A program made the position numbers and the translations under genes. The notes beneath the pieces were generated by a model. The model saw nothing but the letters and a program-made list of their open reading frames with translations, had not been told where the DNA came from and did not search any database. This document shows, piece after piece, positions 1-64,000 of a stretch of DNA of 64,000 bases. The stretch is from Podarcis cretensis (taxonomy: Eukaryota), in NCBI GenBank assembly GCA_951804945.1, contig OX638149.1:31372001-31436000 (forward strand), in the 5' to 3' direction. Every line of letters begins with the position of its first letter. The first letter of the stretch is position 1.

Positions 1-414
1 TTAAAAAAGTTTAAATTGTAAACTGTCTTGAATGCCCAGGCAAAAATGCAACATATAAATGGAATAAATAAATAAGCAAATAAAACTACCTATGTTACTA
101 GATCCATGTGGCATTCTGGGTTGAAGTATCAATATAATACACCTTGCAAGTTCACATACTTAATGTTATTACTGTGCCATTTGTGCACAAACCTGGAGGG
201 TTTTACTTATGTTGTAAAATATTCGCGGTCAAAGTTACAAAGCAGACTTTGAATGAAAATGTCGCTGTTGATGATGATGTTACAAATATTGAATTCCAGC
301 AAAATACTGTTTGAACTCTTTATTAGAACTCTTTAACTATCCAGTCTGGATAGTTAGCCTTGGTGAAGACTTGATGTTTTCATCCTAAAAAAAGTTTTTG
401 ATTTGAGTTTCCAT

Positions 415-547
415 TGAAATGAGGCTGTATTTTAATATTTTAATGTTGTATTTTGATCTTGTTTTTAAGTTGAATTTCAATCAATTTGTTTTTATATCGG
501 GTGTTAGCCACCCTGAGCCCAGTCTAGGCTGGGGAGGGCGGGTATAA

Positions 548-595
<48 letters not shown>

Positions 596-597
596 AT
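415..597 (+). mobile_element. L2-type LINE 3' end with (ATT)n tail
   Basis: gtgttagccaccctgagccc...ggggagggcgggtataaat followed by about 15 ATT units, the same tail architecture as the L2 copy at 33.5 kb. Confidence 0.55.
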
Positions 598-683
598 TAC
601 CTGTATTGATCCTAGAAAATTAAGGAAGGAAAGAAATTTAGGTGGTTTCCTTTGTGAAGTCATGAAGAGGATGAATTCTTTTA

Positions 684-1035
684 CAGTGGTGCCTCGCAAG
701 ACGAAATTAATCCATTCCGCGATTCTCTTCATCTAGCGGTTTTTTCGTCTTGCGAAGCAAGCCCATTGACGGCTTAGTGGCTTAGCGCTATTAGCGGCTT
801 AGTGGCTTTTAGCGGCTTTTAGCGGCTTATCACTTTAGCGGATAAGCAGATAAGCAGCTTAGCGGCTTAGAAAAAGGGGGGGAGGAAAAAAAAGTCGGAA
901 AAACTCGCAAGACATTTCGTCTTGCGAAGCAAGCCCATAGGGAAATTCGTTTTGCGAAGCGCCTCCAAAACGGAAAACCCTTTCGTCTAGCGGGTTTTCC
1001 GTCTTGCGAGGCATTCGTCTTGCGGGGCACCACTG
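684..1035. mobile_element. Tc1/mariner (pogo/Tigger-like) MITE, family A
   Basis: TIRs CAGTGGTGCCTCGCAAGACGAA / TTCGTCTTGCGGGGCACCACTG flanked by TA duplication; second copy at 40096. Confidence 0.85.
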
Positions 1036-1080
1036 TACTTGTTATGTGAATATAGAAGTTGAATTTATCATGCTAAGAAC

Positions 1081-1213
1081 TAGAGCATGAGACTCTTAAT
1101 CTCAGGATTGTAGGTTCAAGCCCCATGTTGGGCAATAGATCCCTGCATTGCCGGGGGTTGGACTAGATGACTCTTGTGGTCCCTTCCACCACTACAATTC
1201 TATGATTCTATGA
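1081..1213 (+). mobile_element. SINE with tRNA-Lys(CTT)-derived head and CR1 3' tail
   Basis: tagagcatgagactcttaatctcagg..ggttcaagccccatgttgggc matches tRNA-Lys(CTT); tail ggttggactagatga...(ATTCTATG)n is shared with the CR1 3' end at about 2900-2970. Confidence 0.8.
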
Positions 1214-1964
1214 ACTGCAGGGAACAAAACTCTCCCTTCCAAGCTGCTCCCTAAATGCATAGGATCCTCCTAAGGAGGTTAAGAGGTAGTGAATGGCCCA
1301 AGTTCAGCTAGTGAGCTTCATGGCTGATGGGGGATTTAAACTCCCATCTTCCTGGGTCTAACCACTACACCACACTGTCTCTGACTTTCCATGAGCAGCC
1401 ACAGATGTAGATGCTGGCCATAGCTGTGATCCTCATCCACTTCCCATATGAGCATGTATCAGGGGAAAACCAGGCCTGTTCACGTGGATCGGAAGAGCTG
1501 TTTTTTTTAATTTATGCTTTATATTATGAATGGTAAACATTCTTGAGTGTTGTTGTTTTTTCAAATCAAATTGTGTACTTATGCTGAAAGTTTTTATAAT
1601 GAGATGCATTGTATAAATCAAAACATAAATCTTTATTTCTGACACTGTGCTTTTCACAGAACAAATAATTTGTTGGGCTAGTTTACCAACTAATATAACA
1701 AATTACATTTACATGCTATATTTTTCTTTTGCCATTTAGAAAATTCATGGTAATCAGGGTTTTTTTATTTGTTTGTTTTTTAAGTTGTTGTAAATGTTCA
1801 AACTGGTTATCAACTCTTGCTCTAAAGTGTAACTCACAAAAACTTAATTTAGTTTTTTTCTAAGCAGTTTAGAGTTTCAGAATTGTGCAACAGTGTGTTG
1901 CAACAATGCCATGGGAGGGGCAGAGGGGCAGTGATCCTGGGCGCAAAATTCTGAGAGGGCCACA

Positions 1965-2972
1965 ACCAGGTATGGCTGCATAAGGAGCTTACAGATGAGC
2001 TGAGATTTAAGAAGGGCATATATAATGGAAGAAAAAGGAAATAATGAAGGAAGAGTATATGTAAATAGCCAACAGATGCAAGGAGAATGTCAGGTGGGAC
2101 AAAGCTCATAATGAGCTCAGAATTGCAAGAGAGGTTAAAAAAAATAGTTTCTTTGGCTATGTCTGAAGCAAGAGGAAGAAAAAGCAAGTTGTAGGTCCTC
2201 CGTGTGGGGAAGACAGAGAAATGATAATGGGTGACAGAGAGAAGATGGAACTGCTCAACACATTCTAAGATTCTGTCTTCACCCAAAAGGAAAGCAGTGC
2301 TTAATCTGGTGATGACAGAATAAATGATGTAAGGAGGGAGCTGCAGCCAAGAAAGGAAAAGAGGTGGCAAGGGAACACCTAGCTACTTTAAATGAATTCA
2401 AATCTCCAGGGCCTGGGGAGCTTCACCCAAAGGTACTAAAGGAGCTTGCAGATGTAATCTCAGAGCCTCTGTCTATAATACTTGAGAATTCTTGGAGAAC
2501 AGGTGAGGTTCCTGCAGACTGGAGGCAGGTAAATGTTGTCCCCATCTTCAAAAAGGAGGGGAAAGAAGACCCAGGTGACTACTGACCGGAGTTGGGTATG
2601 TTTAGCCTGGATAAAAGGAAAGTGAGAGGAGATATGATAGCCACCAGATCTCTAAAGGGCTGTGACATGGAAGATGGTGCAAGCTTGTATTCTCCAGCTC
2701 TGGAGGCTAGGACCTGAACCAATGGATTCAAGTTACAAGACAGGAGATTCTGATTAACACCAGGAAGAACTTTCTGAAGGTAAGAGTTGTTCAACAGCGG
2801 AATGGACTCCCTTGGAAGGTAGGTGGTGAACTCCCTTGGAGCTTTTTAAGCAGAGGTTGTATAGTCATCTGTCATGTATGATCTAGTTGTGATTCCCGCA
2901 TTGCAGGAGGAGGTTGGATTAGGTGACCTCGGGGTCCCTTCGAACCCTACAATTCTATGATTCTACAATTCT
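1965..2972 (+). mobile_element. CR1 LINE fragment (degraded ORF2, internally deleted, with 3' tail)
   Basis: ORF 2364-2585 gives KSPGPGELHPKVLKELADVISEPLSIILENSWRTGEVPADWRQVNVVPIFKK, the CR1 pre-RT motif; ends in ATTCTATG-type repeats. Confidence 0.9.
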
Positions 2973-3789
2973 ACTTCCCAGTTTGAGTGTGAGGCCTAAT
3001 TCACTTATGTTTGCTGCCCTAGCCTATTCTTACTGACAGATCTTTCAGCCGTGCTACTGGCTAGAGCAGTCTGTTTGGGCGACTCAAGGAAAAGCAAGCA
3101 AGGTGATGGTGTTGGGGAAGGAGTTCCCATCTTCTGCCTGAGCCCTGCCCTCTCTCATTTCTCGCACTCTGGAATTCTACCTACTCCAGTTCCGAAAACA
3201 CTTCGCAGACCCCCTTATCAGAATTCAGCATGGTAAAAAGCTGTTTTTAATCCTCCCCATATCTCCCTTATTTCTCCCCCTTGCCAAGCTGGCTGGGCTG
3301 TAATGTTTCCCTCCACGTAATCCATCACAGACACCATGTCGCTTGTGCAAATTAAAATGCACCTTGGAATAATAAAAAGGGGGCCTTCACCCCCCCTTTC
3401 TTTTCCAGCAGCAGCACCTAAACACCATCCATTTGTCTCAGAGCAGGAATTCAAAGAAGTTAACCCCCTGCGTGCTTCCCTGGGGGGAAGGTGTGTGTGC
3501 CCACCTGGTGTGGGGTCAGCCAGTGTTGACCACACTCCAGCAGATTTGGACAAGTACGAGGCTAACACTATAAGCTAAGAATGAGCAACATAGCTGCTCT
3601 CCCTTTCAATTGCTTCTGTGCTGGTCACTTAGCATAAAAGAAAGAGTCGACTATCACTTCACTTTAGTAGAATCATTAGCCATGCAGATTACTTTTCACA
3701 GTGCATTAAGTTGCACATGTAGCTCATATTCTTGGATCTCAATATGGAAGCTGGACCTCTGCTGGTATGGCTGTCAGTATTTCTTAGAT

Positions 3790-4195
3790 TTGAGGATGGG
3801 AGATTTGATCCAGTTCACACTTAAAGGTGAACCTGCCTGATTTTCAGTTCCCGAAACAACATGCCAACCAAAACAGAGCAATCCATTGGATTTTGCAATG
3901 TTTGGATTTTGCAATGCAGTTTTCCAGTCAAGCCATTTGTATGAAAATGTGTATACTAGGGTAAAGTGAGTATTAAAATGCATAGCAAATATCATGTACA
4001 AAATAGTATGCGCAATTGCTTTGCAAAAATTAGGCAAAATTTCATACAAAAATGTGTCTATTAGGAGAAATTCGCACAAAAATGCTGATGAGTTCATGAA
4101 GATCTTTTTTTAAAAATGCAAACTGATGCAGAAATGTGTGGAACTAAAGATTGGGAAAATGAGAAACTGAGAAGACCTGAAATTGATAGGGCCAC
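3790..4195 (+). mobile_element. Old, about 400-bp non-autonomous DNA element (hAT-like), family H
   Basis: Core ttttgcaatgcagtt(c/t)tccag.caag...aaaatgcata shared with copies at 18285, 35133, 44802, 59359 and 61390. Confidence 0.6.
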
Positions 4196-4594
4196 ACATG
4201 TCTACATATATCTGAAAAGCAGAGTTCTAGACAGTTATATGAGCAGGCCAGCAGAGTGCATGTTAGAAATGTAGAAATATCACTGAAGTAGCATGGATAG
4301 GCTCTGAAGGCTAACATAGGGAGCAACCAGGTGCAGAGGAGTAGGAGCAGGGGAGGGGTCATGTGCCTTTAAAGCAGGGCTGGCTGAAAAGGTGCTCCTT
4401 TTGCTGCTCAAGGTGAAGGACAAAATGGCAGCCTCTTCCATTCTGCATACAGATATCCACTGTATAGGCAGTTGAATCTTACTTATTTTATTTCTCATGT
4501 TACTTAATATACCAATTAGCCCTAAGTCTCTAAATGGCACACAGAGTTAATATTAGTTAAAATTAGTCATAAAATCGGGGTGGGGTAGGGAACT

Positions 4595-4975
4595 TACTTA
4601 AAATGCCTGCTGAAATGAAAACAGCTTTCATTTGAGGCATTCACCACGAAGGAGGCTTGTCTGATCTCAGACAGAAGGAAGTCAACAGTGCCTCCCCTGA
4701 AGTCACCAGGGATGAGGTAGGAATATAAGGGATCAGGTGGTCTATAAGGTACCTTGGATCCAAGTTGTTAAAAGCCAGGTAAATGAATGGAAGAACCTTA
4801 AGCTTGGTCCAGTAGCCTATGGGCAGCCAGTGCTTTTAAGCACTAGGGTTATGTGCTCCTGGTAGTCTTTCCCCATCAACAGTCTAACCAAAACATTTTG
4901 CTCCAGCTGGAACTTCTGGACTAGGCCTAAGGGTAGGCCTGTCTAGAGTGTTACAATTATCCTGAGGTACCATTG
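4595..4975 (-). mobile_element. Old L2 LINE fragment
   Basis: Reverse-complement similarity to the L2 ORF2 C-terminal region seen intact at 33850-34300. Confidence 0.5.
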
Positions 4976-5776
4976 AGGCATCTAATCATAAGCCTGCATT
5001 TTTATCAAGCTTATATTTTGATCAGGGCCTGTATCTTAAAATGAGCTTAAAGATTTTCAAATGTTCATGCCAGGCAGAAGAGCAGCTGCCTAAGAACCTT
5101 GGCAAAATGTTTTTCCTCCTAGACAAGGGGGCCCCCTGATTTATAGCAGAAAACAATTCTCAAAGTAAAAAGGGAATTACAGGCTGACAGCCAAGGTTAC
5201 ACTGACCCTACATATTACAGAAGATAAAAAAAGAGATAAACATAATTAAGAGTGGGTAAATAGTAAAATAAAACCATGTGCCTCCCATTAAACTTGAGCC
5301 ATATTTTCCTAAGGTTCAAAGGTCAAGAGCAATGGAAAAGCATCTAGCTGGCAGAAAGGAAGAGAGTATTTTGGGAAGTCTTTTTCTAAAGTTGTTTCTT
5401 TCTTAAACTGAGATCCTTTTAAGATTTCTTTTCCTTTTAAAAGGTTATTTATGTTATGTATTAAATATATTGGCTTAAATGTAATTATGCAAAGGAATTA
5501 GAAGCTAAGAAATGTTAAATCCTTATGCTAGATTCTTATTTCATATAGTTGGAAGAGATCACAGGGGCCATCAGCCACCAGCCCAGCCCCCCCTGCCAAG
5601 CAGGAAACATCATTAGAGCATTTGTCAAGCTTTTGTTTAGAGACCTCCAAAGGAAGGAGATCTTTCAATGATGATCCTTGACATCTGTTTAAGATAAAAA
5701 TTTGAGATTAAACCATTTGTTTTGGAGGGCAATAGGGCGAGGTGAGCTGGTAATTAAGGTTCCTTGTTGAGACACA

Positions 5777-6140
5777 TGTAAGATATATTACTACTTATTT
5801 GTCATTTATAGATAGAAGAATATATAGCTTTTTGTTTCCCATAAAAGGACAGAAGGAAATGGGTGTATCTTTTGTGATTGGTTCTAGCAAACAGCCAATA
5901 GGAATTTCAACCAGGCTGATTGGACAGAGGCAGCCACAGGAGGAGCAAGGGGGCTGGATTAAGGAAATATAAGTGCTGGCCAGAATGGCAAGAGGCAGGC
6001 CAGAGCTTGGTAACCATATACCACTGTGCCTCATATTTATTTGTCTGACAAATAAATTATTATTTTAATTTCTCTATTGCTGCGTTGAATATTTCATTCC
6101 AGCTAAGCGTTAACCACAAGCAGGGCGCTACACCATCACA
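5777..6140 (+). mobile_element. Possible solo LTR
   Basis: TGTA...TACA/CA ends, three CCAAT/ATTGG boxes, TATAA near 5968, AATAAA near 6051; no clean TSD. Confidence 0.35.
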
Positions 6141-6778
6141 GTGGCCGGGGGTACGTCATGCAGGGGAAGTGGGGGCAAGTCCCACTGCACAAGCAGAAGT
6201 TGTTCCGCTTCTGTATATATTTAGTTGAATATCACCCAATCAGTGTGCCTAAAAATGTGCTGAAGTCTACATCATGGGAGTTTCGCTGGTGTGACAGTGA
6301 ACAGAGAGAGCCAGACCCAGTGTGGATTCCCATTATTTATAATCATTTTTGGAAATGTAGAAATAACACAATCATTTCCAGAATTCTAATTAGGGCTAAT
6401 GAAGAATAATGAGACTGTAACTGTTCCTTCTATATGTCCAGCTGAAGCAAAATGCACAGCTATTTAATTCACATTAGAAGTGGCATTCTGGTAGGCAACA
6501 CAGACTTTAATTCTTTCCTTTCTGGAAGATTTATACAGGGATTCTGAGCATAGTCCGCAGATGGATTCTTCTGCACTGGTCCCATTCCCCAAAGCTTTTG
6601 GGGATTATGTTTACTGGGAAATGTGGTGCAATTCCCTCTTTAGGGAAGGATTATGTACATATTCTCCACAAAGGGTGTGTGTGTGTGTGTGTGTGCATGT
6701 ATGTTTGTATGTATGTGAATGTGACTTCACCCCTGGAGGCATGCTCCACTGTCTCTTGAGACAGACAGAATGCCACTG

Positions 6779-6819
6779 CCAACAACAGCAGCAGCAGCAG
6801 CAGCAGCAACAACAACAAC
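6779..6819 (+). repeat. (CAA/CAG)n microsatellite
   Basis: caacaacagcagcag...caacaacaac, adjacent to a SINE remnant. Confidence 0.9.
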
Positions 6820-6928
6820 TGGAAGCAGCTCTCTGGGGTTTCAGGCAGGAGTCCTCCCCAGTCCTACATGGAGGGGTTGAACCTGGGATCTTTTGCATGC
6901 AAGGCCTGTGTTCTCTTACTGAGCTCCC
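6820..6928 (-). mobile_element. tRNA-Ala-derived squamate SINE fragment
   Basis: Minus strand reads gagctcagtaagagaacaca..cttgcatgcaaaagatcccaggttcaaccc (A and B boxes); homologous copies at 9870, 18920, 28365 and 42117. Confidence 0.6.
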
Positions 6929-6965
6929 ATTGAGTTCCACACAAATGATTGGGACCTGCCTGATA

Positions 6966-7198
6966 CAGTGGTACCTCGGGTTACAGACACTTCAGGTTAC
7001 AGATGCTTCAGGTTACAGACTCCGAAATAGTACCTCAGGTTAAGAACTTTGCTTCAGGATGAGAACAGATCTTGTGCGGCGGTGGCACGGCGGCAGCGGG
7101 AGACCTCATTATCTAAAGTGGTACCTCAGGCTAAGAACAGTTTCAGGTTAAGAACGGACCTCCAGAACGAATTAAGTTCATAACCCGAGGTACAACTG
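6966..7198 (+). mobile_element. Tc1/mariner (pogo/Tigger-like) MITE, family B
   Basis: TIRs CAGTGGTACCTCGGGTTA / TAACCCGAGGTACAACTG with TA TSD; internal TTCAGGTTA repeats; copies at 25905 and 61037. Confidence 0.85.
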
Positions 7199-7450
7199 TA
7201 CATCCACCCAAATATTCCAAATATGTGTCCAGATTCCCTCACAACCCTTACTCTGCCTCCACATCCCTCACACACATGGGCCTTGTCACCTATGCACACC
7301 TACTGCCCAGATTAGAAAGACCTACCCGTTACCTGTCCCATGGATATTTACAAGGTTCCAGCCCTACACATACCAAACTGCCTGGGCACTGCAGACACTG
7401 TGCAAGCTTCTCGTACCAACAGAATACCGAATTATTTGTGGCTTTGACTA

Positions 7451-7531
7451 ATTTGTCGTCAGAAGTCCTAGAGGATATGACTGCACCTAGAGGATTTGTC
7501 GTCAGAAGTCCTAGAGGATATGACTGCACCT
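7451..7531. repeat. Perfect 38-bp direct duplication
   Basis: atttgtcgtcagaagtcctagaggatatgactgcacct at 7451-7488 and 7494-7531. Confidence 0.95.
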
Positions 7532-8955
7532 TTGTTTTTCCATTGTCTAGAAGTTAGGTTCCTTTTCGCTTTAATGGTCCTTTGTGGGTTTATTTCTTGG
7601 CCATTTAACAATAGTGATTTTTGCAGCCTCTCAAAGCTTATTTTCATTTAATATTCATGAGCTCTCCCGTTTCATGTGAGCAGAGCAAGCTTTTAGCCTT
7701 GACATTCTATCCTCTTTTTGTCTCCCCATGTGCCTCCAGACCCTTCGCAGCAGGCAGACAGTTATCTCGATAGCCTTTGGTACAGGACAGTGCCGTAGGT
7801 AGGCTCAGCTGAGCCTCTGGTGTGATGTTATGCCAAGCAGGCCTGCCTCAGAAGATTCACATGGAAACAGGGGCTCCCATAAGATACTCCTGGCACTCCC
7901 ACTGAGGTCAGCAGGTGGAGGCTCCTTTGTGGGTCCTGACCCCAGTCCTGACTTCCTGGGGGATGCTGGGGATTGAACCTGTGGCCTTCTGAACACAAAA
8001 GCTTGTGGTCTATCACTGACTCCTGTCTCAGCCACAGACAATGTGGTGGCTGCTTATAAATGGACTATGGGGCATCTCTTGGGAGGCTGTGTAGAGCCCA
8101 GCCACGTGGTGAGACATACTTTGACCACATCCAGGTCATCTCCCTTTGGTTGTGAGCCTTTCCATGTGGCCAAATGTAAGGTGACCAGAGAGACAAGATC
8201 CCGACTTTGTTGCATGTGCCTAGGATGAATTCACAAAGTTGCCCCCACCCCAGTAAAATGGTCAGCTGCAGGTATCCACTTTTCCCCTCAGTTTCAGGGG
8301 AAGCTGTGGAAGCTGCAGAATATGAATTGTCTCTGTCCAAAAGTGACTTGATATTCTGAGCTCTTTTGAAGCACAGTTCTGTCCTGGAACCAGATCTTGT
8401 TATGTGCCAACTTCATTGCTCTGACAGCATGAAGGATGCTTGGTTTTGTTCCTGCTGCTCTTGACATTCATCATCTTCTTGTAAAGCCAAAACCTTCTGC
8501 TTGCTCCTCACTAGTTTAATGTTCTCCTCCTCTCTCTTTGCCACCAGAGGCTTTTATGACCAGGAAGCAAAAAGTAAACAAAACGTCATGACAGATATGG
8601 GAAAAGCTGTTTGGTACACATGTAATTATTGTCGCTTTTTGCTGAATAATTTGCTGTCATCGGTAAGCAAGGACACCCCACTGCTCACTCTTAGCTCCAG
8701 ATCATTTGAGAACAATTTAAAAATTGTTCCTTATTCATGCAGGAACCGGGAACGCATATCTATATTTGTTATATTCCTCAGGAGTTAAAACTTTGTACTA
8801 AAATGTCAATCTTTCTAGCAGAAAATTCTGGGCGATCTCAAAGTGGCTTGTCCCCCTGTTGTGGAGATTTATGACAGGAAGAAACTCAGAACATATTTTG
8901 GTGTGGGGGGCAATATTAACCTCAATTCCGTATTGAGGTTGCTCACTCAGCTGTG

Positions 8956-9450
8956 TGTCCGAGACTGGGCAGTGGGGGAGGAGTGGTGGAGACCCCCTCC
9001 CCATCCTGACCCTTCCAGGGAGGAGGAAGAGGAAGACAGTATAGATTTACAACAGGGGTTTGTGGGAGGTCGCAGCTCAGAGGCAAATGGGAAAAATTGG
9101 GAAATGGGAGAGGAGGAGCTGGCAGCTGGCTGACACGTTGTCACTAGAAAGCATTTCAGACCCATCATCTCCCAGAACCCGATGAGCCTTAAAAGTAGGA
9201 GAGCAAAGAGCTCAAAGACAGAGGGCACTCAGCGGCCCCCATAGAGGAGGTGATGATGATGACAAATGAGGAAGTGGAAGTGGAAGAGAAGGGGGGCGGG
9301 GTGGAGATTCACTCAGGACAATGCCATTATCCAAGAGGCTGGGTTCTATAGCCTCTCTCTGTAAAGTTTGAAATAAAAAAGGACTGTAAGAAACTCTTTC
9401 TTGTCTTCCTTGTCCTGGGCAACCAGCTGGGAGCTGCTGGCAGCATCCTG
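8956..9450 (+). mobile_element. Solo LTR (Gypsy-like), copy 1
   Basis: Starts TGTC, AATAAA near 9372, ends ...catcctga (3' end eroded); homologous to the copies at 19437 and 23967. Confidence 0.6.
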
Positions 9451-9869
9451 AGTAAGGAACTGAGTAAGGTGTAAGGAACTAATAACCCACTTTAGCCTTA
9501 TTTTGCTTCCAAATAAATATGATTGGTATCACAGTCTTTCTTATAAGGAAGCTGGCATACAATATTTTCTTATCTGAAGGAGGCAAATTGTGTCATCATA
9601 GTGCAAATACTCATCAGTTTCATCTGTCCTACCTTCTTGGTATGATATATCTGCGTCTGCTGCTCTTATCCTCTGAAACTTTTTGTTCTCCCTATTTTCC
9701 ACTTCTCTTAATGCCTTCCAAAGGAAACACAGAAGCTAGCACACTTGTAGGCTATCTGGGGAAAGGTCACTGAGATGGGACAGAAGGGAATGTTATTCCT
9801 GTGCATACCAACTGTCCCTGTTCTCAATTAGCTGCTACACTATTGTGCTGCCTGGAGATTTTAGGAACA

Positions 9870-10185
9870 TGGGGAACTGTCTTATATTGAGTTATATCAT
9901 TGTTCCATCCCACTCTGCATTGTCTACATCAAGGGTGGAGTGTCTGTGGCCCTCCATAGGGTGTATGACTACAACACCCAACATCCTTGACCATGCTAGC
10001 TGGGGCTGATGGGATTTGGAGTTCAGCAACAGTTGGAGGGGCATGGATTCCCCAGTCCTGGTCTGCATTGACTGGCAGTGGCTCTCCAATATTTCAGGCA
10101 TGGTTCTCTTTCAGCCCTACCTGGAGATGCTGGGAATTTCATCTGGGACCTTCTGTATGCAAAGTAAATGATCTACCACTGAGCT
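9870..10185 (-). mobile_element. tRNA-Ala-derived SINE interrupted by a palindromic hAT MITE (9930-10060)
   Basis: SINE head on the minus strand at about 10120-10185; MITE flanked by 8-bp TSD gtctacat/gtctgcat. Confidence 0.7.
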
Positions 10186-10230
10186 TCCTTCCTTCCTTCC
10201 TTCCTTCCTTCCTTCCTTCCTTCCTTCCTT
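10184..10230. repeat. (CCTT)n microsatellite
   Basis: About 11 units, seen directly. Confidence 0.95.
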
Positions 10231-11859
10231 CATCACACTTCTGCTTAAGCTCAAGGCAGCTTACAACAACTTCCAGAGAAGACAAGGGCTATCTATAGTT
10301 GATTTTCAAAGAGTTAAATGCCCTGGGTAACAAGCAGAGAGGGAGGTATCATCAAGCATACAGCTGGCCAGCATGAGCATGTCTTCACTCCAAGTGTCAC
10401 TTGAAAAAAGGGGCTTCTGAAAGCATCTTTTGTCTTCTGATCCAGATGCCAACTTCTTCCCTTTGCTTCTGGGGCTGCTGGTAACAGCCTCTTATTACCC
10501 TTATTTATAGGGTGCCATAAACATTCAGAGCACTTTACAGACACATAAAAGGCAAGATTCCTGCTCTCAGAGGAGATGACAGTGTAACTCAGACATACAA
10601 GATACATGCGGGACAATAATTCAAAGTGATGGGGTTGATGGGGAATACGCTGAATGGAGCCTGTGCATCCAAGTGCTTTGAACAGAAGCATCAATGGAGA
10701 AGAAGAGTGAAATTATCTGCACCCATGAAAAAAATAATAATGCTGGGAACGTTCCCAACAAAAGGGATCTGCATGCCAAAGGATATGAAGTGTAAGAAGG
10801 TGACGAAAGAAATTGGATGGGAGGCCATGGAAGGTCCATCCTGGATGAAAGCACAACCCATTCATCAGAGGGCCATTCAGCAGTTTCCCCCCTTTAAAAT
10901 ACAAGTTGCAAACAGCAGTGCAGCTACATCTTGTGGCATCCATCCTCTGCGCCTGACCTCTTCCAGGGTGCACCTGATCATACTGGAATGGGAAGTGCTG
11001 TGTCTTGCCCCTAGTGCAATGATGGGGTGTTTGGGGATATGACAGCACCTGTGCAATATGGTTGTGGACCACGAGGAAAGTTCATAGGCTTGAGCAGTGA
11101 CCAAAACAGTTTTTAAAATACATAATGTGCCCCCAAATTTTTAATAACAGTCCAATGGCTGAACCACACTAGGCACTTTCAAAAACGTTCTTAACGGAGG
11201 TGAAACCTTTTGTAATACTATGTGGTGATACAGGAGAGAAGGAAAGTTGCTATGTTCAATAATAAGGAACAGGTGCATCTGAAACAAAGGGTTTGCATTG
11301 TATTCTATAGAGCTGAGTTGCCTTGAAACGACAGCCACTAGTAGGCTAAAGCAGTGCTGAGGAACCTAAAAGCAGGAACCAAAAGCAGGACATAGCTCCA
11401 GGTGTCCCACCCAGGGCTGCTCCCTTCTTCCCACCTTGCCTAATATCAATCTTTCACAGGGCAGAGCTATCGCCAGCCCATCAGTGCTGAAGACATTCTC
11501 CGTCGCTGGCATTAACTTGATTAGGGCAGCAAGGAGCAGCTTAAAAGGGAAAGCTCTTCCCCACGGTAGGCATTTGCATGTAGTGATTGATGCCAATGTG
11601 TCCTCTAAACACATCTACATTTTGCAGTTTAAACAAAGCTATTGCAGCAGAACTGCTCTCTGTCAATCAGGGCAACAGACTTCAGTTTGCTCCTGCCTTC
11701 CTTTCTTGAAGGGCGTTTCCCTCACCTCCAAATAAGGAATGGATTAGTAGAATGGCAGGGGTCTTCTGAAAGTGACAAGGCAAAGCAACTTTGTATGATG
11801 TTGTAACACATTTGCTATAGGGAGGATTCTTAAGGATGTGGGGACATCTGCTTTGATAA

Positions 11860-12005
11860 ATCGTAGAACTGTAGAGTTGGGATGGATCCCAAGGGTCCAA
11901 ACCGCTTGCAATTTAGGAATCGCAGCAAAAGAATCTCTGATAGATGACCATCCAGCCTCTGTTTAAAAACCTCCAATGAAGGAAAGTCCACCACCTTCTG
12001 ACATA
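11860..12005 (-). mobile_element. CR1-type LINE 3' fragment
   Basis: tagaactgtagagttgggatggatcccaagggtc...ccatccagcctctgtttaaaaacctcc is the reverse complement of the CR1 3' end. Confidence 0.6.
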
Positions 12006-12189
12006 GTTCATTGTTGTTGCTGCTGTTGTTAATTTATTAATCACCTTCTAAACAACCATCTCAAAGCCATTTACACTAAGAATAATTTAAAGGAGTTGAA
12101 AACACACACACACAAATGCATTTAAAACAAGACTAAAACCACACAAAGTAGACACTCATGGCAAAGACCCATTTGTTCAGCTAGGAAAG

Positions 12190-12640
12190 CCAGTCACAAC
12201 AAAATGTCTTCAATTGCTTCCAGAAAGTGTGGAGAATGGGCATGTGTGGTATCTTGAATATTATTCCACAGAACAGGAGCAGCCACACCAATGCCCTGCT
12301 GGAAATTACTGTGGAGAGGTCTTCTCAGATCTTTGGAACTTGCAAGAGGAGCTCTCCTGGAGACTGCAGCAATCTATTGGATGTATAAGGGCCAAGTGGT
12401 CTCTCAAGTAACCTGGTCTGGAGCTGCGTAGGGCTTTATATTTTAGTGCACACACCTTGAACGTGGCTTGTTAGCAGACTGGCAGCCAGTGCAAATCTCA
12501 CAACAGAGTGTATTATGCTGGCAGTAGTTTTCCCCCAAAGGCAACCTGGTCGCCATATTCTGCTGCAGCTGCAGCCTTTGAGCCAACCCCAAGGCACATG
12601 GAAGAGCAGCCCTCTTAAGACTAAAGGTGCATCTCATGGA
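12190..12640 (-). mobile_element. Old L2 LINE fragment
   Basis: Reverse-complement similarity to the LQ..QN.AARL...ITP....HWLP region of the 33.5-kb L2. Confidence 0.5.
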
Positions 12641-12704
12641 TGCTTATGAAAAAGGAGACAGGATCAGACACAAAAGGCTGCAGAGGTGTTTAACCAGTGC
12701 TTAA

Positions 12705-13241
12705 GCACCCGCCCTGTGGAACGCCCTCCCACCAGATGTCAAAGAGAAGAACAACTACCAGACTTTTAGAAGACATCTGAAGGCAGCCCTGTTTAGGCCC
12801 AGTATACCTGAAGGAGCATCTCCACCCCCATCATTCTGCCTGGACACTGAGGTCCAGCACCAAGGGCCTTCTGGCGGTTCCATCACTACAAGAAGCAAAG
12901 CTACAGGGAACCAGGCAGAGGGCCTTCTCGGTAGTGGCGCCCGCCCTGTGGAACGCCCTCCCACCAGATGTCAAAGAAATAAATAACTACCTGACATTTA
13001 GAAGACATCTGAAGGGAAGTTTTTAATGTGTGACATTTTAATGTATTTTTAATCTTTGTTGGAAGCCACCCAGAGTGGCTGGGGAGACCCAGCCAGATGG
13101 GCGGGGTACAAATAATAAATTATTATCATATTATTATTATTTAACAGACCACTGTATTTTAATACTTTGTTGGAAGCCGCCCAGTGTGGCTGGGGAAATC
13201 CAGCCAGATGGGCAGGGTATAAATAATAAATTATTATTATT
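12705..13241 (+). mobile_element. Two nested young L2 3' fragments
   Basis: Near-identical to 34060-34440 and to the reverse complement of 43518-43833; two (ATT)n tails. Confidence 0.85.
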
Positions 13242-14139
13242 AAGCAGACGTTGCATGTATTGGCTTTCCTCCACACACTCTTTTTTTAATCTCCTTGAAA
13301 TTTTTCAGAAGCTTCCTTTTAAAAAAGGAAGAACAGATTTGATGCTGGCTGTGAAGGGAATCATCTTTGAACTGTAGCCAAAAGCCACGGAGGGCACTTG
13401 TGTGCTGTTTGGTAAATTGTGTGGGACAGAGATGAGGTGAACAGAAAGGTCTCTGTCTTTAAAGAATGGAGAATGCTGACAGGGCTAAGTAATGATAATA
13501 GTAATTTGTATTGCATTATCCACAAAGCAGCACAGTGACAAAGCTCCAATAAAGAATGTGTCATGGCAAGTGACATTCATCATTTGTCCCTGGCGGTCAT
13601 TCTCCTCACACATGACTCTTTGCTGTGAAGCTGGAGTTTAATTTCCCCCAGGTGAAATTCATGGAGGCCTCCAATGGGTCACAGTTCTCTTGAAGCTTGC
13701 TTCTCCTTCCTTCCCTTCACTCCTGCTAAGGTGGTCATGTGTCCTCCTTCACAGAGGACAATCCTCCATTTGAAAGAGTCTTGAAAACCTGAAAGGCTGC
13801 CCAGTCTCAGTCTGGCTTAACAATAATGAATCCCCATAAGGGAGAGGAGGTTGCAGGAGCATGTGGGACGTTTAGTTGAGAGAAAAGGTGATGCTTAGGT
13901 GATGCGATAGAGGTTTGTAACATTATGCATGGCATGAAGAAAGTGGATGGAGAAAATAAATGTTTTCTCCTTCTATCATATCATTTTGTTCAGAAATTAT
14001 ACCAGTGCTATAATGGAAGGGAGAAAATCCACACTCTTTAGCAGAACAGGGAAGAGGGATTCAGCCTGTGCTGGATGGGGGGTAACTTCCCCTAAAGACA
14101 CAGGTTTGCAGTTTGGGTGGTCTCTGCAATGGCCAGGCA

Positions 14140-14905
14140 TGCATTTGCACCATTAAAGCTCATGTGCCAGCTGCGCCTGTTCCTTGTGATGTCTGATTTA
14201 ACCACAGTGGTGCAAGCCTTAGCTACATCCCATTTGGAGTAGAGTAATGCACTCTATGTGGAACTGCCTTTGAAAAGTGCTCAGAAACTTCAACTGGCTC
14301 AGCTGCAGCCAGATGGTTGACCAGGACGGGTTATAGGGAGCATAGGATTCATTTGCTACAACCATCCCACTAGCTACTGGTCAGCTTCTGGTGCTGGATA
14401 TGCCCCATCAAACCCTGTATGGCTTAAGTCCAGCCTATTCTCTCATACAAGGGTTTTGAGATCTTCAAGGGAGGCTCTTCTTTCAGCTTCACCACTCTCA
14501 TGGGCATGCTTGGTAGAGATGTGGGAGAGGGCCTTCTCAGCGGCTGATCCCAGGCTTTGGAACTCCCTCCAGTGGCAGACTTCAGGCTCTCAAATTTCAC
14601 TAGGGAGCACGACCCTAAAACTCCCTCTGCTCCCTCCCCTGGGAAGCTCAACTGGCTCCCTCCTTGTTGTCTTTCTACCAGCAAGTGAAGCCTTTATCCT
14701 TCTAACAGGCTTTTGGGAACTGGCTGCTTTTAATGATGGGCCAGATGCTATGCTGGTTTTTGTTGTTGTTTTTAATAGATCTTTTATATATTTAAAGAGT
14801 TTTAATTCTATTAATGTTTAATTGTTTTAAATGATCCACCCCCACCAAAGTCTTCAGCACTGCTTATTTTATCTGTAAACTGCCTTGAATCCCTGTCAGG
14901 GGAAA
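14140..14905 (+). mobile_element. Older L2 LINE 3' fragment
   Basis: Degraded equivalents of ...NALYVGLPL..QKLQL..AAR.LT and RAFS.A.PRLWNSL, followed by a gggtataaataa-type tail. Confidence 0.65.
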
Positions 14906-15110
14906 AGGTGGGGTATAAATAAACATAACAACAACTGTTGCATGACCCAACTTTAGAACCGGTGGATGAACTGCAAAAATGAAAAATGTTGCTAAGATCA
15001 GGGGCTGCTTCTCATACTATAGTGGAAATCACTATTAACTACTAAGTTAAAGCTTGATGTAACATTTTGGTCATCTATTAATTTGTGCCATTTTGAACAC
15101 CTGAATTATT

Positions 15111-15646
15111 ATTGTTGTTGTTTAGTCGTTTAGTCGTATCCAACTCTTCGTGACCCCATGGACCAGAGCACGCCAAGCACTCCTGTCTTCCACCGCCTCC
15201 CGCAGTTTGGTCAAACTCATGCTGGTAGCTTCGAGAACACTGTCCAACTATCTAGTCCTCTGTCCTCCCTTTCTCCTTGTGCCCTCCATCTTTCCCAACA
15301 TCAGGTTCTTTTCCAGGGAGTCTTCTCTTCTCATGAGGTGGCCAAAGTATTGGAGCCTCAGCTTCACGATCTGTCCTTCCAGTGAGCACTCAGGGCTGAT
15401 TTCCTTAAGAATGGAGAGGTTTGATCTTCTTGCAGTCCATGGGACTCTCAAGAGTCTCCTCCAGCACCATAATTCAAAAGCATCAATTCTTCGGCGATCA
15501 GCCTTCTTTATGGTCCAGCTCTCACTTCCATACATCACTACTGGGAAAACCATAGCTTTAACTATACAGACCTTTGTTGGCAAGGTGATGTCTCTGCTTT
15601 TTAAGATGCTGTCTAGGTTTGTCATTACTTTTCTCCCAAGAAGCAG
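15111..15646 (-). mobile_element. BovB (RTE clade) LINE, 5'-truncated
   Basis: ORF 15248-15625 MTNLDSILKSRDITLPTKVCIVKAMVFPVVMYGSESWTIKKA..RIDAFELWCWRRLLRVPWTARRSN is the BovB RT C-terminus; (CAA)n tail. Confidence 0.93.
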
Positions 15647-18284
15647 GGCGGGCAGGGCGGGTTATAACAATTTATTTTTTAAAAAAACACACACACAAAA
15701 ACACATATTGCACTCACAAGGATAGAGTGGATACTGAAAACACACAGATGTCAAAGGCCAAGGAATGTGTGTCTTCCACATTTGCTGAAAGCTGTATAGA
15801 AGTCGGATGCCCCTGTGTGGGGATGGAATTCTACTATTCCATGATTCCCTAGATAACTGCATGTGGCTGTGACCTGGTAGAGCAAAGTAACAGGGGAAAC
15901 CATCTTGGAAAGTTGAGTTGCTGCTGAAGGCTCCTTCTCCACCGCTCCCCACAGCCTTACCCCACAGCCTTACAAAATGCTTGTGTGCCCCCACCAACCT
16001 TTGCTTTCATTCAAGCCTTTCTTAGTTGCAACCTGCTGGTTATGAGCAACTATCTCATTTCTCAATTATCTCCAGGAGGGAAGCCAACCTCCTTCTTGAA
16101 GGGCAACCAGACAAGGTTGTTCATCCTGCGTAGCTGCTTCCTGAAGTCAGCCCATCCGGTCTGGCCCAGCCTGGCTATATCTTGTCAGAATCTCTTTGAT
16201 CCATACAAATCGCCGAGGCTGCTTCTCTTCCACTTCTTTGTCACCTGTGAAAACAATATTCCAAATCTGCCCGATAATCTTTTACCACCAAGGACACCAT
16301 GGCTTCAGCGAGCGAAGGAGGCCCTGACTAATGAATGGCCCAGTTAGTTGGCTGGGAGACAAGCCACAAGTGTTCTGAGATGCATTTCTTTCCCCATATT
16401 ATTTTATTTATCTCACAGGCCAGTGAAACATTTTAATGCGAAATCCAAACATCCCTAGGGGACCTACCTGCCATGAAAAGTCTCCCAGATTCTCAGACTT
16501 TTAAAAATAAACTCAATCAATATTAATTTACTTCACTTGTTCATAAATTAGACACAGATCTTTGGCGACTCAAAGCATATTTTCGCCTGGGACAAAGCAT
16601 ATATTTAAAGGCCAATAAAGGCTTCTGTTTTTTATTTTTAAGAGTCCTCTTAGTACAAAGATGACAGGCTATGAGAACACACAAGCAGTTTCTGTTAAAA
16701 TATTCTGGCCCCGAATCACAAATCAATATATTTATGTTATCGTGAGTGAAGATGGACCACCTCAAACAGACAAATGATGTCAGCTTTGACACCTAGGACA
16801 AAAACTCCTGCGGTAAAAGGATGGAGTGTTGTCATGCATTGTTTGCCACATGCACCAGGAGGCAGGAGATGGTTTGCTCCACCCTCTTAAAAACTCTCTG
16901 CCCCTAAAGTACGGCTGTCACTGGACTTGATATGTGGAGAACCTTTTCCAGCTTCAGGGTCACAGTCATTTCTATGCAACCTTCTTGGGGTCGCATACCA
17001 GTGTTGGGCATAAGTGGGTAGAGGAATGATGAATGCAATTTTTTCCTTTGTACGGTAGACTAGCAGCTACGCATGTGCTCACACACCCATCTTTCCTCTA
17101 TGCAGGCAAGCAATACGCTTGTTAGACTTCTAGGACACATCCTGTCCAGTCAGAGGCTCTCAGGGATGGTGCAAAGCAGGACAGCCGAGGGATGTGGCAT
17201 GGAGAGAGGCTTGTGATCTGTGGTGGGATGTGCTCAGAAAGCAGGAAGAGCTCCACTCTTTCCCAGAATTAGAATGTCCCTTTGCCTCTGCTTGCTTCCA
17301 ATAGGCTGCGTGCCACCCTGATATTTTGTCCGTCTCAGTACTGAGAAGTGTGCTTCCTCCTCCTCCTCTTCTTTTCTGCCTTGACCTTTCCAAGGTGCCC
17401 TCCACCAGCCCCTTCCAGCCTTCTCTTCTTCGCTGTGGGAAGTGCTGCTTTTCATACTCACAGGGTCACTCACCAACCCACTGAAAGAGTCTGCTTATGT
17501 TGGGAATATGCAGGTGGAAGCTATTGATTTCTCCATCCATTACTTATCACGTGAATTAATGCATGGAAGTGTTTCTTCTTCTCTCTTGCCCCACATTCCT
17601 GAGGATGCTTTTATTGTGTTCATGTAGACGGCCGTAGCTTGTTCGAAATCGTTTGCTTGTGTGTCACCAAGCAGAGAAGAAGCCCTTGAAAGAGTCTTCA
17701 ATTACGAGCCGATTCTCTGTCTGGGACTGCAGGGTCATCACCAGTTTATATACTTTCCGATTAGCACCCATCTCTCTCTTTCTTGTTATGTCTGCGTTAG
17801 GTATCTTCTAAAACCTTTTCTTGTGCTCCATACTCCCGGTAGGTGGTCCACAGCTGCTTTGAAGCAAAGACTTAAGGGGGGGGGGAGATGAAAATGTGGA
17901 AAGCCATATATAAAAGCAGAGCATATTTTTCAATGCGCTCGTACATTTCCCCTGCCACTGTGACAGTTCTGACAGCATACATTACACACAGCAATTCCAT
18001 CTCCTGACATCGTAGTAGTCAGCCCTCCATCCTCCTTGAGAAGCGTCTGGGATGAGCTACGCTCTGTGTAATTGCTCAAAGAACGGCTGCAGGACCTCTG
18101 AAGCTTGCCAGATGTCACTGACTGAACCCAAGCCCGGAAGAGTAATCTCAAGCCACAGACCACCATAGGCGTCGGGGGGGGGGGGGGAGCCTTAAATTAA
18201 ACATTGACATTTGCCAGTCTTAAGGGCCTATGTTGACACTTGTATAGGTTTTTAAATCCTTGAAAAACCTACTTGTCGAGTGCC

Positions 18285-18723
18285 TAGGGATCTGTCACTT
18301 TCTGTTTCGCCCAGTTTCTCATTTGTCTCATATTAAACTCAGTTCTCCACATTTCCATACCATTTTGTGACTTTTTAAAAATCAGTCGTCATGAAGCTTC
18401 GTTAGCACTTTAGTGTAAATTCATCCAGTACAGATTTCCCCCAATACACTTTTTTTTGCCTAATTTTGTCTCGTATACACCTTTTGCAAAGCACTTTCCC
18501 TGATATAATGCAATTCTATATGCCGTTGTCACTAATGTATTCATTTATACAAACCTTTTACCCCAATGTATGCATTTTTGCACACATTACTTGACTGGGG
18601 AGTTGCATTACAAAATTCAGAATTTCAAAGGATGGCTGTGTTTCAGTGTATTGTTTTGGAAAGTTCAAATTAGGTAAATTTACCTTTACATGTGAAGTCA
18701 ATTGAGTTTCTCCCCTATCCCTG
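18285..18723 (-). mobile_element. Family H hAT-like element
   Basis: TAGGGAT... / ...ATCCCT ends (Ac-like); reverse complement of the 59359 copy. Confidence 0.6.
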
Positions 18724-18919
18724 AGATAGCTATAGTGTGAATAAATTTTCTAATCAGGATTGCCCAAGGCAAACACAGATTTGGATTTAGTCTCCCTAGA
18801 ATCACTACTGTACTGTCCATACAGCAGAGCCCTTACTTAAGCACAAAGGAATTCTTTATCCAGGGTGCAATAATCAGGGAGGACAGGGAATGTAGAATCA
18901 TACTTGGAAGGCAAGCAAC

Positions 18920-19235
18920 ATGGGAAGCTACCTGTTACCCAAGTAACATCATTGGTCCATCTATTTCACCACTGTCTACACTAGGGACAGGGAAACTGTG
19001 ACTTTCCAGATCTTGTAGGACAGCAACGTCCAACAGCCCCAGTCAACATGGCCAATGGTTAGGGGTGATGGGAACTGAAGCCCACCAACATCCAAAGGGC
19101 CACAGTTTCCCCACCCCAGTCAACACTGGTCAGCAGCAGCAGGCCTCTGGGGTCTTCCCCAGCCTTGAGTGAAGATGCTCAGGATTAAACCTGGAAGCTT
19201 TATGTGCAAATCATGTGCTCTGCCCCTGAGCAGTG
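18920..19235 (-). mobile_element. tRNA-Ala-derived SINE interrupted by a palindromic hAT MITE (18982-19118)
   Basis: 8-bp TSD gtctacac/gtcaacac; SINE head at about 19170-19235 on the minus strand. Confidence 0.7.
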
Positions 19236-19436
19236 GCCCTCCCTTTTAGAGGAGCTCTACCAAATCTCTTTACGTTGCACTTCCTACTCCCATCAGGCAT
19301 GATCTTTCCCTTGCCACCATTTCAAGATGAAAAGGAGAAAAGGCACCAATGCAGAAACAGGGGGAAATCTCAAGGTGCACAAATTAATGGTATGTTACAT
19401 GGGTGCAGAATGTTTTTTATACATATGGTGGGCCAT

Positions 19437-19941
19437 TGTCAGAGACCGTGCTGAGAAGGGCTGCACTGAGGAGGAATGGTGGGAGCCACCCCCCTCCCCC
19501 TGCTCCTGAATCTTCCCAGGAGCAGGAGGACAATATAGATTCAGAACAGTGGTTTGCAGAGGGGCATAGTTCAGAAGGCAGAAGCTGGGAAATGCTGGAT
19601 GGGGAATAGCTAGGAGAAGAAACACTGGAAGAGAGAGGGTTAACTGATTCATAGTCTCTGGACACCATTCCTCCGCTCAACTCAAGGTCGAGAAGACCTC
19701 AGAAAGTCTCAGGACAGAAAGCACAGAGGGTACAAGCTCAGATTATAAGACATAGGAGTGACATAGATTAATAGGGATGGAGGAGGTGTGAGCCTTAACT
19801 GGGAGCACCGCCATTCTGGGTTGGCACTTTCTTTTGTCCTTCGCTGTGCTTTTTAAAGAAACTAACTGGTAAGAATTCCTTTTGTATGATCTGCTCATTT
19901 ACGGCCACAGGGGAGAAAGACGATTCCCCGAAGCCTAACCA
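19437..19941 (+). mobile_element. Solo LTR (Gypsy-like), copy 2
   Basis: TGTCAG...CCTAACCA ends with near-match flanks ccat/ccac; collinear with the 8956 copy. Confidence 0.6.
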
Positions 19942-20567
19942 CCACTAACCCAGGGGAAAGTCAACTGGGGGTACAGCCAATGGTGGGCAGAACTCCCTCT
20001 ATCTGCCACCGCTTCCCTCCTGGCTCCTCTCCTTCTCCACCTCTTTTCACATTCACTCTTTTTGCTACCCCTTCTCTTCCCACTCTCAGTTAGAGCTCAG
20101 GCCACCAGGCAGGCCCAAACAGATACCTCCTGCCTCTGTGCTTCTCTTGGGGCTTGGGTTCAGGCAGCTGAGGCACCTGCTGCCCAGCAGGTACAGAGGC
20201 AGAGGAAGGGCTGGTTGCCCTCTGCCACTGCCTCTGCTCCTCACTTCTCAGGTGGTGGTGCAGGCAGGAAGGGTACCTGTGACCGAATCAAAGCAGCGGC
20301 TGCGGCTTCCCATAAGATCTCTTGAGAGCTCCAGGAGATCTTAATGGAACACAGAATCTGCTGCCACAGCCACTTCTCCAGCAATGGCAGCAGCAGGCAA
20401 TCCATTGGGAGAGGGATCTGCGGCCCCCATGGATCTTGCCGCTGAAGCAGGCAGCTTCATATTGCCTCATTTAAAAGCCAGCCCTGTATGTGGTTTATTT
20501 CCATCTTGTTACTCCCAAAATCTCAGGTACAGGACCTGAGAATTCTAATGAAGTCAGGGAATAAATA

Positions 20568-20595
20568 GTGTGTGTGTGTGTGTGTGTGTGTGTGT
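20568..20595. repeat. (TG)n microsatellite
   Basis: Seen directly; similar tracts at 6675, 27195, 41538 and 62996. Confidence 0.95.
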
Positions 20596-22210
20596 TGTGT
20601 TAGCCCTCGTTACATCTTGTTCTCAGCCAGCTTACTCACTGTGTAATGTTCAGGGAACATAGAGATGACATTTTAATTTCAAAATTATTTCCTGGGTATT
20701 GTTTTTTGCTGTTGTTAAAATGGCCAGACCCTCCCTAGAATATCTGACAAGGAAGTGGCTTCTGTGCATGTTATTATATTTGGGTTAATGTGTGTGCCTT
20801 TAATAATGTAAATGGTAATAAACATTATTTGCAGGATCGACTGACTTCAATATTAAAATTGAAGTGAATTTACAACTCTGAAAATGGAATTGTTGGAGAT
20901 GATATAATCTGGCTTTAGATCATTTTCTGTCCAAAAATAACATTCTTCACCCCGGTAAGATTATTCATAACCTGCGTATTGCACTCGATTTAATTGACAG
21001 GCTGCGTAAATTACCCCCCTCATCTCCCCATGAAAACAACATTTATGTGATTTGTTTTTTTTAACTCAGCTGTTAAATACAGGCTTTAGTTTCTATCAGT
21101 TGCCGCCAGTTTAGCTAAAGTGGTTTTCCTCTAGCTTTGCTCTTTCTTATCTGATCGTTGCTCTCCCTTTATTGCTTCTGCATTGGAGACACATTTGTGT
21201 TACGATAAAGCTGCTGAAATCCAACGACTACTCATTGAAGAAAGGGCCATCAACAAATCCTTGGTTTTTGGCACAGAAAAATTTTGAGCTGGAGGAACTT
21301 TTCTCATTTGAAGAAGAAAAACTTTAAAAACGACAGCAACAGAAAGGTATTTTGCTTCTAGATACACTAGGTTTATGTTCCGAAAAGTGGTGCCTCTAGA
21401 ATATTTTAATTTGTTCCCCTTACTAACGTTAAAGAGGTATTTATTTATTTTATATACAGCCCTATACCCTGAAGTCTCAGGGCAGTTCACAGAATAAGAT
21501 GAGATCCCATTCATCAGTCTTAGTAAGGCTGCAACTAAAACCCACTAGCCTCACTGAAATCAATAAGATTTACTTCAGAGTAGACATTTATAGGATTGTC
21601 CTGTAAAGGGCAAAAATGGGTACTGGTTAATTTTGCCTACACTTACATTGCTTCTGAAGGAAACTCATTAATAAATCCTTTGCAACCATGAGCTGTATGT
21701 GTACAATATGTGCAGAGCATGACAGCATAACTTAACTAAATATTGCCCTTGGGGGTTTTGTGTATCATATACACAAACCATTTCTACCTGACACCATGGG
21801 AGAGTCTTGTGAAGCTTAAAGTTGATGGTACGATTTATGTTGCAGGGGGTGGTTAGAACTAAAACTAACTGGATAGTTCAGATTTTGGGGAAATATAGTG
21901 GATTCTTCCTGCTGATTTGAGTGGAAGTTCTACTATGAGATATTATCTGTGTGGACCTAACCCTCCAGATCTGATTTTGAAGGTGCACAGGGACCTTGTG
22001 AGGAAGAAGCAGGTTTGTCATGTGCCCCTGCCCCATATTTTCCCCATAGTTCTCTGTTTGTGCCTTTAATTGTAAGTGCGGTGTAATATGAAGCTTACAT
22101 GTAGGGGTGACTTAATATCACTTTTTCATTAGCTGGTTTCTGTTTTTACTAGGGCCTGTGCCCCTACTTGCTTCACTTGTCAACTCCACCAATCTCCATA
22201 CCCCAGATGC

Positions 22211-22344
22211 TTAGATCATGGTGCTGACAATGCCAAGGTTGCAGGTTCGATCCCCATATGGGGCAGCTGCATATTTCTGCATTGCAGGGGGTTGGACTAG
22301 ATGATCCTTAGGAACCCTTCCAACTCTACAATTCTATGATTCTA
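22211..22344 (+). mobile_element. SINE with tRNA-Ile-derived head and CR1 3' tail
   Basis: ttagatcatggtgctgacaatgccaaggttgcaggttcgatccccatatgggg resembles tRNA-Ile(AAT); tail is nearly identical to that of the 1081 SINE. Confidence 0.75.
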
Positions 22345-23863
22345 ACTCCTTGCCTCTTTATTTAGACTTCACGTAAAAAGAAATCAGACCTCACCACACC
22401 TCTGCAGCTTGTCTTGAGCCACCTGCCTGCATCTGTGTCCTCTGGACCCCTCTTCCTCACTTCACCTGGGTTGCCCACCTGCCCACATCTCCCTCCTCCA
22501 GTTCCTTCCTCCTCACATCTCCTGGGCTTGTACCTCCATTATCCAGATCTGTCCACTCCTCTCCTGGACCACAGACATCAACTGGATCCAGTTCTCCCTG
22601 GTTTATGGTCTGTGAGTAATCAGAGAGAAGGTAAACCACATAGGTTTTTGTGCTAGCCAAAACACAAGAGAGGCACTCTCTTTTTTTATTTGTGCGCATT
22701 TTTTTCTGTTCGTCAGGAGTTCTGGAGCATGTTGCAACTGGCATCCATTGTGGTTCGTGCAGGTTTAGTTGCACTATGGCTAGCAGCTGTAAAGGCTTGC
22801 ATCAGCCCTGACTGTTGTGGACCTATTGACACCATAGAGTTGTAAGATGGGGAGTGCAGAATATAATGCCCTTTTATCATTGTAAAAGGTGGACTCCTGA
22901 TGTGGTTTCTACAACCAGAAAGCGATGGATTTCCCCCCAAGGTTTAGCTATTGATTAAAGCATTCAATACATTTCAAGTTTTACAAAAAAAAATATCTGC
23001 AACGTGGCTAATGATATTTACATCAAATACAATTTAAATCAAATATATACACTGCAAGTACCGAAAACATTTAACCCCCTGAAGCTGCCTTCAAATCAGA
23101 TGTCATGCCAAGCCATGAGCCTGCCAGAACTTTGTAGTCTTGACCAGTTGCCAAAAAGTCACAAGAACTGAAGTGTACCTTTCTGGGGAGGGGCTATGCA
23201 AGGTTTGTTCTGCCACCAAAAAAGGTATCTGGGATCTACATGCTTTGGAGCAGAGATGGGGAACCTGCAGCCCTACAGATGCTGTTGAGTTACACACACA
23301 CACCCTCATTCCCAGCCATTGGCCATGCTAGATTTCTGTTGCAGGTTTAGTTAAAAGTGGCTGTACGTAGGGTGGAGTGGACCTGCAGAGCCCTGCTCCT
23401 TGCTGCTGCTTAATTGGATGGGTCTGGGGCAGAGCAGAGCAGTGGCAAAGTTGAAAGCATGTGAATGCACCTGCAAAAGTGTCGGGTTGGCAGCAACAGC
23501 CTCACAGGTGCAACCATGTGGCTCAGGCATTGCTCCCATTCTGCCCTGTGTAGGTAAGCAACCATGGCCCAGGTATCAAGGAGTAGCTCTGTTCTACCGT
23601 ACAAGCTGCTACTGAATTTAATGATTCTGTCACTGTTGAGATTAATTGTAAATATTGACCCAGGCCACATTCACACCACATGCTTAAAGCTCCAGGACAC
23701 CACTTTGAACGATCATGGCTTCTCCTAAAGAATTATGGGAGCTGTGGTTTGCTAAGGGTGCTGAGAGTTGTTAGAAAATCCCCATTCCCCTCCCAGAGCT
23801 ACAATTCCCAGAGTGGTTTAACAATTAATCTTACTTCCCAGGGAACTCTGGGGACAAATGACA

Positions 23864-23966
23864 TAGCTCAGAGCATGAGATTCTAAATCTTAGAATTGGG
23901 GGTTTGAACCCCACATTGGGCAAAAGATCCCTGTGTACCATCTAACTCTACAATTCTATGATTCTG
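23864..23966 (+). mobile_element. tRNA-Lys/CR1-tail SINE, degraded; tail continues at 24491-24503
   Basis: tagctcagagcatgagattctaaatct...gaaccccacattgggc, then actctacaattctatgattct. Confidence 0.7.
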
Positions 23967-24490
23967 TGTCAGGAGTGGGAGTCAGGAGCAAGTCGGTAAT
24001 AAATCACAAGACATGAGTAAAGTTAACTCTTTATTCAAGGAAACAAATTCGACTCAGAGGCCAGGCCTAGTGAGCACCGGAACGCATCCTGGTAGATCTT
24101 TCCCCTCCTCCCCAGGTCCTTCCCAAGCAATCTGAGACTATGTCACCATTTCTGTATTTGCTCTGCCCTCTTCATACCTCTTCTGGTTCTGGGAGACCAG
24201 GGTGGGAAGGGAGCTGGTTGCAGCAGGAGGGAGAGATTTCTTCAGCAACATCCCTCATCACTGCTTCTAGCCCCCCACCCCACCCCACCCCACCCCGTCC
24301 AACCTCTGCTTCTGCCTCTGCTTCTGGGCTGCTCTCTGCCCCAGCCTCTTCCTCCCCCAGTCTGCTCTCTTTTCCCTCTGACCACTCATCATCATCCCAC
24401 CACCAATCCCCTGACTCAGAGCCTTCTTCCCTTGGGGGTTCCCCAGCTGGTATCTCCCACCACTCCTCTGCATCCAGCCAGTCCATGACA
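23967..24490 (-). mobile_element. Solo LTR (Gypsy-like), copy 3
   Basis: TGTCA...TGACA termini, flanks ttctg/ttcta (5-bp TSD with one mismatch), minus-strand AATAAA near 24030. Confidence 0.8.
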
Positions 24491-25904
24491 TTCTATCATT
24501 CTAGCTCCCAGAATTCTTTGGGGAAGCCGTGACTGTTTAAAGCAGAATCGTAGTGCTTTAAATGCAGAGTGTGAATGTGGCCTTACAAAGTGTCAGCACT
24601 TTTGGCTTTCTAATGGTAGCATAACTAGCTTTGCCTCATGTTGCGTAATTACTGGACCCAAGGCACCTTTTGCTTTGGCCAAAAACTGTATTTCTCCTTG
24701 TTTAGCTTCATGGATCTGATCCATTGCTCAGCATTTTCTTGGGATCTTCCATTGAGAGGCCATATGTTTGGATTCCATCGCTGAAGACGACTGCTCCTTT
24801 TCTCTGGGTGCTTCTGTCATCTCCCTCTGAAAAACCTCAAGAGCATGTTCCTTTTTATTTTTCCTCCAAAAAAAGAGCTTGGGTGTTTGGGATAAAACCT
24901 TAAGCATCATTTCCAGGAGATGATTATGCACTGCTGTACTAACAAAATTCATGTTTGGGGTGCTTCTACACAAGAGCTCTTCGGTGCTGTTAAGACATTG
25001 CTTGTTTTGCAAGTAGCAGGAAGCAGAATTAAAATTAGGGTTCCATACAGCTTTAGCTGTGCCCTTTCATATGGCCGAAGATGGTTCTATAATATCTTCT
25101 CACAAATAAGCTGCTCTCAGCCACTTACCTGGCTACTTCAGGTTTATTGCTTGCAGGTTTAGCTGGTTTTATTGTTTTCTTATTGCTCCCAGTGGGACGA
25201 TTACTAAGTAATGTCTCCTTCAATAGGTGCTGTATGAATTGCCCCATGTTAATTTATTCTCCCATAAGGGAGTGGCCTTTGCTTTTGGTTACTGATTTCC
25301 TCATATCTTTTTTCTTAATTTAATTTTTCTTTTTTTCCATTTAAAAAAAGTAATGGGGAAAACAGGAAACCAGTAATTAAGCACATAACTGGGGGGGGGG
25401 GCAGTTCTAACGTGGAGCAATTTGCAGAGAGGCTATTCAAGGGGAAATTACAAGTCACCCAGCTAGGGTCAACAGGAAGCAATAAAGTCAGCTGACCATA
25501 CAAAGAGGAAGTGATTTGTTTACAGGCACAGGATCCTTGAAAAACATTGGTACTGCTTCGTTGGTCCACATTGAACAGCCTCAATCTCCAATTCTATTTT
25601 AATATTTTAAAACAATCACAAATCATGTCTGGAAAAACATGGGAGGGCAGCACAGAAAGCAAGTGATTGGGAAAAAAAATATGGATGTTCTATAAAAAGT
25701 GGGTGAACAAAGGAGAGCAATTCCATAGAAAAGGGTTAGTGTGGAAGCATCTGTGGACTAGACAAAGTTAAAATGGAAGGGGAGGCCCCCCACTTCAGAG
25801 GATTGCCCCCAAATTCTAAAGAGCGACAAGGATGGGGGAAGAAAGGTAGTGCACACATTCTTGCTCCCTTTCCGATATGTTTATTTTAACCCACAATATG
25901 AATA

Positions 25905-26149
25905 CAGTGGTATCTCGGGTTAAGAACTTAATTCATTCTGGAGGTCTGTTCTTAAGCTGAAACTGTTCTTAACCTGAGGTACCACTTTAACTAATGGGGC
26001 CTCCTGCTGCTGCCGCCGCGCCACTGCCACATGGTTTCTGTTCTCATCCTGAAGTAAAGTTCTTAACCCGAGGTACTATTTCTGGGTTAGCAGAGTCTGT
26101 AACCTGAAGCGTCTGTAACTTGAAGCATCTGTAACCTGAGGTGCCACTG
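25905..26149 (-). mobile_element. Tc1/mariner MITE, family B
   Basis: Same TIRs and TA TSD as the 6966 copy, in opposite orientation. Confidence 0.85.
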
Positions 26150-27193
26150 TACCTGGATGTACCATAGGGTAAAGCAAATCTCTCTGTGTGATAAGGTGAA
26201 GTGATGATTCGGAATACTCAATAAATGCAACCTCAACAGGATTTGTTTGTACATTTGTTTTATTTCTCAGTTTGTTCGAAATGACCTGTACCACAAGAAT
26301 ACGATTTATTTAATTAGTTATTTGACAGTTTTTTTCTTTCTTTCAGGAGCAGATAATAGTTGAGTAGTTACTGTTTTATTTCATTCTTGTACTATGACAC
26401 TCTGCATAGTTTTGCACAGGCTTTCCCATCTTTTCCCCTTTGCTTGTTTTTGACTTCTCTTAACCATCAAGTCACCAGAGCAGGACTGGCTTTGGACCAC
26501 ATGACTGGCCAAAAAACCTCAGCCACATACATTCTTAGGGTTTCTTTCCTTCCTTTTTTGACAGCTGCTTTAGCATGGTTTCAAAATACGTGTTCGACAT
26601 TTCTGAACACATGAGTCAGTCTGGTTATGAAGAGAGAAGAAAATAACGCCCCTTATTTGGCATGAACAATACTGTTGGGTTGTGGTTTTGCAGTTTCTTC
26701 ATATTTTCAAAATAATGCCCGCCTTTTCCTCAGGTGCAAGGGGTGGTGGGTATCGCACCATTGATCTGAAATGATTCCCATCAACTTGGGTGTTTGTGAA
26801 TGCAAGGAATGTGAATGCAAGCAGCATTTGTTGCCTCCATGGCTCATAGGGAGGGTTGTATTTCAGAGCAGATGACAGTGACCTATGTAAAGCTTTGGGA
26901 AGGAGAGAGTACACTGCAGGTTACAGGTAGGCACAGAAGTAGGATGACACAGCTTCCTGGGAAGGGAGAGGTTGACAGATGTCATGCTTCTATTCTAGTG
27001 AAGGCACTTACCTGCATGCCTTGCCCTAAACTAATCCCAGGGTTAGCACTTGGGGACTTCATTACCTACTCCATGGAAGCTACTATTGTCTGAGGGTTTG
27101 CAGTTGTCAGAATCATTCTTGTATCAGTAGTTCATACCTTACAAAATATTTGACTCCTATGTGGAGGACCGGATAATTGCTTAGTGCATGCTT

Positions 27194-27229
<36 letters not shown>

Positions 27230-27713
27230 TCTGCTAGTTCCAAAGGCATGGAACCAGAGCTGTCCCCATATTGCTAAAATCTGAAGCTGGTCTGTGCTAT
27301 CCACTCTCCCTATAAGAAAGCATTACCAAGCTGCTGCTCTGGTTGATTGCTACTGTCTTCCTCAGATGTATGTTCTATTAAATTAATTTGGAATATGTTG
27401 TCTCAGCCCCCTCTACGATTATGGATGGTATCCACATAATGCCTTCCACCTCCACGTGGATTTCCACTTGCACAGTGAGACTCACCCCCTCTTCTCCCCC
27501 TCCTTGCACCCTGCAACCTCCCCAAATCTGCTTTGAAGGGTTGGGAGAACCCCTGGAAGAGATTTAGGGGATTGGTGGTCAGAGGAGAGTGGAGAAGTCC
27601 CATTGTGCAACTAGCAATCCTTGCACTGGCAGGACCATGACAACCCTATATCCCTAAGATTAAACCATCTTCAAAATTACTGAAGGTTATGTGGTCTTCA
27701 CTTAGTTTTCACC

Positions 27714-27850
27714 AGTCTTCTTCAACCTGGTGCCATTCAGATGTTTTGGATTACAATTCCCATCCTCCCTGACAACTGGCCATTCTAGCTGGGGCTGATG
27801 GGAGTTGGAAACGCAAAAATCATCTGGACGGCATCAGATTGGGGAATGTT
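27714..27850. mobile_element. Palindromic hAT MITE, degraded
   Basis: cagatgttttggattacaattcccatc...gatgggagttgga..caaaa.catctgga core shared with 32415. Confidence 0.65.
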
Positions 27851-28364
27851 GGTTGAGAGTGATGCAGCTATATCTCTGAACCAAAAAGGGTGCAGTGAGT
27901 CATGGACAAGCAGGCTCCACATTGCCTCTGACTTTAGAAAAAATAAACACTGGTACAATATATCCTTGATTATGCAGAGCTGTGGGCAATGCCCTGCTTG
28001 AGAGCTTACCAGAATGGCCACAATTGGAGACAAAAGACTGTACTAAATGGACCCTGGGTGTAACCCAGCAAGGCAGTGATTTTATGCTCCAGCAACATAA
28101 GATGACCTTAGGCTATTTGCAAATGAACAAAGTGGTAGTTTTACAAACATGGGAACAAGAAGTATTTGTTCCCGCGTTTATTGCGTTTACTGAGTCTTCA
28201 CTTGTTTACTGCCCCAAAGTGGCAGTGAAGGAAGGCTGCTTTAAATGAGCATGAAAATGCTCCTCCCAATAAGGACCTATGATTGAGGCCTGTAGTGCCA
28301 GGAGCTCTCTCTCTAGCCTTTAGCAGAGAAATCCCGCAACCATGCTTTGCAAAGGAGAGAGACA

Positions 28365-28550
28365 GGAACATAGGAAGTCTTGTGCAAATTCAGGTCTATT
28401 TGCCCGTAGCCCAGTATTATCTACTTTGATGTGCAGTGGGTCTCTAGGGTCTAAGCTGGGGGCCTTCCCCATCACCTGTGATCTGATCCTTTTCAACAGA
28501 GATGCCAATAAAGGAACTCAGGACCTTCTGAGCTCTGCCAGTGAGCTACT
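28365..28550 (-). mobile_element. tRNA-Ala-derived SINE, degraded, without MITE
   Basis: gaacataggaag tail and cagtgagctac head end; collinear with 42117-42320. Confidence 0.55.
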
Positions 28551-29769
28551 GTTGTCCCCTACATGTGATGGCTATTTTGGAGAAGAATGACAATGACTGT
28601 TAGTAGGATAAAGAAAGCTGGGGAGAGAGGAAGGCTACTCTGAGAGAAGGAGCATCCATCAAAATACTTTCCCCCATGGGTGGAAAAGAAGTAGGGAGCC
28701 ATTGTGAGCAGAAAACTGGAGCTGTTTGTCATCCAAAAACAAAACTGTCAGGAGATTGTAAGTATGGTCCAGCCCCCAAATCAGTTGCCAACCACAGGCG
28801 TCCGAAGGGAGCTGCATGATTACTGTGTTTATTTCTGTCGCATCCTTCATAGTCATGGAAGACCAGTTTAGCAATCTGCTGGCTCCCTCCCTACCCACTT
28901 TTTCCGTCTTCAAAAAAGAGGACCTTTGGATTAGCATCTGGATGAAGCAGCAAAGTGAATTAGTACAAAGTAAAGAAGTTGAGGCCTCTGTTCTGATTTA
29001 CCTTAGGAAGCAGACGGGACACTGCCCAGCCCTCACTTGGCAAATGATATATATATTTTTGCCATCTATACCTTTTATTGCTTTGGTTAGACCTATTTTC
29101 ACATGTTGTTTTGACCACTCCCTTTGGAAGTAAAATTCACTTGTATGGTCATCTTGGCTTCAATGCTGCTTCTGCAACAGTGGGTTTAACTCTTGAACTC
29201 ACTGCTGGATCCCAAAATAACCGTGAAAACAGACACACAAACACATCACCCTCCTGAAAAGCCACAAACCAGTCAAAGCCATCTGGACTTGTGGCTCTGT
29301 GGGACTGATGAGAAGAAAAGTAATTAATCTCTGAAAAGAGGGTTGGCAGGGGCCTAGCTAACTTGGAAGCCGTTATTTTTATAAATATAACCTAGAAACC
29401 TTACCTCCCCAATCCCTTGATTGGGAAGGAGAAGCACTTCCAATTCTCAGAGGCACTCTCTTACTTATCACTTCAAGCCTGCCATTCAAAACAGGTTTTG
29501 GCTCAAACATAAGCCTTGCTACCCTTGCCTTCCTTCAGCTACATTCAAGCTGGATTCAAGCAACTGACCTCAATGAGAGAGTTGCCACAGTGGGAAAGGA
29601 ATGCGGAGGCAAAAATTAAGTATCTCCCCTGGGTTGTTTTAGTTCTCTTAACATGGCGCAAGCCCAGCAGGTGAGTTCTTCTAATTCTTCTTCTCCCCTA
29701 CCTCTCAGGGAACGTATCCAATATTTGGATTTGGAGCTTGAAATCTATTGGTGAGGAAAGACTGGGAAA

Positions 29770-30736
29770 TGCCCTGGTTTGGGATAACTTTTATTTTGGC
29801 CCACTCCCTGTGATTCCAGTGACCTCGGGCCATGTGGAGAAAGAAGGAAAGGAGGTAGAGGGTTTTCTTTTTCGTTTTAAATAGCACCACGTCTAGGAGG
29901 ATGAAGGGATGACTGAGTGACTACAGCCTTGGAACAACAACAGAAAGTATCCAGCTACTTCCCTCTGCATGTTCTCACACAACAAGATCTTCTCTCTCTT
30001 TCTCTCTCAAGGACATGTCTCCAGCTTCTCTAGTAACCACCACCGGGAATGTTATGATTGCACATGGATAGGGGAAAGCCAGGTGCAAATATGCTGTACA
30101 ATATCACAGGATATCTTACACGGTCAGGCCTGTCCTTCCCAATAAGGAGGGCCTCTATGTACATGTTTTCTGTGTAGCTTGAGCACAGAAGGCAGCCATT
30201 CTCGACTTAAGAGATCCCATGACACTCCTCCCCAAACAGACCACCATCACATGGACCACAGCATTGAGGAAAGGGGTCAAGCTGCGGACCCACTGATGCC
30301 CAGATATATTTTTTAATCTCCTCTCACGCCACCATGCTATGAATGTTACAAACTCTTATTTTTCACCATTTTCTGCTTCAGTCCCCACACCCCTTCTCTT
30401 AGGTCAAAGAAGATGGGAATGGGCTGCCCTGAATAGTGCAAACAGCATCACTCTTAGGGGCTCCAGACTCCCTTTGGCTCCCTCTGCAAGTGCAAGAGCT
30501 TGTTCTATAATTTTCCAGAAAGAAAGAAAGGAGGGGGGGAAGAGTGATGTTGATTAAAAGAGTTTCCTTCTCTGTACACAATAATCTTCAGATGGATGTA
30601 CAGACTGGCGTGGCTGCCAGATGGATGTTAAATAATTCTTCCATAATAAATGATTGGAGATAAAAGCCAGCTGCCACCTCTGTTTGGTTAGCTCCATGGC
30701 CGCAACCTTGGCTTCCAGTTTGCTTCCTGGGCCCTG
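29770..30736 (-). other. ESRRB: Proximal ESRRB 3' UTR (true end not determinable)
   Basis: Repeat-free sequence after the stop. Minus-strand AATAAA candidates at 29790-29795, 29074-29079, 28828-28833 and 26259-26264. Confidence 0.5.
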
Positions 30737-30981
30737 TCAGACCTTGGCTTCCAGCATTTCTAGGAAGAGTTTGTGCATGGGGACCTTGCCCTGCAGTTTG
30801 ATGCTATAGAAGTGCTGCACGGCCTTGGCAGCTGTTTGCCGCAGGAGGGGAAGGGTGAGCAGCAGCTTCCCCGCACGCCGTGGTTCCTCATGACGCTGGC
30901 TCAGCTCGTAATCCTGGAGAGCTTCGTGGAGAAGGTCTTGGAGTTTCTGCACTGCATCCATGTCCTCTATGTGCATCGAAT
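30737..30981 (-). CDS. ESRRB: ESRRB last coding exon, LBD C-terminus with AF-2 helix and TGA stop
   Basis: Encodes (D)[80 protein letters not shown]; acceptor ctttgcag|AT. Confidence 0.96.
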
Positions 30982-31829
30982 CTGCAAAGAGACAAGGCAA
31001 AACAAACAAACCAGCGAAAAAGTGAGAGGGCAAATCTGCCTGTCCTTTAAGAAGAGCTGATGCACCTTTCTTATACATATCTCTGTCGTGTGAGAGGCAG
31101 CCTTTTCCGTGGCATGCACCACCTCCTAGATGGAACTTCCTGCCTTAGAGGTTAACACATATTCCACCAGCATTTGAGAACCTTTCTTTGTCTACAAGCC
31201 TTTGATTCTATTACTGTTTGTGGCTGCAGTCTAACTCCACTTACCTGGGAGTACGGTAAGTCCCATTGCATTTTCTAGGATTTCTGGGTAGACATGGTTA
31301 GGAATGCACTTTAAGTTGTGGGTTCTTGTATTTTTAGTTCGGGATCTTATGGTTCTTTCTAACGCAATTTTCAGTGTTGAGGCATGGGGGGGGATGTTTT
31401 TAATGTATCTATTTTTCATGATGGAATGTTTTTAGATAGGCCTCTCTACAATGTGCAGCTGCCTCAAGCCAGGTTCAAGCACTGGCTCTGTATCACAGTG
31501 GCAGTTTTCCAAGATCAAGGTAGCATTGGAGTTAGTAAAAAATGAAGTGAAACAAACCACAATGCTGGTTAAATATGAAATCGCTACGACCCAGTGATCT
31601 GGAAGCTGTTTCGACAACTAGAGGGATATAAAAACTAAAGGAGGTGCTCAGAACATCCTTTCTACCTTGAGCACCGTCAGACTGAACCAAAGGAATAATA
31701 AAGGAATGTTATCTCACTCTAGTTGTCTAGAAAGTCCCCATTTGGACCACACATAAAGCTCATGAACCCAATGTCTTTCATGGGCGATGGTGGCCAGATT
31801 CTCATGTCTATCCCAGATGGTAACCTTAC

Positions 31830-32099
31830 CTGAGTTGGCAAGAGCCAAGGCCTTGAGTGTCACAAACTCTTCCTTCTCCACCTTCAGCTTCTTATACCTG
31901 CGCACAAGCTGCAGGATGGCCAGGTAGAGTTCCAGCAGGCCCGTCAAGCGAGAATGTTCCTCATCCATGATGTAATCTTCAGCATAGACCAATTTATCCT
32001 CATAGGGTAATGAGCGGTAGACGATACCCAGGATGAGTATCTCCATCCATGCACTCTGCAATAGGCTCATCTGGTCCCCCAGGGAAAGATTAGAAAAGC
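31830..32099 (-). CDS. ESRRB: ESRRB exon, ligand-binding domain core (270 nt)
   Basis: Encodes (G)[89 protein letters not shown](D); acceptor ctgccag|GC, donor CAG|gtaagg. Confidence 0.96.
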
Positions 32100-32414
32100 C
32101 TGGCAGGGCAAGAATAGCAAGTCAGCTTACATACACAGGTAGGAGACGATGTTTTAGCACTGCCTGCTCCAAGCCCCGAAGCTTAGAAATCTGGCAGGGA
32201 CTCTGTTAGGTCACCCAGTGATGGAAACCTCAATATTCCCGTGGAGAGCCCTTGGCCATAAACATTTAACCACAGTTCAAGGTAAAAAAAATGCACCTTT
32301 GACTAAGTGCTAAAAAAAGAAGAAATGAAACTTTCAATCATTTCACTCACAGGTGTGCCACATTTTAAGAGCAAGTTGCATTTGCAGTTCCACATGGTAA
32401 GCCACTTCCTATGT

Positions 32415-32550
32415 CAGGCATGGCCAAACTTGGCCCTCCAGATGTTTTGGGACTACAATTCCCATCAACCCTGACCACTGGTCCTGTTAGCTAGGGATGA
32501 TAGGAGTTGTAATCCCAAAACATCTAGAGGGCCAAGTTTGGCTATGCCTG
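32415..32550. mobile_element. 136-bp palindromic hAT (Charlie/URR1-like) MITE in an ESRRB intron
   Basis: Arms of about 55 bp are near-perfect inverted repeats (CAGGCATGGCCAAACTTGGCCCTC...); perfect 8-bp TSD tcctatgt at 32407-32414 and 32551-32558. Confidence 0.9.
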
Positions 32551-33508
32551 TCCTATGTAGTTTGGGTGATTTTAACCATTCCATGACACACATGGATTTT
32601 GTAATGGAATACAATCCCATTCACACAATCCCATTTGGAATCACCTTCAGCTTGCCACATACCAAAGCTTCCCATTTCCTTTGGAAGCTGCACACATGAA
32701 TGAAAGAAAGAGTAAAGACTCAGGTGTTTTATTTAAAAGGACTGATCTATGTAATTTAGGTGGAACAGCTGCCTAATAAACCATGTATACTATAAACAAA
32801 TAAGTGCTCTCCATGTATACTATAAACAAATAAATGTAGAGCTGTGGATGTGTTTTCACACTTCCTGCCATAGAATAGCATTAAATACTGCCATGTGCCT
32901 GGCTATTGTTAGGCTTGCTTATACATCACACCAACAAGCTTTGTAGCATTTAATCACAAAAGTCCATTCACAATCCATTAAGTCCATTCAGGCTGCGAGC
33001 AGAAGGACCCCCTCCATGAGTGCAACTCCCTTCCAAAAACAGAAGCTCAATCCCTTTACAGAAAAAAAGTTAAGATCCAAGTCAATTTTTCTTAACAATG
33101 GAACTCAATACAGTTTTATAACATTGCCTCCACCAACCAGAGGATCATTAATGTTATCTTAGGACCCACAGGAACAAACAGCACCTATTCTGACATGAAC
33201 ACCAATTTGGGTACCAGGCAGACCAGACAATGAAAAGCCATGAATGAAAACTGAACAAATTAGAATTAGTAGTATTTATTGAGATCCCCACAATAGAGGA
33301 ATGCTGTGCTTGAAAACTACATAGTAAGATCATGTGTGTTGGCAGGAATTTTTCTAGGTGGTGGTGGGAAGGCAAAGTACATACTAGATGGGGGCCTGGC
33401 TAGTTTCTCACAAAAAATTAAAAATAATAGTTCCTGTATGTTTTGCCTTATAACTCAGATTCCGCAAGTACTAGAAATGTACTCTCTCACTTCCTTTTTT
33501 TTTTTTTT

Positions 33509-34442
33509 ACCAGTGAAGGCGGTAAAGGTCCTGTGTGAGTGTCTGGAAGCGGTTGGAGGATGTATGGCGGCTAACAGATTGAGGTTGAATCCTGACAAGA
33601 CAGAAGTACTGTTTTTGGGGGACAGGAGGCGGGCAGGTGTGGAGGATTCCCTGGTCCTGAATGGGGTAACTGTGCCCCTGAAGGACCAGGTGCACAGCCT
33701 GGGAGTCATTTTGGACTCACAGCTGTCCATGGAGGCACAGGTCAAATCTGTATCCAGGGCAGCTGTTTACCAGCTCCATCTGGTACGTAGGCTGAGACCC
33801 TATCTGCCTGCAGACTGTCTCGCCAGAGTGGTACATGCTCTGGTTATCTCCCGCTTGGACTACTGCAATGCACTCTACGTGGGGCTACCTTTGAAGGTGA
33901 CCCGGAAACTACAACTAATCCAGAATGCGGCAGCTAGACTGGTGACTGGGAGCGGCCGCCGAGACCATATAACACCGGTCTTGAAAGACCTACATTGGCT
34001 CCCAGTACGTTTCCGAGCACAATTCAAAGTGTTGGTGCTGACCTTTAAAGCCCTAAATGGCCTCGGTCCAGTATATCTGAAGGAGCGTCTCCTCCCCCAT
34101 CGGTCTGCCCGGACACTGAGGTCCAGCGCCAAGGGCCTTCTGGCGGTTCCCTCACTGCGAGAGGCCAAGTTGCAGGGAACCAGGCAGAGGGCCTTCTCGG
34201 TGGTGGCGCCCGCCCTGTGGAATGCCCTCCCATCGGATGTCAAGGCGATGGACAACTACCTGACATTCAGAAAACATCTGAAGGCAGCCCTGTTCAGGGA
34301 AGTTTTTAATATGTGACATTTTAGTGTATTTTACATCTCTGTTGGAAGCCGCCCAGAGTGGCTGGGGAAACCCAGCCAGATGGGTGGGGTACAAATAATA
34401 AATTATTATTATTATTATTATTATTATATTATTATTATTATT
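33509..34442 (+). mobile_element. Young 5'-truncated L2 LINE with an uninterrupted ORF2 C-terminus (about 267 codons)
   Basis: NRLRLNPDKTEVL, SRLDYCNALYVGLP, LQLIQNAAARL, DHITPVLKDLHWLPV and APALWNALP motifs; stop at 34316; (ATT)n tail. Confidence 0.9.
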
Positions 34443-35132
34443 TACGTGAAAACTGGGGATCTGGAGATTATGGTTCATCTGGAGGCAGAGCCACCTAGCC
34501 TGCCCACCTGCTCTCAAAACTGGAAAAATCAGAAGGAATATGGGAGATGAATAACATACAGTCCACACTGGAAAAATGAAAACAGGCATCACAGCTAGTG
34601 TGGGAAAGGAGGCAAGGAGATGGGTTTTGTTTCTGTGTGAAACGTAAGTGTAAGAAAAGGCCACTTCCTATATCACAAATTTCTTAATGTGCCAAGGACA
34701 AATGTCTGTCTACAAGTGATTCAGACATGAGTAAGACACTGGGAGTAGTTTGGCATATGACTATCTGACTCACAAACAGACACAGGTATAAATTTCCCTC
34801 TGTTGCAACTTTACTCACAAGAATGTCATGGACATCTCACTTTTGCATGATGAAATTTTCCATTTTCACTCTTGAGATGCTCTTTCAAAATTAGCAGACT
34901 CACACAAGAGTCCTGAAGAAATGGGGGGAACTGTTCTTGCTGAGGGGGGGGAGAGGATGAGAGTAGAAACACTACTGACAACTGAGCTTCTTCTCAGTAT
35001 TTCCTGACTCTTCCTAGTCTGTCACAACACATACACATCCTATATATAAAGAAAGCATGGAGACTCAATCTAGCCCAAAGTCTGCCTGCTCCTTCCACAA
35101 AGAGTGGTTTATTTTCACACCTTGGTTACAAC

Positions 35133-35509
35133 CAGGAATGGGGGAGAAATTCATTTTGTTCATTTGGCTTAATGTGAACCTAGATAACACCATACTTTCC
35201 AAACCAATATGCAAATCGAAATGCAGTTATCCTTATAACTCACTCTTCAACAAATTTTGCGATGCAGTTCTCACCAAACATATTTTAGGGAAAACTAAGC
35301 ACAAAACTGTGCATGTGAGCAAAAATAACACACAACAATGCCTTATATTAGGCTCTTGCAAAAATGCGTATACTGCTTGCAAAAACTGATATATTAGGAT
35401 AAGTGTACCCCAAAATGTGTTTGAGTTTTTAAAGGTTTGCAAACTGATGCAAACCGAATTTGAGATAGGAAAATTTAGAACATGACATTGACAGATTCAT
35501 CTGTTCCTA
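35133..35509 (+). mobile_element. Family H hAT-like element
   Basis: Collinear with the 3790 and 59359 copies. Confidence 0.6.
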
Positions 35510-37154
35510 GTAACAAACAGGGAGTTACCTGACATTTCTTGCCAAGTGTTGTAAGAGATCATTCTGGTTCCCTTTTCTTCTTTTTGTGCAACTGCTTCAC
35601 TGCTGCCCCACAGTTCTTCCTAAGCTCATTAACCTTTGACTCACAGATGCTCCAGTCCCTCTAGCTGTGATTTACGCTCAGCAGGATGCCTTTATTCCCA
35701 GAGTCCTTTGCTCTGGTACTCGTGCGCCTGCATCTGGGCCAAGGGAGCCAGTCACTGCAAGGATCATTTGATTTCTCTTGTTATCAACTTGGCAATTAAC
35801 AAAAGAGCTGGTGATTGCTGTATTGACTGGTCGGGAGTTCCATTTTTCTGTCTCAGCTATCTCAGCCCAAGGAAGTGAGGGCAGAGGGATGGGTTAGTGG
35901 TATTTATTTATCACTACACCATGTTTTGTGTTTGTGTTGCCAGAGGAGGTAAGGGGTGATAATGGCACGGCAGTCCTTGGACATCCAATTTCCCTTATCA
36001 GGCCACTGAATAGAAAAGAGGCCGCAGGCCACATTAATTAACAGATACCAATCAGCTGTCACGTGTTGTGTGTGCGTGTGTGAGGCCTGATGGGTAGGAG
36101 GGAGAGATCGATAAAGCACTGGGGAGGAGTACCAGAAGAAATAAGAGGACAGCTGAAGAGGAGGCTGGGACATCAGGGACATGAGCTGCAAAACCAACCC
36201 TTCTTGGCGAGTCTGAAGATGGAAAGGAGCTAGGCTAGACAACCAGGCTGCAGTGCATTGCTGACCACAACCCAGTGCTTTGCCCTGTATATGTCTGAAT
36301 AACAACAAGCTGCCCTTTTAGCAAGGGAGCTGTGCTCTTCTGCTGCTAATCCACATTTATGTAGCAAGAAAACTATGCTCAGAAGTTCTGCTGGAGACCT
36401 GTAAGCTATTCATCGCACTGACTTATTACGGTCAGTTCATTTATGCTTGACGATGTCCTAATGGAGGAAGGCGCTTCCATTCCATAACCAAGAACCATCA
36501 AAACGAAATAATAATCCAGCCAGTTTAGCAGTTACAGAAAAAGTTCAATCTTTTCTGAGCCAGACAAGCACACATCATTTGAAACAGTGTAAGGGATTAA
36601 ACATCCCAACCACACAGAACAAGCAGTGCATGAGGTATTTGATCTGGTATCTCAGGGTCTCTTCACTCATTACACTAGGGATTTTAAGTGTATGCCTAAA
36701 GTGTGCAGCGTGAATGTGACAAACACACACTTGAAAATGTGTTTCACACAGGTACGTGAAACAGAGAACTGTTGATAGTAGATCCCTACCAAGTGTAGAC
36801 ACACTTCTATAATGGGCAAAGAACACCCTGCCACTCCAAGTTCACATCCTGAGCATTGTGCTCAACACTGTAGCTGCGTCTCCGGGACGAAGCAAGAGCA
36901 CTTTCTCACCAACTCTGTCCAGAGAGGATGGTGAAATCCTCTTTGTCAGATTCAGACCTGATAGCTGTCATTCATGTTGCATCTCCTTGATATCCAACTG
37001 GCTAATGCAAGGTGTTCTATAGGGGGCTGGCATAAAAATCTTCTCTTTTACAACAGAGGGAATTAAACAGTGGGATTCCTAATGCATCTGAGCAGAGAGC
37101 AGATCACATGCTGTGCAAGAAATGACCGCTCCCCACTTAAAACGGGGGGCGCCC

Positions 37155-37977
37155 TTTGCGGGGACGCGTGCAGCCCTGGATCTGGAGTGGCCCCATCAGC
37201 ATAGGCTTTGCCTTCCCTCAGGTGGGATACCTGGAGGTCCCCGCCTACCCCAGTGAGTTGTCCAATCCCACCTGGGGGAAGCGTTGCCAGGGAAACCAGG
37301 CCAGGTAGGGGGAGGGATTACCTGCCCACACAATAGAGGGTGGATCTTAATTGTTAATCCTCACTTGGCTCCAGAGCTTCTCCCACCCTACCCACCCTCA
37401 GTTAATGCTTTCTTTTGCAGGTTATCTTTTCTTCATAGGTTTTGCCGGTTAACCTTTCTTCACAGGTATGCGGGCGCTGCTACGATAAGGTCGCTGTTAA
37501 AGGGCCGGAAAGGAATTTCCCTGCATTGGCAGGTTTCGCCTTTCCCGTAGCAAAACGTCACAACTTTGGCAGTATCAGGCCTTGGGCGGAATCCTTTAGT
37601 CCATCTTCCTCTTTGCGGCGGCGATACCAGGGTTCCCCGTTAAAGGGGTTTTTTGAAGGGAGGCTTTGGCCGTACGCCGAAAGGTCGTCATTGCTCTCCC
37701 CTGCGGCGGCGTAACGGGGGCGGCTATCTCTGCTTGAACATATGTTCTCCAGAGCCGGCCCATCCCCCACACACACACTGGATAACCCTGATGCTCCCTA
37801 GGTCCCCGGCTGGGGACTAGGGAGGGAGAACGCCCAATGCCTGAGCCAAGGTCTACCCACATTTGAAATTTAATAAAGTTGTGGCCAATTTAATCCCATA
37901 GCACGTTGTCTAGAGTCGTTATTCCACATGACGGGGGGGACCACTCGGGATCTGGGGACTCCGCCTGTCCACGCAAA
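37155..37977 (+). mobile_element. Unclassified CpG-rich insertion, possibly a DIRS/Ngaro-type terminal repeat or a solo LTR
   Basis: Abrupt rise in CpG content; termini TTTGCGGGGAC / GTCCACGCAAA are inverted (10 of 11); AATAAA at 37872; no TSD found. Confidence 0.4.
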
Positions 37978-38429
37978 TGCTATGCCCGCTGCGGATACCA
38001 GACTGTGAGCAAACAATGAAAGCACCGAAGTGCTGAGATCAACGTCCCCCAATCTGGTGTCCTGAATGTGTTTTGGACCACAATGCCCATCAGACCCACG
38101 TGTTGGCTGAGGCTCGCTGATAGGTTCACAGCTCTTTCCCTCAGCATCACCAACAGGGTGGGTTCTTTCATAAACCACAAGGAGGGCTATGAATTCATGG
38201 GGTTTCAATTCTGGCTCAGCACTCTTTGAGACCAGTGCTTTTAAGTTAGTAATAAATTATCTGGAATCAAGATAAACCTAAGTCTGTGGTTGACACCAGT
38301 TATTCAAGATGGTTTAAACCACAACAAACTATAAGAATGCCAACAGAATAACTACTTGTGAAGGAGCTGTACCACTCAGGGAAAAGATCTTGGACTAGTA
38401 GTGGAAAGCTCACTGAAAAAAACGGTCAA

Positions 38430-38730
38430 ATCAGTGTACTGTGGGAGTGAAAAAGGCAAATCCTGTGTTAGGAAGAATGAGTGGATGAGAATTAAAGGAG
38501 CTGAAAATAAAATGATTGCTACAATAATGCTATTATATAAATCTGTGGTGTAAATGGGCTTACAATACTGCATGCAGATTGGTTGCCCTTTTTCAAAAAG
38601 GCACCATAGAATTGGAAGAGGGATAGAATAAGGCAGCTAAAATGGCCAGAGGGTTAGAGCATCCTCCCTATAAGAAAGGAATATTTGGATGATCTGTTGT
38701 GTTTAGAAAAAGATGTCAAAGGGGACATAT
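38430..38730 (+). mobile_element. Old CR1-type LINE fragment
   Basis: Degraded LYKS.V...L.YC.Q.W.P..KK...ELE...R.A.KM..GLE..PY motif region. Confidence 0.55.
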
Positions 38731-38834
38731 CCAAGGTCACCCAGTGAAAATGATTAGCTCTAGGCTCGGGTCATTTTTTTAAATGCATGCATAACCAGTT
38801 TATGGTGAAGGCCACCAGCTTATGCATCTTTCTT

Positions 38835-39025
38835 GTTGTTGTTGTTGTTTAGTCGTTTAGTCGTGTCCAACTCTTCGTGACCCCATGGACCAGAGAACGC
38901 CAGGCACTCCTGTCCTCCACTGCCCCCCGCAGCTTGGTCAGACTCATGCTGGTAACCTCGAAAACACTATCCAACCATCTCATCCTCTGTCGCCCCCTTC
39001 TCCTTGTGCCCTCCATCTTTCCCAA
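38835..39025 (-). mobile_element. Short BovB 3' fragment with TSD
   Basis: MLGKMEGTRRRGRQRMRWLD...VHGVTKS; (CAA)n tail; TSD catctttctt at 38825-38834 and 39026-39035. Confidence 0.9.
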
Positions 39026-40095
39026 CATCTTTCTTAAAAATAAAAAAATTAAACACACCAGAATATATAGACCTATAAATCTATGGCTCTAAACTAAAAT
39101 GGAGATGGCTAGTATCTCTATCATGCCCTGTTTGGAGGCATCTGAGAACTGATCCAAATGATGGCTGGAGTGGCTAACTTTCCAGCTCCATCAGGCACAC
39201 ATTCCAGAAACATGGAATCTGTCCTGTGAGAACAAGGGTGGGGAATCTGAAGTTCTCCTGATGTTGCTGGACTACAACGCCCATCATTCAGTCTTCACCA
39301 TTGGCCATCTTGGCTGGAGGCCACAGGTTCCTCCTCATCCATGTATTAGAAAATTCTTGCATGCGCCACATTGCTACAAATAAAGCACATTACTTCATCC
39401 TTTCTTACAGAGAAGCATGCATAAGCTCCTCTTGGCAGTATCCCAACTGAACTTCACAGATTCCCTCTGAAACCTGTAGTATTTGTACCCATGGGTGTAG
39501 AAACCTATTCTTTTTTAGACATTTGGCAGCAGGAGCTACCAGAATCTTTAGAGAGAGGGGGAGAGAGAGAAGAGAGAGAGAAAACACATAATTTGTGGCA
39601 AGTGGAGTTCATAATCTGTTAATTTATTATCATCTCTGTCATCCTGGAGGGCCATTAGCAGCTGTAATAAAGAGAGATGTAATCATAGGATCTGAGGCCA
39701 CTCTAGACACAGCTGCTGTCACTCCACTAGCCATATTTCATCCTGTGCGAAGCTCTCGTCTTCCCAGCAAGAGCAGCAGCAAAACAGTCACCCAAAGAGC
39801 CCCTGTCATCACCCCTCAACAGAAGTCTCCTCTTCCTGCAGGGAGACACAGTGATGGGGAACCAAGGTACAGGTGATTAATGCAGGGGCTGGGTGTGAAG
39901 CAGGAAGAAAGGGGAGTCCTGTCCAGAGGGGAAGACAGCCTTGGTAGGGAAGTAATAATATTTGCTGAACACTATTAAAATGTATTCCCCCCCCCGAATT
40001 GCTGAAGAGTGGCTTCAAGCTTAATTGGACCCATGTGCTGACACCACTGAGAGGGTCCTTACACAGTTGTTTGTCTGAGACAAGTTTAGGAATTA

Positions 40096-40416
40096 CAGTG
40101 GTGCCTTGCAAGACGAAATTAATCCGTTCCGTGAGGCTCTTCGTATAGCGGTTTTTTCGTCTTGCGAAGCAACCACTTTGACAGCTTAGCGGATTAGCGC
40201 TATTAGCGGTTTAGCGGCTTTTAGCGGATCAGCTGATAAGCGGCTTAGGAAAAGGGGGGGAAAAGGGGGGAAACCCCACAGGAACTCGCAAGACATTTCG
40301 TCTTGCGAAGCAAGCCCATAGGGAAATTCGTTTTGTGAAGCGCCTCCAAAACGGAAAACCCTTTCGTCTAGCGGGTTTTCCGTCTTGCGAGGCGTTCGTC
40401 TTGCGGGGCACCACTG
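40096..40416. mobile_element. Tc1/mariner MITE, family A (second copy, intronic)
   Basis: Same TIRs, TA TSD and body as 684-1035. Confidence 0.85.
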
Positions 40417-41535
40417 TAATGCAAACCTGAAAGTTGTGTCCATGTACACACATACTCACAGCTTTCAGAGATTTCACTGGACGAAATCAACATATTGCCT
40501 TATTATTCAGAAACTTAGGACCTAACTATATTGTTACCCTTAGATCATTCTTCCTTTTCTATCATGCTGTCAACTCACTCTGGGCCTGTCCACACTGAGT
40601 ATTATTTAGCTATTAATTCACACACGCCATTTGAATTAGCTTTGGGTTTGTCTGTGAGGAGCAACTTTGTGGACTTTTCCATTGCAAAATTTCAAAACAA
40701 TGGGAAAGGATTCCACAAAATGGTACATCGGCACACTTTGCTTTGAGAAGTAATGGGGCAGGATGTGATCAAGTGCTCTCCAGTGAAATGCAACCACAAT
40801 TTGCACTGTAATCAGGCAAGTAACAAATGTACTACTGGGGGGGGGGGGGCAATGCTCCACATCTTTCTAGACAAACAGACAGAAATGAAAGTGTGATTAT
40901 ATCTAACCTGCTTGGAAAATGTGGTATCTCCACAACAGCAGCTCTACCTAGTCAGCAACTGTTTGGATTGTGTACTGAAAATGGGAAAGTACACTGACCT
41001 CACAAATGTTCTTGCAGGAAGGGGCCTCATCAATATGGAGATGGTGGCCTGAGTATTAACAAGTTGTCGTCTGGTGTAGTTTGTTATTATCCTTCCTGCT
41101 AATTCTTCCCAGCTGCTGGGTTAGTGGAGCAATCCAGACAGAGTTTCCTTAATCAACAGCATTACACCGTTTGTGCTGAATCAGGCCCTGGCAGATTGTG
41201 CAGCCAGTGAGTGGGGTAATCCCTGTTATGACAGGCCTCCTTCAAGAAGGGCACCACTGGGATTAAGATTTGCTGAGAAGCAGTATCCAAAGACTGAGCT
41301 CCTTTCCCAAGTACCCATCAGCTGGAGTTTTCTCAGTTCAAAGCTAAAGCTATAAGATAATCGCAAGCATCTAAAGATACATTAATTTACACCAATAAAT
41401 CAATAACTGCATTGGAATTCTGATTGAAAGCGAGGAGTCTGTTGTAAACTAGGAGTCCTCTCATAACCTCTATTTTCTATTGAACTCGGGTTCTCCTTGA
41501 GGCTGCTTCGCATGGTTAAAAGAGCAGCAAAAAAC

Positions 41536-41572
<37 letters not shown>

Positions 41573-41842
41573 ATTCCCACTTCAATTTGTTGTTTCTCGT
41601 AATGTGCAACAAGAGGGGTACATCCCTCCAAGGCTGCTCACAGATTAAAGATTCCCATTGCATTTTTATTCCATTTGCAAAATGTGGGGACTGAAGCTGC
41701 AAAATCTTGGGGGTTTTTTTACACACAAAATTTCAGAGTTCCTCATCAGACAATGGCAGCTTCCCTGTTGAAAAGGATAAACTAGTGCCCATGACGGTAA
41801 GTTGCTACAACCATTTTTTGCCCCCCAACCTTAACTTCTTAC

Positions 41843-42004
41843 CTGGGATGTGCTTTGCCCAGCCAATGATCACCACCAGCTCTCTGTCTGCCAAATCACA
41901 GAGCGTGGTCAGAGCTTTTATGTCACTCTCCGGCATGGTAGGGTCAGGCATAGCATAAATCTTTTCCGGCTCTGCCACCAACAAGTGGGAGACGATCTTG
42001 GTCA
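41843..42004 (-). CDS. ESRRB: ESRRB exon, start of the ligand-binding domain (162 nt)
   Basis: Encodes (L)[53 protein letters not shown](G); acceptor tttgcag|TG, donor CAG|gtaaga. Confidence 0.96.
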
Positions 42005-42116
42005 CTGCAAATTCCAAAACAGAAATCAGTATGTACATCTGACGAACCTACGCAAGTAGCTTAAAACTCCACTGTCTGAAATAAAGGTGAGATTATTTTT
42101 GCTTGGGAATGCCAGG

Positions 42117-42320
42117 TATGTAGGAAACTGGCTCCTGCCTGATCATACTGTTTGTTTCTCTAGCACAGGATTGCCTTATCGGAGTTGTGAACAGCTCTCC
42201 AGAGACCATGGCGGAGGTCTTTCTCATCACATGCTACCTGCTCCTTTTTAAACTGGAGGCCCCAGGGATTGAACCTGCAACCTTTTGCATGCAAGGCATG
42301 TGCCCTACCACTGAGCTACG
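42117..42320 (-). mobile_element. tRNA-Ala-derived SINE
   Basis: Minus strand starts gtagctcagtggtagggcacatgccttgcatgcaaaaggttgcaggttcaatccct, similar to tRNA-Ala(TGC). Confidence 0.7.
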
Positions 42321-42734
42321 ATCGGTCCCTGATCCTATCATAGATATTTACATGTGTTAATTACTGATATACCTAAGCATCCTTTGCCAAGATATAAGTT
42401 TCCATTCTGAACACTCTGCATATTTCAACTGATAATTGTTTTACCGTGTATTCTGGCTAATTAATACTGATAGGAAGCTCACATATGGACATTCCGGCTG
42501 GAATAAATGGGGAATCTTCTGACATGGGGGGAAATGCAGGGGAAACGGCTTAAGGAAACACCCCTATGGAAATTAAAATAAACTACAGTCTATTTCTCAT
42601 GTCTGCTTCAAATATTTTCCCAACTTTCTATTGTAAAATACTGATTTTTGGAAAGTGAAGTGGCTCTTAGTGTGTTTGAGTCCACTGGTACATTAATGGA
42701 GGGCACCTCATCCTGTTCTGACCACTCTCTAGAA

Positions 42735-43137
42735 CAAGGGTCAGCAACCTTTTTCAGCCATGGGCCGGTCCACCATCCCTCAGACCATGTGGTGGGCCAG
42801 ACTATATTTTGGAAAAAAAATATGAACGAATTCCTATGCCCCACAAATAACCCAGAGACAAATGTTTTGTGTTACTGGGAAGGCAGGAATTCTGTATTGA
42901 TTTGCTATGGATGTTTGTATGTGATGCCAATAAAAGGTTTGATGATGATGAAATAACCCAGAGATGCATTTTAAATAAAAGCAAACATTCTACTCATGTA
43001 AAAACACCAGGCAGGCCCCACAAATAACCCAGAGATGCATTTTAAATAAAAGGACACATTCTACTCATGTAAAAACACGCTGATTCCCAGACCATCCGTG
43101 GGCCAGATTTAGAAGGCGATTGGGCCACCTACCCCTG
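42735..43137. mobile_element. hAT (Charlie-type) non-autonomous element with a nested 92-bp retroposon
   Basis: Perfect 8-bp TSD ctctagaa (42727-42734 and 43138-43145); CAAGGGT...ACCCCTG ends; internal repeat of about 60 bp. Confidence 0.85.
42859..42950 (+). mobile_element. Extremely 5'-truncated non-LTR retrotransposon with (TGA)n tail, clade unassigned
   Basis: AATAAA then tgatgatgatg; flanked by 14-bp TSD aaataacccagaga (42845-42858 and 42951-42964). Confidence 0.75.
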
Positions 43138-43516
43138 CTCTAGAACATGCAGCTGACCACTGGTGCTGTAGGACCAGCACAGAGGGTGCAGTCTGTGTGG
43201 CTTGGCTGAACTCTGACACAAGGTACTCTTGGTGGGAAGGGTGATATATCTTTTCCAGGGATAGTTTCTCCACCTCAAGCCAAAGTGCTAGTAGCTGGGC
43301 AGACATTAGAATAAGATCTATGAGCAATGAAGCAAGACCTTCCGAGAACTAAGACGCTTTCCCATTTTTGCTTAGGTGTGCACCGAAGATGTCTTAAGTG
43401 TAAGGTATCAAAGCAAAAAGCACAGGTATCATACAGGTATAGGCACCAGGGAATCTGATAGGCTAAATCTCCCCCACTGAGTTCAGACTCAGTGGCAAGC
43501 TCAGGATTTCCTCTGC

Positions 43517-43517
<1 letters not shown>

Positions 43518-43555
<38 letters not shown>

Positions 43556-43833
43556 TATTATTTATACCCCACCCATCTGGCTGGGCTTCCCCAGCCACTC
43601 TGGGCGGCTTCCAACAAAATATTAAAATACAGTAATGAATCAAACATTAAAAGCTTCCCTAAACAGGGCTGCCTTCAGATGTCTTCTAAAAGTCTGGTAG
43701 TTGTTCTCTTTGACATCTGGTGGGAAGGTGTTCCACAGGGCAGGCGCCACTACCGAGAAGGCCCTCTGCCTGGTTCCCTGTAACTTGGCTTCTCGCAGTG
43801 AGGGAACCACCAGAAGGCCCTCGGCACTGGACC
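43518..43833 (-). mobile_element. Young L2 3' fragment with (AAT)n tail
   Basis: Reverse complement of the 34120-34440 region with subfamily-specific differences. Confidence 0.88.
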
Positions 43834-44227
43834 ATGTGTGAAATGCCCCAATAATAGATTCTACAATGCATGGAGCATAGAGATCTATGATGAATAGGTT
43901 GCCAGGCAGCTAGCAGGATCATGCAAAGCTGGAGAATCATCATGGTGAGATGGGTAGGCCATCATCTTCACCTGCAAGCTGATCTCTTGTAGATTTAGGG
44001 AAAGGCCAAGTGCTCCCTTAAACCATGTATCTGAACAATTGCCCTCGGTTTCAGTTTCAGAAAAGTCTCAGAGGACACTAATTCATGTGGCTCCCTAATT
44101 AACACAGCTGAGAACTGGTTTCCTATGAGGAACACTCAGGGAGAGCAGCACAACCCCACAGCACTATGTTAGGGGAAAGGAAATGGAGAGCTTGCCCCAG
44201 GCAACAGAGTGTGATACCGGCACTTAC

Positions 44228-44338
44228 ATGGCTTTTTGGCTGGAGGAGGAATCTGTAAGCTCAAATAAGTGCTGCTCTCAGAATCCAATCTCCTTTTGTA
44301 CTTTTGACGGCCTCCACGAACTCGATCCAGGCGGACCC
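44228..44338 (-). CDS. ESRRB: ESRRB exon, C-terminal extension of the DBD and hinge (111 nt); absent from the supplied ORF track
   Basis: Read manually: (G)[36 protein letters not shown](L); acceptor gcctacag|GG, donor CAT|gtaagt. Confidence 0.96.
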
Positions 44339-44801
44339 CTGTAGGCAAAAGAGGAAGGAAATCTTAAGGCCTTTTTTTTTTTTTTTAGTGGATTCAGATA
44401 TGTTTCCTTATTCTTAACAGGTATATTTGTATGCACATGCACTCCTATTGATTCCTATGCACGTGGGCTGCAGTTCTAACTACGCATCCTAGGGAGTAAG
44501 CCTCACCGAGCCCAATGGGATTTACTTCTGAGTAGGCGTGTTTAGGATTGCACTGCCAATGAAGAGAAAAACTGATAAGAGAAATTGACTGATGGAACAA
44601 TCCCTCCTGGAAGTGGGGCAGATAGGATAGAACTTGAGATGTCCGTTCACCCAATTCTGTCTGGCTGTGCCAGTGGCGGGGGGGGGGGATAACCATCCAA
44701 TAACATCACATATGCAAATCATGATGGATGCTTAATAAATAGGATGTCTGCAGGGGCCCTTAGAATGAAACTTTTCATTTACTCAGTTTCTGCATTCACA
44801 C

Positions 44802-45243
44802 CAGGAATGGATGGATCTGTCAATTTTGGTTTGTCTCAGTTTTTCAGTTTCCTATTCTTAAGTTCAGTTTTCCACATTAAAAAAAAATTAAAAAAACAAA
44901 CAAACAAAAAATCCACATGAGAATTCATCAGCATTCTAACACAAGTTTCTCCTAATTCACATCTTTCTGTATGCAATTTTGCCTAATATACACATTCCTG
45001 CAAATCACTCCCCCCCCTAATATAATGCATTTTTGTATGCTATCTTCATTAAACAGGTGCAGTTATAGACACCCTTTATCCTGCTATGTGCATTTTTATA
45101 CAATTATTTGGCTGGGGAACGGTGTTAAAAATTCAGAGAAGTATGGATTTTGAAGGATGGCTGTGTTTCAGTTTGCGTATTGTTTCGGTAAGTACAAATT
45201 AGGTGGGTTTTCTTTAACAAAATCTAATTTCTCCCTCATCTGT
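44802..45243 (-). mobile_element. Family H hAT-like element
   Basis: Collinear with the 18285 and 61390 copies. Confidence 0.6.
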
Positions 45244-46953
45244 AGCCACCAGCAATTGGCCTGATGTGAGTCTGTCGGCTGCGCCAACCTGGAAATGGCA
45301 TGTGGGGGCAGGAGAAGACGTTATTTTCCAGTGCAACCGGTGGGACTCCAGACGTAGCAGTTGCTCCACTACTCTGTTAAATCCTGCTGCCACCCACCAG
45401 GAATTTGGATTGCTCTGTGAAATATCTTTCTTAAAATATACACAGATATCCCTTCTCCCCCACCCAGTTGATGAAAAAAGGGACAAAAACAAACAATGCA
45501 CTTTTAAACATCAGAGCTTCGTACCTTTTCACCCTCCTATTAGCATCTCAACCCAGTGAGGTAGAAATGTTTCTATAGTGTTTGTGAAATAATATCCAAG
45601 CAAATAGAATGACAGGCAAGACCCAGTTCCCAGGAAACCAACCTGACTAGCATTGACTAACCCAACACTATACAGGCAGCCTGTCATCATCAGTACCTTT
45701 GAAATAACTGCACTCTCCAAGAATACTCTCCCAAATCATGCACTTAAGATCTTGGCCATGAGCAAATGGCCAAAGTGTTACACCAAAGTGTTGCTGTTTT
45801 TGTTATGCATATGAACACCACTTGTCTGCAACTTTACCAGCACAATGAATTGGATGCTCATTTGCACACTCTAAACTGTTTTGAGGTGCGTGTGTGTGTG
45901 TTTGTGTTTACACTCTAGTGGTATATAGAATTTGGGAAATAAATGAATAAATTCATTATAAAAACCCGTAGGGCTCTCACACCCTGGTCAGGGTCAAAGA
46001 AGTGTGCAGACATTCACTTTCCCTTTGTACCCACTGAATCTATGTTATTTATTCCCTAACATTTATATACTATTTGATTATAAAAGAAAACAACCTCACA
46101 GTGGTTTACAAATATGTGGGAAGGGGTTAAAGTGGGACTGTATCTGGTGGCCATGCCCACCACTGTCACGTGTTTGGCATTGGTGTGAAGTGGGCCTTAT
46201 TCACTTTGCACCCTTTTGCACTAATATTGAGCCTTCAGTGCTAGGGGCATGGCCAGCTGATGCTCTGGCATTGGGGGGCATGGCCTGTATGCGTGGCCCT
46301 GCTTCTCCCCATATCTTCATTGGATGAGTGAGGTGTGAATGCCTGTAGGGCAAGATGTACACTGGCGTACACTGGAACACCAGTGAAACTAATTTCCACT
46401 GCAAGTCCCAAGTGTGTAGTAACAGGGCATTTAGATATAGCAAAAGGGGAAAGGTGAGGAACCAGTGGAGGGAGTTATGCTATTTTTACCAAGCAGAATC
46501 ATGCACATATAAGCGTGTTGTCCTCGGTGCTTGGCTAGGAAGGTGGCTGCACAGGTTGCAAAGGTATTAGGCACCCTCAATCAGATTAGAGAAACACAAA
46601 AGGACTTAAGTGCATTAAAAGAGATAAGCAAGAGAGAGGGAGAGAGGGAGATGCAAGGAGATTTACCCTCCATCCCTCTTTTCCTTGCTGAGTAGATATG
46701 TCTATTCATCCAAGGACATTAGCTCGTTAATTTCAAAGGAGAGACTCTGTTCTCCTCCTGTCCCTCCATCCTGTTTGACACTCCTTCAGGCAAGCACTTT
46801 AAATAAGGTCACAGTTGTTGTTTCATCCAAACAGTCATCATCATGGCCAGCGTTAAAGAGACAGTGTGTGCAGACTAAACTCTCCCGCTCAGCTGTTGCT
46901 GTTGCTATGCAGAAGAATTACTATGTGCTCTAGCAGCAAACCTCACCATTTTT

Positions 46954-46954
<1 letters not shown>

Positions 46955-46986
<32 letters not shown>

Positions 46987-47040
46987 GAATTAAAACCCCA
47001 CTCATCTGGCTGGGTTTCCCCAGCCACTCTGGGTAGCTTA
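46955..47040 (-). mobile_element. L2 3' tip with (CAA)n tail
   Basis: catctggctgggtttccccagccactctggg matches the L2 terminal stem-loop region. Confidence 0.7.
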
Positions 47041-47714
47041 TGGCATATAAAACTGTAAAACATTTATATACTGAACCTACAGTGTAAAAGACACTGACGT
47101 GAGATCCCTACTCCAAAGAGCTTACAATCTCTGCAGAAACGAAAGGCACTGCAATCCAGCAGCTAGGAGGTAATGTTTGGCAGGGCCCTGAGCTGTTTCA
47201 TAAGTTGCTCTCAGAATAGTGAAAAGAAGAAACTTCTTTTGCTAATGCATCTGAGAAAGGAACTGAGAAAGAAACATGGGCCGTGCTAATTTTCTAGAAA
47301 TGATGCAACCACATTGATTTGGGGATGAATGAGGTGCTGCTTGGTGGCCTGGGGAGGTGGAATAAGCTTCGCTGGCTGGCGACTGGGGGCAAAGCTCTGT
47401 GGCCTGCCCTCGCCACTCAATGCAGGGCAGCTGCTCCTCTCCCCCCCCCCCCCCGCTGTGTCCAGTGTGGCAACTTCTGAGGAGAAATGCCCCCCTGAAA
47501 GGCAGGGAAAGGGTCAGCCAAGGCCATAAGCCTCCAAAGGTGGTGTGAAGCAGCTTGTTTTCCTTCGCTACCGGCCATTGGAGTGGTGCCACTGAACTCC
47601 TCTATCTAGGCTCCTCTGCCCTAGGCTTTTTGGCGGGAACCAGGCTGCGGTGTCATCCTCACCCCCAGCTAAAGGAACCCAAAAGAAGAAGAGGAGGAGG
47701 AGGAGGAGGGGGAG

Positions 47715-47949
47715 TTTGGATTTGATATCCCACTTAATCACTACCCGAAGGAGTCTCAAAGCAGCTAACAATCTCCTTTCCCTTCCTACCCCACAACAAA
47801 TACTATGTGAGGTGAGTGGGGCTGAGAGACTTCAGAGAAGTGTGACTAGCCCAAGGTCACCCAGCAGCTGCATGTGGAGGAGCGGGGAAGCGAACCCGGT
47901 TCACCAGATTACGAGTCCACCGCTCTTAACCACTACACCACACTGGTTT
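47715..47949 (-). mobile_element. MIR/Ther1-derived squamate SINE (Squam3-like)
   Basis: Minus strand ccagtgtggtgtagtggttaagagcggtggactcgtaatctgg..ggttcg (tRNA head) and CORE-like gtgaccttgggctagtcac; CpGs retained. Confidence 0.75.
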
Positions 47950-49273
47950 CCCCACACACAATTTTTAAAAATAAATAAATGTGGTGATTATGGAGGAGAG
48001 GAGAAAGGAACTGAAAGTGGGGGGAGCTAAAGGTGAAAAAATATGTTTTAAAAAGTTCTAACTTGGTCAGACTGCAGGAGCCTGGCCTATCGACTCACAA
48101 GCAGAGCAATGCTTTGCCTGTTTAGTCCTGTAGGAGGCGCCATTCCAATGGGGGGCAATACCACCTAACTTCATGTAAACAGGATGATCAATAGGATGCA
48201 CCATGCTATCCTGTATAGCTTGGGGGACTGGGAAACACTGCATGAGGACACCTGCAACCTGCAAAAATGAGTGGGTGCAAATGGCTTAATTTTTCCAAGC
48301 CTCAGAGCCCTATCTGCCCTTCAGAACCCCTTTGCCCCAGGAAAAATGCATTCAATGCATTTGCAAGAAAAAATGCATTTGCAAGAAAAATTCATTCAAT
48401 GCTTCTATGAAAATGCAGGAGAGGGTGCATTCACAAGGCAGATGAAGAAAGCCCAGTTGGTGGGATGGTAGAGGAAATGGTAGGGATGGGGGTGACGAAA
48501 ACAAAACAAAACAAAACAAAATCAGTTCTGAGGCTTGAACAGAAATGGAAGTAGGATGGATATGCTGAGATTTGCAAGATCCATGAGGATATCAATCACA
48601 AATTAAGTTACAGTAATTATTCTGCATTTCACGCCGGCTACTTGAGTCTGAGGTTTGACAGCAGTGCAGTGACAGCACTAAATGAAAGTGCCCTATAGAA
48701 GGCAGACAAAGACGACGAGGGAAAACACAGCACATGTGAGTCATACCGTCCAAATCACTCTAGTTAAAGTTCCTGCAGCTGCAGAAGGTTCGCTGCTGTC
48801 TGAGATGGGAAGTTGTGAGTAGAAGTTAAAAGGTCTGTAGTGCGGCTTGGTTGCTTCACTAGACTGAGAAGCAATCCCCTCATTGCACCATGAAGCAGCT
48901 CCAGTTTTGGTCTAGGACTGCTTATTTGGGGGAGTGGAGTTACCTAACATACCAAGTTGTTGTACCCTCTTCCAATTCGCTTACTTGCCGATTTAAAACA
49001 AAACAAAAACCCAACTACTCAATGGTTGTTTCTCACTACGTGGGCATGCATTAAAAAGAATACAGGCAGAGAATGAAATACTAACTTTCCTCTGGGAAAG
49101 GTGACAACAGTGTGTGCAACTCTGTGTCTGTGTTGTGTGAAGCAATAGCGAGTATAGAGCTGAGGCAAAATTTCTCATATGAGTTTTTTCAGAAAAAAAA
49201 AATTCTCAACATTTTCTCTTCTGGGCTCTTTCCCAAAGAGGGCCATATTGCTGAATATTCTCCACTATTTATG

Positions 49274-49461
49274 CCGTTTATCTTCCCGCTGGAGCGGTAC
49301 CTATTTATCTACTTGCACTTTGACGTGCTTTCGAACTGCTAGGTTTGCAGGAGCAGGGACCGAGCAACGGGAGCTCACCCCATCGCGGGAATTCGAACTG
49401 CCGACCTTCTGATTGGTGAGTCCTAGGCTCTATGGTTTAACCCACAGTGCCACCTGCATCC
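49274..49461 (-). mobile_element. Sauria SINE, 5' half
   Basis: Collinear with 55685-55873. Confidence 0.85.
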
Positions 49462-52159
49462 TTCCTCCCCCCAATGTATCGTTACCCAAAGAATGGCTTT
49501 TGAAGGCAGGTGAACGTAATGTAATGCAGCTTCCCTCTCCCTGTAGTGTCTTCACTTTTTGCTTTCTTCCTATTAATTCTCTTTTCTGTGAAAAAAAAAA
49601 ACTTTTGATGCACTTCACCGGTGTGGGGGGAGAGTCACGGTGGCTTCAGATTCAGCCTTACCTCCTGCCTTGACTAAAGCTGTCAGTTTTCTAATCATCC
49701 TGTTGGTGCCACTCATGTTCCAGAAGTCCTTCAAACAGAGCTGTGCCAGTACCAGCCCTCTGCAGTATGAGAGCCATTCTACTGATCTGTTTGCTCTCTC
49801 TGCCTTTCTCCAGCGCAACCCTGCCAAGAGACATCTGTCCAACAAGTTTGAGATCAGATGTCCCCTCACTGACTTGATAACATCAGGCTTGGGAGGTTTT
49901 TTTCTTAATGGAAGGCAAATAATTCCAGCTTCGGAGCCCCCCTCCCCCCCCCTCTACATGCTGGATGTAGGCCCAGTCTGTCGGAAGTAAAAATAGCCGA
50001 GTGTGCAGAGGAGGTAGCACAAGCAATCAAGTTTAGTTTCTTTTTTCTTACCCGGAGACTAAAAATACCTCTAAAAGCTCCATGAAGCAAAGCCCTAGAC
50101 AGTGGGAAATGCAGCCCATTTGCTGTCATATTGAATTTGCAGGCTGTGCATCCTTTTCCGTTGAGTCCCTATGGCAGGGTAGGTCTCCTGACTTTCCATT
50201 CTGTATTTGATCCTTGGGGTACCACATACCCATACGTCTGTCTGCATTTCTGCTTGTGTGTATATGTGTGTGTCCGTATTTAAGAGTTTTTCTGCATGGC
50301 CAGTTTAAGGAGTCCCCATCACCTCAACTGTTCGCAACTTATTGCATCTTACTGCATTACTCATCCCTGCGCTTTTTATGACAAGGGTGTGTCTGGCTGC
50401 TTTGAAGATATGAAGCTGAGTTCTGTTACATAGCAATGTTTGTTACTATAATACACCCTGCTCTTTTTTTAATGTCTTGGTGCACATGTGGGGATGGGGG
50501 TATGTGTGCATGCCCACAGACATATACGCCCCCCCCATAGACATGAAAGTTTGCTGCTCACAATCTGCTACCTTACTCTTTCACTCGGTATGGCCAACCC
50601 TGCTACATCCCCATTGCCAGGCTATTTCCTACCATTAAAATCCACACTGCTATACAGAACACCATAAAAGCATTCACCAGAAGCAGCATTTTATTATCAT
50701 AATAGCCAAAAGAGAGAATGCACATATGGGATATCAATTAAGTCCGAAGAATCATATCATTTCCAGGGTGCAAGACCACCTATCGTCTGGAAATGGCCAA
50801 ACACAGGGACTGGGAGCCTCCAGGCCTTCGTATTTGGCCCTACAAGGCTGTTTTTCAAAAACCATGCCCATTTGCCCCACACCTGATATCTCAGAAAGCA
50901 GGATTGAACTCCCCATGCATCAGCTGATGAGTGAAGAGTTCAATCCTGCTTGGTCATTATCTCCCTCTACCATCATGGGCCAACTTTGACAGCTGGGTGG
51001 GACCACCCACATGCCAATCATTTGACATCATTGTGACACCAGCTGATTGACAGGTGAGTGGTCTGCCAGGGAAAAAATATTCCCCATCCCTGCCCTAAAA
51101 AACCCAGATTGCTATAAGAGAGAGGATGCAGTGGAACAAATCCTACATCAAGCATCTGGGACATTGGAAATGGTTTAATAGTAATCAAATTTGTTCTTAA
51201 AACTAGCGCTGAATACAACATTTCCAGCTCAGTTTTGCATGTTCATTCATAAATCCAATTAATCTGCAAATGTTTTGTTAATCCACAAAATATGTTTCTG
51301 TGTATACATTTCATCCCAAAATATGCAATTTAAATTTATATTGATACATTATTTTTAGTCAATGGGTATATAGCAAAATTAGGAGACGTGCAACCTTCTA
51401 ATGATAATTAGATAACTGTGACCAACACTTCACTCTGGGAGGTGATGAGGCCAGTTTGCATCAGAATTCACAGAAACTTAATTCCTCAAGCATCTCTCCT
51501 GAAAACATATCAGCATTGTTACAAACACAAAAAAACACAAATTGTTTTTCAAAGCACAATTGTCCTTCAGTGGGAGAACTTTCCTCCATGTGCTTTGTTC
51601 ACCTGAAGTATGCAGAAAAGTGGTATTTCTGGCACGGGTAGAAGCAGAATACTCTATAAATACAAAGCCATTAAACCCCATGCAGCCGCAACCTGATCAG
51701 GGCCGCCTTTTAATTTCCTGACATGAGCTGGCCACTAACCCAATTACCCAGAATCCCCGGAGGAGTCCTCAGCCTTCCCAGGAAGCACAAAGAGAAAGTG
51801 CAAGCATATTGCATGGATGTCAGCAGAGCTTTCACTGAAATCAAATATCTTTCAGAAAATGCACAGAATGGAAGGGGGGTTGGGGGAGGGGGGATCCCAG
51901 GGAACACTTGAGAAGCAGGGGGCACTTCTTGAACGGTTGTGCTCCACCGAAAGATACTTAAAGAGAAAGCAAGAGAAATAACCCGTTCAAATTAAGTCTT
52001 TATTTTAGCTAGCTGCTTGCATTACAGCAGTCAGTATAACAGAAGTGGATATAGAGTACTAGAGTGTGCTGTTTTCTGTTTAGTCGCAGTGTAAGAGAAA
52101 GGAATTACACATTTTTCCCCTGACACTGGTCCTCTCTGCTTCTAAGAATGATGTCAATC

Positions 52160-52641
52160 AACATTTGATGATCTCCTTCTACGGGTCCACAATAGAAAGT
52201 GCGTCACGGTGTGGTACGCTGGTTTGACATCAACTGATAGGAAGTGCCTACAGAGGGTGGTGAATACAGCATGAGATATTATGGGCTGTCCCATGAATCC
52301 GCTGGATGAAATAGCAGAAGAACGTTGCCTCAGGAGAGTGAGGAAAATTCTCAAGGATGATTCACACCCTGGCTGGCACTTTCTTGAACTCCTGCCCTCA
52401 GGCAAAAGATACAGAAGCATGATTAGTCGCACCAACAGGGTAAAGAACAGCTTCTATCCATGGGCTGTTAGGCTGCTGAATGAAAAGATAACAACAGGGC
52501 AACTGACTTTCGGGTTTGGTGTGTGTGTGTCAGTAAACGAGGGGAATTAAGACAAAGAGAGCTGAGTGGGGGGTGCTGGTGTAATCTTACTGTATACAAG
52601 TTTTGTACAAGTGACAATAAAGTATTTCAATTTCAATTCAA
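52160..52641 (+). mobile_element. Rex1/Babar-type LINE 3' fragment
   Basis: FY.STIES..VWY, LQRVV.TA, ILKDDSHPG, LLPSGKRYRS, TNRVKNSFYP.AVRLLN motifs; AATAAA then (TTTCAA)n tail. Confidence 0.8.
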
Positions 52642-52939
52642 GAACTATATGGCATGCAGACGTTGAGCAGCTGAAACAGATCCTAGCAGGGAGGTGTGGT
52701 CAATGGGGAAGCATCCCCAATGAAATTAAGCCTTTTGATGCAGGTGTTAAATCAGAGGGGTCCTGCAAGAGAATGTGTTACAGTGAGTGACCCTATTTTC
52801 CAGGGATAGTACCAGATTTACAGAAGCCGTCCCGGTTTCTGATTTGATCCTGGAATGTCCTGCTTTTCCTTAGGTCGAAAAATACGTCTGTATTTTCACT
52901 GGAGAAATGTCGGAGGGTATGCAGTGAGCTGTGCTCACA

Positions 52940-53105
52940 ATCTGCTGGATGGAAGGAGGAAATTTCTTAGAGGCTGGAATGAATGACCTCCTTTGCTGGA
53001 GGTATTTTAGCAGAGATGGAACAGCCATCTATGAGGGATGCTGTGATTGCACCCTGCACAGTGCAGTGTTGGAACAGATAGCCGCTGAAGTCCCTTAAAA
53101 CTCTA
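52940..53105 (+). mobile_element. Old CR1 3' fragment
   Basis: Similar to 2760-2960. Confidence 0.5.
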
Positions 53106-55085
53106 AAATTATATTGTTAAGCTACGCCAAGTAGGAGTGGAAGTCTATTGGAGGGTGGAATTCTGGGAAGGAGCAGCTGGGATTTGCTAGTTAAAGCAGT
53201 TAGCAGGTTTGGGATTAGAGTAGCAGGAAAATGGGGTTCTTAGTGTCATGGATGTTAGAGAAAAGTGGATTAGCTGTGATCACGGAAGTGGTTAATACAT
53301 TATTTCTCTTAGTTTTGAATTATTTTTGTAAATTCTTGTTGCCTAAGCAGCTTGCCTTGTAATCTCGGGTTCATGATTGGATTGTTGTTGAGTTTTATCT
53401 TGTAGAAATATCAAGAGAGAGAAAGGAAATATATTCACTCTCAAATTAAGCTTAATACAGCTAACCTCTTCTCTTAGCCTTTTTAACCCTGTCCTCTTCT
53501 GCTAGCTTTTCCTCTTAGTTCGGTGTTTTCTAATCGGTTTCTGCTCACATGCTTAGATTTTTGTTCCTCTCCATTTCCTATGCTTTATTCCTATCTCTGG
53601 GAGAGTAAAAAAGATTTTGAAAGGTGAAGAACCTGGTAACTTGTATTGTTAACACTGCTTGCTAACACAATGAGATAAACGTCATGGAAATATTATTTGA
53701 CTTTCTATGCAATTCAGGGTGGGGAGCAGGTTCACAGGAAAGGAAGTCAAACATGACCTCAAGTCAAGTGTTTTGATGTGAAACGTAGCAGAAATATTGT
53801 TTAGGAAATTCTGAAATACAAATGAATCGGACTTCAGACAGGTCATTATTTAAGAGTAATGATCCAAGACGTTGTTTAAAATTAGAGATTATTGCTCATG
53901 ATGAGTTTAAGGCGTACAGATATTAAAGCCAGTTCAAGGAAAATTTAAGGACACCTTAACCCCTTGCATCATCCTGACTTTCTCTCTTCTGTTTTGATAC
54001 AAGTTCAGAGAGATGATTTGGATAAGACTTTTTAAAGAAAGGCTATACTGTACTCTTGAGAGTCTTTATAAAACTTTTGCTTATTACCACTATGTCACTA
54101 CTGTTGTTTTGTACATTTAATAATTTATAGTTATCTATTACAATTATTTATAGCCTGCCTTTCAGGATTTAAGTCATTATTTAAGCCATTTATAGACAGC
54201 TTTCTATCAACAGCTCTTGAAGCAGTATCCAAGTACATAAGTATACAATAAGCACAATCTCTACTACAATTAAAGAAAAAAAGAAAACCAAAGCACACAG
54301 ATATTGAGACTTTTAACAATAATTGTATTGTCAATATCAAGACTTTTAACAATAATTGCATCAATATAAAATTATTAAATGTTTATGCATATATGTGTCC
54401 ACCTAAACAGGAAAGTAGTCAGGTTTTTAAAAAGCCCTGGATCTACTTTCTCACACGGCTATCAGCAACCTTAGCCTGAAAAAAAAAGGGGAAATTCCTT
54501 GAGAATTATTTTATTTTATTTTTTGCCATGCATTTCTGTCACAGTGATTCCGCCTTTGCTGCCTCTGTTTCTTGTTTCTCAGAGGTCTTTGCATGCCTGC
54601 TCCCCTCCAGCCCTTCCCAAAGAAAGGCTTTTCCCTGGAGGGAAAATGACAACAGGATTCATTCTACTGATCGCACAGGCTAAACATAACCCGCCAGTGT
54701 TTAGCTGTGTGTGTGCTAAGCTCTGCCCATGCCTGCTAACCCAAACCACCCGAGCTGCCTAATGCAGAGTAAATGGACAAAACAGCATTTTTCTGCACCA
54801 ACGCTTTGTAAGGTCACAATCGCAAGAGAATGACCTCAGTGCATGATCAGAAACATGGAATTTGATCTAAGAAAGCCTCGTTCAAAGAATTCACATTTGA
54901 AATGCGACCTCGCTTACTGTCATTTTCAGTCTCTCGTCTCCCTGCCTGCCCACCAAATAGATAAAATACTAGTCGAGTTTGAAGAGCCAAACAACTCTAT
55001 TGTGTTCCAACATGCAAGATTCCAACTTTCAGCACTCTTTGAAATATTTCCTAAAGGGTGAGTTTCATATTTTAGAATTCTAAGA

Positions 55086-55086
55086 A

Positions 55087-55132
<46 letters not shown>
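55086..55132. repeat. (ATT)n microsatellite
   Basis: Seen directly. Confidence 0.95.
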
Positions 55133-55133
<1 letters not shown>

Positions 55134-55512
55134 TGCCCATCAAAATATCTCAGGGCAGTTTGCAAGAAAAAAAGAGAGCTATGTATTTTTTAAAATAGCA
55201 TTACAAAGTCTTCCCTTGACTTTACCAGTTCAGACTGTAGGAGGAGTTACCTCTCTAGTTATACCTATGCAGCACATCAAAGAGAAAGGTACTCGGCTAT
55301 GCCTGTTCCTGATGTACTGGTTTTTTCCATATTCAAGGAGGGCACTGTTGCTGCTTTTAACATGGGGGGACACTCAAAAATATCAACCTCCACTTGGCAG
55401 TCTGAAATGCTGTCTACCAAATGATTTTACTGGATGTGTAGCTCAGTTTTAAGGTTTTCCGTTCCTAGTCTAGATTAATACTATCATCATGTATCAGATA
55501 TATATGTATATA

Positions 55513-55873
55513 AAAAGGTAAAGGTACCCCTGACCATTAGGTCCAGTCGCGGACAACTCTAGGGTTTCACGCTCATCTCACTCTATAGGCCGAGGGAGCC
55601 GGCGTTTGTCCGCAGACAGCTTCCAGGTCATGTGGCCAGCATGACTAAGCCGCTTCTGGAGAACCAGAGCAGCGCACGGAAACACCGTTTACCTTCCTGC
55701 CAGAGCAGTACCTATTTATCTACTTGCACTTTGATGTGCTTTTGAACTGCTAGGTTGGCAGGAGCAGGGACCGAGAAATGGGAGCTCACCCCGTCGCGGG
55801 GATTTGAACCACCGACCTTCTGTTCGGCAAGCCCTAGGCTCTGTGGTTTAGACCACAGCGCCACTCGCGTCCC
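55513..55873 (-). mobile_element. Full-length Sauria SINE (BovB-mobilised)
   Basis: Starts GGGACGCGAGTGGCGCTGTGGTCTAAACC, ends (ACCTTT)n; 14-bp TSD tatatatgtatata at 55499-55512 and 55874-55887. Confidence 0.92.
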
Positions 55874-58589
55874 TATATATGTATATATACGGTACCAATT
55901 AATTTCTAGGCAATGGTATCATTAAGACATAAAGACTAGCAAGGATGCCATTTATCTGGCCCTTGGAGCCATCACTACATGCAATATTGGATGCTAGGGT
56001 GGGGCTATCTGACCTGGCAGATGTGTTACTGATGCTTTCTGGGAGGGAAAGGGCAGGGGCAAGGCAGTGGGGAGGTCAGTACCATATGAATGTTCCAGCG
56101 GAGCCAATAGAGTGTTCCTGCTCACAGTCTCTTTGCCTTTCCCCTCTCCCTCCCAATAAGCAGCAGCAACTCCACCACCAGGCGGTCAGGTAAGTCCCGC
56201 CCCACAACTAGTTGACTATTTGTCAACCAATGCAGAACTAGAATTGTACAACTTAAGATGCCAATGGCAAATGGAAGCAGCAGCTCCATAGTTGCATGTT
56301 GAGCTACAGATCCCAACCTTTGACACCAAATGGATGCAACAGTGGCAAATCCTTGTAGGAATAAAGATGGTTAACTACAGGTAAGAAAGCTGGCATGTTA
56401 AACACATGTGCGCTGGGCTTATATATCAGGTTTGACATAGACAGTTTCCCACACTGTGTTTTATCCACATGCTATAGTGAGTTTCCACTCTGCAGCGTCA
56501 TGAGGGAAGAAACTGAGATGGCCCGGCGCACATGCATTCCCTGAGTTGCACTGCATTGATTAGGGCTCTCTTAAGCAAAGTGGCCAGGATATCTGAGAAA
56601 CCTATTGATTGCTCACTCTGCTCCCTTCCTGCCTCTGTTTCTCAATCGCTTTCTGCATTGCCATAACAAACCCCCAGTGCTGGGTACATCACAAGGATAG
56701 TCTTTCACAGTCTTTAAGGATTCATTTGGAGCCTTCCTCTCCACCTCCCCCTGGCCCCTGTCACCATAACCTGACAAAGACAGTCTCTATTTCTGGCAAA
56801 TCTTGCCTTTTGGGTTTGTGCCTAAAAGGTCTTCTTAGGCTGCAGTCTGATCCCTGCTTACTGGGTTGTAAGGCCCACTGAATTCAATAGGACTTAGTTC
56901 TGAGCAGACATGGTTAGGATTGCACCACTAGTGTGTGAGCTCTATCACACAGCTCCTAACCAAAGTCCTACCTAAAGAGGATGAAGAAGGAAGCTTCTTC
57001 ATCCTTCATGGACTAGACTGCTGCTCACTTCTTCTTCCTTCCCCAAAGCCCTTGCAACTCATCTGAGGCTCAGGAGAGCATACAGCCATTGTCAGATGGG
57101 CTTCAGACAGACAGCAAGGGTCTTTCAGCTTGTAACCAGCAACACTCAACAAACTCTGCCAGTAAGTTTGAGGGAGAAGTAGATGTTTGCTGATGCCAAA
57201 CAGAAGAGAAGCTAGAGGCAGATGCCTGGAAATATCCAACAAACTTGTTTAGAGACTTTCTGGAGTAATGTTGAGTCATGATTTCAGTAACTACTGGATT
57301 CGTTAGACACGCGAGCTCCAAATAAATCTAACTGCGCTATGATGGCAAAAATGACCTTACAGTAACTTCAAAAAAAGACAACTCCCAATTATATTATTTA
57401 GCTCTGGGCACTTTGGAGATGACATTGTGCTCAGCTGGACTCTATTTTTAGTCTGTGTGAAAATGCCCCAAAGAACAAAACACCAAACGGGGAATCTCGT
57501 TATCCCTTTGTTAAGAAGATCTGTGTTTTCACTGGGATTTTCACCAGAACTTTATAGTAAGTGACTGGTAATGGGTCACAAGAGAAAATCAAGATTTTAA
57601 AAACTAGAAATTAAGAAGAGAGCTATCTTCTATAACTGCCAGAACTGTTGTGATCCTGACGTCTCTGGAGATGGCAAAAGCACATTGTATCTCTTTCAAA
57701 ACGGCAAGCAGCGGAGAATTATTTAATGTGGCATTTGGAAGTGTTGGTGATAGGGGACAATATGACGAATGGGATCCCGGAAGGAGAAACATATTACTTT
57801 GAATATCAAGGCTCTCTTCTGATCAGTATGAGGTGCTTCTCGTGGGAAGCACTTGGAACTTGTAAGGTTGACCTGGATATAATACTAGAAAAATGTGCAC
57901 TTGGGAACAACCCTGCCTTGACTGGGAGATTGAATGGATGATCTAAGAGAGCCAGAGGTAGGAAGAGCCAATGAACCCTTCATAAACTCAAATCCCCAGC
58001 CAATTCTGCATCTCTCTGCTGAAAGTCAAACAATTTTGGATTTGTTCTTCCTAGAAAATTGCTGACTCCTTGGAGACTAAATACCACAAAACTATTTTTT
58101 CTTGCCTTTCTTGGGTTTTTTAAAGCCATTGTATTGACTGAATTCCTTTTATTCTGCAAATAATATTACTGCAGATAATAATAGTAATAACAATGCTACA
58201 ATGATTGTTGCTAGTAGTTGCAGACTTTATAGCAGTAACAATAGCTCATGGCTACCTGCATACATATGTATATTATCATAGGATGGAAGTATAAATGATC
58301 ATGACAAACAGCAGCAATCTGAGGCCTGGCAACAGGCATGTCCTGAATTACTACTATTAATGGTTGCACATATAATATGATTACATGTTCAATTAAAGCA
58401 GTGTGCCTTTGAAGCAGTGTAATCTAAACTTCAGTGCTGCAAAGCCCATATGAGATAAAGAACTGGACCCTAAGTGGATGCTGGAATGAATGTGGTTTGA
58501 AGCTGTAAAGGAAAAGAGCAAATCAGAGTAAGTAAAATGGAAGAATCCAAGGGAGAGTTCATCTTTCCCGGCTTCCGAGGGACAACACA

Positions 58590-58780
58590 TCGCTAGGTCA
58601 CTCCACCACCTTCAAAGCAGGCTAATTTCTCTCTCTGAATCCATCACCATCCTAATCTAAAAGCAAGGTCACGAAGGGTCACAGGCCTGAGCTCACCAAT
58701 GTCAGGAGAGCTCCAGTCGAGAGAGTGAGCGAGAGGCAGAAATTTAACCTCAGATAAGATCTGTCAATCAAAGGGCAAAA
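58590..58780. promoter_or_regulatory. Candidate intronic enhancer (DR4, GATA, PBX-MEIS and TCF/LEF motifs)
   Basis: AGGTCA at 58595; AGGTCAcgaaGGGTCA at 58666-58681; AGATAA near 58752; CTGTCAATCA at 58761-58770 overlapping ATCAAAG. Motif evidence only. Confidence 0.35.
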
Positions 58781-59358
58781 CAGGGTTTAAATCTACATTA
58801 CTAGCAGCACTAGCTTTTTATCACTCTTGCAACACCTCAGAGGAAAGCACTATGGCTTCCAATTCATCTCTGGCTTCCACAGATGGCAGCCTGCCTGCTT
58901 TGGCTGAAATGCTGGGCTGGAGCACTCTCCAGTGCTGATATCCTTTCTGTGTGGGTTAGGCTGTGAGGCAGCTGTGCTTTTCCAAGTACATCGATGCAGA
59001 GAGTTACAAGTGCTACATTTCCTCCCTGCCCCCCCCCCAATCCTTCCATTCTGGAGGGAGCCCAGGGAAATGAAGCTTTGAAGCCAATCCATAAGAATGT
59101 GTTTAATTGCCATTGAATTCCCAGTGGCGCACCTTGAATGGATGGATGGAGGGGGGGGGAGGAGAGGAGCACAAGGGGATGAGCCAAGCACTGTTCAGAC
59201 AACACTGAGCAGATCAATAGGTGGGGTGAGATGGTGGGCTGAGCACTGCAGGGCAAAGGAGACCACCTGCACAGGGACAAAGGCCTCTCTCCAGCCAGGA
59301 ATGTTTATCTCCTCTCAGAACAAATGGACTATGATCAAACTTCCTTCCCAGTCGTGCC

Positions 59359-59740
59359 TAGGGATGGGGTGTATGTGTGTGAATTTGATTCAGTTTGCAT
59401 CAGAAGGCCAGCTAGCATAACACACACTTTCTGAAACAATAGAAGAACCGAAACACAACCACCTTTCAAAATTCACACTTCACCAGGTTTTGTAACGCAG
59501 TTCTCCAGTCAAGTAATGTGTACAAAAGGCATGTAAAGGAGTTTGTGTGTGTATAAAAATGCATGTCTTGGAGCGGGTGGAGACATACAAAATGCATTCT
59601 ATGAGGGGGAAATGCTTTGCGAAAAAGTTTATAGTAGGTGAGATTTGCATTACAAGGCAAATACGTTTTCACAAGGACTAAAAAAAAATAAATCCCACCA
59701 ACTGATATGGGACTGAAATGGACAGGTTTACTCAACCCTT
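59359..59740 (+). mobile_element. Family H hAT-like element
   Basis: Begins TAGGGATG (Ac-like TIR); collinear with the other family H copies. Confidence 0.6.
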
Positions 59741-59843
59741 CTCATTCTAACCACGCATTCTTCTGCAAACACCCTAATGTTCAGTGCACAGTTCTGTTTT
59801 TAGATGTATGGAATCTTATAGCTTGTAGCATGCCACTTCTGTA

Positions 59844-59995
59844 CAGTGGCGTAGCGTGGGTTGTCAGCACCCGGGGCAAGGCAAGTAATTTGCGCCCCCT
59901 AACCCGTGGATTTGCGCCCCGTAACCCTACCCCCCAGATGTTGTGCCCGGTGCGGCTGGGCCCCCCCCCCCTGCACCCCCCATGCTACGCCACTG
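59844..59995. mobile_element. Young 152-bp hAT MITE
   Basis: TIRs CAGTGGCGTAGC / GCTACGCCACTG; perfect 8-bp TSD cttctgta (59836-59843 and 59996-60003). Confidence 0.9.
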
Positions 59996-60832
59996 CTTCT
60001 GTAAATGTTTCTTATAAAATAAATGTGTACAAATAAATGGGGAATGAAAGGAATGATTCTCCAGCCATTTTTAAGTGCCTATAATGAAAGAGAAAGGGAA
60101 TGCCACTGCTCAGATGACTCCCCCCCCCTTTTTTTTTTAAAGGAAAAGGCATTTTTCATGTGTGGAAAATAAGCCAAGTGCAACCCCTCTGAGGAGGGTT
60201 TCCAATGGAACAAAATATCAATGCAAACAGCACAATAGACTAAAAAAGACAGCAGCATATTGCGTTGGGAGCCATGGCACCATCTGCACATATCCATCAG
60301 TGTTGGAGTCCTACATTCTCGCCCAAATGTCATCTTCTAAGTCCTTTCTCTGGGTACCTCCACATTCTGAGATTAGGCAGGCCACAGAGAAATATTGTAT
60401 TTTTTTCAGGTGTAGTACCCAAACTGTGGAATGTGCTCCTCAGATTGGACTGGGGAATCTTAAGTTTTTCCAGTGCTGGGCAAATACCCTTTTATTTGCC
60501 AAAGCACCTCAAAACACATTTCCATTTTTTGTGGAAGCTGACCTAGGAGATCTGAAATTGAAGGTTGGGAGAACAACTCTTTGAAACAAACGAGCGAAAC
60601 ATGCATAACTGCAGTTAAGCACATATGCATTCTGACTGTGGTGTGTTAGGTTTCGATTTGCCTGCTTTTAACATTTTCAGTCAGGTCAGGAACAGAATTT
60701 CACTTTAACACAACCGGCATGTCATTGTGTTCTTCCCCTTGGTCACTCAGAATTCGAACCAACTCTAGCTGCTTCCTCCTTCACATCAAAAGCATAATCT
60801 GGCCTCAGTCAGAGAGAGGTGAGGGTTTTTTA

Positions 60833-61278
<446 letters not shown>

Positions 61279-61389
61279 TAGAAGAGAATATGACTGCAGG
61301 CTTTTATGCCCTCAGAAGTATTCTTCAAACAATAAAAAAGGAATCGCTGCTTTGACCAGTGCCGTTGTTACACGAGCCCTTCTACAAAT

Positions 61390-61830
61390 TGGGCAGGTGT
61401 ATCAGTTTTGATTTCTCACTTGTTTCTCAGTTTTCCAGTCCTAAATTTAATTCTCTACACTGCCACATCAGTTTGCAGGTTTTTCTTATGAAAAGGAAAA
61501 GTCCCCATGAAGATTCTTCAGCATTTTAGTATGAATGTCCTCTGGTTATTTCTAAAATGCATATGTTTGTATGCACTTTCGTCTAATATGCACATTTCTG
61601 CAAAGCAATTTCATGCATTCTCGCATGCCATTTTCACTAACTTGCATTTTTATACATGCATTTTATCCCAGTACGTGTGTGTTTGTACACATTACTTGGC
61701 CAGAGAACTGCATTGTAAAATTCAAAGAAGTGCAAATTTGAAGGATGGCTGTTTTTCGGTTCTCGTATTTTTCAGGAAATGCAAATTAGGTAGTACATGA
61801 AAACTGAATCAAATTTCTTTCCCACCCCTA
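61390..61830 (-). mobile_element. Family H hAT-like element
   Basis: Ends ...cccaccccta; reverse-complement homolog of the 59359 copy. Confidence 0.6.
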
Positions 61831-64000
61831 GTGCCTGCAAATAAGGCTTACAATCTACATTAAAAAAAAAAATGAAGGGAGGTGGTCAGAAGTTTATAAA
61901 TTCATGAATAGTGAGGGTGAGGTGGCAGAGGAGGAACAGTGAAGATAAAGATTCTAGAAAAGATTTCTTGCAAATACGGTTCTTACATTACCCTTTCACA
62001 TATATGCAGAAACACACACACATGTATGGCATGTCTTTTCAAAGTACTTTGAGAAGAGAAATCTAATCAGTGGATATGGTCTTGAACCCAAGTTTCTTTA
62101 TGCATAGAGGGAGGAAATGTACTGAGATGACCTTAAACAAGTCACCATCCTGCAGTCTTAGTACATCATTTCTTAACTTTGGATCTTTCTTACATGGTCC
62201 ATACTGTACTGGAATGAATGAAACTGGGTTAAGATATGGGCTGCTATTAAAAGCAACTGCACCCTGCCATTCAGTTTTTGGCAAAAATGTGGTGCAACAT
62301 CACATAGTTCCCCATCCCTTGCGCCACATGATTGGCTGATGCTGGAGAATGCAGGAAAACATATGTCATGATGATATAATGGCAGACATTTCCTTAATGA
62401 CATAAACGGAGAGGAGGAAAAACTTCAACATGGGTTGCCATTTTTGGCAGCGGCCCCATTACAGGCATAGCTTCTGGTTCTGAAATGAGCTAAGGACTGA
62501 AAATCACATTGAAATTGCTACTTGTTTTTTAAAAGAATAATTATCACGCTGCCAAAACAGCAGGATGAACTAGTTAACTCCTGGGGCTTATTAAGGGACA
62601 CTGTAACCCCCAACGATGCTGACTCTGAGCCTGCCTGCCTTACAAAAGGCTTTCACCTTCAGAGTATTATCTTTTAAGACCCACATCCTGACAGTCAACA
62701 CCAACGTGAGACAGTTTCATTTCTCTGATGCCCTTTTGCATGCTCACACAGCCCTGCCACCACATGGTTAGATTCAGGAGCTCGGAGTTCAGTACCAGCT
62801 GCTTCCATTCAGTCTATACCATAGCACTGCACAGCGCCTGAATTTCAATAGCCGAGGAAGTATCAAATATCTCTAAAAGCTGGAAATTGAAATTCAAGCT
62901 TGATCTCTAATTAACAAATGAACTGCAGTAGCAAGGCAGGTACAGTCAGCCAGCCACAGAATCCCTGCTTTTCTGCAGTGCCTCCCCTCACCCAAACACA
63001 CACACACACACACACACACATGAATCAAAGAATTACAGAATCATAGAAGTGCAGAGTTGGAAGGGACCTGGAAAGCACAGTAGGTTTGTCTGTTTTGCAT
63101 TCCTTTATTTAAATAACCCATTTCTCCCTTTCAAATGCAAGGGTACAATTCCTTCAGAGCAAACCCACTGTTTTATCCATCTTCAGGTAACAAAGAATTA
63201 AATAAATAAATAAATAAATCTGGTGTCAAGAATCAGCCAGCAATGTTGCTTTGCGACCTGCACATCCTTTTGTGTACCAAGTCACAAACAAAAAACTGTT
63301 CCAGTGCATTCATGTTGTCCCTGACTAAAAGGGAGGAACTATGAAAATATCGCCAATAAACCTTAATGCCATCAGATCACGCTGTATTGTGTCTGATAGT
63401 AAAAACAATGTGCTTCAATGAATGGGAGCAGATAGGCTTAAGCAGCAAAACCCCTCTTTCTCTCTTCTTTGGAGAAAAGCACAGGTAAAAGAAGGTAGCA
63501 GTCAGCCTCATTCAAGATAAGCAACTCTCTTCAAATTTTAGTAAAGTTCTCTGTTCTGTTGTTGTTGTTGTAGTTGTTGTTGTTTTATTCCTCCCCACCC
63601 CCACCTCCCACAACTTTCCCAATTTCTTTTATGGGTCCTGAGGCTGCCTGCCAACAGGACAGAACCACTCACGCTGCCTTGCAATTTCTGTAAGTGCCCT
63701 GTGATAAAGTGATGAGATTAACTCATTGGGATTCCAGCAGCCTTCCCACCGGCTGGCAGTCACGCTGCCACTTCAGTCACTGTGGACTTGGGGCGATCTG
63801 GCAGCCGAAAGAATTCCAGGGTGTCTTCAGAAGCCAGAGGAGGAACCTGTGCACGCCAATGAGCAGCAGCAAAAGATGCACACATGCATGCATGCTCACA
63901 CATGTGTGCGAGAGCATGCTTTGAGCATGTCACTCATCCTATTGGACCATGCATAATTGAGGGAAATGACTTCAAAGAGTGGGCTAGCTAGGAGATCCAG

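Follow-up and report, generated by a model that had tools for sequence, protein, structure and literature searches.

Decayed solo LTRs of lizard chromoviruses in which a hidden peptide is likely to be the end of Pol/integrase

In the plant elements of CRM group A, as set out in the accessible part of the published account, coding sequence continues into the 3' LTR, and the LTR encodes the CR motif (PMC3059260). The lizard elements described here share this layout, in that Pol/integrase crosses the PPT and enters the 3' LTR, and the LTR part of CRM has been proposed to act in chromatin targeting; in CRM group A, however, the CR motif replaces the chromodomain, whereas here a canonical chromodomain stands before the PPT and is followed by an acidic-basic LTR tail of 100 to 140 residues (PMC3059260). 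The beet Reina-clade elements Bingo1-4 and 7 also have a chromodomain upstream of the PPT and an ORF that enters the LTR, but they are plant elements, and the available part of their description gives the extension without a stated length, selection test or motif (PMC3605345). Sushi-type chromoviruses resemble the lizard elements in their order RT-RNase H-integrase-SH3-chromo, in an LTR start of TGTYA and in an AATAAA near the LTR end, and the Sushi LTR models, in the accessible part of that source, make no mention of such a frame (PMC3601003). No description of this tail in a vertebrate chromovirus was found in the literature, and subscription papers, repeat libraries and supplements, which lay outside the scope of the search, may note the overlap. 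Since the layout is published for plant chromoviruses, the advance lies in the vertebrate case, the evidence for selection and a motif lead.

The window, a stretch of 64,000 nucleotides of Podarcis cretensis (contig OX638149.1, positions 31,372,001 to 31,436,000), had been reported in an earlier note to hold three divergent solo LTRs that preserve a peptide read from their base 2 (T/GTC), and both the positions and the frame were confirmed. Copy 1, of family 1, spans 8956..9451 on the plus strand; its terminal CA and target duplication are unrecognizable, and members of its family have TG..CA ends and 5-bp duplications. Its U3 holds a decayed Pol C-terminal tail (8957..9269, plus strand) with one frame break and one internal stop in the basic block, in the frame that is continuous with a chromodomain in locus L133. 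From 8957 it reads VRDW..WEMGEEELAAG and a stop and, after the frame shift, ADTLSL..SPRTR, a stop, ALKVGEQRAQRQ..DDDDK and a last stop, ending at 9269; an AATAAA at 9372..9377 (plus strand) is by its sequence the likely polyadenylation signal. Copy 2, of family 2, spans 19437..19940 on the plus strand and has a degenerate right end. Its decayed Pol C-terminal tail (19438..19771, plus strand) has one frame break, inside a proline run, and is in the frame that is continuous with a chromodomain end in locus L127; as to its internal stops, there are two, both TAG, and the earlier note had shown one. The right ends of copies 1 and 2 are damaged and leave no clean target duplication. Copy 3, of family 3, is complete: it spans 23967..24490 on the minus strand (524 bp, TGTCA..TGACA, flanks TAGAA/CAGAA, a 4/5 duplication), with a likely polyadenylation signal, again AATAAA by sequence, at 24030..24035 on the minus strand. 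Its decayed U3 frame (24119..24489, minus strand), acidic and then basic, runs from 24489 downwards for 105 codons without a stop, with the basic block in a different frame; we infer that this too is a Pol tail, its parent not having been found. The earlier reading that a basic block follows in all three copies once frameshifts are allowed was borne out. Copy 3 sits inside the end of a short interspersed repeat (window 23870-23966; repeat families D11 and D15).

The families of the three copies are all distinct and high-copy (2706, 1945 and 4732 candidates in the initial genome search), and their members span TGTCA to TGACA over about 480 to 600 bp. Exact 5-bp duplications flank 9/21 family-1 and 7/19 family-2 loci for which both ends were called (25 loci each), and 15/21 and 10/19 when at most one mismatch is allowed; for family 3 the corresponding figures are 1/20 under loose and 3/10 rows under strict end calls. 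By their TG..CA termini and target duplications at the family level, all three elements are solo LTRs. The window also holds LINE and SINE debris, including reverse-transcriptase-end fragments of two LINE types at 33297-34316 (plus strand) and 15248-15661 (minus strand), which we take to be L2/CR1-like and RTE/BovB-like, respectively, as well as two exons of a nuclear-receptor ligand-binding domain at 30737-31144 and 31714-32121 (minus strand), presumably resembling estrogen-related receptor.

Frames were projected through DNA alignments of natural copies (n = 25, 25 and 24 for families 1, 2 and 3; the family-3 alignment excludes 10 of 34 loci, which are truncated or interrupted), and a codon with a stop in at least half of the aligned copies was counted as a family-wide stop. 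The frame that begins at LTR base 2 (frame 0) is open in each alignment, with no family-wide stop over 107, 110 and 141 codons, respectively, and in many single copies more than 100 codons are stop-free. Family-wide stop codons number 4 and 8, 4 and 6, and 3 and 7 in the two remaining plus frames, and frame 0 itself has 3 to 4 beyond the tail. After dinucleotide shuffling of one open copy per family (2000 trials), 1.1%, 0.1% and 0.4% of the sequences stayed open, with references chosen for being open and a family-2 window that took in its two terminal stops. The minus-2 frame of family 3 is likewise without family-wide stops. Internal stops in frame 0 are minority events within each family, and the commonest of those in families 1 and 3 lie at codons that read CGA or TGG in other copies, in agreement with the proposal of the earlier note that they are explainable by CpG decay. 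Families 1 and 2 are clearly homologous in their peptides (blastp E values of 1e-9 to 1e-16), and their DNA aligns at about 70% over 130 bp. Such an alignment would also be expected if the LTRs shared only purine-rich DNA homology or a conserved enhancer, with no coding constraint, but among the three plus frames frame 0 alone is open family-wide.

A search for a PPT followed by an LTR led to a family-1 LTR with a chromodomain remnant upstream (locus L093), and the DNA upstream of this LTR, used as a query, gave 40 matches. RT, RNase H, integrase, Tf2-type SH3 and chromo domains are all present in the parents of families 1 and 2. The internal regions of L127 and L130 have the Pol order RT-RNase H-integrase, and L130, a related-LTR element that is 71% identical to L127, matched RVT_1, RT_RNaseH_2 and Integrase_H2C2 of Pfam. 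Locus L133 contains a chromodomain (PF00385, E value of 2.2e-10, 40.7 bits versus a cut-off of 25.1) and, after it, a family-1 LTR with 82% identity to copy 1 over 176 bp, and L127 and L129 provide the same succession of chromodomain, PPT and LTR for family 2 (72 to 73% identity to copy 2). Stop-free stretches cross the PPT in L133 (165 aa, covering the chromodomain and the first 59 residues of the family-1 peptide), in L127 (143 aa, covering the chromodomain end and the whole family-2-type peptide) and in L128 (303 aa, from integrase into the LTR of a related family), and all three natural stretches use the frame of LTR base 2. Families 1 and 2 derive from Ty3/Gypsy parents of the chromovirus type, and Pol very probably read through into the LTR in both. 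The first of two options offered in the earlier note, a Pol/integrase tail reading through the PPT into the 3' LTR, has direct support in families 1 and 2, and younger relatives back it as well. Among old loci with chromodomain, PPT and LTR, 5/10 independent loci are in phase, as are 3 of the 7 among them with family 1- or 2-type LTRs; since an in-phase share near one third is expected after decay, the old loci alone would prove little. In two family-1 loci, L097 and L098, the G-run at the PPT is longer, a feature common to both, and the Pol frame of L097 stops there.

An endogenous retrovirus was considered as the source and rejected: Pol in the parents of families 1 and 2 contains an SH3 domain of the Tf2 type and a chromo domain, the PPT comes directly after the chromodomain and leaves no room there for env, and the integrase of L129 groups with lizard Gypsy integrases. 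Three loci (L085, L086 and L125) consist of a short LTR head, a PPT and a second LTR start and appear to be deletions between GAG-repeat microhomologies in the LTR and the pre-PPT linker. A decayed fragment of chromodomain, PPT and LTR recurs more than 12 times at a spacing of tens of kilobases (G000:C8:14.93-15.67 Mb, L099-L117), likely as a segmental tandem array.

The layout was settled by younger relatives, drawn from the 150 scored matches of a search with the integrase end. In three younger families (A, B and C), 100 to 117 codons are read into the 3' LTR in the same phase. The family-A element L166, whose two LTRs are 98.8% alike and which is flanked by an exact 5-bp duplication, has a single frame of 1544 aa, which terminates 352 nt into the 3' LTR, in phase with LTR base 2. 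In L172 and L174 of family C, both with exact 5-bp duplications, the frame ends 301 nt inside the 3' LTR, also in the base-2 phase, and read-through is present in 6/6 loci of family B. Gag and pol form one frame in family A (L166) and two overlapping frames in family C (L172/L174). In a tree of the integrase C-half (24 rows, midpoint root), the long-tailed lizard elements fall into a single clade (99/99), which unites families A, B and C with Anolis, a family-2 parent and two related old parents; the tree holds no family-1 parent, and its rows labeled 'fam1like' (L128 and L131) have LTRs of related families.

In family A the phase is lost in 8/14 copies through several different length changes in one G-run before the PPT. 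This run is an indel hotspot about 24 nt before the 3' LTR, and its length differs in 7/12 copies from that in L152 (L152-L165, L176). The out-of-phase copies lie scattered in a weakly supported tree instead of grouping together, a pattern that points towards repeated slippage or errors of assembly; family A may often make tail-less products, or the assembly may slip at the G-run. The lost phase would also suit a passive read-through, in which Pol simply meets no stop until 100 to 140 codons into U3, purine-rich DNA that has few stops, and the tail is merely tolerated.

We compared dN/dS between frames. It was obtained by Nei-Gojobori counting, which ignores transition bias, so that the other frames are the fair control. 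Dropped from the comparison were the L167 core (misaligned, the copy being internally shorter), L177 (masked bases) and L129 (whose own frame break splits the signal), and the pairs L174/L173, L173/L177 and L170/L171 were also left out. In the young pair L172/L173, dN/dS of the tail was 0.26 (other frames, 1.36 and 0.96), with two 18-nt gaps; the Pol core had a value of 0.045, so that constraint on the tail is far weaker. In L166/L168 the tail had a value of 0.50 (other frames, 1.20 and 2.91), the Pol core 0.53 and the chromodomain region 0.19. Between families 1 and 2, for which pN and pS are given because bootstrap intervals omit saturated replicates, pN was 0.33 to 0.34 and pS 0.83 to 0.84 in frame 0, and dN/dS was 1.2 to 1.7 in the other frames; the differing columns numbered 38/35/54 and 32/29/53 by codon position, and the gaps were 12, 3 and 6 or, with the reciprocal reference, 3, 15, 1 and 14. 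Those between L135 and family 1 were 3, 17, 1 and 15. For L127 versus family 2, dN/dS was 0.48 (0.29 to 0.80; other frames, 1.22 and 0.88). The signal is weak in family 3 (0.56 versus 0.63 in frame 1; pairwise differences of 0.198/0.170/0.223), and there is little contrast between frames within families 1 and 2 (family 2 by codon position, 0.096/0.096/0.094).

Moderate purifying selection acts on the tail, and the dN/dS comparison that the earlier note had proposed came out with frame 0 below the other frames both in the young pairs and between families 1 and 2. The flat codon bias within families would fit DNA homology with no coding constraint, but it is also what neutral decay after insertion is expected to leave, and the differences between families are concentrated at third positions; a DNA-only explanation is largely refuted and has next to no probability left. 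Passive read-through is harder to square with dN/dS values that are below those of other frames in each independent between-lineage comparison with an unbroken reference, and with indels that mostly preserve the frame. A selected role of the tail is likely.

Seven tails were compared, from six families of this genome and from Anolis (LTR boundary of the latter set by analogy). They have 96 to 142 aa, of which 15 to 24% are hydrophobic, and carry a net negative charge in their first part (-6 to -29) and a net positive one in their last (+2 to +9), with the switch mostly at SP or TP; that length and charge order are kept in seven lineages speaks against a tail that is merely tolerated, although its sequence is not alignable across most families, as tolerance would allow. 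The structure predicted for the family 1/2 tail (pTM, 0.28) has one confident helix, on the basic block (residues 79 to 100), and is otherwise mostly extended. By this model the tail consists of an acidic arm and then a basic helix, is probably largely unfolded, and is not a folded domain. Of the selected domain of about 100 to 110 aa claimed in the earlier note, the selection on the frame stood and the word domain did not; of its acidic, Trp-rich and then basic composition, the change from acidic to basic held in all seven tails, whereas Trp richness is confined to families 1 to 3 (4 to 9 Trp versus 0 to 2 in the four other tails). The view that the peptide is not a described domain was upheld, as neither profiles nor the predicted structure gave a domain: Pfam had no match for any tail tested, an Atlas search with the tail gave no usable match, profile searches (profile A1) gave 3 and 8 matches to short or chimeric entries only, and none of 281 candidates matched the family-2-type tail among longer proteins. 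Two predicted host proteins (P0005 and P0007), presumably SPARC-like and endophilin-like, contain part of the family-2 tail, read in the frame of the tail itself, and represent exonized LTRs or gene-model errors.

Retroviruses encode accessory proteins such as nef, sag and bel in U3, and the second option of the earlier note was, by analogy, a separate accessory protein from U3; such a product might be an acidic Trp-rich transactivator. An ATG at codon 2 of the frame in families 3 and A would suit such a protein, as would the acidic and Trp-rich composition of families 1 to 3 and the fact that no parent ties the family-3 frame to Pol. However, families 1, 2, B and C lack an early ATG, in the family-2 copy L078 the peptide is entirely devoid of Met, and the frame continues that of the chromodomain. 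Families A, B and C and Anolis are not Trp-rich, so that a transactivation role is not the shared feature, and a separate accessory protein appears improbable.

The link of family 3 to the other families is weaker. It matches families 1 and 2 only by motifs (blastp E values of 0.2 to 3; hhalign probability of 6.7%, E value of 0.005), sharing with them the LTR start, the phase, the opening V.DW..EEWW, SPRTRR and the charge order. At the place matching RRSAR of other tails it has xxSLRLLGK, and exact RRSLR in 1/8 copies listed. Searches with PPT-plus-LTR patterns for a family-3 parent gave 4, 0, 25 and 9 matches, none with Pol by tblastn, two of which (L188 and L202) have a PPT-like stretch without recognizable Pol; a protein search found no parent in the best 150 of 6494 candidates (longest open frame, 222 aa), and 0/50 chromodomain-side loci (30 + 20) had a family-3 LTR attached. 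The shared LTR start, phase, motifs and charge order make it fairly likely that the family-3 frame has the same origin as a Pol tail.

In the comparison of Pol proteins from Podarcis, Anolis, frogs and carps, only the lizard clade showed the long acidic-then-basic tail. Public protein entries of Podarcis and Anolis hold the tail, unannotated, and a Pol entry of Podarcis muralis, which includes the tail, is 93% identical to the L166 query. Unlike the lizard elements, several frog Pol entries stop shortly past the chromodomain, and carp Pol entries end in a stretch of about 57 to 59 residues, Arg- and then Ser/Pro/Thr-rich, unlike the lizard tail. Four of the carp entries (P0041, P0047, P0052 and P0060) have GGGG(S/N)V and then a short Ser/Pro/Thr-rich end that is probably LTR-coded. 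That many relatives (from frogs and other sources) and one Anolis entry end no more than about 30 residues past the chromodomain is in keeping with passive read-through. Against it stands an ending common to family A and Anolis: the family-A tail ends PRRSARLKA, and three Anolis Pol clusters end SRRSARIAA. With selection on the frame also in view, we regard passive read-through as unlikely. RRSxR occurs in none of families 1, 2, B and C, whose ends are Arg-rich.

In the accessible part of a published account, HMGN binds the nucleosome acidic patch with RRSARLSA and Dsup does so with RRSSR, and AlphaFold 3 gave only low-confidence models for HMGN2 on the nucleosome (PMC12487698). The lizard tails resemble these proteins in the RRSAR[L/I] that ends the family-A and Anolis tails, in RRSLR of one family-3 copy and in having a basic segment within a protein that has few hydrophobic residues; they differ in that the resemblance covers five to six residues only and is missing from the four families just named, which leaves a putative anchor judged by its motif (PMC12487698). 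By this analogy the tail might be a second, LTR-encoded anchor of integrase, in which an HMGN-like arginine would grip the acidic patch and the slippery G-run may give tail-less forms, a tentative proposal that we consider possible and rather doubtful.

The explanation that we hold to be most likely is that all three LTRs are solo remnants, now decayed, of lizard chromoviruses and that their hidden peptide is the end of Pol/integrase, probably a flexible chromatin-directing arm. The genomic RNA of an LTR element has U3 at its 3' end, so that a Pol frame that meets no stop on reaching the PPT would carry translation on into U3. In the relatives of copies 1 and 2, and by extension presumably in those of copy 3, the Pol frame passes from the chromodomain through the PPT into 100 to 140 codons of the 3' LTR, and its product would have the order integrase, chromodomain, acidic arm and basic helix. 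Reverse transcription places U3 in both LTRs, and recombination leaves solo LTRs that still hold the code; because the two LTRs of an element copy each other, every LTR, solo ones included, carries the coding stretch. The tail was probably under selection in replicating elements, and the copies in the window are decaying neutrally. The basic end would most likely serve in tethering to chromatin or DNA, in nuclear import as an NLS, or in both, with the acidic arm as a spacer, and a flexible acidic arm with a basic helix would help to bring the integration complex to chromatin.

What looked like a hidden gene in thousands of lizard solo LTRs is, on this explanation, a fossil integrase end. The first 300 to 420 bases of these LTRs evolve as coding sequence, which bears on the dating and annotation of LTRs and matters also for gene models that pick up tail peptides. 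The tail is also a short candidate, open to testing, for the means by which vertebrate chromoviruses may reach chromatin or the nucleus, and a second integrase anchor, if true, would give vertebrates a counterpart of the CR motif that plant centromeric elements encode in their LTRs.
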